This document shows, one piece after another, positions 1 through 64,000 of a DNA stretch of 64,000 bases. Origin of the DNA: Mobula hypostoma (Eukaryota); assembly GCF_963921235.1 (NCBI RefSeq), contig NC_086107.1, forward strand, positions 106,890,001-106,954,000, written 5' to 3'. The notes beneath the pieces were generated by a model. That model was not told where the DNA came from. It ran no database searches and worked only from the letters and a program-made list of their open reading frames with translations. How positions within the stretch are numbered: position 1 is the first letter of the stretch; every line of letters begins with the position of its first letter. The position numbers were made by a program, and so were the translations under genes.

Positions 1-519
1 CCTCAACCACTTCTTCTGGCAGCTGATTCCTCATGGATATCATCCTTTGAGCTGGAAATGTCGCCCCTCAAGTTCCTCCTAGATCTTTCTTCAAGACCAT
101 TAGACATGGTCAGCCGAAGGGCCGGTTTCCATGTGGTATAACTTGATGACTCCAAATCAGATAGAGTCATAGAGTTATACTGCTTAGTATCAGGCCTTCG
201 GCCGACCATGTCAGTGGTGACCATGTCTTATGGTGCTGAAGAAACATATAGGAGGAACTTGAGGGGCAATTTTTTTTTTTTTGACACAAAGGATGGTATC
301 TAGATGCAATCAGCTGCCGGAAGAAGTGGTTGAGTCAGGTATAAGAATGACATTTTAAAAGACACTGGGCAGATAGAGAGACTGGAAAGATTTATAAGGG
401 TTATGAGTCAAACATTGGCAAATGGGACTGACTTGGATAGGACATCTTGGTTTGGACCAGTTGGGCCAAAGAGGCCTGTTTCCATGCGGTATAATTATGA
501 CGCCTGAGGATAAAAAGCA

Positions 520-3480
520 GGAGCGGTTCGCAGCAGCGTTATAGAGCTTTGACCAGTGGCCATTCGGCGTTTGGGATTAATTAGTAAGAGCAAATTATGA
601 GAAGGCTGGGGCAAGCACAGTGGCCATCATCGGAGTGGATGTATTCAGAGTGGTGATCTTCAGGCTTCAGCAGAGGGAGGCTTTGCTCAGAGAAAGCAAG
701 TCTCAAGTTTCTTTTCTCTTCTCTTTATATCTGTTCAGCTAGGTAGCTATGACAGGGTAGTGCAGTGCTCCTCTTGCAGGATGTGGGAAGGCAGGGAGGC
801 CTCCAGTGTCCCTGACCACTATAACTGAGAGATGCATCCAGCTGCAGCTTCTAGCAAATGGCATTAAGGATTTGGAGCTGGAACTGAACTCTGGATCATT
901 TGGGAGGCTGAAGGGGTGATAGGACATATAGAGAGGTAGTTATACCCAAGGCGCAGGACATAGGAAACTGGGTGACAGGAAGGGAAAAGAGGTTAAGGCG
1001 TCAATGCAGAATACCCCTCTGGCCATCCCTCTCAACAGTAAGTATACCACTTTGGATACTGTCAGGGGAGATGAGCTAACAGTGGAAAGTCTCAGTGGCC
1101 GGGTCTCTGGCATGACCACTGCCTATGTGACTGATGGGAAGGAGGAGGAAGAAGCATGCTGTGATGGGAGGGGATCTGTTAGGGAACAGACAGGAGGTTC
1201 TATGGGTGAGAATGAGATTCCTGGATGGTATGTTACCTCCCAGATGCTAGGGTCCAGGATATCTTGGATCGAGTCCTCAGCATTCTTAAGTGGGAGGGTG
1301 AACAGGCAGAAGTCGTGGTCCATGTAGGTACCAATGATATGGGTAGGATGCGTGACGAGATTTTGCGTAGGGAGTTCAGGGAGTTGGGTGCTAAGTGAAC
1401 CCTCCAGGGTTGTGATTTTTGGGATTGCTACCTATGCCTCGTGCTAGTGAGGCTACTACTAGGAAGATTATACAGTTTAATATTTGGCTAAGAAGATGGT
1501 GTGGGGGGGGGGTCATAAGATTTTTGGATCATTGGTCTGTCTTCCAGGGAAGGTGGGACCTGTACAGAAAGGATGGTTTGCACCTGAACTGGAGGGGAAC
1601 TAGTTTCCTGGTGGGAAGTTTGTTAATGCTGCATGATGGGGTTTAAACTAGAGTTGCAGGGGGATGGGTACCAGACTGCTGGAACAATTAGTGGAGAGGT
1701 TGTGGAGGCAGATGTTGGTAAGACCTCAGACCAAGTCTGGAATCAAAAGGTTGAACATGGTGCACCAAAATCAAAAAGGGTGAATACAGGACTGTAGGTG
1801 TTGTATCTGAATGTGCACAGTAAATGGAATAAGGTAGGTGAACTTGCAGCACAGTTGTAGATTGGTAAGTATGATGTTGTAGGCATCATGGAGTCATGGC
1901 TGAAAGAAGATTGTAGCTGGGAGCTTAATGTCCAAGGCAATACATTGTATCGGTAGGATAGGCAGAAAGGCACAGGGCTGCATCACTCTGTTGATAAACA
2001 TTGAAATCAAATATTTAAAAAGAGGTGACATAGGGTTGGAAGGTGTTTCAATTGTTGTGGATAGAGCCGAGGAAATGCAAGGGTAAAAAGAACCCGATGG
2101 GAATTGTATACAGATCCCCAAACAGTAGTGTATGGGGATGTGGCCTACAAATCACAACAGGAGATAGAAGATGCTGCTCAAAGGGCAATGTTACATTAGT
2201 CATGAGGGACTTCAATATGCAGGTAGCTGGGGAAAATCAGGCTGGTGTAGGATTCCAGAAGGGAGAATTTCTAGAGTGTTTACAGAATGGCTTTTTAGAG
2301 CTGCTCAAGGTTTAGCCCACTAGGGGATCGGCTATCTGGACAGGGGATGGCGTTGCTTTGTTGGTTTAAAAAAAAAATGAGCCCACTATATTAGAGGAAA
2401 GATTCTAGCATGGATAAAGCAGTAGCTGATTGGCAGGAGGCAAAGAGTGGGAATATAGGGAGCCTTTGCTAACTGGCTGCCGGTGACTAGTGGTGTTCCG
2501 TAGGGGCCTGTGTTGAGACCGATTCTTCTTAAATTATATATCAATGATTTGCGTGATGGAATTGATGGCTTTGTTGCAAAGTTTACAGAAGATAGCTGGG
2601 GGGGGGGGCAGGCAGTTTTGAGGGCCTTAAAACAGATTAGGAGAATCGGCAAAGAAGTGGCAGATGGAATACAATGTCGAGAAATGAATGGTCATGTACT
2701 TTGATAGAGGAAATGAAAGGGTTGACTATTTTATAAATGGAGAGAAAGTGCAAAATCTGAGGTGCAAGGGGACTTGGGAGTCCTTGTGCAGGATCCCCAA
2801 AAGGATAATTTGCAGATTGAGTCTGTGGTGAGGAATGCAAATACAATATTAGCATTCATTTCAAGACAACTAGAATATAAAAGCAAGGAGACAATGTCGA
2901 TACTTTATAAAGCACTATTGATGCCTCATTTGGAGTATTTTGAGTGGTTGTGGGTCCTTTATCTTAGAAAGGATGTGCTGAAACTAGAGAGGGTTCAAAG
3001 GAGGTTCATGAAAATGATTCCCGGATTGAATGGCTTGTCACATGAAGAGCATCTGATTGTTCTGGGCCTGTATTCACTAGAATTCAGAAGAATGAGTGGT
3101 GACCTCATTGAAACCTATCAAATGGGGAAAGGCCATGATGGAGTGGATGTGGAGAGGATGTTTCCTGTGGTGGGACAGTTGAAGACCAGAGCCTCAGAAT
3201 AGAGGGGCATCCTTTTTGAACGGAGATGTGGATAAATTTCTTTCGGCAGAGGATGGTGTATTTGTGGATTTCTTTGCCACAGGCAGCTGTGAAGGCCAAG
3301 TCTTTATGTATATTTAAGGCAGAGGTTAATAGATTCTTGATTGGTCAGGGCATGAACAGATATGGGGAGAAGGCAGGAGATTTAGGCTTGGAGGAAAATT
3401 GGATCAGTCATGATGAAATGACAGAGCAGACTCAATGGACCAAATGGCCTTATCTGCTCCTCTATCTTATGGTCATATGG
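520..3480 (+). mobile_element. Degenerate, internally deleted CR1 LINE (ORF1 zinc-finger/SGNH esterase remnants, APE, RT, 3' end)
   Basis: ORF1-like remnants (CSSCRMWE at ~760; VHVGTND at ~1315; DGLHLN at 1419-1646). APE motifs (YRSPNS, RDFN) at 2043-2315. RT and C-terminal pieces at 2510-3300 (LYINDL, LERVQRRF, NFFRQR). Many stops and frameshifts. Confidence 0.9.
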
Positions 3481-3934
3481 TGTATAAAACTGCAGTCTGC
3501 ACTGGATAGCCGTAGGCTCCATTTCAGTGCAGTATTCACATCAGATAGGCAACTTCCAGAAGAAAAGACAGTATGGTGACCCCAGGGAAACCCCAGCAGA
3601 GCGCTCAACTTGAGATCTAAACAATCCAGACAAAACAACAGCACAACACCTCCATGGTGATGAGGGAATCAATAAGCAAAGCTGCTGAATTCTCATAAAA
3701 ATCACTTTAAACAAAAACTAGTCTGCACCAAAATAGCAAAGTCAGGGAGCTGCAATAAAGTGGAGCCATGACATCAGAATTCATTTTTGCACCAAATGCC
3801 AATAAAGAGAAATGCAAAAAAAAAAAAAATGCATGAGCAGTTAAAAGCATCTATGGCAGGGAATAAACAATGTATGTTTTGGGCTGCGACTCTTCATCGG
3901 GACTGAAAAGAAAGGGGAGGGAAGCCGTAATAAG

Positions 3935-4138
3935 TAATCAGCAGTTTCTGAGATACTCAAACCACCCTGTCTGGCACCAACAATCATTCCACAGTCAAAG
4001 TCACTTAGATGACATTTCTTCCCCATTCTGATGTTTGGTCTGAACAACAAATGAACTTCTTGACCATGTCTGCATTGATTTGCTGCCACATGGTTGGCTG
4101 ATGTACAGGGATATCTAATAAAGTGGCCACTGTGTGTA
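3935..4138 (-). mobile_element. Tc1-like transposon fragment
   Basis: Translates MGKKCHLSDFDCGMIVGARQGGLSISETA (Tc1 paired-like HTH start). Terminus taataaagtggccactgtgtgta matches the element at 51295-51945. Confidence 0.8.
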
Positions 4139-4359
4139 ATTTGATAGATATTCTTGTTTTACTCATTCACTGGATATGGGCATATTATCCTCATGAAGGC
4201 AGTGGACAGTGACCTTTAATCACCGCAGTCATTCACATTTAAACACTTCCACAGTGCTATCATCGTACTCACAAAGAGACAGAGACAGCACATCAACTAT
4301 ACTGACCACCAAGCACCCACTTATACTAACTCCATCTAATGATGCTATCTTTGATAATA

Positions 4360-4960
4360 CCATAAGATACAGGAGCAGAATTAGGCCATTTGGCCCATGT
4401 AATCTGTTCTGCTATTTCTGATGCATTTTCCCTCTCAGCCCCAATTTCCTATCATCTTCCCGTATCCCTTTGTGCCCTGACTACTCAATAATCAATCAAC
4501 TCCCTTAAATATAGCCAATGACATGGCCTCCACAGCTGCCTGTGGCAATGAATTCCATAGGTTCACTACTCTCTGGTGAAAAAAAATTCCTCCTCATCTC
4601 TGTTCTAAAAGGATGCCCCTCTATTCTGAGGCTGTGTCCTCTGGTCTTAGACTGCCCCACCATAGGAAACATTCTCTCCACATCCATTCTATCAAGGCCT
4701 TTCAACATCCAATAGGTGTCAATGAGGTCACCCCTCGTTCCTCTGAATTCCAATGAGTACAAGCTCATAGCCCTTAAACGCTCCTCATATGACAAGCCCT
4801 TCAATCCCAGAGTAATTTTTGTAAACCTCCTATAAACCCTCTCCAATGTCAGCACATCCTTTCTTAGATAAGGGGCCCAAAACTGCTCACAATACTCTAA
4901 ATGAGGCCTCGCCAGTGCTTATAAAGCCTCAGTGTTACACCCTTGCTTTTATACATTACA
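4360..4960 (-). mobile_element. CR1 LINE 3' fragment
   Basis: ORF 4505-4855 (-): LERVYRRFTK...SLEFRGTRGDLI...RRNFFS. Confidence 0.9.
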
Positions 4961-5039
4961 TCCTTGCTTTCTCCCCAGTAGTCTCATCAACTCCTCTGAG
5001 ATTCTACCACTCACCCGCACAGCAGGGGTGATTCAGACT

Positions 5040-5172
5040 GGATGTGGGTGGAAAGCACAGGGTCAAAGGGAGAGAGAATCTCTGTATAGACTGCACCAGG
5101 GGTTGGGATTGAATCCAGGTCTGTGGTGCTGTGAGGCAGTGCTTCTATTAACTGTGCCACTGTGCCGTCCAT
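5040..5172 (-). mobile_element. tRNA-derived SINE head
   Basis: Reverse strand reads ggacggcacagtggcacagttaa...acctggattcaatccc, resembling Pol III A and B boxes. Confidence 0.6.
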
Positions 5173-5254
5173 AAATAAAGTTGCAGTGTTTAAATCCATT
5201 AATGAAGAAAGAATGTGAATTTTAAGTTGCTCTGTATTTGCTTAATTTAATCAG

Positions 5255-5372
5255 TGGGAGTTTGCAGGGGTCATCTGCCTCGTGTATGACATCACCAATG
5301 CAGCATCCTTCAACAGCTGTACAAAGTGGCTGGAAAGGGCCCGGGCTCAGGCTCCCAACGGCCAGCTACCAG
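5255..5372 (+). CDS. IFT27: Intraflagellar transport 27 (RAB-like 4), internal coding exon
   Basis: Acceptor AG at 5253-54, donor GT at 5373. Translates [40 protein letters not shown], matching recalled human [40 protein letters not shown]. Phase 0 to 1. Confidence 0.96.
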
Positions 5373-5549
5373 GTCAGTGTGTTTATAGCGAGACAGATAA
5401 ATACTTTATTGATCCAAAAGGAAATTACAGTCTCACAGTAGCATTACAAGTGTGCAGATATACAAATATTAGAAGAGAAGTAAGAAAGAATAAAAAAAAG
5501 TTACCTTAAAAATATGATGTACGTTAAAAGAATTTATTCACTTATATGA

Positions 5550-5835
5550 TGTGGACGTCGCCAGCTATGCTGGCATTTATTGCCCATCCCTATTTTTTTT
5601 TAAGAGTCAATCACATTGCTGTGGGTCTGGAGTTACATATCGGCCAGACCAGGTAAGGACAACAGAATTCCTCTCCTAAAGGTGGGTTTTTACGATAATC
5701 AACATGGTTTCAGGGTAATCAGATTTTTTTTATTGAATTCAAATTCGCCATCTGCCATGGTGGGATTTGAACTCATGTCCCCAGCGTATAACTGGGTCTC
5801 TGGATTACTGATCCAGAGACGGTTATCACTATGCC
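5550..5835 (-). mobile_element. Old SINE with LINE-derived tail
   Basis: Reverse strand has B-box-like gagttcaaatccc and ends in gggatgggcaataaatgc. Confidence 0.55.
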
Positions 5836-6016
5836 AAATCTCCCCACAACTTGTACTTGTGCATGATTTACAAGTCAAAGACTACAATATTTTCAAAATT
5901 TCCAAGTTCATACTGATAAGAGCTCTGGGAACGTAGGAATTTGTGTGTAATTAAGGGGAAGTGTTTCGCTGTAAATCTGGTACCATAGTCACGTTGATTG
6001 TTTTATTGATTTACAG

Positions 6017-6126
6017 GAGTGCTTGTGGGCAACAAGATGGATTTAGCAAGCAGGCGAATGGTGGAGTACGCACAGGCGCAGGAATGGGCAGCCAGCCAGG
6101 GTCTGGAATACTTTGAGACCTCTGCA
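6017..6126 (+). CDS. IFT27: IFT27 penultimate coding exon (G4 NKxD and G5 ETSA motifs)
   Basis: ttacag|GA ... GCA|gtaagt. Translates [36 protein letters not shown]. Phase 1 to 0. Confidence 0.97.
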
Positions 6127-6949
6127 GTAAGTACAGGGAACAATGCCACTCTGTTTCCCTCTTCTGTCCCCTTTCTCCCCAGGGAGTTATTTGCTGGGAC
6201 CCGGGTTGGAGCAGGTCAGGCTGAGACTTATAACGAGGCCTTGGGTCATCTTTCATTATCTCTTGTAAATAACTTTAGTAGCAACTAGTTACTTGTGAGG
6301 TGTGGACAGTACTGTAAATTAGAAAAGGTGGTAGCTATTTTGCATATTGCAAGTTCCAACAAGCAGCAATGATGGTATTGAAGGAATAATTAACTTTAAT
6401 GATGTTGATTTAAATAATATTGATTTGGGGATAATTATGATTCAGAACACAGGAGGTAATCTTGTCTTCAGAACATCTTTTATGTTAACCCTTGGTTTAA
6501 TGGGTTATTTGGATTTTCTAATGGATAATTAGCTTTTATCAGTACCAGGCTGGAGATATTAACCTAAACTTTTGATTCTGATGAGTGACTTGAGTCCTTG
6601 GCTTCTGAGGTAGGAAGTGAAAGTGGGAATTCAGAGCAAGGATTGACATATGTTGAGTGAGATGACAGCAGACTAGTTGAAAAGCTCTCATTTGAATGCT
6701 GTTGAACAAGGTAATTTGGATTGGTTAGAGAGGGCAGCTGCATTAGTTTCCAGCTAGTGAGCTGAACTGTTCTGTCCAGGCTGTTAAGGGAGCTGCAGTC
6801 ATTCTCAGTGAATGTTTGTACTCATTACCTTAACCCAGCCGGCAACTTTACTCTGCTTTACCGCATGAGCGTGCAGCTGCTGCTGATGCTCCCGTGCATG
6901 AGCTGGAGGAGAAACTGCTTAACTGTGTGGAAGGGTGCACAAAGTGAAG

Positions 6950-7875
6950 ACACTAAGCACATCTTTCCCTCCCCCCCTCTCTCTGCATTCCGCAGGGATC
7001 GCTCCCTACACAACTCCCTTGTCCATTCGTCCCCCCCATCCCTCCCCACTGATCTCCCTCCTGGCACTTATCCGTGTAAGCGGAACAAGTGCTACACATG
7101 CCCTTACACTTCCTCCTTTACCACCATTCAGGGCCCCAAACAATCCTTCCAGGTGAGGCATCACTTCACCTGTGAGTCGACTGGGGTGATATACTGCGTC
7201 CGGTGCTCCCGATGTGGCCTTTTATATATTGGTGAGACCCGACGCAGACTGGGAGACCACTTTGCTGAACATCTACGCTCTGTCCGCCAGAGAAAGCAGG
7301 ATCTCCCAGTGGCCACACATTTTAATTCCACATCCCATTCCCATTCTGACATGTCTATCCACGGCCTCCTCTACTGTAAAGATGAAGCCACACTCAGGTT
7401 GGAGGAACAACACCTTATATTCCGTCTGGGTAGCCTCCAACCTGATGGCATGAACATTGACTTCTCTAACTTCCGCTAGGCCCCACCTCCCCCTCGTACC
7501 CCATCTGTTACTCATTTTTATGCACACATTCTTTCTCTCACTCTCCTTTTTCTCCCTCTGTCCCTCTGAATATACCTCTTGCCCATCCTCTGGGTCACCC
7601 CCCCCCCGTCTTTCTTCCCGGACCTCCTGTCCCATGATCCTCTCGTATCCCCTTTTGCCTATCACTTGTCCAGCTCTCGGCTCTATCCCTCCCCCTCCTG
7701 TCTTCTCCTATCATTTTGCATCTCCCTCTCCCCCTCCAGCTTTCAAATCCCTTACTCACTCTTCCTTCAGTTAGTCCTGACGAAGGGTCTCGGCCTGAAA
7801 CGTCGAGTGCGCCTCTTCCTATAGATGCTGCTTGGCCTGCTGCGTTCACCAGCAACTTTGATGTGTGTTGCTTGA
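6950..7875 (+). mobile_element. Penelope-like element, 5'-truncated: GIY-YIG endonuclease, 3' UTR and hammerhead; lies in the last IFT27 intron
   Basis: ORF 6808-7479 contains CKRNKCYTC and VIYCVRCSRCGLLYIGETRRRLGDHFAEH...RLEEQHLIFRLGSLQPDGMN, typical of PLE GIY-YIG. Followed by a pyrimidine-rich UTR. Confidence 0.92.
7772..7809 (+). ncRNA. Minimal type-I hammerhead ribozyme motif
   Basis: tagtc-CTGACGA-agg gtctcgg cct-GAAA-cg-TC-gagtg. Intact core, 3-bp stem II, palindromic ACGT stem III, one stem I mismatch. Confidence 0.8.
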
Positions 7876-8043
7876 CAAAATAATGATGTTTTCAAGGAGA
7901 GAAAGGCGAGTGACAGCAAGTAACCTTAAAGCTCTTTCCAGAGATTAGCTGGGAATGTTACATGTTGGTGTAAACGGAAGAGTTGGGGATGATTTTTGAA
8001 GTTGCATTTTGCCTTTGAGCATCTTTCACTCTTTTTTTTCCAG

Positions 8044-8142
8044 AAAGAGATGGAGAACTGCAACGCTCCATTCTTGAGCCTGGCCAAAGCATTCCATCGT
8101 ATGTACGAGGAGAAGCTGGAACACATCCGATCTATTGTGTGA
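8044..8142 (+). CDS. IFT27: IFT27 terminal coding exon
   Basis: Strong polypyrimidine tract and cag acceptor. Translates KEMENCNAPFLSLAKAFHRMYEEKLEHIRSIV*, versus recalled human [24 protein letters not shown]. TGA at 8140-8142. Confidence 0.97.
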   Translation, partial: KEMENCNAPFLSLAKAFHRMYEEKLEHIRSIV

Positions 8143-8270
8143 GGCAGCCCTTGTTGCTGTCTCTTTCTGCCCAGTAGAATGACTACTTCCTGATCAACTG
8201 ACTCCCCTGCAAAATGGCACCCTGTCTGGCTCTTACCCACCCCCTATCTCTCACACCCTGTTTCACAGTA

Positions 8271-9096
8271 CAGGTCCACAATCCTCTATCCGAAACCCTT
8301 GGGGCCAGGTGCATTTCGGAATTCAGAATTTGTCGGATTTCAGACCACCATACCAAAAACACGTGTGCTCAAGTCCCTTATTTAACCTGGCTCAGTGCGG
8401 TGGACTTTAGGACCCAGCGGTGCACCAAACCTACGCACATCCTCCCGTATACTTTAAATCATCTCTAGATTACTTATAATGCCTAATACAATGAAAATGC
8501 TATGTAAATAGTTCTTATACTGTATTGTTTAGGGAATAATGACAAGAAAAAAATTTATTTCTAACAAAAACATTCAATGAAACATAAAAATATACAGCTT
8601 CAAATGAACCGAATCAAACACATGGTAAATGACTTATTGGAATAAATGTAGGACGTCACTGTCACTATAAAGCTTCAGTAACTTGTCTTTCTGTTTATTT
8701 AAATCATATATGGTGGTACTTCTGACACTTTTTTTTCAGTAAGACGCCGCACAGACACACTACGATCAAGCTTCTGCAATAACTCCCACTTTCTGCGTTA
8801 TTGATAATGATAGATGCTTCCTTCTCTTTTTCTCATTGTTACCCATAGGGGTATCTGCAGCTTTTTTTGACACTTTCACAGTGAAATTAAACACAAAGTC
8901 AACAGTGAACACAAAATATCAGCGAACAGCAAATGCACGTGTAACCAGTACGAGCGCTGAGCCACAACTGATGTCTGGCGGCCTCTGCTAGTGCTGCCGC
9001 GTCACACCTGAGTGACGTCAACTGTTGGCGAAAATAAAAGTTTGGTTTTCGGAGCTTTTTGGATTTTGGAATTTCGGATAAAGGAACGTGCACCTG
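8271..9096. mobile_element. Non-autonomous TcMar-Tigger (pogo-like) element
   Basis: TA target duplication at 8269-70 and 9097-98. Imperfect TIRs caggtccacaatcctctatccgaaa / tttcggataaaggaacgtgcacctg. Confidence 0.85.
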
Positions 9097-9969
9097 TAGT
9101 GCATCCTGTTCCTGATGTGAACTCCATCTCTCTTACTCTACACATCTGTCTGCCTGTTTATGTCTCCCGCTTTCACACTCACACATACCTGTATACAACA
9201 GGCCAATCAGGCGATGCCTGAAAGAAGCACCAAGAGCCACTGTGTCAAGACCAGTTGCTATATATAAAGGATCAGGAAAGGCCACTGAAAACTGCATCAG
9301 TTCACGCAGTGAAGTTGGGATTAAGATACGTGTGTCTGTTTTTCCACCCAGCATTCCATTGCCCAATGCAAACATTCTGGATAGCAGACAATGCTTTCTG
9401 CTTTCCATTACCCTGACTGGAAAGATCTGTCTTCATGAGACAGAGCCATGCTATTGGTTTAAAATCCCTGGTCCAAGGTTACTTTTGTGATGTATTTTTA
9501 AAAAGAATAATTGGTTTTGCAACATTTGACTGGATAAAACTTTTTTTTTTGAAATGATTTGCTTTTAGGAATGAGAAAGCTTGTTCCAATCTGAGGACAT
9601 TTTGATTCGTAGCCATTGAAGTTGTTTCGTGTGGGTTGAAGGAAATATCTTTCTTTGACTCTTCCTCAAGATAATGTTGTAGGATATTTTACCTTAAATA
9701 CTACCAATTTTTTCATATCCTATGGTTTAAAACCTCAGATGTGAACCCCCTTTTCTCTCTCCTGATCTGCCGAGTGTTTCCACATTTTCTGTATTTATTT
9801 CTCATTTTATTTTGAGGGAAGAGGTCTTTTGGGTTGTCACATCTATGCTGGTTCTCAGCCCCAATCCCCCATTTACTTCCCTGTACCTATTTTTGTCTCA
9901 CATGCTCATCAACTGTGGTTTATTGAATGTTAGGTGAATCTGGGGAAGAATGGCAATGGTGCTGTGAGA

Positions 9970-10760
9970 GTTAACACTAAAGATATCTTGCTGTGATTAT
10001 GTAGGACACTGGTGAGGCTGCACCTAGAATATCATGTACAGGCCTGGTCTCCCTACCTACGAAAGGATTAACTAACTATTGAGGGAATGCAATGAAGGTT
10101 TTCCAGATTGATTCTAGACATGATGAAGGTGTGTGTTTGTCCTATGAGAAAAGAATAAGTCAACTTGGGTCTACAGTATATGCTCTTTAGTTTAGAAGAA
10201 AGTGCGGTGCTTTTGTTGAATATAGAACGGTACAGTTCAGAAACAGGCCCTTTGGCCCACCATGTCTGTACTGACCATGACGTTAATCCAGCTAATCCCA
10301 TCTGCTTTCACATTAATGCCTCTATTCCTTGCTTGTTGATGTGTCTGCCTAATACCGCTTGAACTCACTGGAATTCAGAAGAATGACCTCATTGCAACCT
10401 GTTGAAAGGCCTCGATAGAGTGGTTGCGGAGAGGATGTTTCCTGTGGTGGTGGAGTCTAAGATCAGAGGACACAGTCTCGGAATAGAACGGTGTCCTTTT
10501 TGAAAGCGATAAGGACGAATCTCTTTAGCCAGAGAGTGATGAATCTGTAGAATTTGTTGCCATAGGCAGCTGTGTAGGTCAAGTCATCTGAGTATATTTG
10601 AGGCAGAGAAAGATAGATTCTTGATTAGTCAGGACATCAACGGATATGGGGAGAAGGCAGGAGATTAGGGATGAGAGGGAAAATGGATCAGCCCTGATGA
10701 AGTGGCAGAGCAGACTTGATGGGCCAAATGACCTAATTCTCCTCTTGTATCTTATGGCCT
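9970..10760 (+). mobile_element. Several CR1 3' fragments, partly nested or inverted
   Basis: Recurrent CR1 3' signatures (ttcagaagaatga, agccagagagtg, gggccaaatg...cttatgg). Confidence 0.75.
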
Positions 10761-10974
10761 AAGCATTGGCGTTATATCTGCCTCTGCCACCTCCCCTGGT
10801 AGCATGTTCCAGGCACCTAGTATTCTGTGTAAGAAAAAGATCTTGCTTCACAAAACTACTTTAAACTTTGCCTCTCTAACAAACTTTTAGTATTAACCCT
10901 TGACCTCTAGCACTTGATATTCTCACCCTGGGGTAAAATGACTCTATTTGTCCATCTTGTCTATGCCTCACCTA

Positions 10975-11517
10975 CAGTACTGTGCTAAAGTTTTAGGCAC
11001 ATATTATATAGCTATGTTGTCTAAGACTTCTGCATAATACTGTATTTGTCAATGTGGAGTGAAGAGTGAGTTAGTAAATCTGGCGGGAGCAAAGGATGTT
11101 GGGAATGGTGAGGGTGGAGCGCCGTAGGAGGGGTGAGGGACACGTGGCAGAAGGAGAGTCAGTGGCAGGGGGTGGTGTGGGTGCAGACACACCCAGCCCT
11201 GAGACATTAGGCAAGGTCATTTTATTCCAAACAACTGGTTTATTGATCATTACAGAATGTCTCTCTGGTGCTTCCCACTCCCTCCCCTCTCCCTTCCCCT
11301 TTTCCCAACCATGATTCCCCTCTCCCTGCCCCCTTCCCACTCTCAGTCCACAATAGAGACCCATATCAGAATCAGGTTTATCGTTACTCACATATATCAT
11401 GAAATTTTTTTTTCATGGCAGCAGTGCAGTGTAATACATAAAATTAGAACAGTGCCGTGCAAAGATCTTAGGCACCCTTGCTATATAAATGTGCCTAAGA
11501 CTTTTGCAGAGTACTGT
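10975..11517. mobile_element. Tc1/mariner-type MITE with paired short inverted repeats at both ends
   Basis: A cagtactgtgc.aaag..ttaggcac motif in forward/reverse pairs at 10976-11044 and 11450-11517. Confidence 0.6.
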
Positions 11518-12237
11518 CATTTTATGTATTTCTATCAGGTCACCCCTCAGCTCGTTATGCTCAAGAAAAAATAATCCAAGTTGTCCAAACTTTTCTATTA
11601 GTTAATACCTTCCAATTTGAGTGACATTCTGGTAAATCTCTTCTACACCCTCTCCAAAGCCTCCACGTTCTTCTTCTTGTGTGGCAACCAGAACTACACA
11701 TTATCCAAATGTAGTCTACCTGAAGTTTCATAGAGCCGTAACGTGACTTCCCACTTCCCAGCTTTTATACTCAATTGGAACATACTGTTCTCTGCATTAG
11801 CTGAATGATTATCACTTTTAGGGGAATTTAATTACGAACCTCTGGTATCAGGATATCTCACTGTTCATGATGATATACATATTGAAAGTAATTTTGTGTA
11901 ATGGATTAGCTAGCTAGTTTAAACAAGATTTTTTTTTATCACTAATGTCAAATCAAAGAATCCAGCACTGATTGCAGGATTTTAATCTGAAACGTTGACA
12001 ATTTTCCTTACGGATGCCGCATGACCTGCTGAGTTCCTCCAGCAGTTTATTTTTTGCTAAAGAACCCAATTTGTGTACAGATTCATGGAAAAATATGTAG
12101 GTCACTTGGCCATTAAGCCTGCTTGTTTTATTCCTGAGTTCCTGCTCTCTTATCTGCCAAAGCAATCACAAGAACCCTATCAGATAAATGCTGACAGTGA
12201 TTAGGACAGGCAGTTAGAGGCCTGGTCAGAGGGAAGG

Positions 12238-15200
12238 TACTGTGGATTCCGGTTAATTGGGGCACATTGGAATCAGTATATTCTGGCCCAATTATGCGGC
12301 TGCTCCAATTAGCTGATGTTTCATGGAAAGAAAGGTATAAAAAAGACAAACTACCTTCTAACCGGGTAACAAATTATGTATGTAAGTGAAATACAGAACA
12401 AATTAGAACACAATTAATACTATTACAGTACTATAAACATAGAAACATAGAAAATAGGTGCAGGAGTAGGCCATTCGGCCCTTCGAGCCTGCACCGCCAT
12501 TTATTATGATCATGGCTGATCCTCCAACTCAGAACCCCGCCCCAGCCTTCCCTCCATACCCCCTGACCCCCGTAGCCACAAGGGCCATATCTAACTCCCT
12601 CTTAAATATAGCCAATGAACTGGCCTCAACTGTTTCCTGTGGCAGAGAATTCCACAGATTCACCACTCTCTGTGTGAAGAAATTTTTCCTAATCTCGGTC
12701 CTAAAAGGCTTCCCCTCTATCCTCAAACTGTGGCCCCTCGTTCTGGACTTCCCCAACATCGGGAACAATCTTCCTGCATCTAGCCTGTCCAATCCCTTTA
12801 GGATCTTATACGTTTCAATCAGATCCCCCCTCAATCTTCTAAATTCCAACGAGTACAAGCCCAGTTCATCCAGTCTTTCTTCATATGAAAGTCCTGCTAT
12901 CCCAGAAATCAATCTGGTGAACCTTCTTTGTACTCCCTCTATGGCAAGGATGTCTTTCCTCAGATTAGGGGACCAAAACTGCACACAATACTCCAGGTGT
13001 GGTCTCACCAAGGCCTTGTACAACTGCAGTAGTACCTCCCTGCTCCTGTACTCGAATCCTCTCGCTATAAATGCCAGCATACCATTCACCTTTTTCACCG
13101 CCTGCTGTACCTGCATGCCCACTTTCAATGACTGGTGTATAATGACACCCAGGTCTCATTGCACCTCCCCTTTTCCTAATCGGCCACCATTCAGATAATA
13201 ATCTGTTTTCCTATTTTTGCCACCAAAGTGGATAACTTCACATTTATCCACATTAAATTGCATCTGCCATGAATTTGCCTACTCACCCATCCTATCCAAG
13301 TCACCCTGCATCCTCTTAGCATCCTCCTCACTGCTAACACTGCCACCCAGCTTCGTGTCATCTGCAAACTTGGAGATGCTGCATTTAATTCCCTCATCCA
13401 AGTCATTAATATATATTGTAAACAACTGGGGTCCCAGCACTGAGCCTTGCGGTACCCCACTAGTCACTGCCTGCCATTCTGAAAAGGTCCCCTTTATTCC
13501 CACTCTTTGCTTCCTGTCTGCTAACCAATTCTCCACCCACACCAATACCTTACCCCCAATACTGTGTGCTTTAAGTTTGCACACTAATCTCCTGTGTGGG
13601 ACCTTGTCAAAAGTCTTTTGAAAATCCAAATATACCACATCCACTGGTTCTCCCCTATCCACTCTACTAGTTACATCCTCAAAAAATTCTATGAGATTCG
13701 TCAGACATGATTTTCCTTTCACAAATCCATGCTGACTTTGTCCGATCATTTCACCGCTTTCCAAATGTGCTGTTATCACATCCTTGATAACTGACTCCAG
13801 CAGTTTCCCCACCACCGACGTTAGGCTAACCGGTCTATAATTCCCTGGTTTCTCTCTCCCTCCTTTTTTAAAAAATGGAGTTACATTAGCCACCCTCCAA
13901 TCCTCAGGAACTAGTCCAGAATCTAATGAGTTTTGAAAAATTATCACTAATGCATCCACTATTTCTTGGGCTACTTCCTTAAGCACTCTAGGATGCAGAC
14001 CATCTGGCCCTGGGGATTTATCTGCCTTCAGTCCCTTCAATTTACCTAACACCACTTCCCTACTAACATGTATTTCGCTCAGTTCCTCCATCCCACTGGA
14101 CCCTCTGTCCCCTACTATTTCTGGAAGATTATTTATGTCCTCCTTAGTGAAGACAGAACCAAAGTAATTATTCAATTGGTCTGCCATGTCCTTGCTCCCC
14201 ATAATCAATTCACCTGTTTCTGTCTGCAGGGGACCTACATTTGTCTTTACCAGTCTTTTCCTTTTTACATATCTATAAAAGCTTTTACAGTCCGTTTTTA
14301 TGTTCCCTGCCAGTTTTCTCTCATAATCTTTTTTCCCCTTCCTAATTAAGCCCTTTGTCCTCCTCTGCTGAACTCTGAATTTCTCCCAGTCCTCAGGTGA
14401 GCCACTTTCTCTGGCTAATTTGTATGCTTCTTCTTTGGAATTGATACTATCCCTAATTTCTCTTGTCAGCCACGGGTGCACTACCTTCCTTGATTTATTC
14501 TTTTGCCAAACTGGGATGAACAATTGTTGTAGTTCATCCATGCAACCTTTAAATGCTTGCCATTGCATATCCACCGTCAATCCTTTAAGTGTCATTTGCT
14601 AGTCTATCTTAGCTAATTCACGTCTCATACCTTCAAAGTTACCCCTCTTTAGGTTCAGAACCTTTGTTTCTGAATTAACTATGTCACTCTCCATCTTAAT
14701 GAAGAATTCCACCATATTATGGTCACTCTTACCCAAGGGGCTTCTCACGACAAGATCGCTAATTAACCCTTCCTCATTGCTCAAAACCCAGTCCAGAATA
14801 GCCTGCTCTCTAGTTGGTTCCTCGACATGTTGGTTCAAAAAACCATCCCGCATACATTCCAAGAAATCCTCTTCCTCAGCACCTTTACCAATTTGGTTCA
14901 CCCAATCTACATGTAGATTGAAGTCACCCATTATAACTGCTGTTCCTTTATTGCACACATTTCTAATTTCCTGTTTAATACCATCTCCGACCTCACTACT
15001 ACTGTTAGGTGGCCTGTACACAACTCCCACCAGCGTCTTCTGCCCCTTAGTGTTACGCAGCTCTACCCATATCGATTCCACATCTTCCCGGCTTATGTCC
15101 TTCCTTTCTATTGCGTTAATCTCTCCTTTAACCAGCAACGCCACCCTACCTCCCCTTCCTTCATGTCTATCCTTCCTGAATATTGAATATCCCTGAACGT

Positions 15201-15926
15201 TGAGCTCCCATCCCTGGTCACCCTGGAGCCACGTCTCTGTGATCCCAACTATATCATAATCATTAATAACAATCCGCACTTTCAATTCATCCACCTTATT
15301 ACCTATAAAGCTGTGTATTAATTCCTGATAATTATCAACAGAGAAATTCATCTGTTGCGTTCTTTTGATTGAGTGTAAATGAACAAAATCAGTGTAGACA
15401 TCTAGTGCAGGAAATGGACTGCCTTTATATAATTATATTGATGATTGCATCCTCCTAATCTTCATTTTCATTGTAACATTCAAGATGATTGTCGATACCT
15501 TCAGATATTCCATAGTTCCTAACTTGTTGAAGTAGTGAAGTTGCTACGTCTTCACTCCCATTCATTTTAAGCTTCTCCAGGCCTGAAATGCTTGAAGCTG
15601 CAGTGAGCAGAACAGTTCTGAATTGTCTTACTGTTTATTTCTCCCCTACCTTTGGTGATAAAAATAACTGCATTTTGAATAGTAATATGTACGTCTAACG
15701 CTATTTAAAAACCATTTGCTCTACACACTGGGTAGTGTCTAAGAGCTGCACGAGTGCATGCGTCTAACGCTAGTTGGAAGCTGTTCGACAACAATCTCCT
15801 GCCCCAATTAAGCAGCATTGTGTCCCTAATAAACAAAGGGAATCCCAGCTATTTTCTCAATTGTCTTTTGTTCTTTAAGAGTTGTCCCAATTAACCAACA
15901 GCCCAATTAATCACAATCCATTGTAT
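12238..15926. mobile_element. Tigger-like DNA transposon remnant split by a CR1 insertion
   Basis: Degenerate TIRs ta-ctgtggattccggttaattgggg (12238) and gcccaattaatcacaatccattg-ta (to 15926). Confidence 0.65.
12438..15302 (-). mobile_element. Young 5'-truncated CR1 LINE, ORF2 (APE + RT) with in-frame stops
   Basis: Collinear ORFs 14599-15351, 13279-14595 and 12529-13128 (ITETWL, GDFN, QGSVLGP, FADDTK). (TTCTATGT)n 3' tail. 7-bp TSD CTATAAA at 12431-37 and 15303-09. Confidence 0.97.
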
Positions 15927-16039
15927 TTCAAAATCAAACTCGGTAGTGCACGGTGACATATACAGTACATACTTTGAAAATAACTTTACTTTGAACTTTA
16001 TTTAAGAACCTTCTTGAAGATGAGGAATGGCAGTAGGTT

Positions 16040-16610
16040 TTAGACCATAAGACTTAGGAGCAGAATTAAGCTATTCGGCCCATCACATGTACTCTGCCAT
16101 TCCATCATGGCTGATATATTATCCCTCTCAGCCCCATTCTCCTGCCTTCTCCCCATTACTTTTGATAACCTATCAACCTCCGCTTTAAATATTCTCAATG
16201 ACTTGGCAATGAATTCAGCTGATTCACCACTCTCTGGCTAAAGAAATTCCTCCTCATCTCCGTTCTAAGTGGGCGTGCCTCAATTCTGAGGCTGTGCCCT
16301 CTGGTCCTAGACTCCCCCACCATCAGAAACATCGACTCTATTCTAGGCCTTACAATATTCGTTAGGTTTCAATGGGATCTCTTCTCATTCTTCCAAACTC
16401 CAGTGAGTACAGGCCCAGAGCCATTAAATGCTCTCCATACGTTAACCCTTTCATTCCCTGCATCATTCTCATGCCAACACATTCTTTCTTAGACAAGGGC
16501 CCTAAAACTGTTCACAATACTCCAAGTGTGGTCTGACTAATGCTTTACAAAGCCTCTGCAAAACATCCTTGCTTTTATACCTTAGTCCTCTTGAAATGAA
16601 TGCTTCCTTT
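16040..16610 (-). mobile_element. CR1 3' fragment
   Basis: Same CR1 3' signature as 4360-4960. Confidence 0.85.
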
Positions 16611-16629
16611 CTCACTATTGAATGTTGAG

Positions 16630-17760
16630 ACTAGTGGGGACAAGGGAAGTCCTCACCTTGTTCTGGCAGGACAGAGGGTGAGAGTGAAATAGAGGAGATG
16701 TTGTCAAGTACTTGTTAGTTATTGTGTATACCATGGTTAAGGAAAAAGTAAGGCATCTAAAAGGCACTGATGTGGAAAAGACTTAGTAGTCAACACAATT
16801 GTGAGTGCTCACAGGTATCTCTACATCTCCTCTTATTCTGTTTCCAGTGAGGACTTCATTCCATTCTCCTACTTTCTCAGTCCTATCTGCTCAGGTGACA
16901 AGACTTTCCAAATCAGTGCCTTTGGGACGTCTCCCTTTTTTTTAAACTGACTTTCCCTTTACCATATTTATCATGCTTTCAGTTGCCTCTTCCCTATTTC
17001 CTGCTCATCTACTCTTTCCCCTCTCCTCCCAGATAGAAAAAGGACTAGAATTCTCCTTGTCCTCACCACCCCTTCAACCATTCACATTCGGTAGATTGTC
17101 TAAATTTCCAGCACCTCCACCAGGCCTCCATGGTCCACCAGTTATTCCTCACTGCACTTCCTCTTGCATCTGTGGCAGTTGCAATGGCTGTGCTTTGCCT
17201 CCTCTCTTCTCACCATACAGGGACCAAAGCATCCCTTCCAGGTGAAGCAGCACTTTCACTGCCTTCACTTTCATATATTGGATTTGGCGTTCACAGTGTA
17301 GTCTCATCTGTATTGGAGATTGGGCCAATGCTCTGTCCAACAACTTGTTTAGTCCATAAGAGTGACCCTGAGCTCCTGGTCATCTGTAACTTTACTTCTT
17401 CATCCCCCTATCTCACTTCTGACCTCTCTGTCCTTCACCAACTATGTTGCTGTGGCGATACCCAGCATAAGCTTGAGGAGCCTCATCTTTCTACTTGGCA
17501 TGTCACAACCCAACTTATAGAGAAACCCAGCTTTGTCCCACAGATGCAGCAGTGTCTTAGATTCAACTTGCTTTGCCTTATTTTGTTTTATCTGCCAGTT
17601 TTCAACTATTTGTTACCTTGACAATGTTGCTCTGCATCCTATCACAGACATTCTCGACACCTCCCCCTCAATTCAGTTAAAAATAGCTTCTCACTTTGCT
17701 GGTTCTGATGAAGAATTTTGATCCAAAGTATTGCCCCTATTTCTGTCCCCAAAGTTCAAA
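16630..17760 (+). mobile_element. Old degenerate Penelope-like element
   Basis: Decayed similarity to 6950-7875 (tccttccaggtgaagcagcact, gcttgaggagcctcatc). Degenerate hammerhead ctgatgaagaa at ~17705. Confidence 0.6.
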
Positions 17761-18209
17761 GTAAATTTATTATCAAAGTACATATATGTCACTATCTACA
17801 ACACTGAGATTCATTTTCTTGTGGGCAATCACGATACAATCAATGAAAGACCACACCCACCAAGACAGACAGCAGTGATACTGCCTGATCCGCTTAGCAC
17901 TTCCAGCATTCTTAATTTTGTTCTAAATTTTCAAAATCTGCAGATTTTTGTTCCAACTAGAGAACGTTTTTCTCCTCACAACAAAGGAAAAAGAACAAAA
18001 GAAAATTTAGATGTTAGACTTCTCAATTAAAAGCAGAAAATGTTGGAAATGATGGGGAAGACTACCTCTGCAGGGAATAAAGTTCTTAGAAGACGAGGGA
18101 GCTATAAAGATCTTTAACGCTCATATTGGTTTCGACTTGGAGGCATATGGAGGGATTCTGTCATGTTTGGGAGAATCCTAAACTGCTGATCTTAAAATCA
18201 AAAGAAGTT

Positions 18210-18745
18210 GTAAGACGATAAGATATAGAAGCAGAATTAGGCCATTTGGCCCATTGAGTCTGCTCTGCCATTTCATCATGGCTGGTCCATTTTCCCTCTC
18301 AGCCCCAATCTCCTGTCTTCTCCCCATATCCCCTCATGCCCTGACTAATCAAGAATCTATCAACCTCTAGCTTAAATATACCCAATGCTGCCTGTGGCAA
18401 AGAATTCCACAGATTCACCACTCTCTGGCTAAAGAAATTCCTCCTCATCTCTGCTCTAAAAGGATGCCCCTCTATTCTGAGATTGTGTCCTCTGGTTTTA
18501 GGCTCCCCCACTAGAGGAAACATCCTCTCCACATCCACTCTATCATGTCCTTTCAACATCTGATAGCTTTCAATGAGGTCCCCCCACCACCCCATTCTTC
18601 TGAATTCAGTGAGGAGAGGCCCAGAGCCATCAAACACTCTCATATGACAAGCCTTTCAGTTCTGGAATCATTTTTTGTGAACTCTTTCCAAAGTCAGCAC
18701 ATCCTTTCTTAGATGAAGGGCCCAAAACTGCTCCCCATATCGAGG
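18210..18745 (-). mobile_element. CR1 3' fragment
   Basis: ORF 18299-18643: GDLIESY...RRNFFSQRVVNLWNSLP. Confidence 0.9.
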
Positions 18746-19121
18746 CCCTTCCTGGGTTATGAATGGGTTCTGTTTTTACAGCTATCCATAAGGTGAATTT
18801 GACCATGTCCAAAATGACTGGATATGGTAAACATATCTGTAATGGATGCCATCAGCAGCTCTTAAGAATGTTAAGGAAGAACAATTACTGTAAGTGAGAG
18901 AAAGGGAAAAGCATTTCTGCCGTTGTAGAAATGAACGTTTGTTATATACCTTGGAGCTTTAAATCTAATAATATTATAGGAGCTCCTACATATAGAGTCA
19001 CATAAAAATACAACACACAAACAGCCATTTGGCCCATCTAGTCTGTGCTGAACCATTTAAACTACCAACTCCCATCCACTTGCACCGGGATCATAGCCCT
19101 CCATACCCCTACCATCCATGT

Positions 19122-19518
19122 AGTAGTCATAGTCATACTTTATTGATCCCGGGGGAAATTGGTTTTTGTTACAGTTGCACCATAAATAATTAAATAGTAA
19201 TAAAACCATAAATAGTTAAATAGTAATATGTAAATTATGCCAGGAAATAAGTCCAGGACCAGCCTATTGGCTCAGGGTGTCTGACCCTCCAAGGGAGGAG
19301 TTGTAAAGTTTGATGGCCACAGGCAGGAATGACTTCCTATGACGCTCTGTGTTGCATCTCGGTGGAATGAGTCTCTGGCTGAATGTACTCCTGTGCCCAC
19401 CCAGTACATTATGTGGTGGATGGGAGGCACTGTCTAAGATGGCATGCAACTTAGACAGCATCCTCTTCAGACACCACTGTGAGAGAGTCCAGTTCCATCC
19501 CCACAATATCACTGGCCA
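19122..19518 (-). mobile_element. Rex/Babar-type LINE 3' end inserted into a CR1 tail (host 18995-19700)
   Basis: ORF 19264-19512: HPPHN...RCNTERHRKSFLPVAIKLYN. Reverse strand has AATAAA followed by a (TATGAC)n tail. Confidence 0.8.
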
Positions 19519-20298
19519 CTTGTGCTGGCAGCTCGTTTCACACTCTCACGACCCTCCGAGTGATGAGGTTTCCCCTCATGTTCACCTTAAACTTTTCACC
19601 TTTCGCCCCTAAGCCATGACCTCTGGGTGTAGTCCCACCCAACCTCAGTGGAAACAGCCTGCTTGCATTTACCCTATCTATACCCCTCATAATAAGTAGG
19701 AGTGCCCACTAAGTCAGGCATTCTTAACCTGGGGACTGCTTACATACTCGAAGCGTTGTAGATTTGAACAAGCTGCTATGTTATAATTGCATTTCCTACA
19801 TTGCTAAAACTTGCTGGGACATTCAGTAGGTGTGGCGATGGAATTAGCAAGAAATAGAAGCAAAACTAGGACATTCAGTCCCTCACCAAGATCAGTTCAG
19901 CAAAATCACGGCCAATCCTGTACGTCAAGTTCAGGTTTGTACCAATCTCTGCAATTTTGATTTCCCTTAGCTGTGAGTGAGTATGCTCAGACACTGAGCG
20001 ATCCTCTTCCTGCTACCGTAGTTTTGGAAACAGGGATGGTTAAATCGGCAAGCCCTCCTTCACATGCTGGGGGGAGGTGATATCTGGTTGTTAGTTCTCC
20101 TTCCACATAATACATGTTAAATTGCCTTAGATTCCTATGAAACAGATTCCTATGGAACATGAAGTCTGGTTGCCCGTGGGGTTGCAATATTCTGTTGGGT
20201 TGTGCCCCACTAATGTGCTTATTAGGTTCGGTGTTAAAAGTTATTTCAGGGGAGCGTGCGAATCACGCATTCTAATCATGAATTGCTTTTAAACTAAG

Positions 20299-20317
20299 CT
20301 GCCCCTAGATGGCAGCA
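20299..20317 (+). promoter_or_regulatory. Candidate CTCF site
   Basis: ctgCCCCTAGATGGCAGca matches the CTCF core CCNCYAGRKGGCRG, in non-repeat sequence. Confidence 0.45.
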
Positions 20318-20786
20318 AAGAGTGGCTTTCAGTTGCGGGTGACCGCAAGGGTAATGTTTTAATCAATATTGAAAGGTAGATTGAGTGGACGTGGGGAGGA
20401 TGTTTCTTACAGTGGGGGAGTCTAGGACTAGAGAGCATAGCCCCAGAATAGAGGGACGTCCCTTTAGAACAGAGTTGAGGAGGAATTTGTTCAGCCAGAG
20501 GGTGGTGAATCTGTGAAATTTATTGCCGCGGACGGCTATGGAGGCCAAGTCATTGGGTATATTTAAAGAGGAGATTGATAGGTTCTTGATTAGTAAGGGC
20601 GTCAAAGGTTACGGGGGGAAGGCAGGAGAATGGGGGTTGAGAGGGATAATAAATCAGTTATGATGGAATGGTGGAACAGACTGGATGGGCCGATTAGCCT
20701 AATTCTGCCCCTATGTTTTATGGTCATATATATATAAGCATGTAGAAACATGAAACAGCAAATAATGTCGAAGTCTGTGTTTAGTG

Positions 20787-20831
<45 letters not shown>

Positions 20832-22512
20832 GCTGCGCTAAACACAGACTTAGACATTATTATTTGCCGACATTATTTGCTGTTTCACGTTTCCACATGC
20901 TTTTTCATTTGGGGTGCAGGAGCCTTCGCATGAAACACTCACTGGGCAGGTACAGGTATAAATTCACTCTACCTGTCCCACCAAACAGTCCCACATCAGG
21001 GGCATCACGGGTTAAATACAGAATACCCTCTTTACACAAGTTCATCAAACACTTCCAGGTCGTGTACAGGGGCAGGCTATGCAAAATAAAACTCCCTCTA
21101 CGTGGTCACACGAAAACTGCTTCTTCCCCGGGTCCCTCACTCGGATGTACCAGGGGTCCGCTGGCTGTGGCGCCTGAACTCGATTGACAGCTTACTTGCC
21201 ACTTCATGATGTGCTCTTGGGACTCGCAAATTAATTGCAGCGCAGGACTATTTGCGTTGCCTTCCACCAAGAGAACGGAGTCCCTCGTCTCGACTCCGCA
21301 CGCAGAAAGGCGAATTCTTTAGGCGAAGGTAGAAAGGGGGAAATTCAGCAGTGGGCGTGGATAAAACTCGGCTCGATTTCCACACTGACTGAACCAGCCT
21401 GGAAGGTCAACGGGACAATTAATTGATAAACATTTGGCACAAATATTTCAGTCAGATTTGTGCCTTTCTCCAAGCTCCTTGGCTTCGCCCCACCGTGTCC
21501 CGGTTTCTCTCAAGAATATATTTGACGGGAGTTATTTTTACAAACAGCCCTCCAATCTGCGAGGAGCTTCTGCGATGACCCACTGAAATGCCGCACTTTA
21601 TGACAATGATCATACTTGTTCCTCCTCCCCCGCCCTCTGTAGTCATTAGAATAGTCTCCCAAAAGAGTGGAGATACGCCTCCACCAAAGGAGGTGTAGAA
21701 CGCTCCTTCCCTCCGCTGGCCTGAGGTCACCCTTGGGCAAGGTGTGGAACCTGCTTAGCTTCCCGACCAGGGTCACATGAAGCCAAGGGAGCAGGTGGTG
21801 GACGGTCGTATGAGCAGCCCGTGCAGATCACAAGTCCTGGTTATGTGATCACTACCGCCAGGCAGACAGTCTCTGAAGAGTATTGATAATGGCTGGGGTC
21901 ACCCGTCTTGTAAAGGCACTGCCCAGAAGGCAGCGATGGCAAACCATTTCTGTAGAAAAAAATTGCCCAGAACGGTCAAGGTCATGGAAAGACCATGATT
22001 GCCCACGTCATAGGACAAGACATTTCAGAAGGAGACCCTTCATCCGGACAGATAAAAAGGGAAATAAAGTAAAGCCCACCTCTTACGAGTCCCCCAAAAT
22101 TTACAAATTATTTCTTATCAGAGTAGAGGGAAGATTGTCATTATTAAGAGGCGGGCTTTACTATATCTCTCCTTTATCAGTCCAGATTCCGAAATGTCGG
22201 CAGTCCATTTCCCTCCATGGATGCTTCCTGACCTGCGGAGTTTCTACCCACTTGTTATACTGGCCGCTTCCTCCGGATTTCAGGATGGACCGGACACATC
22301 GACCGGCCATTTCCCGCCTGACCCCTTGAGTCCCTCCAGTAACTCTTTATTTTGCTGCAGGTTCCAGCACTAATGATTTTGATAATGCTACTTCTAGAGC
22401 CTTGCTGAGGTACGAACGCCTGACTTACACCCATACGAAGGAGCAAGCTGCAAAAATCGAAGGCTGGCTGGAGCAGAGCAGAACCGGGAGCATGAGCAGA
22501 CTCGCTCGCTGA
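20309..22512 (+). CDS. Hypothetical 93-aa three-exon ORF (20309-20350, 21241-21328, 22361-22512)
   Basis: GT-AG boundaries with consistent phases (0/0, 1/1) and no stops. No recognised homology; may be coincidental. Confidence 0.25.
20365..20728 (+). mobile_element. CR1 3' fragment
   Basis: tttagaacagagttgaggaggaatttgttcagccagagggtggtgaatc followed by the CR1 tail. Confidence 0.85.
20790..20829. repeat. (CA)n microsatellite (similar tracts at 35495-35542, 37940-37969, 40192-40225, 41014-41053)
   Basis: Direct inspection. Confidence 0.98.
21660..22035 (+). mobile_element. RTE-related short non-autonomous element (second copy on - at 34200-34715)
   Basis: Two recognisably similar copies. BovB/RTE-like gatggcaaaccatttctgtag segment near the 3' end. 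Confidence 0.7.
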
Positions 22513-23599
22513 ATCCCGGAGGCTGGCTGGCGGCTGCTCTCCCGTCACCGCGGTTTCTGCGGTTCTCCCCCATGCACAGGTTTCGTTCATTCCTGACTCA
22601 CGAACGATTTGGGATACGAACCCCTTGCTAACCCTGTACTGCTAATATAACTACAACGTGATCTACCTTGGAGAGCATTCTAACTGGCCCGGTGTGGAGC
22701 CGATGCACAGAATCAGACAAATCCGTCATAGGTCCTAGCCTTCCAGGCATCGACGACATCTTCAAAGGCAATGCCTCAAAAAGCAAAGGAACCCAGTCGA
22801 ACCCATTAAAACAAAAGAAGATCATGACCACCCACGTGCAGAGCGGAGAAAAAAAATATCAATCATGCAAACAGTAACAGTGAGCAAATAGCACTCGGAA
22901 CTGAAGTTAACGAAAGTAAGTTAGTTGCAGGCCACAACCTCTGTTCAGTTCGGAGACGAGTAGAGCTCGTGGAACAGCGAGCTGGAGTTCAGTGCAGGGA
23001 TGAGTGTATGTGTGTGCATGTGCAAAAAGAGCAAAAACATTGAGATGGCGTTCATGGGTTCATTGTCGGCGCAGAAAGCAGCCAACAGAGGGGAAGAAGC
23101 TGTTCCTAAAACATTGAGTGTGTGTCTTCAGGCTCCTGTACCTTCTCTCTAATGGTAGTAATAAGAAAAGAGCACATCCTGGGCGATGGGGGTCCATAAT
23201 GATGGATGCCTCCTAACTCAGCTGCTTCTGACTCCCAACTCCATTCCTCCCTCCTCCCCCCTCACCCACCTTGTTCCTTTTGCCCATCGTGCTTCACTCC
23301 TCCAATCAGCTACCTGCCCCTAGTCTCAAATCCACCCTCCCATATCCTTTTTATGCCATCTATCTCCCCCCCCCAATCCTGAGGCAGACACCCGACACAA
23401 AGCATCAACAATTCCTTCTCACCACACCGTCCTTCCCCCTTCCCCCTTCCCCACAGATGTTTCCTCAAGATTCAAGATCGGTTAACGTTATTTCCAGTAC
23501 ACAAGTGTAAAGGGAAATGAAATAATTGTTACTGATGCAACCCCAAAAAAACACAATAATAATAAAAACACAATAAACATAAATACATACGATACTTTA

Positions 23600-24039
23600 A
23601 GTTGTGATGTGAACAAATTCATCAGAGCTAGTGGATATGAAAGTGTTTATTTAACAAAAACAAGCAGCAGGCATCGTAACTCAAGACGCTCTTGGAAGAA
23701 GAGGCCTGCTCAACTCAATCTTACATTGAAGATTTTTATATGCTAAAGATAAAAGGTAACAGCAGGGCGATTCTATAGTTACAATATGTCTACAATGCTT
23801 CCTTTGAATTACACGTAATTTTCAAACACCAGCCCCCTTCGCACCCAGACTCCAGACACCCAAAATGAACATTAATCCCCACTGACTCTTGACTGCATTT
23901 ATGCACATGCAGGCATCTGAAGCTAATTGTTCTGGGCTTTGTTTTAAATTCAATCTGCAATCCTCATTCAAATCTGAAGATAGGTTGCTGGAGGAATTAA
24001 TATTAGCTATATACCCTAATTCCAGAATATGCCCTAGCA
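23600..24039. mobile_element. Degenerate solo LTR related to 46011-46669
   Basis: Shares blocks ttctatagttacaat and aattcaatct..aatcc..attca.atctgaagat...ccctagca with the 46011 element. Ends in CA. Confidence 0.55.
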
Positions 24040-24524
24040 CCTTCTATATAAAGATTAATTATATGCTCATAGAGTGACACTAGGCACAGGAGTGCCTGTC
24101 CGTACACTAGGTGAGTGACAGGAAATGATAACCTGCAGAGTTTCCTAAGCAGTTTGTTATTTTTTGTTGTATATTACTAGACAGTCTTTTTATCTTTATA
24201 TTTCTCTCTTGTTTGAGCATAACGTTCTCTGTGTGCTTTTCGTCCCAACCCATTTTTCATAATCTATAGCACTGTTTTACTGCCATGTCCTGTACTTTTC
24301 TCACCCATCCTTTGCCAGGCTCTGACCCGAAGCCCTTACCCACTACTCTTTCTCAGCCTGTGTGCCTGGCCTTGCCATCTCTCCCAGGCCGTGGCCTAGC
24401 TCTAGGCTCCAGCCCCCTTGTTCATTAGCCTCCACCCCACCCACCCCCCATCTCATGTTGCCTTCACATCACAAACCACACAGCGCACGAAAGAGCAAAG
24501 GACAGCAAGAGCTTCCAAAGCTTT

Positions 24525-24538
24525 GTTGCCATGGAAAC
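24525..24538. promoter_or_regulatory. RFX X-box
   Basis: GTTGCCATGGAAAC, one base from the palindromic consensus GTTGCCATGGCAAC. Confidence 0.5.
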
Positions 24539-26282
24539 TGGCATCAGTCCTCAAGTACAATACTAGTTCAGTAACGTTTCTCTCATGTTGCCACAACAGG
24601 AGTATCATTTTGTGCCCAAGCCTCTCGAGCGAACTCACACCCTTCCCAGTGAATGGCTCACGTTGAAGCCCCTTCACACGAAGGGTCCATTGAGGGCTCT
24701 CTGACCTGAATCATAGCTCTGCTTCTCTTCCACAGATGCAGCACGACCTGCTGAGAATTTCCACCATTTTCTATTTTTTAAAAAAAAATGTTAGGTTTCC
24801 AGCATCTGTGGTTGTTTTTATTTTCTCCCACAGCCTACTGACTCAGAGTGCAAACAAACGAGCTACAGTTGGCAGGTCCCAGCTCGTAACCAGGCTGCGT
24901 TACAGGTGGCAGATGATGCAGCAGCAGAAGGGTGCCACCCAGCCCATCGTGCCAGCACTGACCCTTTGAAAGACTTGTTCAATTGGTTCCACTTTCTATG
25001 CTGAGAGGGAAAATAAATCAGTTACAATTAATAGTGGGAGCAGTCTCTTACTAGCTCTTCTTTGAGTTAGTCCTGACAAAGGGTCTCGGCCCAAAACGTC
25101 GACTGTACCTCTTCCTAGAGATGCTGCCTGGCCTGCTGCGTTCACCAGCAACTTTTGTGTGTGTTGCAGCCTTGATGAGCTGAGTGGCCTAAATTCTGCT
25201 CCTGTGTCCTACAGTCTTAAGTGTGTTTCCCAGACCAAGGACCAGGGAGCAGAGGGGCTCCAACCTCTCCAAGGAGAGTGGACTGGTGGCTACTCACATG
25301 GGGTTCAATACCAACCATGTCTGCCCAATGAAAGATGGCAGCTCTCTCCTGTTACCGAGGGGAAGGATCTTCGTTGGTGCACATACTAGGCATTTTGTGA
25401 TTGGCTCAATTTGGCCCACTCCCACAAGGAGCTGATTAAAGCATCCAACCCATTATCAAGTGAGCTGTTTGTGGAAGCATCCTGTGTGAAAATTGGCTGC
25501 CACATATCCTACAGCACAATATTGGTTGCACTTCAGAAAATTCTTGGCTGGGATGGCATGTGATTGGCTGGAGGTGGGTGGTGTATGAAAGACACAATAT
25601 AAAGCCCGTCTCATTCCACTTGGCTGAATCTTAACTAATTTCTCTCTGCAGCAGCCTCTCAGCTTCTCAGTCGTGTCAAAAACTGCACCAATCTTCACTC
25701 CTCCTCTTTCTCGTCACTTTGAGCATATTCTTCTGTTGACTTGCTCCAGCCAAGGAGATGTCAGAACACCTTCTGGTTCTAACTCTATGTGCTCCCAATC
25801 ATCTTACAGTTGCATTCACAAACAGCACCACGGGTAACCATTTTATACCGCACAGCCTTAGCATTAGTCATTTCACCGGGATACGGTATCTATTTAGACC
25901 AGGGAACAATTTGTGTCCAGAGCGAAGGGGATTTTTGCCTTCCAGTAAGCACATGTGGGAGCCTGGAGGAGAAAGATCCTTTGGAGAACTATTCTGCTGC
26001 CTGTCAGAAGTAGGGTTTTCACACATAATGTGCGGAAAGTGCTTCCAGGCGTGATGGTAGAGGCAGATACCTCAGGGACTTTTCAGAAACTCTTCGGTAG
26101 ACATATAGATGAGAGAAAGATGGAGTGCTATGTGGGAGTGCAGGTGTAGCAGCCATTCATTGGTTTTCTACCTGCATTGTATTCTGCGTCGGTAACTAGT
26201 CACGTGAGTGAGGGCATGGTAAAAGGAAAGGGAATAAGTTACGTGTTCGTCCTTTGTTCTAGACAGTTTGGAGCTGGGGACT

Positions 26283-27298
26283 GACTTTATACTTTATTGT
26301 CGCCAGACAATTGATACTAGACCGTACAATCATCACAGCGATATTTGATTCTGCTCTTCATGCTCCTTGGAGTACAAATCGATAGTAAATGCTAAAAATT
26401 TAAATTATAAGTCATAAATAGAAAATAGGAAAGGGAAAGTAAGGTAGTGCAAAAAAACCGAGAGGCAGGTCCAGATATTTGGAGAGTACGGCCCAGATCC
26501 GGGTCAGGATCCGTTCAGCAGTCTTATCACAGTTGGAAAGAAGCTGATCCCAAATCTGGCCGTACGAGTCTTCAAGCTCCTGAGCCTTCTCCCGGAGGGA
26601 AGAGGGACGAAAAGTGTGTTGGCTGGGTGGGTCGTGTCCTTGATTATCCTTGCAGCACTGCTCCGACAGCATGCGGTGTAAAGTGAGTCCATGGACGGAA
26701 GATTGGTTTGTGTGATGTGCTGCGCTGTGTTCACGATCTTCTGCAGCTTCTTCTGGTCTTGGACAGGACAACTTCCATACCAGGTTGTGATGCACCCCAG
26801 AAGAATGCTTTCTACGGTGCATCTATAAAAATTAGTGAGGGTTTTATAGGACAGGCCAAATTTCCTTAGCTTCCTCAGGAAGTAAAGGCGCTGGTGGGCC
26901 TTCTTGGCAGTGAACTCTGCTTGGTTGGACCAAGTCAGATCATTTGTGATATTGACCCCGAGGAACCTAAAGCTTTTGACCTGTTCCACTAGCGCACCAC
27001 CGATGTAAATGGAGTCGTGTGGTCCGCTACTCCTTCTGAAGTCAGCAACCAATTCCTTCGTCTTGCTGACGTTAAGGAATAGGTTATTGTCTTCGCACTA
27101 TGCCACCAGGTTCTCTGTACTCAAACTCATCATTACCCGAGATACGGCCTACAATTGTTGTGTCATCAGCAAACTTATATATTGAGTTTGATGGAAACTT
27201 GGCTACACAATCACGGTGTAAAGTGAGTACAGCAGGGGGCTGAGTACACAGCCTTGTGGGGCACCGGTGCTCAGAGTGATTGTAGAGGAGAGTTTGAT
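26283..27298 (-). mobile_element. Young Rex/Babar-type LINE 3' portion (RT C-terminus)
   Basis: ORFs 27084-27323 (KFADDTTIVGRI) and 26504-27052 (FRFLGVNI...KKAHQRLYFLRKL...SFFPTVIRLLN). AATAAA followed by a short tail. Confidence 0.92.
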
Positions 27299-27404
27299 GG
27301 ATGACATATTTTTTGTTGACCACTTAATTTAACCCGAATTTAGCTTAGGTTATACTGCCTCAAGACTGTATGTTTTACTAGTTGCTAATAAAGGATCGAG
27401 TATG

Positions 27405-27880
27405 TATGGGGTGTATGGGGTGTCCAGGGAGGGGCAGCAGCTCTGGTGGCAGGCTTGCCCAGGGGCAGCTTGTCACCTTTGGTCCCCACCTGCCACTCAG
27501 CTCTCACCTGTCTGCACGCGGTAGCCGCCACACCCCGGTACGCCACTTCGACAGGCAGGCTAAACCAGGTGAGAGTAGCCGGGAACCTCCAACCCCAGTG
27601 AGATAGGGCCTCGCCAGCCCCAGCAGGCGAAGCCAGTTCCGGCGGACTGGGCGGATGAGATCCAACGGCCGAGAAGCCGGTTCTGCAACACTGCGTGGAG
27701 CACGAATGGCGTAATGAGGCACTGAAGGCATCGTGGCTATCCACTGCAGCCAAGCAATCTCCAGTCCTGACGATTTTTCGTAGCATGGACCAAGATTTTT
27801 GAGGCTAACTGCCCCAGTGCAATGGCTTTTTTCACTATAAAACTCCTCCCGCACAAGTTACGTTGTCGTCGGAGACAAAG
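27405..27880 (+). mobile_element. RTE-like short element, family A (second copy 32095-32450)
   Basis: Two similar copies. 5' end folds as an HDV-like ribozyme (see findings). Confidence 0.65.
27417..27575 (+). ncRNA. HDV-like ribozyme fold, probably inactivated by an internal deletion
   Basis: P1 GGGGTGT (27417-23) / ACACCCC (27530-36), then GG. P2 CTCTCACCTG (27501-10) / CAGGTGAGAG (27566-75). J4/2 gCTAAac. Confidence 0.65.
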
Positions 27881-27889
27881 GACAACCAA

Positions 27890-28120
27890 TACACAATAAA
27901 GGCTCGAGTGCAGTTTGGGTTTGGGTATTTGATCCTCCACAGTATTCCGCGTGGGAATTTAAACTGGAGGTGGCAGTGTTTTTTTACACGAAGTTGAGTT
28001 GCGAGCTCGACATCAACCCGGCACGGATGGAGAGCGCGCTCGGGAGCGGTCTGTCACTGGATCGAACTCGGGAATCTCCGTTCTCGAGCCTGGCGCTGAT
28101 CTCACTGCGCCACCAGCCGA
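27890..28120 (-). mobile_element. Young tRNA-derived SINE
   Basis: Reverse strand: ggctggTGGCGCAGTGAGatcagc... and GAGTTCGATCC (A and B boxes). CpGs retained. Confidence 0.75.
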
Positions 28121-28419
28121 CCTAGGGTAAGTTCCCAGACAAAGGGTAAGTTCCTCGACTTCTGGAACTTTATTATTGGGGTGATCGGAGGGCGCGTCAG
28201 ACAAGTATAACAACCCGTGAGGGCCTGTACTGTTCTATATTCTGTGTCCCATCCATAATTATTTATCACATGTACATATGTGAGATGTGAAATGTATTGT
28301 TTGCAATAACAGCTGAGTATGTGCCGAAAGTGTTGTCACACGTCCTGGCGCCAACATAGCGTGCCCACAATGCTTGGCAGAGCAAAACAAGACATACCAA
28401 GCAACAAATCAACAGCACG

Positions 28420-29465
28420 ATCCAGAATCAGAATCAGGTTTAAGGTCACTGGCATACTGTATGTCGTGAAGTTTGTTGTTTTGTGGCAGCGGTCTATTGC
28501 AATACACGGTAATAAAAACTATGAGTTACAGTAAGAAGTATATAAAAACAAATTAAATTAAATAAACAGTCTAAAAAGAGAGGTAAAAATAGTGAGGTTG
28601 TAATCATGGGATCATTGACCATTCAGAAATCTGATGGTGGAGGGGAAGAAGCTTTTCCTGAAACATTAAGTGTGTGTCTTCAAGCTCCTGTACCTCCTCT
28701 TAGATAGATAGGTAGATAGATACTTTATTGATCCCAAAGGAAATTCCAGTGTCGCAGTAGCATTACAAGGGCACAGATGTATAAACATACAAATATAAAT
28801 ATGAGAAGAGAAATAAAAGGGTATATCCTGGGCGATGGGGGTCCTTAATGACGGATGCCCCCTTCTCGAGACATCGCCATTTGAAGATGTGCTGGGTGCC
28901 GGGGAGGCTGGTGCCCATGATGGAGCTGGCCGAGTTTACAACTTTCTGCAACTTTTTTCCCAACCCTGTGCAGTCTCCCTCCCCGCCCCCATATCAGACG
29001 ACGATGCAACCAGTCAGAATGCTCTCCACGGTGCACCGGCAGAAACTTGCGAGTGTCTGGTGACACACCAATTCTCATCAAACTCCTAATGAAATATAAC
29101 TGCTGTTCGTGCCTCCTTTGTAATTGCATCAATATGTTGGGCCCAGGATAGACCCTCAGAGATGTTGACACCCAGGGACTTGAAACTGCCCACCCTCTCC
29201 ACTGCTGACCCCTCGATGAGGTTTGGTGTGTGTTCCCTGGACTCCCCCTTCCTGAAATCCACACTCGATTCCTTGGTCTCACTGACGTTGAGTGAAAGAT
29301 TGTTGATGCGACACCACTCAACCAGCTGATCTATCTCGCCCCTGTACGCCTCCTTGTCACTATCTGAAATTCTCCCACCGATAGTTAGGTCTTCAGTAAA
29401 TTTATAGATGGCATTTGAGCCTAGCCACACCATCGTGGGTGTACAGAGAGCAGAGCAGTAATTCT
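28420..29465 (-). mobile_element. Rex/Babar-type LINE fragment(s)
   Basis: ORF 29086-29478: IYKFTEDLTIGGRI...WCRINNLSLNVSETKE...FKSLGVNI. (TGATTC)n tail. Confidence 0.85.
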
Positions 29466-29594
29466 CCCTCCTTCCCACCCATTCACCTACGTCTATGTGC
29501 AGTTCTCTGACCCCAGGTTCTATGTTCTAGTTACACATGTCCTCGCTTCCTTCAGCTCTTAAGCTTTTAACATCCCGGAAACATCTTCGTTTTA

Positions 29595-29985
29595 AACATG
29601 AGAAAGTCTGCAGAGGCTGTAAATCCAAAGCAGCACATGAAACTCTAGGGGAAACCAGCAGTTCAGGCAGCATCTATGGAAGAGAGTAAACAGTCGATGT
29701 TTCAGGCTGAGACCCTTCATCAGCACTGAGAAGGGGGGCGGGGAGATGCAAGAATAAAAAGGTGGGGGGTGGGGTTGGAGGCTAGCTGGCAGGTGATAGG
29801 TGAAGCCAGGTAGGAGAGAAAGGTCAAGGGCTGGAGAAGAAGGAACGTGATAGGAGAGGAGAGTGGACAATAGGAGAATGGGAAGGAGGAGGGGACCCAG
29901 GGGGAAGTTATAGGCAGGCGAGAAGAAATATAAGATCAGGGATTATGGGGTGGGGGCGGATTTTGTTCACTGGAAGGAGACAATA
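29595..29985 (-). mobile_element. PLE 3' end with hammerhead motif (29691-29728)
   Basis: Reverse strand: cagtg CTGATGA agggtctcagcct GAAA caTC gactg. Confidence 0.75.
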
Positions 29986-30594
29986 TGCGCTCCCTTAATT
30001 TTTGACCCTTTGCTCATCCCCATTTTCTGTAGCTTGCCATGAGCAGTTAGTCTTAGGAACATAGGAACAGGCCCTTTGGCCGATCCTGTCTGTGCTGACC
30101 CTCTACACTGACTCCATTCGCCCGCATTAGTATTGTGCTATTTTATGCCTTCCTAGCCCTAAAAAATCCCTCTTAAATGTATTTATCGTGTCGGATTCCA
30201 CCACCGCAGCATCTGGCAATGCAATCCAGATATTGAACTCTCTCAGAGTAAAAAAACTTACCCATTAGTTCCCGTTTAAAACTCCTGCCTTGAACCCCAG
30301 CTGTGCGGCTTTTGATTTAGCTACCACGAGAGAAAAGCGATTGATTATCCCCTCTATATTTGCCTCTCACTGAACTCTGAACCTCTCCAGTTTTAAGTCC
30401 AAACTCTTAAAGGTGAAACTCTGCTCCTCTAAGTCGGCCTTTAGAGCCTCCTTCCCTCAGCCAGGCTTCTGGCCACCCTCCCATGGTCTTGTTGTGGGAG
30501 GAGGATCGGGTTGCCACTTCAGTGGCCTGGCAAGGGAATCCAGACTGGCACTCCAATGCAGTACTGAGAGAGTGCCACACTGTTAGACGTGGCA

Positions 30595-31170
30595 TTGTTA
30601 TACCCAGGGTGGTAATGGGGACGAGCTCCCACCACCTATTGAATAGTCCCAATGGTGTGCACCTCAAACAGCCTCAGACAACCAAGTCCAGCTCCTGGAC
30701 TTCACGTGTGGCTTAGCTACTAAGCCTGGCTGAACCGTTTCTACTGACAGGAGAAGGGGCAAAGGCGGCTTACTGGCACCTCAAAACCAGTCACTTCAGC
30801 CTGATGCCAGACACGGTTGGCAGCTCATCTAGGGGAAGGATAACTCTGATCTCAAACCTCTGCTGCCTTGTGCATGTACCCACTCGTGGGGAAGGTAACA
30901 CCCGAGGGAAAAATCCGGAACAGGAGTCCCTAAGGCAGTCCTGCTTTGAGTTCAAACCTGACTGGCAGCTCCTGGTGCCAAACTGTATCGGTTTCTGCCG
31001 TTCATTTGGGTTCTTCAGAAGCATGGAGAGGGGGAGCCTGCAGCACGGGCAACAGCTTGGTCTCCATATCGTACTACCCTGGCCTGAGTATCCAGACAGC
31101 GAGGTGCAACGTCCATCGATCAGGGTTCCATGGTTGACCTTGATCGACAGAGGCCTCATCGTCATGTCGT
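30595..31170 (+). mobile_element. RTE-like short element, family B (second copy on - at 41320-42100)
   Basis: Two similar copies in opposite orientation, with an HDV-like 5' fold candidate. Confidence 0.7.
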
Positions 31171-32449
31171 TCAGAGCAAGTGTTAATCTAAGGCTCTCTC
31201 AGGCACTTTTCCCATTATTTTACAGAAAACTGGGACATTCTCCCTTGTATACGGGACTCGTAGCATTTAGATCAAAGAACATAGAATTTAGAACATAGAG
31301 CAATACAGCACAGGAATAGGCCCTTTGACACACAGTGTTATACAAACTAATTAAACTAGTAATTAAACGCCTAACTAAACTAATCCCAATGTTCTTGTCT
31401 CTACATTCTCTGCATATTCCTACCCGAATCAGAATCAGAATCGGGTTTAATATCACCGGCATGCGTCCTGAAACTTATTGTGATGCGCAGTTGTACAACA
31501 CAATTCATAATAATAAACATTGTGAATGATAGTAAGTAATAAAAAAGTTAAATTCAATAAGTAGCACAAAAAACGTAGTGAAGTGGCGTTAATGGGTTCA
31601 ATGTCCATTCAGAACACTCCTTCTACTACCCATTGTGCTTTCCCCTGTTCCTTCTTCACCTTTCCTGCCTATCTGTCCAATTTATTCTTAAACGTTAAAA
31701 AAAAAATCCTGTGCAGTAGCTCCCCACCCCCATATCAGATGGTGATGCAGCCAGTTAGAATGCTCTCCACAGTACAACTGTTGAAATTTGTGAGTGTCTT
31801 TGGTGACGTAACAAATCTCCTCAAACTCCAAATGAAATATAGCCACACTCACAACACGCTGGAGGAACTCAGCAGGTCGGGCAGCATCCGTTGACGTTTT
31901 GGGCCGAAACCCTTCGTCAGGACTGAAGAGGGAAGGGGCGGAGGCTCTATAAAGAAGGTGGGGGGAGGGTGGGAAGGAGAAGGCTGGTAGGTTCCAGGTG
32001 AAAAAGTATTATTTCCATACAAGTATGTTTTTCTCTGAGGTGAAAAAGTTTCTCTGAGGTGAAAAGTAAGTTTTTCTCTCAGGTGCAGGGTAAATGGGGC
32101 ATATGTGACGTCTAGGGAGGGGTAACACCTCTGGCGAGGGCTTGTTGTGTCCATTCTGGGGCATCTCACTCACCAGTGGCTCCAAGTAGCTGTTTGCATG
32201 GGACAGCAGCCACACCTTGGTACACAGTGGGCTGAACCAGGTGAGGGAGGCCGGAGGCCTCATATCCCCGTGAGGTAGCTATATGCCTGTCCTAGCATGT
32301 GAAGTCAGCTCTGGTGGATTGGGCTGATGAGATCAGCAGTGAGACCCAATGCCAGGAAGGTGGTTCTGCAATGCTCTGTGGAAGATCAATGATATGACAA
32401 GGATCAGAAGGAGTCATGGCCATCCACTGCAACCACGGAAGACCCCAGT

Positions 32450-32875
32450 GTATCCTGGAATGCAGGGGTTAACAGATGAGGAGCTTTTGGCAGCTTTGGG
32501 CCTGTACGCACTGGAATTTAGAAGAATGCGTGGGGATCTCACCGAAACCTGCTGAGTGTTGATAGGGAGGATGTAGAGAGGATGTCTCCTATGGTTTGGG
32601 TGTTCAGAACTAGAGGGCACAGCCTCAAAGTTGAGGGGCGACCCTTTAGAACAGAGTTAAGGAGGATCTTTTTTTTAGCCAGATAGTGGAATGTTCTGCC
32701 ACACAGACAACGGTGGAGGCCGTATATTTAAAGTGAAAATTGGTAGTTTCCTGATTGGTCAGGGCATCAAAAGTTATGGCGAGAAGACAGGAGTGGGATC
32801 CAGGATCAGCCATGATGGGATGGCAGAGCAGATTCGATGGGCTGAAGGGCCTAATTCTAATTCTGTGTTTTAAGG
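32450..32875 (+). mobile_element. CR1 3' fragment
   Basis: LGLYALEFRRMRGDL followed by the CR1 tail. Confidence 0.85.
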
Positions 32876-35275
32876 ACTACTTGTACCACTGGGCCCGGAC
32901 TTCCGAAGTCAAGAGAGTGGAATTGCCCCAGAGCAACGGTTTAACCTCTTTAAAAACTCTCTCGCACAGGTCTCCGGTCACTGTTGGATAGGATGGACAA
33001 CCAACAGCAGCCCAAATATTTAGCTCGACCATTGCTGCTGGATTGTGTTTTGATATTTCACCCCATTAACAAGCTGGCTGTTGTCACAGAATTACTTGAT
33101 CAAAGTTATTTGCATCTTAAGAATCGACATCTAGGAGAGATGCCAAGGAAACCTTGGAGGCTTTTAGAAACCAGAGGAGACCGTGACGAGAGACCTAGGC
33201 GTGGATGGTAAGGACCCCAAGTGCTGGAGTATCTGAGGCTAGAATCAAGCCACAATTTTGGGACCGAGACGAGAACAGGGTGCTAGACGTCAACCTGACG
33301 AGACTAGACGAGAACCTGAATGGGACCGAAATCCTAAACGCAATCGCAGACTGAACCAAAGCTCAGCTGACAATTGAGCCCCAAAACTGAGTTCAGGTGC
33401 TCCTTAAATATCCAAATCTTGGTGCCAAAACATGGCCGCCAATTAGCGTTGCGGGCCAGAATCTTTAAAGGGACCACGCTGGCTATCCGTACTCCGGAGA
33501 ATCAGAGTCTAAACCTCGAGGTGGCATGGTGGGGTGTGTACCGTAACGGAGATAATCCCCTCCCTCAATTCCCATCAACCATCACTTTTCCTCTCAGTGT
33601 TGAAGAGAAAGATGTAAGAGACCCCGAATGACTGAGAGACATATCCCAGGGTCTTCAACAAAATAAATATTCTTGTTCATAAAGCCTTTCAAATGATTTT
33701 TAAAAAAATACTGAAAGGAGAGTTGGGTTATAAATAGCCTGAAGCCAAGGCCATAGGTTGATTTTATTTTTTGTCTTTCAATTCCTTTGCTGTGTCACAG
33801 AACAAAGCAATATACTGTACAGCATCTGGTGTGCGGCAGGGAGCCTGTGTCACTGGCTCGGTGTTAAACAGCAGTCTCGTGTTTAAAGCGAATGCCCCAT
33901 TGCGTTTCTCTTTATCAGTGTTAACCTCAAACCCTGAACTGGAGGGAGACCCTGCGGTCAAACCATGTGGTGGCAGTTCACCGAGGCAGTGAGCAACGGA
34001 GAGCTTGGGACGAGGGGGTCAGCTGCGTGTCTGCCCTGTCTTCATTGCTGATGCTGGCCATTAGCTCCCAGATTTTTAACATCCTCAGGTGTGGGCTGAG
34101 GCTCGGGGGTTTATACTCTTTAGCCTCCCCGGCATTAGGCTGTGGATTTGAGTTCAATTCTCAAAGGCAAATGTCAGTGATCACCACTTCCCACACAGTA
34201 CTCATCATCATCATTATGTGCCGTATTGTATGACATCATCATTATGTGCCGTGTCGTATAACGTGGGCGATCGTGGTCTTTCATGGTCTTATAAGGCTTG
34301 ATCAAATAGTTACTTGGTGTATTGGGTTAGAGTAAAACAATAATAATGCAGATCGTCATTGTTATGTGTCGTGTTGTATGACATCATCATTCTGTGTTGT
34401 ATTGTATGACATCATCATTCTGTGCCGTATTGTATGACATCATCATTATGTACTGTGTTGTATGATTGGGCAATCATGGTCTTTCCATCACCATGATTTT
34501 TCTACAGAAGTGGTTTGCCATTGCCTTCTTCTGGGCAGTGTCTTTACAAGACAGGTGACCTTGGCCATTATCAATACTCTTCAGAGATTGTCTGCCTGGC
34601 GTCAGTGGTCACATAACCAGGACTTGTGATATGCACCAGCTGCTCATACGACCATCCACCACCTGCTCCCATGACTTCACATGACCCTGATCGGGTGGGG
34701 TGGGGGGCAAAGCAGGTTGTTTATTGGTGGGTCTTCAGGTGGCTGTAGAGGCTGATCGAGGATCCACATCTGGAAGCACAGTTCCAATTCCGTATTCAGT
34801 TTTGCTGATGACATCACTGTTGTAGTCGAAATCAAAGGTGGTGATGAATCAGCTTATAGGAGGGAGATTGAAAATCTCACTGAACAGCGCCAGAACAACA
34901 ACCTCTCACTCAATGTCAGCAAGACCAAGGAGCTGATTATTGAGTTCAGGAGGAGGAAACCAGGAACAAAATTGGTATGGAAACAGCAACAAAGAACCTA
35001 GAGTAAATGGTCACAGTCCGCCCCCCCCCTCCCCCGCCCCACAGCACCCCACTAGGGCACAGGGCATTTAAAACCAGAGGGCATGGATTTAAGGACGGAG
35101 GAGATAATTTAAAGGAGATGTGAGGGGCAACTCCTCCATGGAGAATGTGGTGTGTCTGTGGATCAAGCTGCCAGGGGCAGGGGCCGGGGCCGGAAAGTGG
35201 TAGGGGGTGGGACAGCTACAGTTACAATGTTTAAAAGGCGATGAGATGGATACCTGGACAGGAAAGATCTAGAAC

Positions 35276-35346
35276 AGAGGTTCCCAACCTTTATTATGCC
35301 ATGGACCCCCTACCATCAACCGAAGGGGTCAGTTTGGGAGCCCCTG
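35276..35346. mobile_element. hAT (Charlie-type) micro-MITE; related copy at 51601-51680
   Basis: Termini cagaggttcccaacc / tttgggagcccctg. Flanks atctagaa / gtttagag resemble the NTCTAGAN target. Confidence 0.55.
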
Positions 35347-35493
35347 GTTTAGAGGGATGAGGGCCGAACATGGGTAAATTGGACTAGCTCAGGTAGACAG
35401 CACAGAAGAGATGGGCTGAAGGGCAGGTTTCTATGCTGTATAGCTCTTTGTCTCTGTGATGCCTGTGGTGGGAGGAAGTGGTGGGGGGTGATC

Positions 35494-35546
<53 letters not shown>

Positions 35547-35764
35547 CACAGGCAGATGGTGCAAACTTTGCGCAGACAGCTCCTGAGGCCAGGATTGAAT
35601 CGAGGTCGTCGGAGCTGCCGGGCAGGGGCTCTGCCAGCTGCAACTACTGTGTCACTCCAACACTCAATGAACCAATTAAATGCAGCAAATTGCCCAAGAG
35701 TCCGGAATGGGAGTGGAGTGATGTGGCTGGGAAAGGTTACAGAGATTAAACATTAAAGGTCAGC

Positions 35765-36180
35765 TCCCATCCCATCGGGCACATTTATCAGGAGCGCTGT
35801 GTACGCAGGGCCCTTAATATTATCAAGGATCCCACCCATCCATCCAGCATCCTCTTTGACTTTCTACCATCAGGCAGGAGACTCCGATGCATAAAAACAA
35901 GAATGGTCAGGATGGGAAACAGCTTCTTCCTCCAGACCGTTAGGGTTCTGAACTCCCTGCGGCATCCCATTTGAAGTGTCTCTGGATAATTTGTATTGAA
36001 CCCTCCAATATTCAATCACTTTACTTTGTTTATTGTTGCATAATTCATTTGTAGATTTAATTCTTACTTTCCCAAGTTATTGTGTTATGTGTTCTGCTGT
36101 GCTCTACACCCTGGTCTGGAGAAATGTTGTCTCGTTTGACAGTATACAGTTAAATGACATTAAACTTGATTTGACTTGAC
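35765..36180 (+). mobile_element. Rex/Babar LINE 3' end
   Basis: IIKDPTHPSS.LF..LPSGRR coding remnant followed by a (ACTTG)n tail. Confidence 0.8.
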
Positions 36181-36764
36181 GTATTTGTTACATGTACATA
36201 GAAACATCAAAACATGCAGTGAAACGCACCCTTCCGCAGCAATGTGGCATGCCCACAGTCTACTAACCCTTACTGTGTGTCTTTGGAATGTGGGAGGAAA
36301 CCGCGGCACCCAGGAGAAACCCACTTAGCTACGGGGAGAAGGTATGAATTCCTTATGGACAGCGGTGGGAATTGAACCCTGATCGCCAACTCCGTAAAGC
36401 GTTATGCAAGAGAAGCCGGGGACGGGAGGGGAGTTCCCATGGTCCTGAAAGTGATGTGGAGAGCACTAACGTTCAGTTGTTAATCATTTGAGAGCCTGGG
36501 TAGGTTGTTACGTCCTGTAATGTCAAGGCATTAAATGAATTCAACAGAAGACAAGGAAATCTAAAATGCGGGTCTCAGTTCAAACTTACTTTAAGTGAGG
36601 TGCACAGGTATCACGTGCTAAGGTGATGATGTAAGCAATTCCTGTATTTATACATATAACAGGCAATGAATAATTTAAATGAACAAGAATGCTTAATCAG
36701 CTACATATATACCATTATATGACCCTGAGATTTGTCTGCTTACAGGCAGCCACAAAGCAGAAAA

Positions 36765-37245
36765 CCCATTGGAGAGGGTACAGAGAAGATTCACGAGAGT
36801 GATTCCAGGAATGAAAGGGTTACCGTACGAGGAACGTCTGGCAGCGCTTGGGCTGTATTCCCTGGAGTTCAGGAGAATGAGAGGGGGATCTTGTAGAAGC
36901 ATTCTGAATGTTAAAAGGCCTAAACAGATTAGATATGGAAAGTTATTTCCCATGGTAGGGGAGTCTAGGACAAGAGGTCACAACTTCAGGATTGAAGAAC
37001 GTCCATTTCGAACAGACATACAGAGAAATTTCTTTTGCCCGAGTGGCTGTGGAGGCCAAGTCATTGGGTACAGTTAAAGCAGAGATAGGTGGGTTCTTGA
37101 TTAGCCAGGGCATCAAAGGGTATGGGGAAAAGGCTGGGGAGCGGGGATGACTAGGAGAATTGGATCAGCCCATGATTGAATGGTGGAGCAGACTCGATGG
37201 GCTGAATGGCCTACTTCTGCTCCTATATGTTATGGTCTTATGGTC
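36765..37245 (+). mobile_element. CR1 3' fragment
   Basis: ORF 36769-37077: ERVQRRFTRVIPGMKGLPYEERL. Confidence 0.9.
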
Positions 37246-37914
37246 AGATTACTCAAATATTAGTTAAATATTAAATACCCAAACAGGTGACTGAGGCTGG
37301 GGTGAACAGCAGGTTGCAAACAGGTGGGATTAGTTGAAGTTGGCATCACGGTCTGCACAGGCCTGATGCACTGATGGGTCTGCGGCTGTTCCATGTTCCA
37401 TGTTCCATGTTACGAGGATTTTGGATGAAGACCAGACAGCAGCGCATTGGATTGCCAGAGTGAGGAATGGGGCAAAGACACTTGCTAACACTGAATGAGC
37501 CCATTTAAGGGTTTCCTTCCCACCGAGGCGTTGAGGAAAGAGAAAAAAAATTATCGGCGTTATCGATGTTATCGATATCGATAATATCGGGGAAAGAAAA
37601 AAAATTGCTAAATGAAGAACTTCACTTAACAAAGTCTGAAAATCTGGCCAATGTTATAAGGAAATAAGATAGCCTGCTGCACGCACACGTGGCCTGATTG
37701 CAATGTTGTTAAAGTTGGATTTTGCTAATTAAAAAAAAAATCCCTCAAATGTACCTTTTGATTTGGTTTTTGGAAGTGTTTCAAGGTTTGAAGTTTCACA
37801 CTGTGAGTTTTTGTGTTATAGTCTAGAGCAGGATTTAAAAACCTCTCATTATCACTATCTGTCACCGCAACCCGCTCATTATATCGGCCCTGCTCTGATC
37901 TCAAACTGCATTAG

Positions 37915-37937
37915 GAGGGAGAGAGAGAAGACAGGGT

Positions 37938-37970
<33 letters not shown>

Positions 37971-38435
37971 AGAGGGGGGGGAGAGAGAAAGACAGAGAGA
38001 ATGTGTGAATGAGTGAGAGTGAGAGAGAGAGTGTGCAAGTTTATGAGAGAGTAAGTGTGTGTGAGACAGTGTGATTGAGCGAGTGTGTGAGAGGGTGTGT
38101 GACAGTGCGTGTTTATTGGAGAGAGAGTGTGTGTGTGAGAAAGAATGTGCGAGTGAGAGAGAGAGAGAGTGTATGAGATGGAGTGTGTGCATCAGAGAGA
38201 GCGTGTATGCGTGGGAGAGTGTGTGTGTGAGACACTGCGTGAGAGAGAATGTGTGTGTGAGAGAGAGTGTGTGTGAGATAGCGTGTGTGAGAGAGAATGT
38301 TTGATTGAGAGAGAGTGTGAGGGTGTGTATGAGAGAGAGAATGACTGAGAGAGTGTGAGGGTGTGTGTGTGACAGCGAGAGAGTAAGACAGTGTTTGTGA
38401 GAGAGTGGGTGTGTGTTTGTGTGAGAGAGAGGGGG
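37915..38435. repeat. Compound (GT)n/(GA)n low-complexity tract
   Basis: Direct inspection. Confidence 0.95.
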
Positions 38436-38949
38436 GAATGGCAAATTGGCAAGGAACACAAAGAATTAGTTTGATCTTTCAAAGAGCTGGCACAGACTAA
38501 CTGAACTGAATGGTTCTGTCCTGCAAAATTCTATGAGAGTAATCTTTGAAATATGTTAAAAGAGCGTTAGTTATTTCAGCACATCATTCCCGCTGACTGC
38601 TGTTTCTAACTCAATAAGTACACAGATCACAATCAAAGAGGACCTTTGTCAATAACGGTGGGTAGTGTTGGGTGAAAGGACCCTGCTGTGATGGTGATTG
38701 GACATGGACTGGAGTGATAATCTCCTGATTAACAACTTACTTGTTTGGTTGCGTAAGGTGTGCTTTGTAGCCCCATTCAAGGTCTTGTAGCGAGACTGTA
38801 ATAAGGTACACTGACCCATTTACTTCAGGCTGGTGGCAGTGTATGTGTATTTGTGAATATGTGTAACATTTTTTGTGTGTGTGTGTGTGGGAGGGAGAGG
38901 TGGGGGAATTCTGTGTTTGTGTAATTCTATATGCTTGTATCCCTCCAAG

Positions 38950-39330
38950 AGGACCACAACCTTGTCGTAGGGTTTGGAGGCTTGTGGGCCTCAGTGACCC
39001 GGAGGGTTATGCTGGCTGGAGTCAGGGCTTTATGCTTTGGCTCTTGGTAGGGTCACCCATGTCAAACAGGTCAAAGGGTAGCGGCCAGACTAAGAGTGGT
39101 CTAGGTTCAGGGGCTAACAATGCAGACCGGTCAAAAAACAATAGTTATGGAAACAGTAATGAAGAGTCCTTCTGCATCTGGGTGTGACAGTATTCCTGAG
39201 TCTCCACCCGGGATTTTCATGACTGACACTAGTGAAAACCAAGAGGAAGCTTCTGACACGATGAAGGAATCTCTGAACACCACCAGAGATGGAGGACCTT
39301 CATTGCTGCCTGAAACGCCAGCGGTGTAAT
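38950..39330 (+). mobile_element. RTE (Rex3/Expander/BovB-like) 5' UTR remnant
   Basis: ggaccacaaccttgtcg...ggtagggtcacccatg...agtggtct resembles recalled RTE 5' UTRs. Confidence 0.6.
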
Positions 39331-39787
39331 GAGCAGTAAGAGAAGAGATATGTTTGTATATGTTTCTGAACATGCATGTATGAGAGAAAGATTCTTGTAA
39401 CATACCTGTGTGCCCGAAATTTCAAAGATTCAAAGTACATTTGTAATTCTGTATGTGCGTGTGAATGCACGCGAAATTTTCTACGTAGACAATAGATTCT
39501 GCGCAATCCTGTGTGCGCATGTGTGTGGTATTTTGTAAGAGTGATTTTGTGTTTTCTTCATGTATGTGAGAGAGATTCTCTGTGTGGGGGGGTGATTGTG
39601 TGTGTGAGGTTATGCATGCAAGTGTGTAGAATTTAGTAGATATATATATGAGACTGTGGTGTGTGTGTACATGGAGATTGTGTATGTGTATGATTCTGCA
39701 TGAATATGTGAGCTGAACATGTGGGTGTAGGTCATTCAGAATGTGATTCTGTGTGTGAGAGGGACAAGAGAGATTCTGTTTCTGTGT

Positions 39788-40170
39788 AGGCGCCTCGATA
39801 GCGTAGCGGTTAGCGTGACTATTACAGATCGGGGCGTTCTCGAGTTCAGAGTTCAGTTCCAGTGCCATTCTGTAAGGAGTCTGACACCCGCCGCGTGGAA
39901 TGCGTAGGTTTCCCCTGGGAGCTACTGTTTCTTCCCACAGTCCAAAGACGGACCGGGTAGGTTAATTGGTCATTGTAAATTGTCCCGTGATTAGGTTAGG
40001 TCTGGCCCTGTATCTTGTGGTCTTATAGGAGATGGAGAAGGAAAATGGATCAGCTGTGATGAAATAGCGGAACAGACTCGATGGGCCAAATGGCCTAATT
40101 CTGTTCCTATATCTTATGGTCGTAATCAGGGTTGTTGGGGGTTGCCGGGGCAGCTTAAAGGGCTGGACAT
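39788..40170 (+). mobile_element. tRNA-derived SINE (related copies near 36190-36410, 40740-40930, 43810-44035, 47625-47890, 52400-52640, 62690-62935)
   Basis: A-box-like tagcgtagcggttagc and shared core ttcctcccaca.tccaaagacg. Confidence 0.65.
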
Positions 40171-40189
40171 GCTGTTAAGTAAATAAATA

Positions 40190-40227
<38 letters not shown>

Positions 40228-40974
40228 ATTCTGCATGGAATATGTGAGATTCTGTGTTATTTTGTTGGGGCTTTTGTGTGTGTGTGTGTGAAAGAGAGAG
40301 AGAGAGGGAGAGAGAGAGAAAGAAATTCTATGTTTGTGTGATTCCATATGTATGTGTGTGTGCCTGAGCGTCTGGGGCGTTATAATTGCAACTTGCCGTG
40401 TGGGTTTGCAACATAATGAGATTTGTGGATTAAGGCAATGATGCAATCAGTTGATACTGTGCACTTGGATTAACACAGGCCTGGGTGCTCAGTCAGCTAC
40501 AGCTCGCTCAGCGCACTCTGTGTGCGCACCACATTCAGCCAGTTTTGGCAGTCCCCGGCTGCTAATCACTGCCGCCCTTCCACGCCCGTTATGTGGCTGC
40601 TGAAGCACTCGGAGACAAAATATTTCCTTTGAATAACTCAGTGGAATCACCAGTGAAGTGTTGATTTCCCCCCACTGCCTCCCCACTCTTTCCTGGCCTG
40701 CACTCTCCGTGCACGTGCAGACAGAGGGAACAAGAAAGACCTTTACAGTACCAGCGACCCAGGTTCAATTCCTGCTACTGCCAGGAGTTTATACATTCTC
40801 CCCGCGAGCGCCTGGGGTTCCTCCGAGCGCCCCGGTTTCCTTCCACATTCCAAAGACGTACGGGTCAGTAGGTTACTTGGTCGCACGCGTGTAATTGGGC
40901 AGGGAGGGCCTGCTACCATGTCGAATCTCTAAATAAATACGTCTTACACTAGCCGGGCCTACTCTGTTATTCAT

Positions 40975-41009
40975 AAACACGTCAGGTCCTGCAGATGCTG
41001 GAAACCCAG

Positions 41010-41059
<50 letters not shown>

Positions 41060-41144
41060 CCGGAGGAACTCAGCAGGTCAGGCAGCGTCCATAGATAGGG
41101 AAAAAAGAGTCGATGTTTCAGGTTGAGAACCTTCATCAGGACTG
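40975..41144 (-). mobile_element. PLE-derived tail with intact hammerhead core (41107-41144)
   Basis: Reverse strand: cagtc CTGATGA aggtt ctc aacct GAAA caTC gactc. Confidence 0.75.
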
Positions 41145-42756
41145 TTATTCATGATGCTTTCGGCTTCGTGTGATTGAATTAGGCATGGTGGGTCCTGGTG
41201 TAGGACGTATGCTGGACTACCATAAACTACCGATTTAATGTGGCTCCCTTGGGACAGAAGAACTTCCAGGTCAAAGGTTTTTTTTTTAACTTCCTTCATA
41301 TAAATATCCTAGAGGCCTTCCATTGGTCAGGTCGACCATGGATATTGTGTTCTAGCTGTCGAGGTGAAACGCAAGCCGGTTGTTGTTCCTTTCTGCACCT
41401 TCTGGTTCATCAGCCAGCCCAGCCTTGCCATTTCTTTAGCATTTTGTCTCTTTTTTTTGTGAAGCTGGATGCTCGACCTAGCATGGACTATGTAAGGAGC
41501 CGGCCGGATTCGCACCCCAGGACCACTCACCTTGAAGTCCAATGCGGATGCCACTGCACCGCCGGCCGGCTGGTATGCCAGCCCGGGCAGTACGATATGG
41601 AGAGCATGCTGTTGTCCGTGCAGCAGCCTTCCCTGCTTCATGCAGCTGCTGAATCCAAGGGAACGGCAGAGACCGATACAGTTTGGCACCAGTAGCGTCG
41701 CAGGAGTTGCCAGTCAGCGTTGAACTCAGCATAGGACTGCCTTAGGGACTCCAGCACTGGATTTTTCCCTGGGGGTTTATTCCCAAAGCTTTCTCCATGA
41801 GTGGGTATAGTCACAAGGCTGTAGAGGTTTGAGATCAGAGCTTCCTTCTCCTAGGTGAGCTGCCAAACACAGCTGATGAGCCCCATCTGCCCAAAGCGAC
41901 TGGTGTTAAGGAGCCAGTAACCCTCCTTTGCCCCTTCTCCTGTCAGTAGAAACAGTTCCACTGGACTTAGTGGCCACTCGTGAAGGCCAGGAGCTGGACT
42001 CGGCTGTCAGAGGCCATTTGAGATACACGCCATTTGGAGCATTTAATAGGTAGTGGGAGCTTGACCCCATTACCACCCCCAGCTATAACAACCTTAAGGA
42101 AGCAAGCACCCTTAATTACCCTTAAACACCGGAAAGCCTGAAGGTTTAACAGTGTGGTGCTGGGAAACTGGTGGAAGTGAGGCTTTGTACTCAGTGACAG
42201 ATCGTAGAGATTACACCTCGATCTCCAGAGGTTTCATTTTCAATCGAAGGATTAATGATTAATTATTCTGTCTTTCTCAATTGCTGAGAGATGTTTCAAT
42301 ATTGACTTTGCCAGCCTGTGTTTCAATATCAGCTATTGAATCTCTGGGGAAGAGCCCTGGGTGGGGGGGGGGTGAGGAGGGAGGTGGTGGTGGGGGTGAT
42401 AGTCACTATATTGGGACATGAATCAGAGGGAGAAGCCAGCATTAAAGCCACCAACCTCCCAACACACCCTCAGATCGCTTGCATCTTCAGTGGTTACTCC
42501 GGAATACTGGTTTAAGAACAAGGTTAAATGCATATAAAAATACCCAGCTCATTTCCCTCACTTAAAGATACATTGCAGGCCTCGATTCAGTTTGCTAAAT
42601 GTGAGATTCCTGTTAAATAGCAGATGACAGTGACTGCCTGTTTCCACTTCTGTCTCCCCACCCTGGAAAGAAGATCTGACCTGGGTATCCCTCCAGGGTT
42701 TAATCAAGTCTCGTTGGGTGCACTGTTTGCTTTCTCCCTCTAAAGAGTACTTTCAG

Positions 42757-43355
42757 ATTAGATTAGATTATGAGGACACGCAGTCCTCTTTTATTGTCAT
42801 TTAGTAATGCATGCATTAAGAAATGATACAAAACTGACAAAAACCACATAATTATAACATATAGTTACAACAGTGCAAAACAATACCGTAATTTGATAAA
42901 GAACAGACCATAGGCACGGTAAAAGTCTCAAAGTCTCTCGAAAGTCCCATCATCTCACGTAGACGGTAAACCTCCAGCACCGCAAACTTGCCGATGCAGC
43001 ATCCCGGAAGCACCCGACCACAGTCCGACTCAGAGTCCGTCCGAAAACTCCGAGCCTCCGACCACCTCTCCGACACCGTGCACCGAGCACCATCTCTGCC
43101 GAGCGCTTTGACCCCAGCCCGGCAACGGGCAATAGGCAAAGCCGAGGACTTGGGGCCTTCCCCTCCGGAGATTCTCGATCGCACAGTAGCAGCGGCAGCG
43201 AAGCAGGCATTTCAGAAGTTTCTCCAGGTGTTCCTCCGTGCTTCTCACAGCTGTCTCCATCAAATCAGGATTGTGCACCGCCCCCTAGTTAACATATATC
43301 GATATCACTCGGAATGGCCGCGTGCGCTGCGTTGCGCCGCCATCTTCTCCTTCTT
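42757..43355 (-). mobile_element. ~600-bp non-autonomous retroposon (also 46750-47390 +, 55586-56210 -)
   Basis: Three similar copies with 5' gaagatggcgg, then 3' AATAAA, a GAGGAC/GTCCTC hairpin and a (TAATC)n tail. Confidence 0.85.
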
Positions 43356-43371
43356 CCTTTTTAAAGATGAG

Positions 43372-43790
43372 ATCATAAGATATAGGAGCAGAATTAGGAC
43401 ATTTGGCCCATCAAATCTGCTCCATCATTTCGTCATGGCTGATCCATTTTCCCTCTCAACCCCAATCTCCTGCCTTCTCCCCATATCCCTTCATGCCCTG
43501 ACCAATCAAGAATCTATCAACGTCTGCCTTAAAGATACCAAATGACTTGGCCTCCACATCTACCTGTGACAATGAATTCCACAGACTTGCCACTCTTCAG
43601 CTGGAGAAATTCCTCCAAATCTTGAGGCTGTCTTCTAGCCCTAGACTCTCCCCCCATAGGAAACATCCTCTTCACATCCACTCCATTGAGGTCTTTCAAC
43701 ATTTGATAGGTTTCAATGAGGTCCCCCTCATTCTTCTGAATTCCAGTGAGTAAAGGGCCAGGGCCATCAAACGCTCTTCATATGACAAGA
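43372..43790 (-). mobile_element. CR1 3' fragment
   Basis: CR1 3' signature. Confidence 0.85.
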
Positions 43791-44937
43791 TATATTTTTT
43801 TAGAGATTATTTTTATTTGTCACATGATCTTTGAAACATAGAGTGAAATGTGTTGTTTGCATCAAATCAAATCAGTGAGGATTGTGCTGGGCGCCTGCAA
43901 GTGTCGCCATGTTTTTGGCACCAACATAGTACACCCACTATTCTCTAATCCTTACTGTACGTCTTTGGAATGTGGGAGGAAACCAGAGCACCCAGAGGAA
44001 ACCCACATGGCCACGGGGAGAGTGTACAAATTTCTATGGAAAGGAATAAACTTTTGATGTTTCAGGCCGAGACCCTTCAGGACTGATGAAGGGTCTCGGT
44101 CCTAAACGTTGACTGCTTATTCCTCTCCATGGACGCCGCCTGACTTGTTGAGTTCCTCCAGCATCTTATGTGTGTTGCTCAAGATTTTCAGCACCTGCAG
44201 AATCTCTTGTGTTTACGTATAAAATCCTCACAGCCATTGGTGGGGAGCAAACCCCTAACTGGTGATTGTTGGCACTGTAATAACATTATGCTAACCGCTA
44301 TGGTACTGTGCCATAATGTAATGGAAGTTTATCAGATTGATTCCTAGGATCTGGGGGAAGTAATGAGATGGGGAAGAATTCTTGACAGGAAGAATAAACT
44401 TGACCTATAATCCCCCGGTTTTAATGAACTTGATATGATCTCATTGACATGTAAAATCTGAGAGATTCAAAGTTAAACTTCTGCCCACTCTGCCACCCTC
44501 TCAGAGCGTGCCATCTACCGAACTGTACGCGCAATGCATCAGGATGCTTAAATCACAAATGAGAGAAAATCTGCAGATGCTGGGAATCCGAGCAGTGCCC
44601 TCAAAATGCTGGAGGAACTCAGCAGGCCAGGGTAGCATCTGTGGAAAAAAGTACAGTCGACATTTTGGGCCGAAACCCTTCGAATAATAAGCTGAGGAGT
44701 AGATTTGAAAGGTGGGGGAGCGGGAGAGAGAGACACACCAGGTGATAGGTGAAACTTGGAGGGGGAGGGATGAACGAAAGAGCTAGGAAGTTGATTGGTG
44801 AAAGAGACAGAAGGCCCATGGAAGAAAGAAGGAAGTTGGGGGGGTGCGGAGGAGGAGAACCAAAGGGAGTCGATGGGGATATCATGCGAGAGGATGCAGC
44901 ATGCTGTCTGGATGGAGAGCATGTCATATGAGGAAAG

Positions 44938-45617
44938 ATATTTTTAATATTATTTCTAAGGTATTAAATATAGATATCTCTCCTCACCCTATTACTGCTA
45001 TCTTTGGACTACCTAAAATTTCTAGTAATCTTTCCCCTTCAGCCCGTAGAATGATTGCATTTCTTACTTTAATGGCGAAAAGATGTATTTTACAACATTG
45101 GAAAGAGCTTAGTGCTCCAACTACCTTTTTTTGGTTTTCTCAGACGATTTTATGTTTGAATTTGGAGAAAATTAGAAGTAACCTTTATGATTCTTCATTT
45201 AAATTTGAACAGATTTGGGGACCTTTTATTCGATATTTTCATTTAATGTAATATTTACCCTTGTTTTTTTTTCACTGTTTTTAATGGAGGTCGGGATTGA
45301 GGACGTGATTTTAAGTTTAACTCTGTTTGGTTTCAAGTTAGCCCATTGCTTTGCCTTGCTTTTAGTTAGTTGCACGGTGGGTTTTTTTTGGGGGTTTTTT
45401 TTGGGGTTTTTTTTTCTTTTTTTCCATTGATATATATAAAATTTAGTATACTATTATGTTATCTTGGTTTCTTATGTTTAAATTACATTGTTTGTAGTAT
45501 TATTTTTTGGTATTGATACCTTTTGGAATTTTATTATACTTTAACATTGTATTAATGTTTATATGGCTTACCTTTTTTGTATACTTACTCAATAAAAAGA
45601 TTTAAAAAGAAAGAAAG
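44938..45617 (+). mobile_element. 5'-truncated L1/Tx1-clade LINE inserted in a CR1 fragment
   Basis: ORF2 C-terminus (AKRCILQHWK...LEKIR...FEQIWGPF), T-rich UTR, AATAAA and A-rich tail. TSD GAGGAAAG at 44930-37 and 45618-25. Confidence 0.85.
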
Positions 45618-46010
45618 AGGAAAGGTTGGGCGAACTAGGGCTTTTCTGTTTGGAGCAGAGACAGGTGAGGGGCACCTGATAGGTGGTCAGAGGCATGGAC
45701 AGACAGCGACTCCTTTCCAGTGTGGAAATGGCAAATGTGAGAGGGCTTACATTTATAAGGGGATGTCAGAGTTTGGGTTTTCATACATAGAGGTTGGTGC
45801 ATGCAAGGAACTCACTGTGGGGGTGGTGGTAGAGACAAATACATTAGAGTCATTTTAGAGACTTTTAGATAGATACATGCATGAAAGAAAAATTGGTGTG
45901 CTACGTGGGAAGAAAAGGTTAGAGTGACGTTGGAGTAGGTTAAAAGGTCGGCACAACTTTGTGGTAAGAAGGTCTTGTACTGTGCTGTACTGTTCTCGGT
46001 TCTATATCAG

Positions 46011-46669
46011 TGTCGTGACAGTGAATGAAGCTACCGGAGAGATACAGATGGTTGATGTAAAAGTCTTTGCTCAGGACACACACGATCTGATAGCCATTGG
46101 AGTTGAGAGAGTCCCCTACCCAACATCACAGCACATTTTTATATGTTAAAGAACAAATGTAACAGGATAATTTCTATAGTTACAATGCCCTAAGAATGAT
46201 TCTTTTGAGTTGCATCAATTTTTTTCAACTTCCTGGGTTTTCCCACCAATGCACCCAAAATAAATGTTAATTACTGTGGTCTCTGAGTTGTATTCATGCA
46301 ATGAGGTGTTGATTGCATTCATGCATATGCAGACATCTCAGCCAATTGGATGTCTCCTGGTCTGCAATTTACTCTAAATGGTCTGGTCTTTGAGTCGTAT
46401 TCATGCGAAGGGGTGTTGATTGCCATCATGCATATGCTAACATCTCAGCCAATTGGATGTTTCCTGGTCGCAATTGTCTCTAAATGCTATGGTGTCTGAG
46501 TCATAGTCATGCAATGGGAATTCAAGCAGATATGTATCAATCAATTGGGTGTACCCTGGTCCACAATTTACTGATCAGAGCTGCATTTTAAATTCAATCT
46601 ACAATCCATATTCAGATCTGAAGATTGGTTGCTGTTAAAGTTAACCTAACTTCAGAATACACCCTAACA
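46011..46669. mobile_element. Solo LTR
   Basis: TGT...ACA termini. Exact 5-bp TSD ATCAG at 46006-10 and 46670-74. Internal tandem repeats. Confidence 0.8.
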
Positions 46670-46749
46670 ATCAGGAGATCTGCCTATTCAGCCTGTAGTA
46701 TTTGGTCAAGATTTTCCATATAAATGGAAAATCTTGACCAAATAAGGAG

Positions 46750-47390
46750 GGAGGAGAAGATGGCGGTGTGACGCAGCGTGCGCGGCCGTTCTGAATGATA
46801 TCATATTTGTGAAGTAGGATGCCGTACACAATCCTGATTTGATGGGGACAGACGTAAAGAAGCACGGAGGAACACCTGGAGAAACTTCTGAAATGCCCGC
46901 TTCGCTGCCGCTGCTACTGTGCGATTGAGAATCTCTGAGGGGAAGGCCCCAAATCCTTGGCTTTGCCTATTGCCTGTTTGCCGGGGCTGGGGTCAAAGCG
47001 CTCGGCAGAGGTGGTGCTCGGTGCTCGGTGTCGGAGAGCTGGTCGGAGGCTCGGAGTTTTTGGACAGACTCGGAGTCGGACTGTGGTCGGGTGCTTCCAG
47101 GATGCTGTACTGGCAAGTTGGCGGCGCTGGAGGTTCACCGTCTGCATGAGGTGATGGGACTTTCGAGAGACTTTGAGACTTTTACCATGTCCATGGTCTG
47201 TTCTTATCAAATTACGGTATTGCTTTGCACTGTTGTAACTATATGTTATAATTATGTGGTTTTTGTCAGTTTTTAAGTCGGTTTGTCATGTGTTTCTGTG
47301 ATATCATTCTGGAAAAACATTGTATTATTTCTTAATGCATGCATTACTAAATGACAATAAAAGAGGACTGCATGTTGTCATAACCTAAAA
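46750..47390 (+). mobile_element. ~600-bp non-autonomous retroposon, sense copy
   Basis: Reverse-complement match to 42757-43355. Confidence 0.85.
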
Positions 47391-47896
47391 AAAATGATTT
47401 TGCACTACTTACAAGTACATGAATCTCTTGTGGTGTAGCTTTAAGCACATTGGATAAGCACCATGTCCTGGACCTTAGGCCTGATTACGTGATTGCTTCA
47501 TGCTGGAGATGCTATGGATTGGAATACACTTCCTCCTGAACCACCTCCACCCCAACTGAGACAAGGGCTCCTCAGGGTCATGCCCCCACCCAGCGAGTTT
47601 TCTTCCAAGTCTTATCTAACAGGAGGCACAGTAAAATAGCGTTTGGTGCAATCGCTTTACAGTGGCTGCGACCTCCGATCAGGGTTTGCTTCCCACTGCT
47701 TTCTATAAGGAGTTTGTACACTCTTCTGGTGACCACACGGGTTTCCTCCGGGTGCTCCAGTTTCCTCCCACACTCCGAAGGTGTGCGGTTAGGGTTAGTG
47801 AGCTGTCGGCATGGTACTTTGCTGCCGGAAGTGTGGTGACACCTATGGGTTGCCCCCCGGCTCATCCCCAGATTGAGTTGGTCGTTAACGAAAAAC

Positions 47897-48352
47897 AAGT
47901 CCATGGTCTCCTCTTGTGCCGGGATGAGGCCACCCTCAGGGTGGAGGAGCAACACTTTATATCCCATCTGGGTGGCCTCCACCCAGATGGCATGAATATC
48001 AATTTCTTCTTCCAGTAAAAATAATATCCCCCCCACCATTTTCCACTCTGACTTTTACCTCTTCTCACCTGCCCATCATTCCTCTGATGGCCCTTCTTCT
48101 TCCCTTTCTCCTGTGGTCCACCCCCCTTTCCATCAGATTCCTTCTTTTCCAGCCCTTGACCTTTCCCACCCTCTTGGCTTCACCTATCACCTTCCAGCTA
48201 TCCTCCTTCCCCTCCCCACTTTTTTATTCTGGCATCTATCCCCTTCCTTTCCAGTCCTGAAGAAGGGTCTTGGCCTGAACCGTCCGACTGTTCATTCATT
48301 TCCATAGAAACTGTCTGGTCTGGAGTTCCTCCAGCATTTTGTGTGTGTTGCC
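47897..48352 (+). mobile_element. PLE 3' end with degenerate hammerhead (48252-48290)
   Basis: VHGLLLCRDEATLRVEEQHFISHLGGLHPDGMN followed by a UTR. Confidence 0.85.
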
Positions 48353-48542
48353 ATGCATTTCACTGCATGTTTGGATGTTTCGATGGACATGTGACAAATA
48401 AAGATAGTCTTTCATTACAAGTCATACCACGCCGCTAGCTTGGAAATAAATTACCATTTTCTAACTGTCGTCGGATCTCCTACTCAGAGCATCGATGGAG
48501 TTCCTTCATCTGATGGACCGTGATAGTTCAAAGAAGAAGAAG

Positions 48543-50665
48543 AAAGGTTGCATGGATGAACTACAACAATTGTTCATCCCAGTTTGGCAAAAAAATAAAT
48601 CAAGGAAGGTAGTGCACCCGTGGCTGACAAGAGAAATTAGGGATAGTATCAATTCCAAAGAAGAAGCATACAAATTAGCCAGAGAAAGTGGCTCACCTGA
48701 GGACTGGGAGAAATTCAGAGTTCAGCAGAGGAGGACAAAGGGCTTAATTAGGAAGGGGAAAAGAGATTATGAGAGAAAACTGGCAGGGAACATAAAAACG
48801 GACTGTAAAAGCTTTTATAGATATGTAAAAAGGAAAAGACTGGTAAAGACAAATGTAGGTCCCCTGCAGACAGAAACAGGTGAATTGATTATGGGGAGCA
48901 AAGACATGGCAGACCAATTGAATAATTACTTTGGTTCTGTCTTCACTAAGGAGGACATAAATAATCTTCCAGAAATAGTAGGGGACAGAGGGTCCAGTGA
49001 GATGGAGGAACTGAGCGAAATACATGTTAGTAGGGAAGTGGTGTTAGGTAAATTGAAGGGATTGAAGGCAGATAAATCCCCAGGGCCAGATGGTCTGCAT
49101 CCTAGAGTGCTTAAGGAAGTAGCCCAAGAAATAGTGGATGCATTAGTGATAATTTTTCAAAACTCGTTAGATTCTGGACTAGTTCTTGAGGATTAGAGGG
49201 TGGCTAATGTAACTCCACTTTTTAAAAAAGGAGGGAGAGAGAAACCAGGGAATTATAGACCGGTTAGCCTAACGTCGGTGGTGGGGAAACTGCTGGAGTC
49301 AGTTATCAAGGATGTGATAACAGCACATTTGGAAAGCGGTGAAATGATCGGACAAAGTCAGCATGGATTTGTGAAAGGAAAATCATGTCTGACGAATCTC
49401 ATAGAATTTTTTGAGGATGTAACTAGTAGAGTGGATAGGGGAGAACCAGTGGATGTGGTATATTTGGATCTTCAAAAGGCTTTTGACAAGGTCCCACACA
49501 GGAGATTAGTGTGCAAACTTAAAGCACACGGTATTGGGGGTAAGGTATTGGTGTGGGTGGAGAATTGGTTAGCAGACAGGAAGCAAAGAGTGGGAATAAA
49601 CGGGACCTTTTCAGAATGGCAGGTGGTGACTAGTGGGGTACCGCAAGGCTCAGTGCTGGGACCCCAGTTGTTTACAATATATATTAATGACTTGGATGAG
49701 GGAATTAAATGCAGCATCTCCAAGTTTGCGGATGACACGAAGCTGGGTGGCAGTGTTAGCTGTGAGGAGGATGCTAAGAGGATGCAGGGTGACTTGGATA
49801 GGTTGGGTGAGTGGGCAAATTCATGGCAGATGCAATTTAATGTGGATAAATGTGAAGTTATCCACTTTGGTGGCAAAAATAGGAAAACAGATTATTATCT
49901 GAATGGTGGCCGATTAGGAAAAGAGGAGGTGCAATGAGACCTGGGTGTCATTATACACCAGTCATTGAAAGTGGGCATGCAGATACAGCAGGCGGTGAAA
50001 AAGGCGAATGGTATGCTGGCATTTATAGCGAGAGGATTCGAGTACAGGAGCAGGGAGGTACTACTGCAGTTGTACAAGGCCTTGGTGAGACCACACTTGG
50101 AGTATTGTGTGCAGTTTTGGTCCCCTAATCTGAGGAAAGACATCCTTGGCATAGAGGGAGTACAAAGAAGGTTCACCAGATTGATTCCTGGGATGGCAGG
50201 ACTTTCATATGAAGAAAGACTGGATGAACTGGGCTTGTACTCGTTGGAATTTAGAAGATTGAGGGGGGATCTGATTGAAACATATAAGATCCTAAAGGGA
50301 TTGGACAGGCTAGATGCAGGAAGATTGTTCCCCATGTTGGGGAAGTCCAGAACGAGGGGCCACAGTTTGAGGATAGAGGGGAAGCCTTTTAGAACCGAGA
50401 TTAGGAAAAACTTCTTCACACAGAGAGTGGTGAATCTGTGGAATTCTCTGCCACAGGAAACAGTTGAGGCCAGTTCATTGGCTATATTTAAGAGGGAGTT
50501 AGATATGGCCCTTATGGCTACGGGGGTCAGGGGGTATGGAGGGAAGGCTGGGGCGGGGTTCTGAGTTGGATGATCAGCCATGATCATAATAAATGGCGGT
50601 GCAGGCTCGAAGGGCCGAATGGCCTACTCCTGCACCTATTTTCTATGTTTCTATGTTTCTATGTT
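48543..50665 (+). mobile_element. Young 5'-truncated CR1 LINE, same subfamily as 12438-15302
   Basis: ORFs 48495-49196, 49200-49937 and 49965-50564 are nearly identical to the minus copy. (TTCTATGT)n tail. Possible TSD AGTTCA at 48525-30 and 50667-72. Confidence 0.97.
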
Positions 50666-51294
50666 AAGTTCACCCCCATTTTCTCGAGGGCGACTAGGGA
50701 TGGACAATAAATGCTCGCCCATCCAGTGATGCCCAATCCCCCCCAAAAATGACTACATCTTAAAAACGCCTGAATCCTGGATTTCAAGGCTGATTGCAAG
50801 TGGATAGATACCAGGAGGAACAACACCAGACCAATAGGAATGTACAGATCGACTTTGAGCTTTTAGAGGACATAGGAAACTAAGCAGGTGATTGGCTGAC
50901 CATGTCCCTAAATATTATATTAGCGGATTTGTTTCCGTGAATCCCAGCCCATGGGAATATGAATATTATTGTCCAAAATTACCAGTACGGATACCTTCAC
51001 CCTGAAATAACTCCACAACCTAGAGACTCAAAAATTCTACGAATCTCAGTTTTTTTCGTCTATTTACACAACTGTTTTATTTGGCAGTTTGATTGTCTTC
51101 TGTCTTTATTTCTGAATAGTTTTTCATAAATTCAATTTTATTTCTTTATTCTCCTGTAAATGCCTGCAAGGAAATGAACCTTAAAGTATTATACGGTGGC
51201 AGTTACATACTTTAATAATACATTTATTTTAACCTTAAAACAGAGAACTATAGGATCTCAGCAGTCTCATTCAGATAGGGAACCATAGAAATAG

Positions 51295-51945
51295 ACACAG
51301 TGGCCACTTTATTCCAGACCTCCTGTACCTAATAAAGTGGCCACTGAGTGTATGTTCATGGTCTTCTGCTCCTGTAACCCATTCACTTCAAGCTTCGACA
51401 TGTTGTGCATTCAGAGATGCTCTTCAGTGCGCCACTGTTGTAACACCTGGTTATTTGAGTTACTGTTATCTTCTTGTCAGCTTGAACCAGTCTGGCCATT
51501 CTCCTCTGATCTCTCTCATTAACAAGGCGTTTTTGCCCACAGAACTGCCACTCACTGGATGTTGTTTTCTTATTCGCAATATTCTCTGTAAACTCGAGTG
51601 CAGGAGTTCCCAACCTGGGCTCCACGGACTCCTTACTTAATGGTATTGGTCCATGGCATAAAAAGAGTTGGGATCTCCTGCTCTAGAGACTGTTATGCAT
51701 GAAAATCCCGGGAGATCAGCAGCTTCTGATATACTCAAACCACCCTGTCTGGCACCATCTTTCATTCCACAGTCAAAGTCACTTAGATCACATTTCTTCC
51801 CTATCCTGATATTTGTCCTGAACAACAACTGAGCCTCTTGACCACGTCTGCATGGTTTTATGTATTGAGTTGCTGCCACATGACTAGCTGATTAGATATT
51901 TGTCTTACCGAAAAGGTGTAGCTATTAAAGTGGCCACTGAGTGTA
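51295..51945 (-). mobile_element. Tc1-like non-autonomous element with transposase 5' remnant
   Basis: TIRs cagtggccactttat / taaagtggccactgagtgta. Translates GKKCDLSDFDCGM...; QRRMARLVQAD...TVTQIT..YN. Confidence 0.85.
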
Positions 51946-52634
51946 TGTATGGCTAATGATTTTTTAGAATTAGAATTTATTTAAATCTTACATCCATCCC
52001 ACAACGTGAGGGAGTGAAAATCTTTGCATTAGAGCAATAGTCGCCTGGTATGGTATAGCTTTAAGTAATTATCAGGAAGATTTGGATCAAATTCAGCAGT
52101 TCTTTCTTAAACGCTCAGAGATCAAAACATCCTGGAAAGGAAAACTGGTTGCTAAGTAATATAGCAACATGCCCGTCAAAAAAATAAGGCATTTTATAGA
52201 GGAATTCAGCTTACTCAGGCTCTGATCTAGTCAGCCTATTTTATTGGTCAAGGATTTCTTGTTCAAGTGGTTTTGAAAGATCCAGCACTTGCACCATGTA
52301 TTGGAGAACTGTTACACATTCCTGTAGCATAATGGACAAGTACCACATCCCCGAGCTCAGTGGTTACCTGGCTAATATGCAGAAATCCTGCCTCGTAGGG
52401 TTTCCGCTGCTGTCTTGTAAGGAGTTTGTATGTTCTCCCTGGGACCATGTGGGTTTCCTCCAGGAGCTGCTGTTTCCTCCCACATTCCACTGATGTATGG
52501 GTTAGTAAGGGTTAGTAAATTGTCGGCACTTGCTGCCCCCACCTCATTCTCGGTCTGTGTTGGTTGTTGACGCAAATGATGCATTTTACTGTATGCTTCA
52601 ATAGACATGTGACAAATAAAGCTAATCTTTAATC

Positions 52635-52990
52635 TTAGTGTGTTGGCTTTCATTAGTCAGGATTTGAGTTGAAGAGCCATGAAGTAATGTTGCAGCTCTA
52701 TAAAGCCCTGGTTAGACCACATTTGGAATATTGTGTTCAGTTTTGGCCGCTTTGTTAAAGGAAGGATGTTGAAGCTTTAGAGAGGGAGTAGAAGCTATTT
52801 ACCAGAATGCTACCTAGATTAGAAGGCATGTCTTATGAAGATAGGTTGAGTGAGTTAGGATTTTTCCCTTTGGAGTGAAGGAGGACGAGAGGTGATTTAA
52901 TGGAGATGTACAAAATGATAAGAGGCATAGATCAAATGGATAGCCAGAGACTTTTTCCCAAGATGGAAATGGATAATACCAGGGAGCAAT
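52635..52990 (+). mobile_element. CR1 fragment
   Basis: [19 protein letters not shown] coding remnant. Confidence 0.8.
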
Positions 52991-53019
52991 AAGGTGGTGT
53001 CATTAAATGGTGACTGTTT

Positions 53020-56000
53020 GCATATAGCGCCGATGGGAATCATTGAACTATCCCATTTAGGACTACTACAGCTGAAATCCACAGTCATAGCCAAAGGTAC
53101 TCCAGTAAACACATTAAAAAATCTGTCAATACTCAAATTTGATGAACCTCAGACGGCAGACTCGGGTTGTGAGTACAATACCCCTTTAAGAAATTGGAAA
53201 CGGGGATATTGTGCCAATCTACAGGTATGGTTGAAATGCAGAGGGCTTAGACTTCCATTCCTGTCTATCCTGCTGGTGAATGTACAGCCTTTGAAAAATA
53301 AAACTGAAGACCTCAGAGCAAGATTGCTGTAGCAGAGGGACATCAGCAACTGCTGTGTACTCTGTTTTATGGAAACGTGGCTCACACCTGTAACTTCAGA
53401 TGCAGAGTGGCAGCGCAATGGCTTCACCGTTCTTTTCAAAGGCAGGACAGCTCAGTCTTTTAAAGGCAGCGGAGCTGGAGTATGCTTCATGATTAACTCA
53501 TTGTGGTGCACAAACGTAGTGGTTCTGTCTCAGTCTCGCTCACCAGACCTGGAACATCTAGAAGTCAAATGTCATGTACTTTACCTGCCAGTGGAGTTTC
53601 CTGCCATCGTCTTGGTAGTGGTGTGCCAGGGAAAAGTCAGACAGACACTGGACGAGTTGAGCCAAATCATCAGCAGGCGTGAAACGACTCACCCTGATGC
53701 CTTTCCTACCTGTCCATCTTGCAGAAGTCTCTGAACAACTACCACCAACATATTACTTGTGGAACAAGAGGAACCAACACACTTGACCACTGTTATACCA
53801 CCATCAAGAATGCTTACTGTGCCATCACACACCCACACTTTCCAATCACCTGGCTGTACCTCCAGCATATAGGCAGAGATTAAAAACCGCAGCACCAGTG
53901 GTGAAGACCAAGAAGGTATGGTGAAGGGGGTTGAAGGTGCACTTACAGGACTGCTTTGAGTCAGTGGACTGAATAATATTCAGGGATTCATATTCAAATC
54001 TAACTGAATACACCATAATTGTCATCAACTTCATCAAGACCTATGTGATGAGTACGTGTCTTTGAGAACATATTGGACATACTCAAACCAAAAGCCATGG
54101 ATGAACTAGGAGATTTGTAGTCTGCTGAGATCTAGATCTGTGGCATTCAAGACCAATGATCCAGAACTATCCAAGTATTCCAGGTATGAGATACAAACGT
54201 CTATTTCAAGGGTGAACAAAACAATTCCAATTGAGGTTAGACAGAATCGGATGCACGTCAGCTCTGGCAGGATTGCAGGCCATTTACAAGGCAAAACCTA
54301 CCTTCGTGAATGACTCTAATGGTTCGCTCCAAGCTGAGCTCAGTGCCTTTTATGCGTGCTTGGAAAGGGAGAATAAAACTACACCTGTGTAAACCCCTGC
54401 AGCAACCACTGATTCTGTGGTCTCTGTCCAGGAGGCCAACTTCAGAACACCTTCCAAGAGGGTGAACCCTCGCAAGGCGCCAGGCCCTGATGGTATACCT
54501 GATAGGGCTGTATTCAACTGTTAGGAGTGCTCAAGGCTCTCTTCAATCTCTCACTGCTGCAGTTGGAGGTTCTCACCTGCTTCAAAAATCACCCCAGTGC
54601 CCAAGAAGAGCAGGGAAAACTGCCACGATGACTATCGTCCAGTGGCACTTACACCTACCGTGCTGAAGCGCTTTGAGAGGTTGGTCGAGGCTAGATTTAA
54701 CTCCTGCCCAAACAAGGACCTGGACCGGCTGCATTTTGCTTATCCTCACAGCAGATGTACAGCAGATGCAGTCTCAATGGCTCTCCGCTTGGCCTAGGAT
54801 CACCAGGACCACAGGGACACCTGCGTCAGGCTGCTGTTTATTCTCTCAGCTCAGCGCTCAACACAATCATACCCTCAGTTCCAATTAACAAGCTCCAAAA
54901 TCTGGATCCTTGACATCTTTACCGGGAGACCACAATCAGTGCAGATCAGCAAAACATCTCCTCTTTGCTGACAATCAACACTGGTGCTCCCCAAAGATGC
55001 GTGCTTTGCCCGCTGCTGTCCTCTCTCTGCACCCACAAATATGTGGCTAGGCACGGCTAAAATGCCATCTATAAATTTGCTAACAACACAACTATTCTCC
55101 ATAATCTCCATCAGCGCAGGTGCACCACAAGACTGCGTGCTTAGCCCCCTGCTCTACTTAACTTTACACTAATGACTGTGTGGTTAAACACAGCTCCAAT
55201 GCTATACTCAGGTTTGCTGATGACATCACTCTTTTAGGCTGAATCAAACGTGGCGGTGAATCAGCATATGGGGGGCGTGGGGGGAGATTGAAAACCTCAC
55301 TGAGTTCTGCCGTGACAACAACGTCTGGAGACCGAGGAGCTGATCATTGACTTCGGGAGGAGGAAGCTGGAGATCTACGAGCTTCCTCATCAGGGATCAG
55401 AGGGGGAGAGGGTCAGCAACTTTAAATTCCTCGGCGTTACCATTTCAGAGGATCTGTCCTGGGCCCAGCACGTAAGTGCCATTACGAAGAAATCAGGGCA
55501 GTGACTCTACTTCCTTAGAAGTTTGCAAAGTTTCAGCATGGGATCTAAAACTTCTAGATGTGTGTTGGAGAGTTTATTGATCGGTTAGATTAGATTATGA
55601 GGACACGCAGTCCTCTTTTATTGTCATTTATTAATGCATGCATTAAGAAATGATACAATATTCCTCCGGTGTGATATCACAAAAACACAGGACAGACCAA
55701 GACTGAGAAACTAACAAAAACCACATAATTATAACATATAGTTACAACAGTGCAACAATACCATAACTTGATGAAGAACAGGCCATGGCACAGTAAAAAA
55801 GTTCAAAGTCTCTCGAATATCCCACATCTCACGCAGACGGGAGAAGGAAGAAAACTCTCCCTGCCGTGCCCGACCACAGTCCGACTCTGAGTCGTCCGAA
55901 AACTTCGAGCCTCCGATCAGCCCTCCGACACCGAGTACCGAGCACCATCTCTATCCGAATGATTCGACCTCAGCCTCGGTCGCTAGCAGCAGGCAAAGCC

Positions 56001-56465
56001 GGGGATTTTGGGGCCTTCCCTCCGGAAGATTCTCGATCGCCCAGTAACAGCGGCAGCGAACCTGCGTTTCAGAAATTTCTCCAGATGTTCCTCTGTGCTT
56101 TCACGTCTGTCTCCATCAATCAGAATTGTCCACGTCCTCTATTTAACAGAAACGATATCATTTCACCGGAGAGCTGCGCGCGCTGCGTCGCACTGCCATC
56201 TTCTCCTTCTGCCTTCTCTAGGGCCTAGTATGGAAACACCAATGCCCTTGAACGGAAAATCCATAAAAAGTAATGGATACGGCCCAGTCCGTCACGGGTA
56301 AACCCCTCCCTACCACTGAGCACATCTACGTGGAGTGCTGTTGTGGGAAAGCAGCATCTGTCATCAGGGACCCTCACAACCCAGGTCACGCAGCTGGCAT
56401 CAGGAAGTAGGTGCAGGAGCCTCAGGACTCACACCACCAGGTTCAGGAATAGTTATTACCCCTCT
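53020..56465 (+). mobile_element. Long degenerate Rex/Babar-type LINE (APE + RT), interrupted at 55586-56210
   Basis: SILLVNVQPLKNK, ETWL, DYRPVALT..VLKRFERLV, GAPQDCVLSPLLY and FADD remnants. Confidence 0.88.
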
Positions 56466-57489
56466 CCACTTCCATTCGTTGGAGAAGGTTCATGAAAATG
56501 ATTCCTGGATTGAAAGGCTTATCACATGAGGAGTGTTTGATAGCTCTGGGGTTATTCTCACTGAATATCAGAAGAATGAGGAGGGACCTCATTGAAATCT
56601 ATCAAATGTTGGAAGGCCTTGATAGAATGGAGAGGATTTCATGACATATGTCAGCGGTAGTGAACCTGATTCAAAGGTCAAAGTACATTTATTATCAAAG
56701 TATGTATACATTATACAGCCTTGAGATTGATCTGCTGACAGGCAGCCACAAAACAACCCATTAGGAAAAGGTCGTCAAACACCCAATGTGCAGAGAGAAA
56801 AAAACGAATCATTTCTGATTTGTGATTCTGATAAAGACTCCGTCAGGAGTCCTGATGAAGGGTCTTGGCCTGAAACACCAACTGTTTATTCCCCGCCACA
56901 GATGCTGCCTGACCTGCTGAGCTCCTCCACCATCGTGTGTGTGAGTGAGTCAGATCTGTAAATGTATTCTTCTTTATTTTGTGGATATTACTATAAATCT
57001 AAACCGTACAAGGCAACAATATTAGAGTATATAAATCTCAGCAGATAATCGTGTTCCTCTCTGGTTTTCCCACAATGTAACGCGTACTCACTGGAGCATG
57101 AGGAAGGCGAGCCGAACTGGATCGCTGAGCAGAGATTGGCTTTGCTTGTTCACAGGCATCTTGACAGCGTCGATGAATCAGCCAGGCACACTGCTTCCTG
57201 CCACGGTGTCTTTGATGCATCTCCACAGGAGGGGATGTGGCGGGGTGGGGGGGGGGGTGCGGACACACGACAGCGGCAGGTGAGCCAGTGTAGGGCTGGG
57301 ACAACAATTTCAGAGCCTGCCCGGAGAGTGCAGCCCTTGTTTACAGCGTACGCCGGGGCGCAGGGTGGTCCCACCCACGGGGGCTTTTGTGAAGTAAAGT
57401 TTAGCTGTCTTCAGCATAGTTAGATTAGTTAGTTAGTTAGTGATACAGCACAGGATAGCCCCTTTGAGCCAGTAACCCTCGATTTAACC

Positions 57490-57692
57490 CTATACTAGTC
57501 ACTCTGTCGTCAAGACAGTACATCACTGGACCCCGGAAGGCCGGAGGAAACGCAGGAGACCAAAGGCAACTTGGCACCGTGCCCTAGAGGCAGAAATCAG
57601 CACCCTGAACCACATCTGGGGCACAGTAGAAAAGATGACCAAGGATAGACAGAGTTCATTGCTGCCCTCAGCACCAGTGGCGTAACAGGCCA
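57490..57692 (+). mobile_element. RTE LINE 3' fragment
   Basis: HWTPEGRRKRRRPKATW, the typical RTE C-terminal R-x-x-GRP-like motif. Confidence 0.65.
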
Positions 57693-57719
57693 CTGGACAG
57701 CCACAGGGCAATTTACACA

Positions 57720-59190
57720 TTGGGGTTTAAACCAGAGTTGCAGGGGGATGGGAACCAGAGTGTCAGAACAGTTTGTGGAGAGGTGGTGGAGGCAGATGTT
57801 GGTAAGACCTCAGACAAAGTTAGGAATCAAAAGGTTGAGCACGGTGTGACAAATTCGTAAAGGGTGACTACAGGAATGAAGATGTTGTATCTGAATGCAC
57901 GCAGTACACGGAATAAGGTAGATGAACTTGCTGCACAGTTGCAGGTTGGCAGGCACGATGCTGTAGGCATCACTGAATCACGGCTGAAAGATTATAGCTG
58001 GGAGCTTAACGTCCAAGGATATATATTGTATGGAAGGGATAGGCAGGAAGGTAGAGGGGGCGGTGTTGCTCTGTTGGTAAAAGGTGAAATCAAATCATTA
58101 GAAAGAGGTGACATAAGGTCGGAAGGTGTTGAATCATTATGGATGAAGTTAAGTGTGATGAAGGCCCATAACTGACTACGGACGGCAAATGGCGCAGTCA
58201 GTAAAACACTCATCCCCAGCAGTAATAGTGACTGGGTCTGAACCAGAGCTGCTGCATGGAGCTGTCTCATCTCGAGGCAGCAGCAACCTGCACAGCTGTG
58301 CTGATGGTGGAGGAGACCATCTTTAACTGGATAATTGAGTTAATTAGCTTTTGGTTGGTCTAGGGGGAGGGGCTTAGCAGTTATAAGCCTCAGGTTACCA
58401 AGGCTTTGGGGTTTGGCGGTAATGCACCATTAAGCTGGATGCCAACCGCCGTAAAACAAGATACAGACAGGCTTTGGGGTTAGTTTTCTTTTGTGTTTAG
58501 TCTGAGGGTGGCTATATATATAGTGTTTTTTTTCTCCCAGTTTTTGTCTTGTTTTGAGGTAAATGAAAGCACCTCAATTTATTTCTGTGACTCAAGCCAT
58601 CTGGTTATTTTTCTTAAACAATTGACCCACAGGTTTTTGTGACACTGAGGAACTGATGGGAGTTGTATACAGACCCCCAAATAGTAGTAAGGATGTGGCC
58701 TACAAATTAAAACAGGTGATAGAAACTACATGCCAAAAGAGTAATGTTACAATACTCATGGAGGACTTCTATAGGCAGGTAGACTGGGAAAATCAGGTTG
58801 GTGCTGGACTGCAGTAGGGGGAGTTTCTAGAGTGCCTACGAGATGGCTTTTTAGAGCAGCTTGAGGTTGAGTCTACTGGAGGATCAGCTATTCTGGATAG
58901 TGTGTTGAGCAATGAACCAGGATTGAGTAGTGAGCGTAAGGTAAAAGAACCCTGAGGAGAAAGTGATCATAATATGATGAAGTTCAGAGATGAATTTGAG
59001 AAGGAGAAGCTAAAATCAGATGTATGATTATTACAGTGGAGTAAAGTGATTTACAGAAGTGAGGAAGGAGATTGGTGCACCTTTAGCGATGATTTTTGTG
59101 TCTTCGTTGGCCACAGGAGTAATACCAGCTGATTGAAGGGTGGAAAATGTTATTCCTTTTTTCAAGAAAGGCAGTAGGGATAACACTGGG
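57720..59190 (+). mobile_element. CR1 APE-region fragment related to 1640-2340, interrupted at ~58155-58650
   Basis: ORF 57864-58175: LYLNARSTRNKVDEL...GITES...GRGGGVALLVK. Confidence 0.85.
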
Positions 59191-59199
59191 CACTTCAGA

Positions 59200-60320
59200 T
59201 CAAAGTTCAAAGTAAATTTTATTATCACCTTATACAACTCTGAGATTCGTTTTCTTGTGGGCATACCCAACAAATCTATAATATAGTAATTATAACAGAA
59301 TCAATTAACTAGGACGTTCAACCAAAAGACAACAAACTGCGCAAATGCAAAAAGAAGAGGCAATAATATAAATAAATAAGCAATAAATATCGAGAACATG
59401 AGATGAAGACTCCTTGAAAGTGAGGCCATGGGTTGTGGGAATGTTTCAGTGTTGGGGCGAGTGATATTGAGTAAAATTATTCCCTCTGGTTCAGGATCCC
59501 GATGGTTGAGGGGTAATAACTGTTCTTGAACCTGGCGGTGTGAGTCCTGAGGCTCTTGTACTTTCTTCCTGATGGCAGCAGTGAGAAGAGAGCATGTCCT
59601 GGGAGGTGGGGGTCCCTGATGATGGATGCTGCTTTCCTGCGACATTGCTCCATATAGATGTGCTCAACGGTGGAGAGGGCTTTACCTGTGACGGACTGGG
59701 TCGTATCCACTACTTTTTGTAAGATTTTCTCTTTAAGGGCATTGGTGATGCAGCCAGTCAATATACTCTCCACCACACACCTATAGAGGCTTTCAAAGTT
59801 CTAGATGCCATGCCAAATCTTCACAAACTCCTGAGGAATTACAGACACAGTTGTGCTATCTTCGTAATTGCATTTATGAGCTGGGCCCAGGAGAAGTTGT
59901 CTGAAATGCTAACACAGAGGAATTTAAAATTGCGGACCCTCTCCACCTCTGATCCTCCGATGAGGACTGACTCAAGGGCCTCCAGTTTCCTCCTCTGGAA
60001 GTCAATAATCAGCTCCTTGATCTTGGTGACATTGAGTGAGAGGTTGTTGATGTGCCACCACTCAGCTGCATTTTCAGTCTCCCTCCTATATGCTGATTCG
60101 TTACCATCTTTGATCCGGCCAACAACAGTGGTGTCATCAGCAAACTGAATATGGCTTTGGAGCTGCTCTTAGCTGCACAGTCATAGGTGTAAATCGAGTA
60201 GAGCGGGGGCTAAGCACGCAGCCTTATGGTTCACCTTGTGCTGATGGAGATTGCGGGGGAGATGTTGTTACCAATTCAAACTGACTGGGGTCTGCAAGCG
60301 AGGAAATTGAGGTGGCTTGA
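59200..60320 (-). mobile_element. Rex/Babar-type LINE 3' portion
   Basis: ORF 59477-59776: ESILTGCIT...LLPSGRKY...FKNSYYP. FADD at ~60135. Confidence 0.88.
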
Positions 60321-60384
60321 TAGAGCGTACAAAATATAAAAGAAGTATAGATTGAATGGATAACCACAGCATGCAAATAGTTTT

Positions 60385-61085
60385 TATAACCTTTGAGGCC
60401 CTTACTAATCAAGAATCTATCAGCCTCTGCTTTAAATATAATTGGACTCCACAGCCTTCTGTGGCAATGAATTCCACAGATTCACCACCCTCTGGCTGAA
60501 AAAAATCCCCCCTCACCTCTGTTCTAAAGGCACATCCTTGTATTGTGGTCCTGGCCTTCCAATATTCAATAGGTTTCAATGAGATTCCCCCCTCACTCTT
60601 CTAAGTTCCAGTGAGCACAGCCTCAGAGCCATCAAATGCTGGTCATACATTAAGCCTTTCATTACTGGGATCATTCTCGTAAATCTCCTCTGGACCCTCT
60701 CCAATGCCAGCACACCCTTTCTTGGAGAAGGGGCCCAGAACTGCTCACGATCACCCAAGTGTGGTCTGACCAACGCCTTATAAATCCTCAGCATCACATC
60801 CTTGCTTTTATATTCTCGTTCTCTTGGAATGAATGCTAACGTTGCATTTGCCTTCCTTACCACCACCTCAACTTTTGAAGTTTTTTCTTCACTGAGAACA
60901 TAGTCTATGCCTTTATTCCTTCTACCAAAGTGCATGACCGTACACTTCTCTATTCTATATTCTATCTGTTACTTCCTTGCCCATTCTCCCAATCCGTCAT
61001 TGGTTCTGCAGTCTCCCTGCTTCCCCAACTCTAGCTGCCCCTCTACCTGTTTTTGTATCATCCACAAACTTGGCCATCAATTCTG
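60385..61085 (-). mobile_element. CR1 fragment
   Basis: ORF 60576-60935: KANATLAFI...YKALVRPHL...LERVQRRFTR. Confidence 0.88.
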
Positions 61086-61254
61086 TTATCCCGTTAAGGT
61101 GCTTGGAGGAAAGTTTAGTGAGGCATATCAGAGGCAAGTTCTTTACACAGAGAGCGGTTGTAGCATGGAACATCCTCTCAGGGTGCTGGGAGAGGGAGAT
61201 ACATTAGGAACATCTAAGTAACTCTTGGGCACGTGGATGATAGAAAAATTGATG

Positions 61255-61586
61255 GGGAGGGAGAAAGTGAGAGGGAGAGAGAACAAGAGGAAGAGAAGAG
61301 AGATAGAGTGAGTGAGAGGAAGAGAGAGGGGAGAGAGAGCAAGAGGCAAGGGTTGGAGAGAGAGAGAGAAAGGAGGGAGAGGGGGAGGGGGAGAGAGGGA
61401 GCGGTAAGAGAGGAGGAGAGAGAGGGAGTGACAGAAAGTGGGAGAGAAGGGAGAGAGGGTGAGAGAGAGAGGGGAGGGGGAGTGATGGGGGAGAAAGGGA
61501 GGGATAGAAGGGAGGGAGAGGGAGGGAAGGAGAGAGACCAAAAGACAAGATGGAGAGAGGGAGAGAGAAAGAGTGAGAGAGAGAGA
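61255..61586. repeat. Polypurine (GA-rich) tract
   Basis: Direct inspection: ~330 bp almost entirely A/G. Confidence 0.95.
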
Positions 61587-63591
61587 TGAACAGAAATCAA
61601 AGATCGAAGGACAAACTGGCTGTGATTTTCTGGAGACTAAGCTTGTCTGTGCCTATGGAACTGAAGGCCTGAGCAGCTTGCATTACACTCTGATGGGAGC
61701 ATCGAGCGTTCACTGACAGGAGGATATGAAGGCAAGTCAGAAAGGCATCACTGAATTATACATTTGTTGCCTCCTCCCACACACTCCCTTCCCAGCTCCC
61801 CGCAGTATTTACGACTGAGATGATTTATTACTGGGCAGCTTCACAAAGAACCAGGGAGTCCCTGGTTAAACTCCCCTTGTGTTCTGCCATCTGTGTCTGC
61901 TGTGCCTCAGCAATTGCTACCCCTACCCTGAGTCATAAAATTGCGGGTTTAACAATCTAGACTTGTGCTTCATTGCTTGAGAGAGATTGCCACACCGTCA
62001 GAGGGGTGTCACCAGATAGGTGGGGAGGATGAATCGTTCAAAAGGCACACAGGCTCTGTGAAAGTGTAATGGAGATCAGACCGGAACGTGGAAATGAGGC
62101 CAAGGTCAGGTCCATACGACCTGACTGAAGGTGATCCACGCGTCCCCTTCCTGTTTGCATTTTTATGTCCTATGTACGGTATGTTATTGACTCCAATAAC
62201 CTGGTGAAGATCTGGGTGGCTGCAATCACCCAGAAGGCCTGCTGGGCCTCGAACTCAGCAGGAAAGGGATGGGAAGGAATTTTCAGGGGTGTTTCCGCAT
62301 GAGAGATACACAGGAGATTGCTGAAGCTGTAATCCGGGGCAACAGATGATCTGCTGGGGGAGATCAGCAGGGTGAGCTGTGGCTGCATGAGGGAAGGATC
62401 CTGTTGACATCCCAGGCCGAAACGAGGACCTGCCGAAGGGCCTCGGCCTGAAACATCGACTGTACTGTTATCCTAGATGCAGCCTGGCCCGCTGGGTTCC
62501 TCCAGCGTTTTGTGTGTGTTGCTCAGACTTGCAGCATCTGCAGATTTTCTCTTGTTTGTGATCAGGACAGGTTGCAGGGCTAACGCACTCCTGTTGTAGG
62601 GTTTTGGCCTGAAACAACGACAGGTCCTTCCTTCTCACAGATACTGCTTGACCTACTGACTTTACTTGTTTATCTATTGATACCACATGGAGTGGGCCCT
62701 TCCAGCCCTTCGAACTGCGCTGTCCCAGCAACCACCGACAACCTAATCACACGGGACAATTCACAACGACCAATTAACTTACCCGGTGCATCTTTGGACT
62801 GTGGGAGGAAACTGGAGCACCCGGAGAAAACCCACGCATTCCACCGGGAGGACGTATGGAGTCTCCTTACAGAGGAGGCTGGAATTGAACTTCAAACTCT
62901 GAAACGCACCCAGCTGCAACGGCGCGGCGCCAACCTCTGGCTGCTTGTTTGCTCCTAGCTTCCACCAGGTCTTTAAAGAAAGTCAAAGGTTGAAAATCTG
63001 AAAAAAAATACTGCAGATGCTGGAAATCTGAAATTAAACACCGATCTGAAAATCCCGGAAGATCTCCGCAGGATTGGGCAGCATCTGCGGAAGGAGAAGT
63101 AGTTGACACATCAGTCCAGTCTTGTCATGAGCCCCACAGGCCTCTACGGCTTGCCATAGGACGTTGGGCTTCTGGGTTTCTCAAGCACCTATATTTCCTA
63201 ATTGTTAGGGCCGTTGAGCCCAGGAGCTTTCAATTTAATCTTGTTAGGTTGATTGTGACTGGCTCAAGTTTCTCGCACTCTATGATTATTTGAAGGGACT
63301 CTTGTGCTCTGTAAGCGGAGTCCTCCTGTGTGTTTGCGGAGAATGATTTGCCCTGCGGTGTCGCTCGGTCGTGCCTCCGGTGCTCTGTTAGTACTCCTAC
63401 GTCGAACTTCTTGTCTCGGTCTCTGCTGTTCCTCTGCTCCTCGGGTCGAGTCGTTTCCAGCGCACTCCGTGACTTTATCAGTCCTGCTGGCGTGCAGGAA
63501 TCCTTCATCGAAACTTTAAGAAAAGCTGCAATGGGTTCTGATGCATTTACGGGAGATGGAATTACTTTTTAAAGTTTTTTCATGAAGTTAT

Positions 63592-64000
63592 ATATAACCG
63601 TATAACAATTACAGCATGGAAACAGGCCATCTCAGCCCTTCTAGTCTGTGCCAAACTCTTACTCTCATCTAGTCCCACCGACCTGCACTCAGCCCATAAC
63701 CCTCCATTCCTTTCCTGTCCATATATCTATCCAATTTAACTTTAAGCGACAACATCGAACCTGCCTCAACCACTTCTGCTGGAAGCTCGTTCCACACAGC
63801 TACCACTCTCTGAGTAAAGAAGTTCCCCCTCATGTTACCCCTAAACTTTTGCCCTTTAACTCTCAACTCATGTCCTCTTGTTTGAATCTCCCCCACTCTC
63901 AATGGAAAAAGCCTATCCATGTCAACTCTATCTATCCCCCTCATAATTTTAAATACCCCTATCAAGTCCCACCTCAACCTGCTACGTTCCAAAGAATAAA
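63592..64000 (-). mobile_element. Young CR1 3' end (runs off the window)
   Basis: ORF 63669-63992: DLIGVFKIMRG...NFFTQRVVAVWNELP. Confidence 0.92.

Follow-up and report, generated by a model that had tools for sequence, protein, structure and literature searches.

The first ~197 nucleotides of a non-autonomous retrotransposon family of Mobula hypostoma are predicted, with a probability of about 0.68, to encode an HDV-like self-cleaving ribozyme which differs from the usual HDV form by a rod of ~90 nt in J1/2, a 5-bp hairpin adjacent to L3 and a G-C pair at the cut site. Two old and damaged copies of the family, whose elements are ~535-563 nt long, are located in the window (the 64,000-nucleotide stretch of DNA analysed here; Table 1). 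The original prediction had pieced the fold together from these two copies, and all the parts it described are present in the sequence with offsets of at most one base. Furthermore, the whole motif is found intact in many young copies elsewhere in the genome. The head is probably a real HDV-like ribozyme for 5' processing and a new structural variant, with catalysis predicted from the sequence.

The family and its copies

A genome search for one 23-mer of the family gave 2293 exact matches, which corresponds to thousands of copies. With a divergence of only ~2 % in the youngest copies, the system may still be active; the two copies of the window are dead relics and share 77 % identity over ~420 nt. 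The majority sequences of five subfamilies, Y (young), N, M, O1 and O2, were compared. Copies of Y, M and O2 were chosen with an exact 23-mer spanning J4/2 and the 3' strand of P2; those of O1 and N as well as copy 2 were chosen independently. With a threshold of E ≤ 10, neither five copies nor the window region matched any tRNA, 5S, 7SL or snRNA family of Rfam, and the head appears unlike that of a classical SINE (tRNA, 5S, 7SL or snRNA head, internal pol III promoter).

Copy 1 lacks 10 nt of J1/2 and, between two CTGT words, another 16 nt. The latter gap had been proposed to be a deletion; it is real relative to 22 of the 26 aligned copies and looks recurrent, since the three copies with this gap share no further rare variant. 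In copy 2, P1 and the 5' strand of P2 are decayed, and portions of J1/2 and P4 are deleted.

Table 1 Positions of the family features in the window
Feature	Positions	Strand	Remarks
Copy 1, O1, full-length but decayed	27408-27894	+	nhmmer profile positions 2-535, E 5.8e-142
Copy 1, 5' target-site duplication AATAAAGGATCGAGT	27387-27401	.	recurs at 27895-27909, one mismatch
Copy 1, 3' target-site duplication	27895-27909	.	matches 27387-27401
Six additional bases ATGTAT, between duplication and element	27402-27407	+	resemble part of third 5' repeat unit GGGGTGTAT
P1 5' strand, first GGGGTGT	27408-27414	+	complements 27530-27536; family 5' termini map to G27408
J1/2 domain, rod-like structured insert	27417-27500	+	helices 2-6, covariation in helices 5 and 6
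P2 5' strand CTCTCACCTG	27501-27510	+	pairs with 27566-27575; identical in all five subfamily majorities
16-nt deletion site and L3 hairpin remnant	27510-27526	+	P3 5' strand, L3 and hairpin start gone
P3 3' strand GCC	27527-27529	+	
P1 3' strand ACACCCC	27530-27536	+	
GG for P1.1	27537-27538	+	directly after P1 3' strand
P4 hairpin, decayed in copy 1	27543-27558	+	family form CCGCUU-CGAC-AGGCGG; helix 11, compensatory changes among subfamilies
J4/2 GCTAAAC	27559-27565	+	candidate catalytic C at 27560
P2 3' strand CAGGTGAGAG	27566-27575	+	pairs with 27501-27510
Copy 2, 5' part, O2	32096-32449	+	nhmmer positions 3-398, E 2.4e-67; covariance model R1 70 bits
Copy 2, P3 5' strand GGC	32178-32180	+	
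Copy 2, L3 TCCAAGT	32181-32187	+	
Copy 2, hairpin GCTGT...ACAGC	32189-32207	+	
Copy 2, P3 3' strand GCC	32209-32211	+	
Copy 2, decayed P1 3' strand ACACCTT	32212-32218	+	
Copy 2, GG	32219-32220	+	
Copy 2, J4/2	32231-32237	+	
Copy 2, P2 3' strand CAGGTGAGGG	32238-32247	+	
Unrelated repeat interrupting copy 2	32450-32867	.	profile match broken at position 398; overlaps repeat families D3-D5, D9
Copy 2, 3' part, end GGACAACCAACA	32868-33006	+	nhmmer positions 398-535, E 2.3e-19

Fold of the 5' region

The nested double pseudoknot of P1, P2, P3, P1.1 and P4 in the canonical HDV order can be formed by all five subfamily majorities. P1 comprises 7 bp (GGGGUGU/ACACCCC) starting at nucleotide 1 of the element and is followed by GG; P2 has 10 bp, P3 3 bp (GGC/GCC) and P4 6 bp. 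L3 reads UCCNNGU (UCCAAGU, UCCUCGU or UCCCCGU, depending on the subfamily) with U at position 1, CC at 2-3 and G at 6. Its CC could pair with the GG after P1, which is invariant in the majorities, to form P1.1. J4/2 is GCUAAAC in Y, M, O1 and O2 and GCCAAAC in N, the candidate catalytic C, at position 179 in Y, being followed by N-A-A; the invariance of J4/2 and of the P2 3' strand in Y, M and O2 is partly by construction, because the 23-mer used for selection covers both.

L3 is not closed directly by the 3-bp P3 as in the usual HDV form. In all subfamilies, a hairpin of 5 bp with a loop of 7-9 nt, plus one G, is placed between nucleotide 8 of L3 and the 3' strand of P3. No precedent for this 21-nt segment inside L3 was found in the literature, which was counted against the HDV reading, as were the two additional nucleotides (AC) of J4/2 before P2. 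The J1/2 rod of ~90 nt opens with a second GGGGTGT unit (27417-27423) pairing with ...CCTGCCAC(T/C)C just 5' of P2, and both the centroid fold and the alignment fold show this unit in the closing helix of a structured J1/2 domain, next to P1 and P2. As the basal pair of P1, the Y, N and O1 majorities have G-C and those of O2 and M have G.U, the U of which lies at a CpG site and may be due to decay. In addition, position 6 of P1 is mismatched in a young sub-lineage with GGGGTAT, of which 7 copies were seen.

Conservation and covariation

No part of the element is conserved better across the five subfamilies than the core. Between Y and O1, P1 is identical at 7/7 positions, the core at 81/91 and J1/2 at 73/97, compared to 234/372 for the remainder of the element, and all ten core differences are either in unpaired variable positions or retain the pairing. 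The positions that define the HDV active site are all kept across subfamilies which are up to 37 % different elsewhere: U, CC and G of L3, GG after P1, C-N-A-A of J4/2, the 3-bp P3 and a P1 starting at nucleotide 1. Positions 4-5 of L3 vary (AA, UC or CC) while U, CC and G stay, and position 3 of J4/2 is either U or C.

The hairpin next to L3, described before as an extra element of copy 2, turned out to be a conserved part of the fold, with compensatory changes among the subfamilies (A-U/G-C/G.U; closing pair A-U/G-C). Compensatory changes are also present in P4 (C-G/G-C, C-G/U-A and U.G/U-A/C-G), and the ~90-nt rod of J1/2 varies in the same manner. Among 26 real copies, 92.6 % of the cells are paired compared to 37-50 % with the partners slid, and 17 pairs change on both sides compared to 10.5 ± 1.8 in shuffles (reached by 0 of 500), although the relatedness of the subfamilies, from which the structure itself was derived, inflates these pair counts. 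P1, P1.1 and P3 can pair in the five majorities, as had been anticipated, and covariation is present in the hairpin, P4 and J1/2. P1, P2, P3 and P1.1 are without covariation support because they are invariant among the majorities, and a pair that never varies gives no information for or against pairing.

The 5' end of the element and the predicted cut

Among the 83 young copies, 57 possess the terminal motif and the remaining 26 are truncated, with the truncation points scattered; only one of the 83 begins near position 9-10. Of 30 full-length young copies with an intact 3' end, 28 possess a direct repeat of at least 6 nt, and in 21 the target-site duplication abuts G1 of the first GGGGTGT. 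The original prediction had P1 and the cut at G27417, in the second unit. From these termini we infer instead that the 5' end of the element RNA, and hence the predicted cut, is at the first unit, immediately 5' of G27408. The same 5' ends are expected from a transcription start. A search of the sequencing records gave no RNA run.

The partner LINE

A LINE of ~3505 nt (L032+L147, one copy examined) encodes Exo_endo_phos_2 (APE; E 3.7e-11) and RVT_1 (E 7.1e-30) and shares nt 2-269 with the short element at 96.6 % identity. The putative ribozyme fold is located at the extreme 5' end of this RT-encoding element. Its reading frame opens ~25 nt 3' of the fold and contains no in-frame ATG in the first 93 codons of the copy read. 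The C-terminal region is 42 % identical over 101 aa to CR1/L2-like LINE fragments of the window, and by its motifs we take the C-terminus to be CR1/L2-like. By this comparison, the short element is an internal-deletion derivative of the ~3.5-kb APE+RT LINE. The earlier description as a short non-autonomous family holds for the short element, but the same head is also carried by the LINE; a non-autonomous element and a LINE partner with a common head correspond to the setting known for HDV-like ribozymes, as had been supposed.

A mode of propagation can be proposed. The elements appear without a known promoter-type head, and cleavage of read-through or host co-transcripts by the ribozyme, directly 5' of G1, would give the RNA an exact 5' end. 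The trimmed RNA might then be mobilised in trans, being copied into new sites by the endonuclease and reverse transcriptase of the ~3.5-kb LINE with the same head, of which the short element (535-563 nt) would retain the ribozyme and the 3' recognition end.

Descriptor and database searches

A relaxed HDV descriptor was written after the family had been seen, with room for 0-35 nt inserted in L3 and for a J1/2 up to 150 nt long. Its matches comprise 28 of the 83 young copies and one of the 17 old ones, and it had no match in 2 Mb of random sequence with the window composition or in 2 Mb with the head composition, which places the motif beyond chance. A search of this kind, tolerating an L3 insertion, had been suggested with the original prediction; it succeeds in young copies but matches neither damaged copy of the window. 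In intact copies, the descriptor finds two registers (start 10 in 23 copies, start 1 in 18). Searches of the window and of five copies that are intact or nearly so against the ribozyme families of Rfam 15, the HDV-type ones included, gave no match even with the threshold at E ≤ 10. Folds with such large inserts would be expected to escape these models. The folding energy of the 200-nt head is no better than that of shuffles (z -0.65), and from decayed copies RNAalifold retrieved P2 and J1/2 only in part.

Alternative explanations

The head could be a conserved structured 5' leader without self-cutting, whose HDV likeness is real but catalytically dead and which binds the element's protein as a platform, serves as an internal promoter or allows cap-independent translation of the LINE. 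This is unlikely, as mere protein binding would not require exactly those HDV positions that are all kept across subfamilies differing by up to 37 % elsewhere, and translation does not explain the conservation in the non-coding short element. Nevertheless, covariation confined to the peripheral helices (J1/2 rod, L3 hairpin, P4), the hairpin in the catalytic loop, the G-C pair at the cut site and the missing Rfam match are in line with such a leader, and transcription start can also yield a precise 5' end. A role in translation is suggested by the missing in-frame ATG in the first 93 codons of the one LINE copy, and IRES-like roles are ascribed to such folds in reviews (PMC6765202).

Quite improbable is an active ribozyme in the alternative register, with P1 from the second GGGGTGT (27417-27423) and a cut 5' of G27417. 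Both units are equally complementary to ACACCCC, both registers are found by the descriptor and the mismatch of the young sub-lineage affects the first unit only. However, a cut at G10 predicts starts at G10, whereas the first unit opens 57 of the 83 young copies and only one begins near 9-10, and in the centroid and alignment folds the partner of the second unit is the strand just 5' of P2. A chance look-alike in GC-rich repeat DNA, with the RNA being unconstrained, is very unlikely: the 4 Mb of random sequence contained no descriptor match, conservation within the element is highest in the core, three groups of helices show compensatory changes and P1 begins at the first base of the element. 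These points stand against the facts that a 10-bp helix taken by itself is no rarity in a GC-rich stretch of 200 bases, that the folding energy of the head is ordinary (z -0.65) and that the descriptor was written after the sequence was seen.

Comparison with known systems

R2, RTE, Baggins and L1Tc as well as their non-autonomous derivatives carry HDV-like ribozymes at the 5' end (PMC6765202, PMC3774820). The R2 ribozymes studied by Eickbush and co-workers resemble the family in their position at the extreme 5' end of a non-LTR element, where they define the RNA 5' end, in a P1 of 6-7 bp tolerating mismatches at its top, in a very long J1/2, in variable P4 and J1/4 and in the conserved L3 U/C/C/G and catalytic C (PMC3774820). 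Active R2 ribozymes have J1/2 loops of 216-498 nt (silkmoths) and one or two mismatches at the top of P1 (PMC3774820); unlike in the family, no hairpin inside their L3 is described. R2 is specific for 28S rDNA and has another endonuclease, whereas the family is dispersed, with 6-15-bp duplications and an APE-type partner.

Large HDV-like ribozymes gain activity from a structured J1/2 helix, with cleavage up to about 1000-fold faster in the mosquito drz-Agam-2, whose 'P1.2' is, as in the family, a helical domain of J1/2 from just after P1 to just before P2 (PMC4908430). Unlike in drz-Agam-2, the J1/2 of the family is a ~90-nt rod with several helices and repeats the P1 strand in tandem as its 5' strand; no sequence similarity to drz-Agam-2 was found, and RF01788 has no match in the family copies.

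An autonomous element and a deletion derivative with the same 5' fold are also known from L1Tc/NARTc (Trypanosoma) and R2 with SIDE, where LINE and short derivative share a 5' HDV-like ribozyme (PMC3383444, PMC3414825). In contrast to L1Tc/NARTc, the host of the family is an animal with a 3.5-Gb genome, and the partner LINE is presumably CR1/L2-like at its C-terminus. RTE and Baggins are likewise promoter-less, single-ORF APE+RT elements of about 3 kb (Ruminski et al. 2011, as reviewed in PMC6765202), and according to this review they are processed from co-transcripts, with the fold possibly aiding the start of translation. The partner LINE may differ from them in the C-terminus, which looks CR1/L2-like by its motifs.

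The genomic and antigenomic ribozymes of HDV have the same helix order, a 3-bp G/C P3, an L3 starting with UCC and with G at position 6, GG after P1 and GCUAA in J4/2. As in HDV, a G.U wobble is present at the base of P1 in CPEB3, and it may be a universal feature of the HDV-like family. The L3 of HDV has 7-8 nt and is closed directly by P3, whereas that of the family consists of 8 nt, the hairpin and a G; the J1/2 of HDV is short and its setting viral, compared to ~90 nt and a retrotransposon. A U-G pair exists within loop III of HDV (PMC3386971), and the G.U wobble at the base of its P1 (Chen et al. 2009, listed among the references of PMC13635239) differs from the G-C at the cut site of the family.

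Somewhat more tentative than the ribozyme itself is a new HDV-like subclass, in which L3 would tolerate or use an inserted hairpin that creates a junction at the active site, the cut-site pair would be G-C, and a CR1/L2-like LINE as well as its abundant short derivative would be headed by the ribozyme; we put its chance a little below even. If true, ribozyme-processed retrotransposition would extend to a LINE group for which no report was found in the literature. In case of cleavage, an HDV active-site loop could carry a whole additional helix, which bears on engineering and on the search for such folds, as published descriptors and Rfam models miss the family. Thousands of self-cleaving RNA copies would then be present in an animal genome, each intragenic copy being a potential transcript-cutting site, and the five subfamilies with their intact, deleted and decayed members would provide a natural series for testing each peripheral part. 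Without cleavage, the family would have a well-conserved LINE/SINE leader closely mimicking the HDV core.

Bases upstream of the element

The ATGTAT between duplication and element in copy 1 may originate from slippage of the reverse transcriptase. Additional bases upstream of the element occur likewise in L006.

Predicted fold of the head

The first ~197 nt of family A (the head) probably represent a structural variant of the HDV-like ribozymes that is functional in the young copies, judging from sequence comparison. The fold is listed in the numbering of the young subfamily Y, whose majority over positions 1–200 is identical to the intact young copy L095. All motifs on which the original prediction was built, from the 7-bp P1, P2 and J4/2 of copy 1 to the P3, L3 and extra hairpin of copy 2, were recovered in the window. 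In addition, copy 1 contains a further, identical GGGGTGT unit upstream.

Coordinates of the predicted fold, the element copies and neighbouring repeats (window positions unless marked Y, numbering of the young subfamily)
Feature	Position	Strand	Sequence or remark
P1	Y 1-7 with 149-155		GGGGUGU / ACACCCC
P1.1	Y G156, G157 with C120, C119		
J1/2	Y 8-103		rod-like domain
P2	Y 104-113 with 185-194		CUCUCACCUG / CAGGUGAGGG
Linker P2-P3	Y 114		U
P3	Y 115-117 with 146-148		GGC / GCC
L3	Y 118-124		UCCNNGU
Linker L3-hairpin	Y 125		A
L3 hairpin	Y 126-130 with 140-144		9-nt loop
Linker hairpin-P3 3' strand	Y 145		G
J1/4	Y 158-161		
P4	Y 162-167 with 172-177		loop CGAC
J4/2	Y 178-184		GCUAAAC
Copy 1	27408-27894		six extra bases ATGTAT at 5' junction
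Copy 1, target-site duplication	27387-27401 and 27895-27909		AATAAAGG(A/C)TCGAGT
Copy 1, further unit	27408-27414		GGGGTGT
Copy 1, P1 strings of the original prediction	27417-27423; 27530-27538		GGGGTGT; ACACCCC-GG
Copy 1, P2	27501-27510 with 27566-27575		CTCTCACCTG / CAGGTGAGAG
Copy 1, J4/2	27559-27565		GCTAAAC, C27560
Copy 2	32096-32449 + 32868-33006		broken by 418-nt foreign insertion
Copy 2, P3 and L3	32178-32187; 32209-32211		GGC/TCCAAGT; GCC
Copy 2, hairpin	32189-32207		GCTGT-TTGCATGGG-ACAGC
Copy 2, further string	32238-32247		CAGGTGAGGG
Insert in copy 2	32450-32867		~418 nt
Partner LINE, nearly full-length	L032:1-1700 + L147:1-2982; G000:C1:2866000-2872004	minus	~3.5 kb
LINE-like open frames	26504-27097	minus	
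	29086-29526	minus	
	34756-35001; 36697-37077		
Host repeat without insertion	12307-12437; 15359-15913		
Inverted pair	12432-14550; 48543-50661		2119 nt, 98 % complementary
Low-complexity tract	37995-38435		GT/GA-rich

The outer helix of the J1/2 rod is formed by the second GGGGUGUCAGG unit (11–20) and positions 92–101 shortly 5' of P2; the centroid fold of L095 and the alignment fold of the subfamily majorities each contain it. According to PMC4908430, a helix at exactly the same J1/2 position activates large mosquito HDV-like ribozymes, and active R2 ribozymes have J1/2 loops of 216–498 nt (PMC3774820). For the 26 decayed copies RNAalifold gave a weak fold of −10.87 kcal/mol. Within the window, the covariance model R1, built in this analysis, matches copies 1 and 2 and nothing else.

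Element copies and subfamilies

With copy 1 as query, 4493 first-look candidates were obtained in the window's own 3.48-Gb assembly; 39 other scored matches are 72–80 % identical to it. Homology between copies 1 and 2 extends well past the ends originally assumed (77 % over ~420 nt). Copies aligned with their flanks define a discrete unit of ~535 nt with target-site duplications. Its 3' end is constant and follows a terminal stem-loop; 5' truncation is occasional and a poly(A) is missing. The short non-autonomous family of the original prediction thus exists as a unit, but it does not stand alone, as a LINE of ~3505 nt has the same head.

A 23-mer covering J4/2 and the P2 3' strand, where the head ends, has 2293 exact occurrences in the genome versus 0 in a reversed control, and its first 100 places, on one contig, served as subfamily sample. 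Y accounts for 83 of them (563 nt, 1.8–9.3 % divergence from the Y majority) and old forms, 26–39 % from Y, for 17. A further genome search yielded 39 copies at 86–89 % identity, 15 of which were read. With these and the copy-1-like set, five subfamilies can be distinguished: Y, M (2 copies), N, the copy-1-like O1 and the copy-2-like O2. The window copies 1 and 2 are dead.

The 16-nt deletion of copy 1 was considered as mark of a mobile sub-lineage and rejected: its three carriers have 0 other rare variants in common and a mutual identity of 0.81–0.83, no closer than to other copies; the choice of copy 1 as query had enriched for such carriers. The insert in copy 2 is a member of another abundant repeat (families D3–D5 and D9 of the window), ending ...GGGCYGAAKGGCCTAATTCT.... 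Before the target-site duplication, the 3' tail of some Y copies (L039, L090, L093, L095, L106, L108 and others) is lengthened by ACA or AACC repeats, whose number varies. These tails resemble those left by LINE reverse transcriptases that copy a short terminal repeat several times over.

The element's 5' end

The terminal motif GGGGTGTATGGGGTGTC is found in 57/83 Y copies; truncation points of the other 26 are scattered without a second hot spot. A direct repeat of 6–14 nt (one mismatch allowed; some of the shortest may be chance) flanks 28 of 30 Y copies with both ends intact, and the gap between it and the first G downstream is 0 nt in 21 of them, 1 nt in six and 2 nt in one. From the terminal motif and the direct repeats it follows that the transposed RNA starts with the first G of the upstream unit, which in copy 1 places the 5' end at G27408 and not at G27417, next to which the cut had been predicted. 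Both units read GGGGTGCAT in M and some old copies have a partial third unit, a pattern that points to slippage at the RNA 5' end as the source of the tandem unit.

Comparative evidence and chance control

Identity between Y and O1 amounts to 7/7 in the 5' strand of P1, 81/91 in the core (P2 5' to P2 3'), 73/97 in J1/2 and 234/372 in the rest of the element. All ten core differences either retain pairing or fall on positions which are free in HDV-like ribozymes (L3 4–5, J1/4). Pairing is preserved by the changes A-U to G-C at the closing pair of the hairpin as well as C-G to G-C and U.G to U-A in P4. Subfamily N has additional P4 changes (C-G to U-A, U.G to C-G), a hairpin shorter by 1 nt with a different loop, and GCCAAAC as J4/2; in M, L3 reads UCCUCGU.

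In 26 real copies 92.6 % of the cells pair, versus 37–50 % with partners slid by 1–3 columns. Two-sided pair changes number 17 versus 10.5 ± 1.8 in shuffles (0/500 as high), and the covariation score is 0.188 versus 0.143 shuffled and 0.051–0.089 slid, in a set whose sequences are mutually related and from which the structure itself was derived. Covarying sites lie in helices 5 and 6 of J1/2, the L3 hairpin (GC 14, AU 6, GU 6) and P4 (CG 11/GC 8; CG 17/UA 6). P1, P2, P3 and P1.1 are invariant across the subfamily majorities, so that their support consists of conservation and complementarity. At J4/2 and the P2 3' strand the invariance is partly by construction, as the Y, M and O2 copies were picked by the 23-mer spanning both; O1, N and copy 2, picked otherwise, have the same letters there apart from a C for U in N and a G for A in copy 2.

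A loose HDV descriptor required a 7-bp P1 starting with G at most 150 nt upstream, L3 TCCNNGN, 0–35 extra nt before a 3-bp P3, GG after P1, and a 6-bp P2 preceded by C-N-A-A plus 0–3 nt. With the L3 insert allowed it matches 28/83 Y copies and 1/17 old copies, and it had 0 matches in the window and 0 in random sequence, of which 2 Mb had the composition of the window and 2 Mb that of the head. It is a weaker test because it was composed after the family was seen.

Parts of the young copy are present in 24 sequencing runs (10 organism codes, 12 studies), all contigs and none listed as RNA, with shares of sampled words of 0.12–0.73; near-identical copies may therefore exist in several species. 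RNA ends are not visible in contigs. Among the 40 differences listed between contigs of four runs and a young copy, with 50 more beyond the listing, 16 fall in the head: one in P1 (C155>U, pairing-compatible), two in P4 (166 and 174, partners absent from the listing) and none in P2, P3 or P1.1.

The autonomous partner

The ~3505-nt element, instead of the short form, occupies one of the 100 sampled places, L032 with its extension L147. Its nt 2–269 are 96.6 % identical to Y 4–271 and its last 275 nt 88.5 % to Y 267–561. Between shared head and tail lies a single long frame, interrupted in this copy by one stop and frameshifts, which encodes Exo_endo_phos_2 (E 3.7e-11) and RVT_1 (E 7.1e-30). 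It begins ~25 nt past the head, the first 93 codons of this one copy having no in-frame ATG. Since head and tail are common to both and the long frame lies between them in the LINE, family A is an internal-deletion derivative of a LINE with the same head.

Over 101 aa, the C-terminal region of the partner shares 42 % identity with a LINE fragment from the window, which we take from its motifs to be CR1/L2-like. Four open frames of the window, the compared fragment among them, have reverse-transcriptase-like and LINE C-terminal motifs and are taken as CR1/L2-like LINE fragments.

Fit to the HDV-like form

Several features argue against an HDV-like assignment. Rfam gave 0 matches in the whole window at gathering thresholds; at E ≤ 10 there were 7 weak matches in 26500–33500 and 7 in five copies, all to unrelated families and none to a ribozyme model. 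A hammerhead, to which the word CTGATGAG in copy 2 had pointed, was dropped because no Rfam hammerhead family matched 26500–33500 at E ≤ 10. A G-C pair at the cut site (Y, N, O1), the hairpin within L3 and two surplus bases in J4/2 fit the HDV-like form poorly, and the folding energy of the head is ordinary (z −0.65). In the genomic HDV ribozyme the final L3 nucleotide (U27) can be deleted with activity retained, which would make the end of L3 a plausible insert site. Position 6 of P1 is mismatched in one Y sub-lineage; 1–2 mismatches at the top of P1 are tolerated in R2 ribozymes (PMC3774820).

Proposed mechanism and novelty

What the copies display directly is anatomy; a cleavage step, co-transcription and mobilisation by the LINE in trans are proposed by analogy with known systems (review PMC6765202). 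LINE and short derivative would be transcribed within longer host transcripts, and the head would fold and cut 5' of G1. The LINE protein would use the freed RNA, with its 3' stem-loop and ACA/AACC tail, for target-primed reverse transcription, which would yield duplications of 6–15 bp. Such a role and setting are already known from R2, RTE, Baggins, L1Tc/NARTc and R2 SIDEs. A full-text literature search, beyond whose reach Ruminski et al. 2011 and Webb et al. 2009 lay, returned no HDV-like ribozyme with an L3 hairpin, in a CR1/L2-type LINE or in a vertebrate SINE-like family, and no case of thousands of copies in a vertebrate-type genome.

Other repeats

Three old element copies (L058, L088 and L114/L131:1600-2872) lie at the same site inside the same larger repeat of ~1.27 kb, and a duplication resembling TGC(T)CCATGT accompanies them. 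Their shared flanks were rejected as a longer element form in favour of a nested insertion amplified with its host repeat; this host repeat is also present in the window without the insertion. The inverted pair of the window represents two recent, oppositely oriented copies of one element. The low-complexity tract appeared as 18 overlapping 97-nt 'copies' in the repeat scan.
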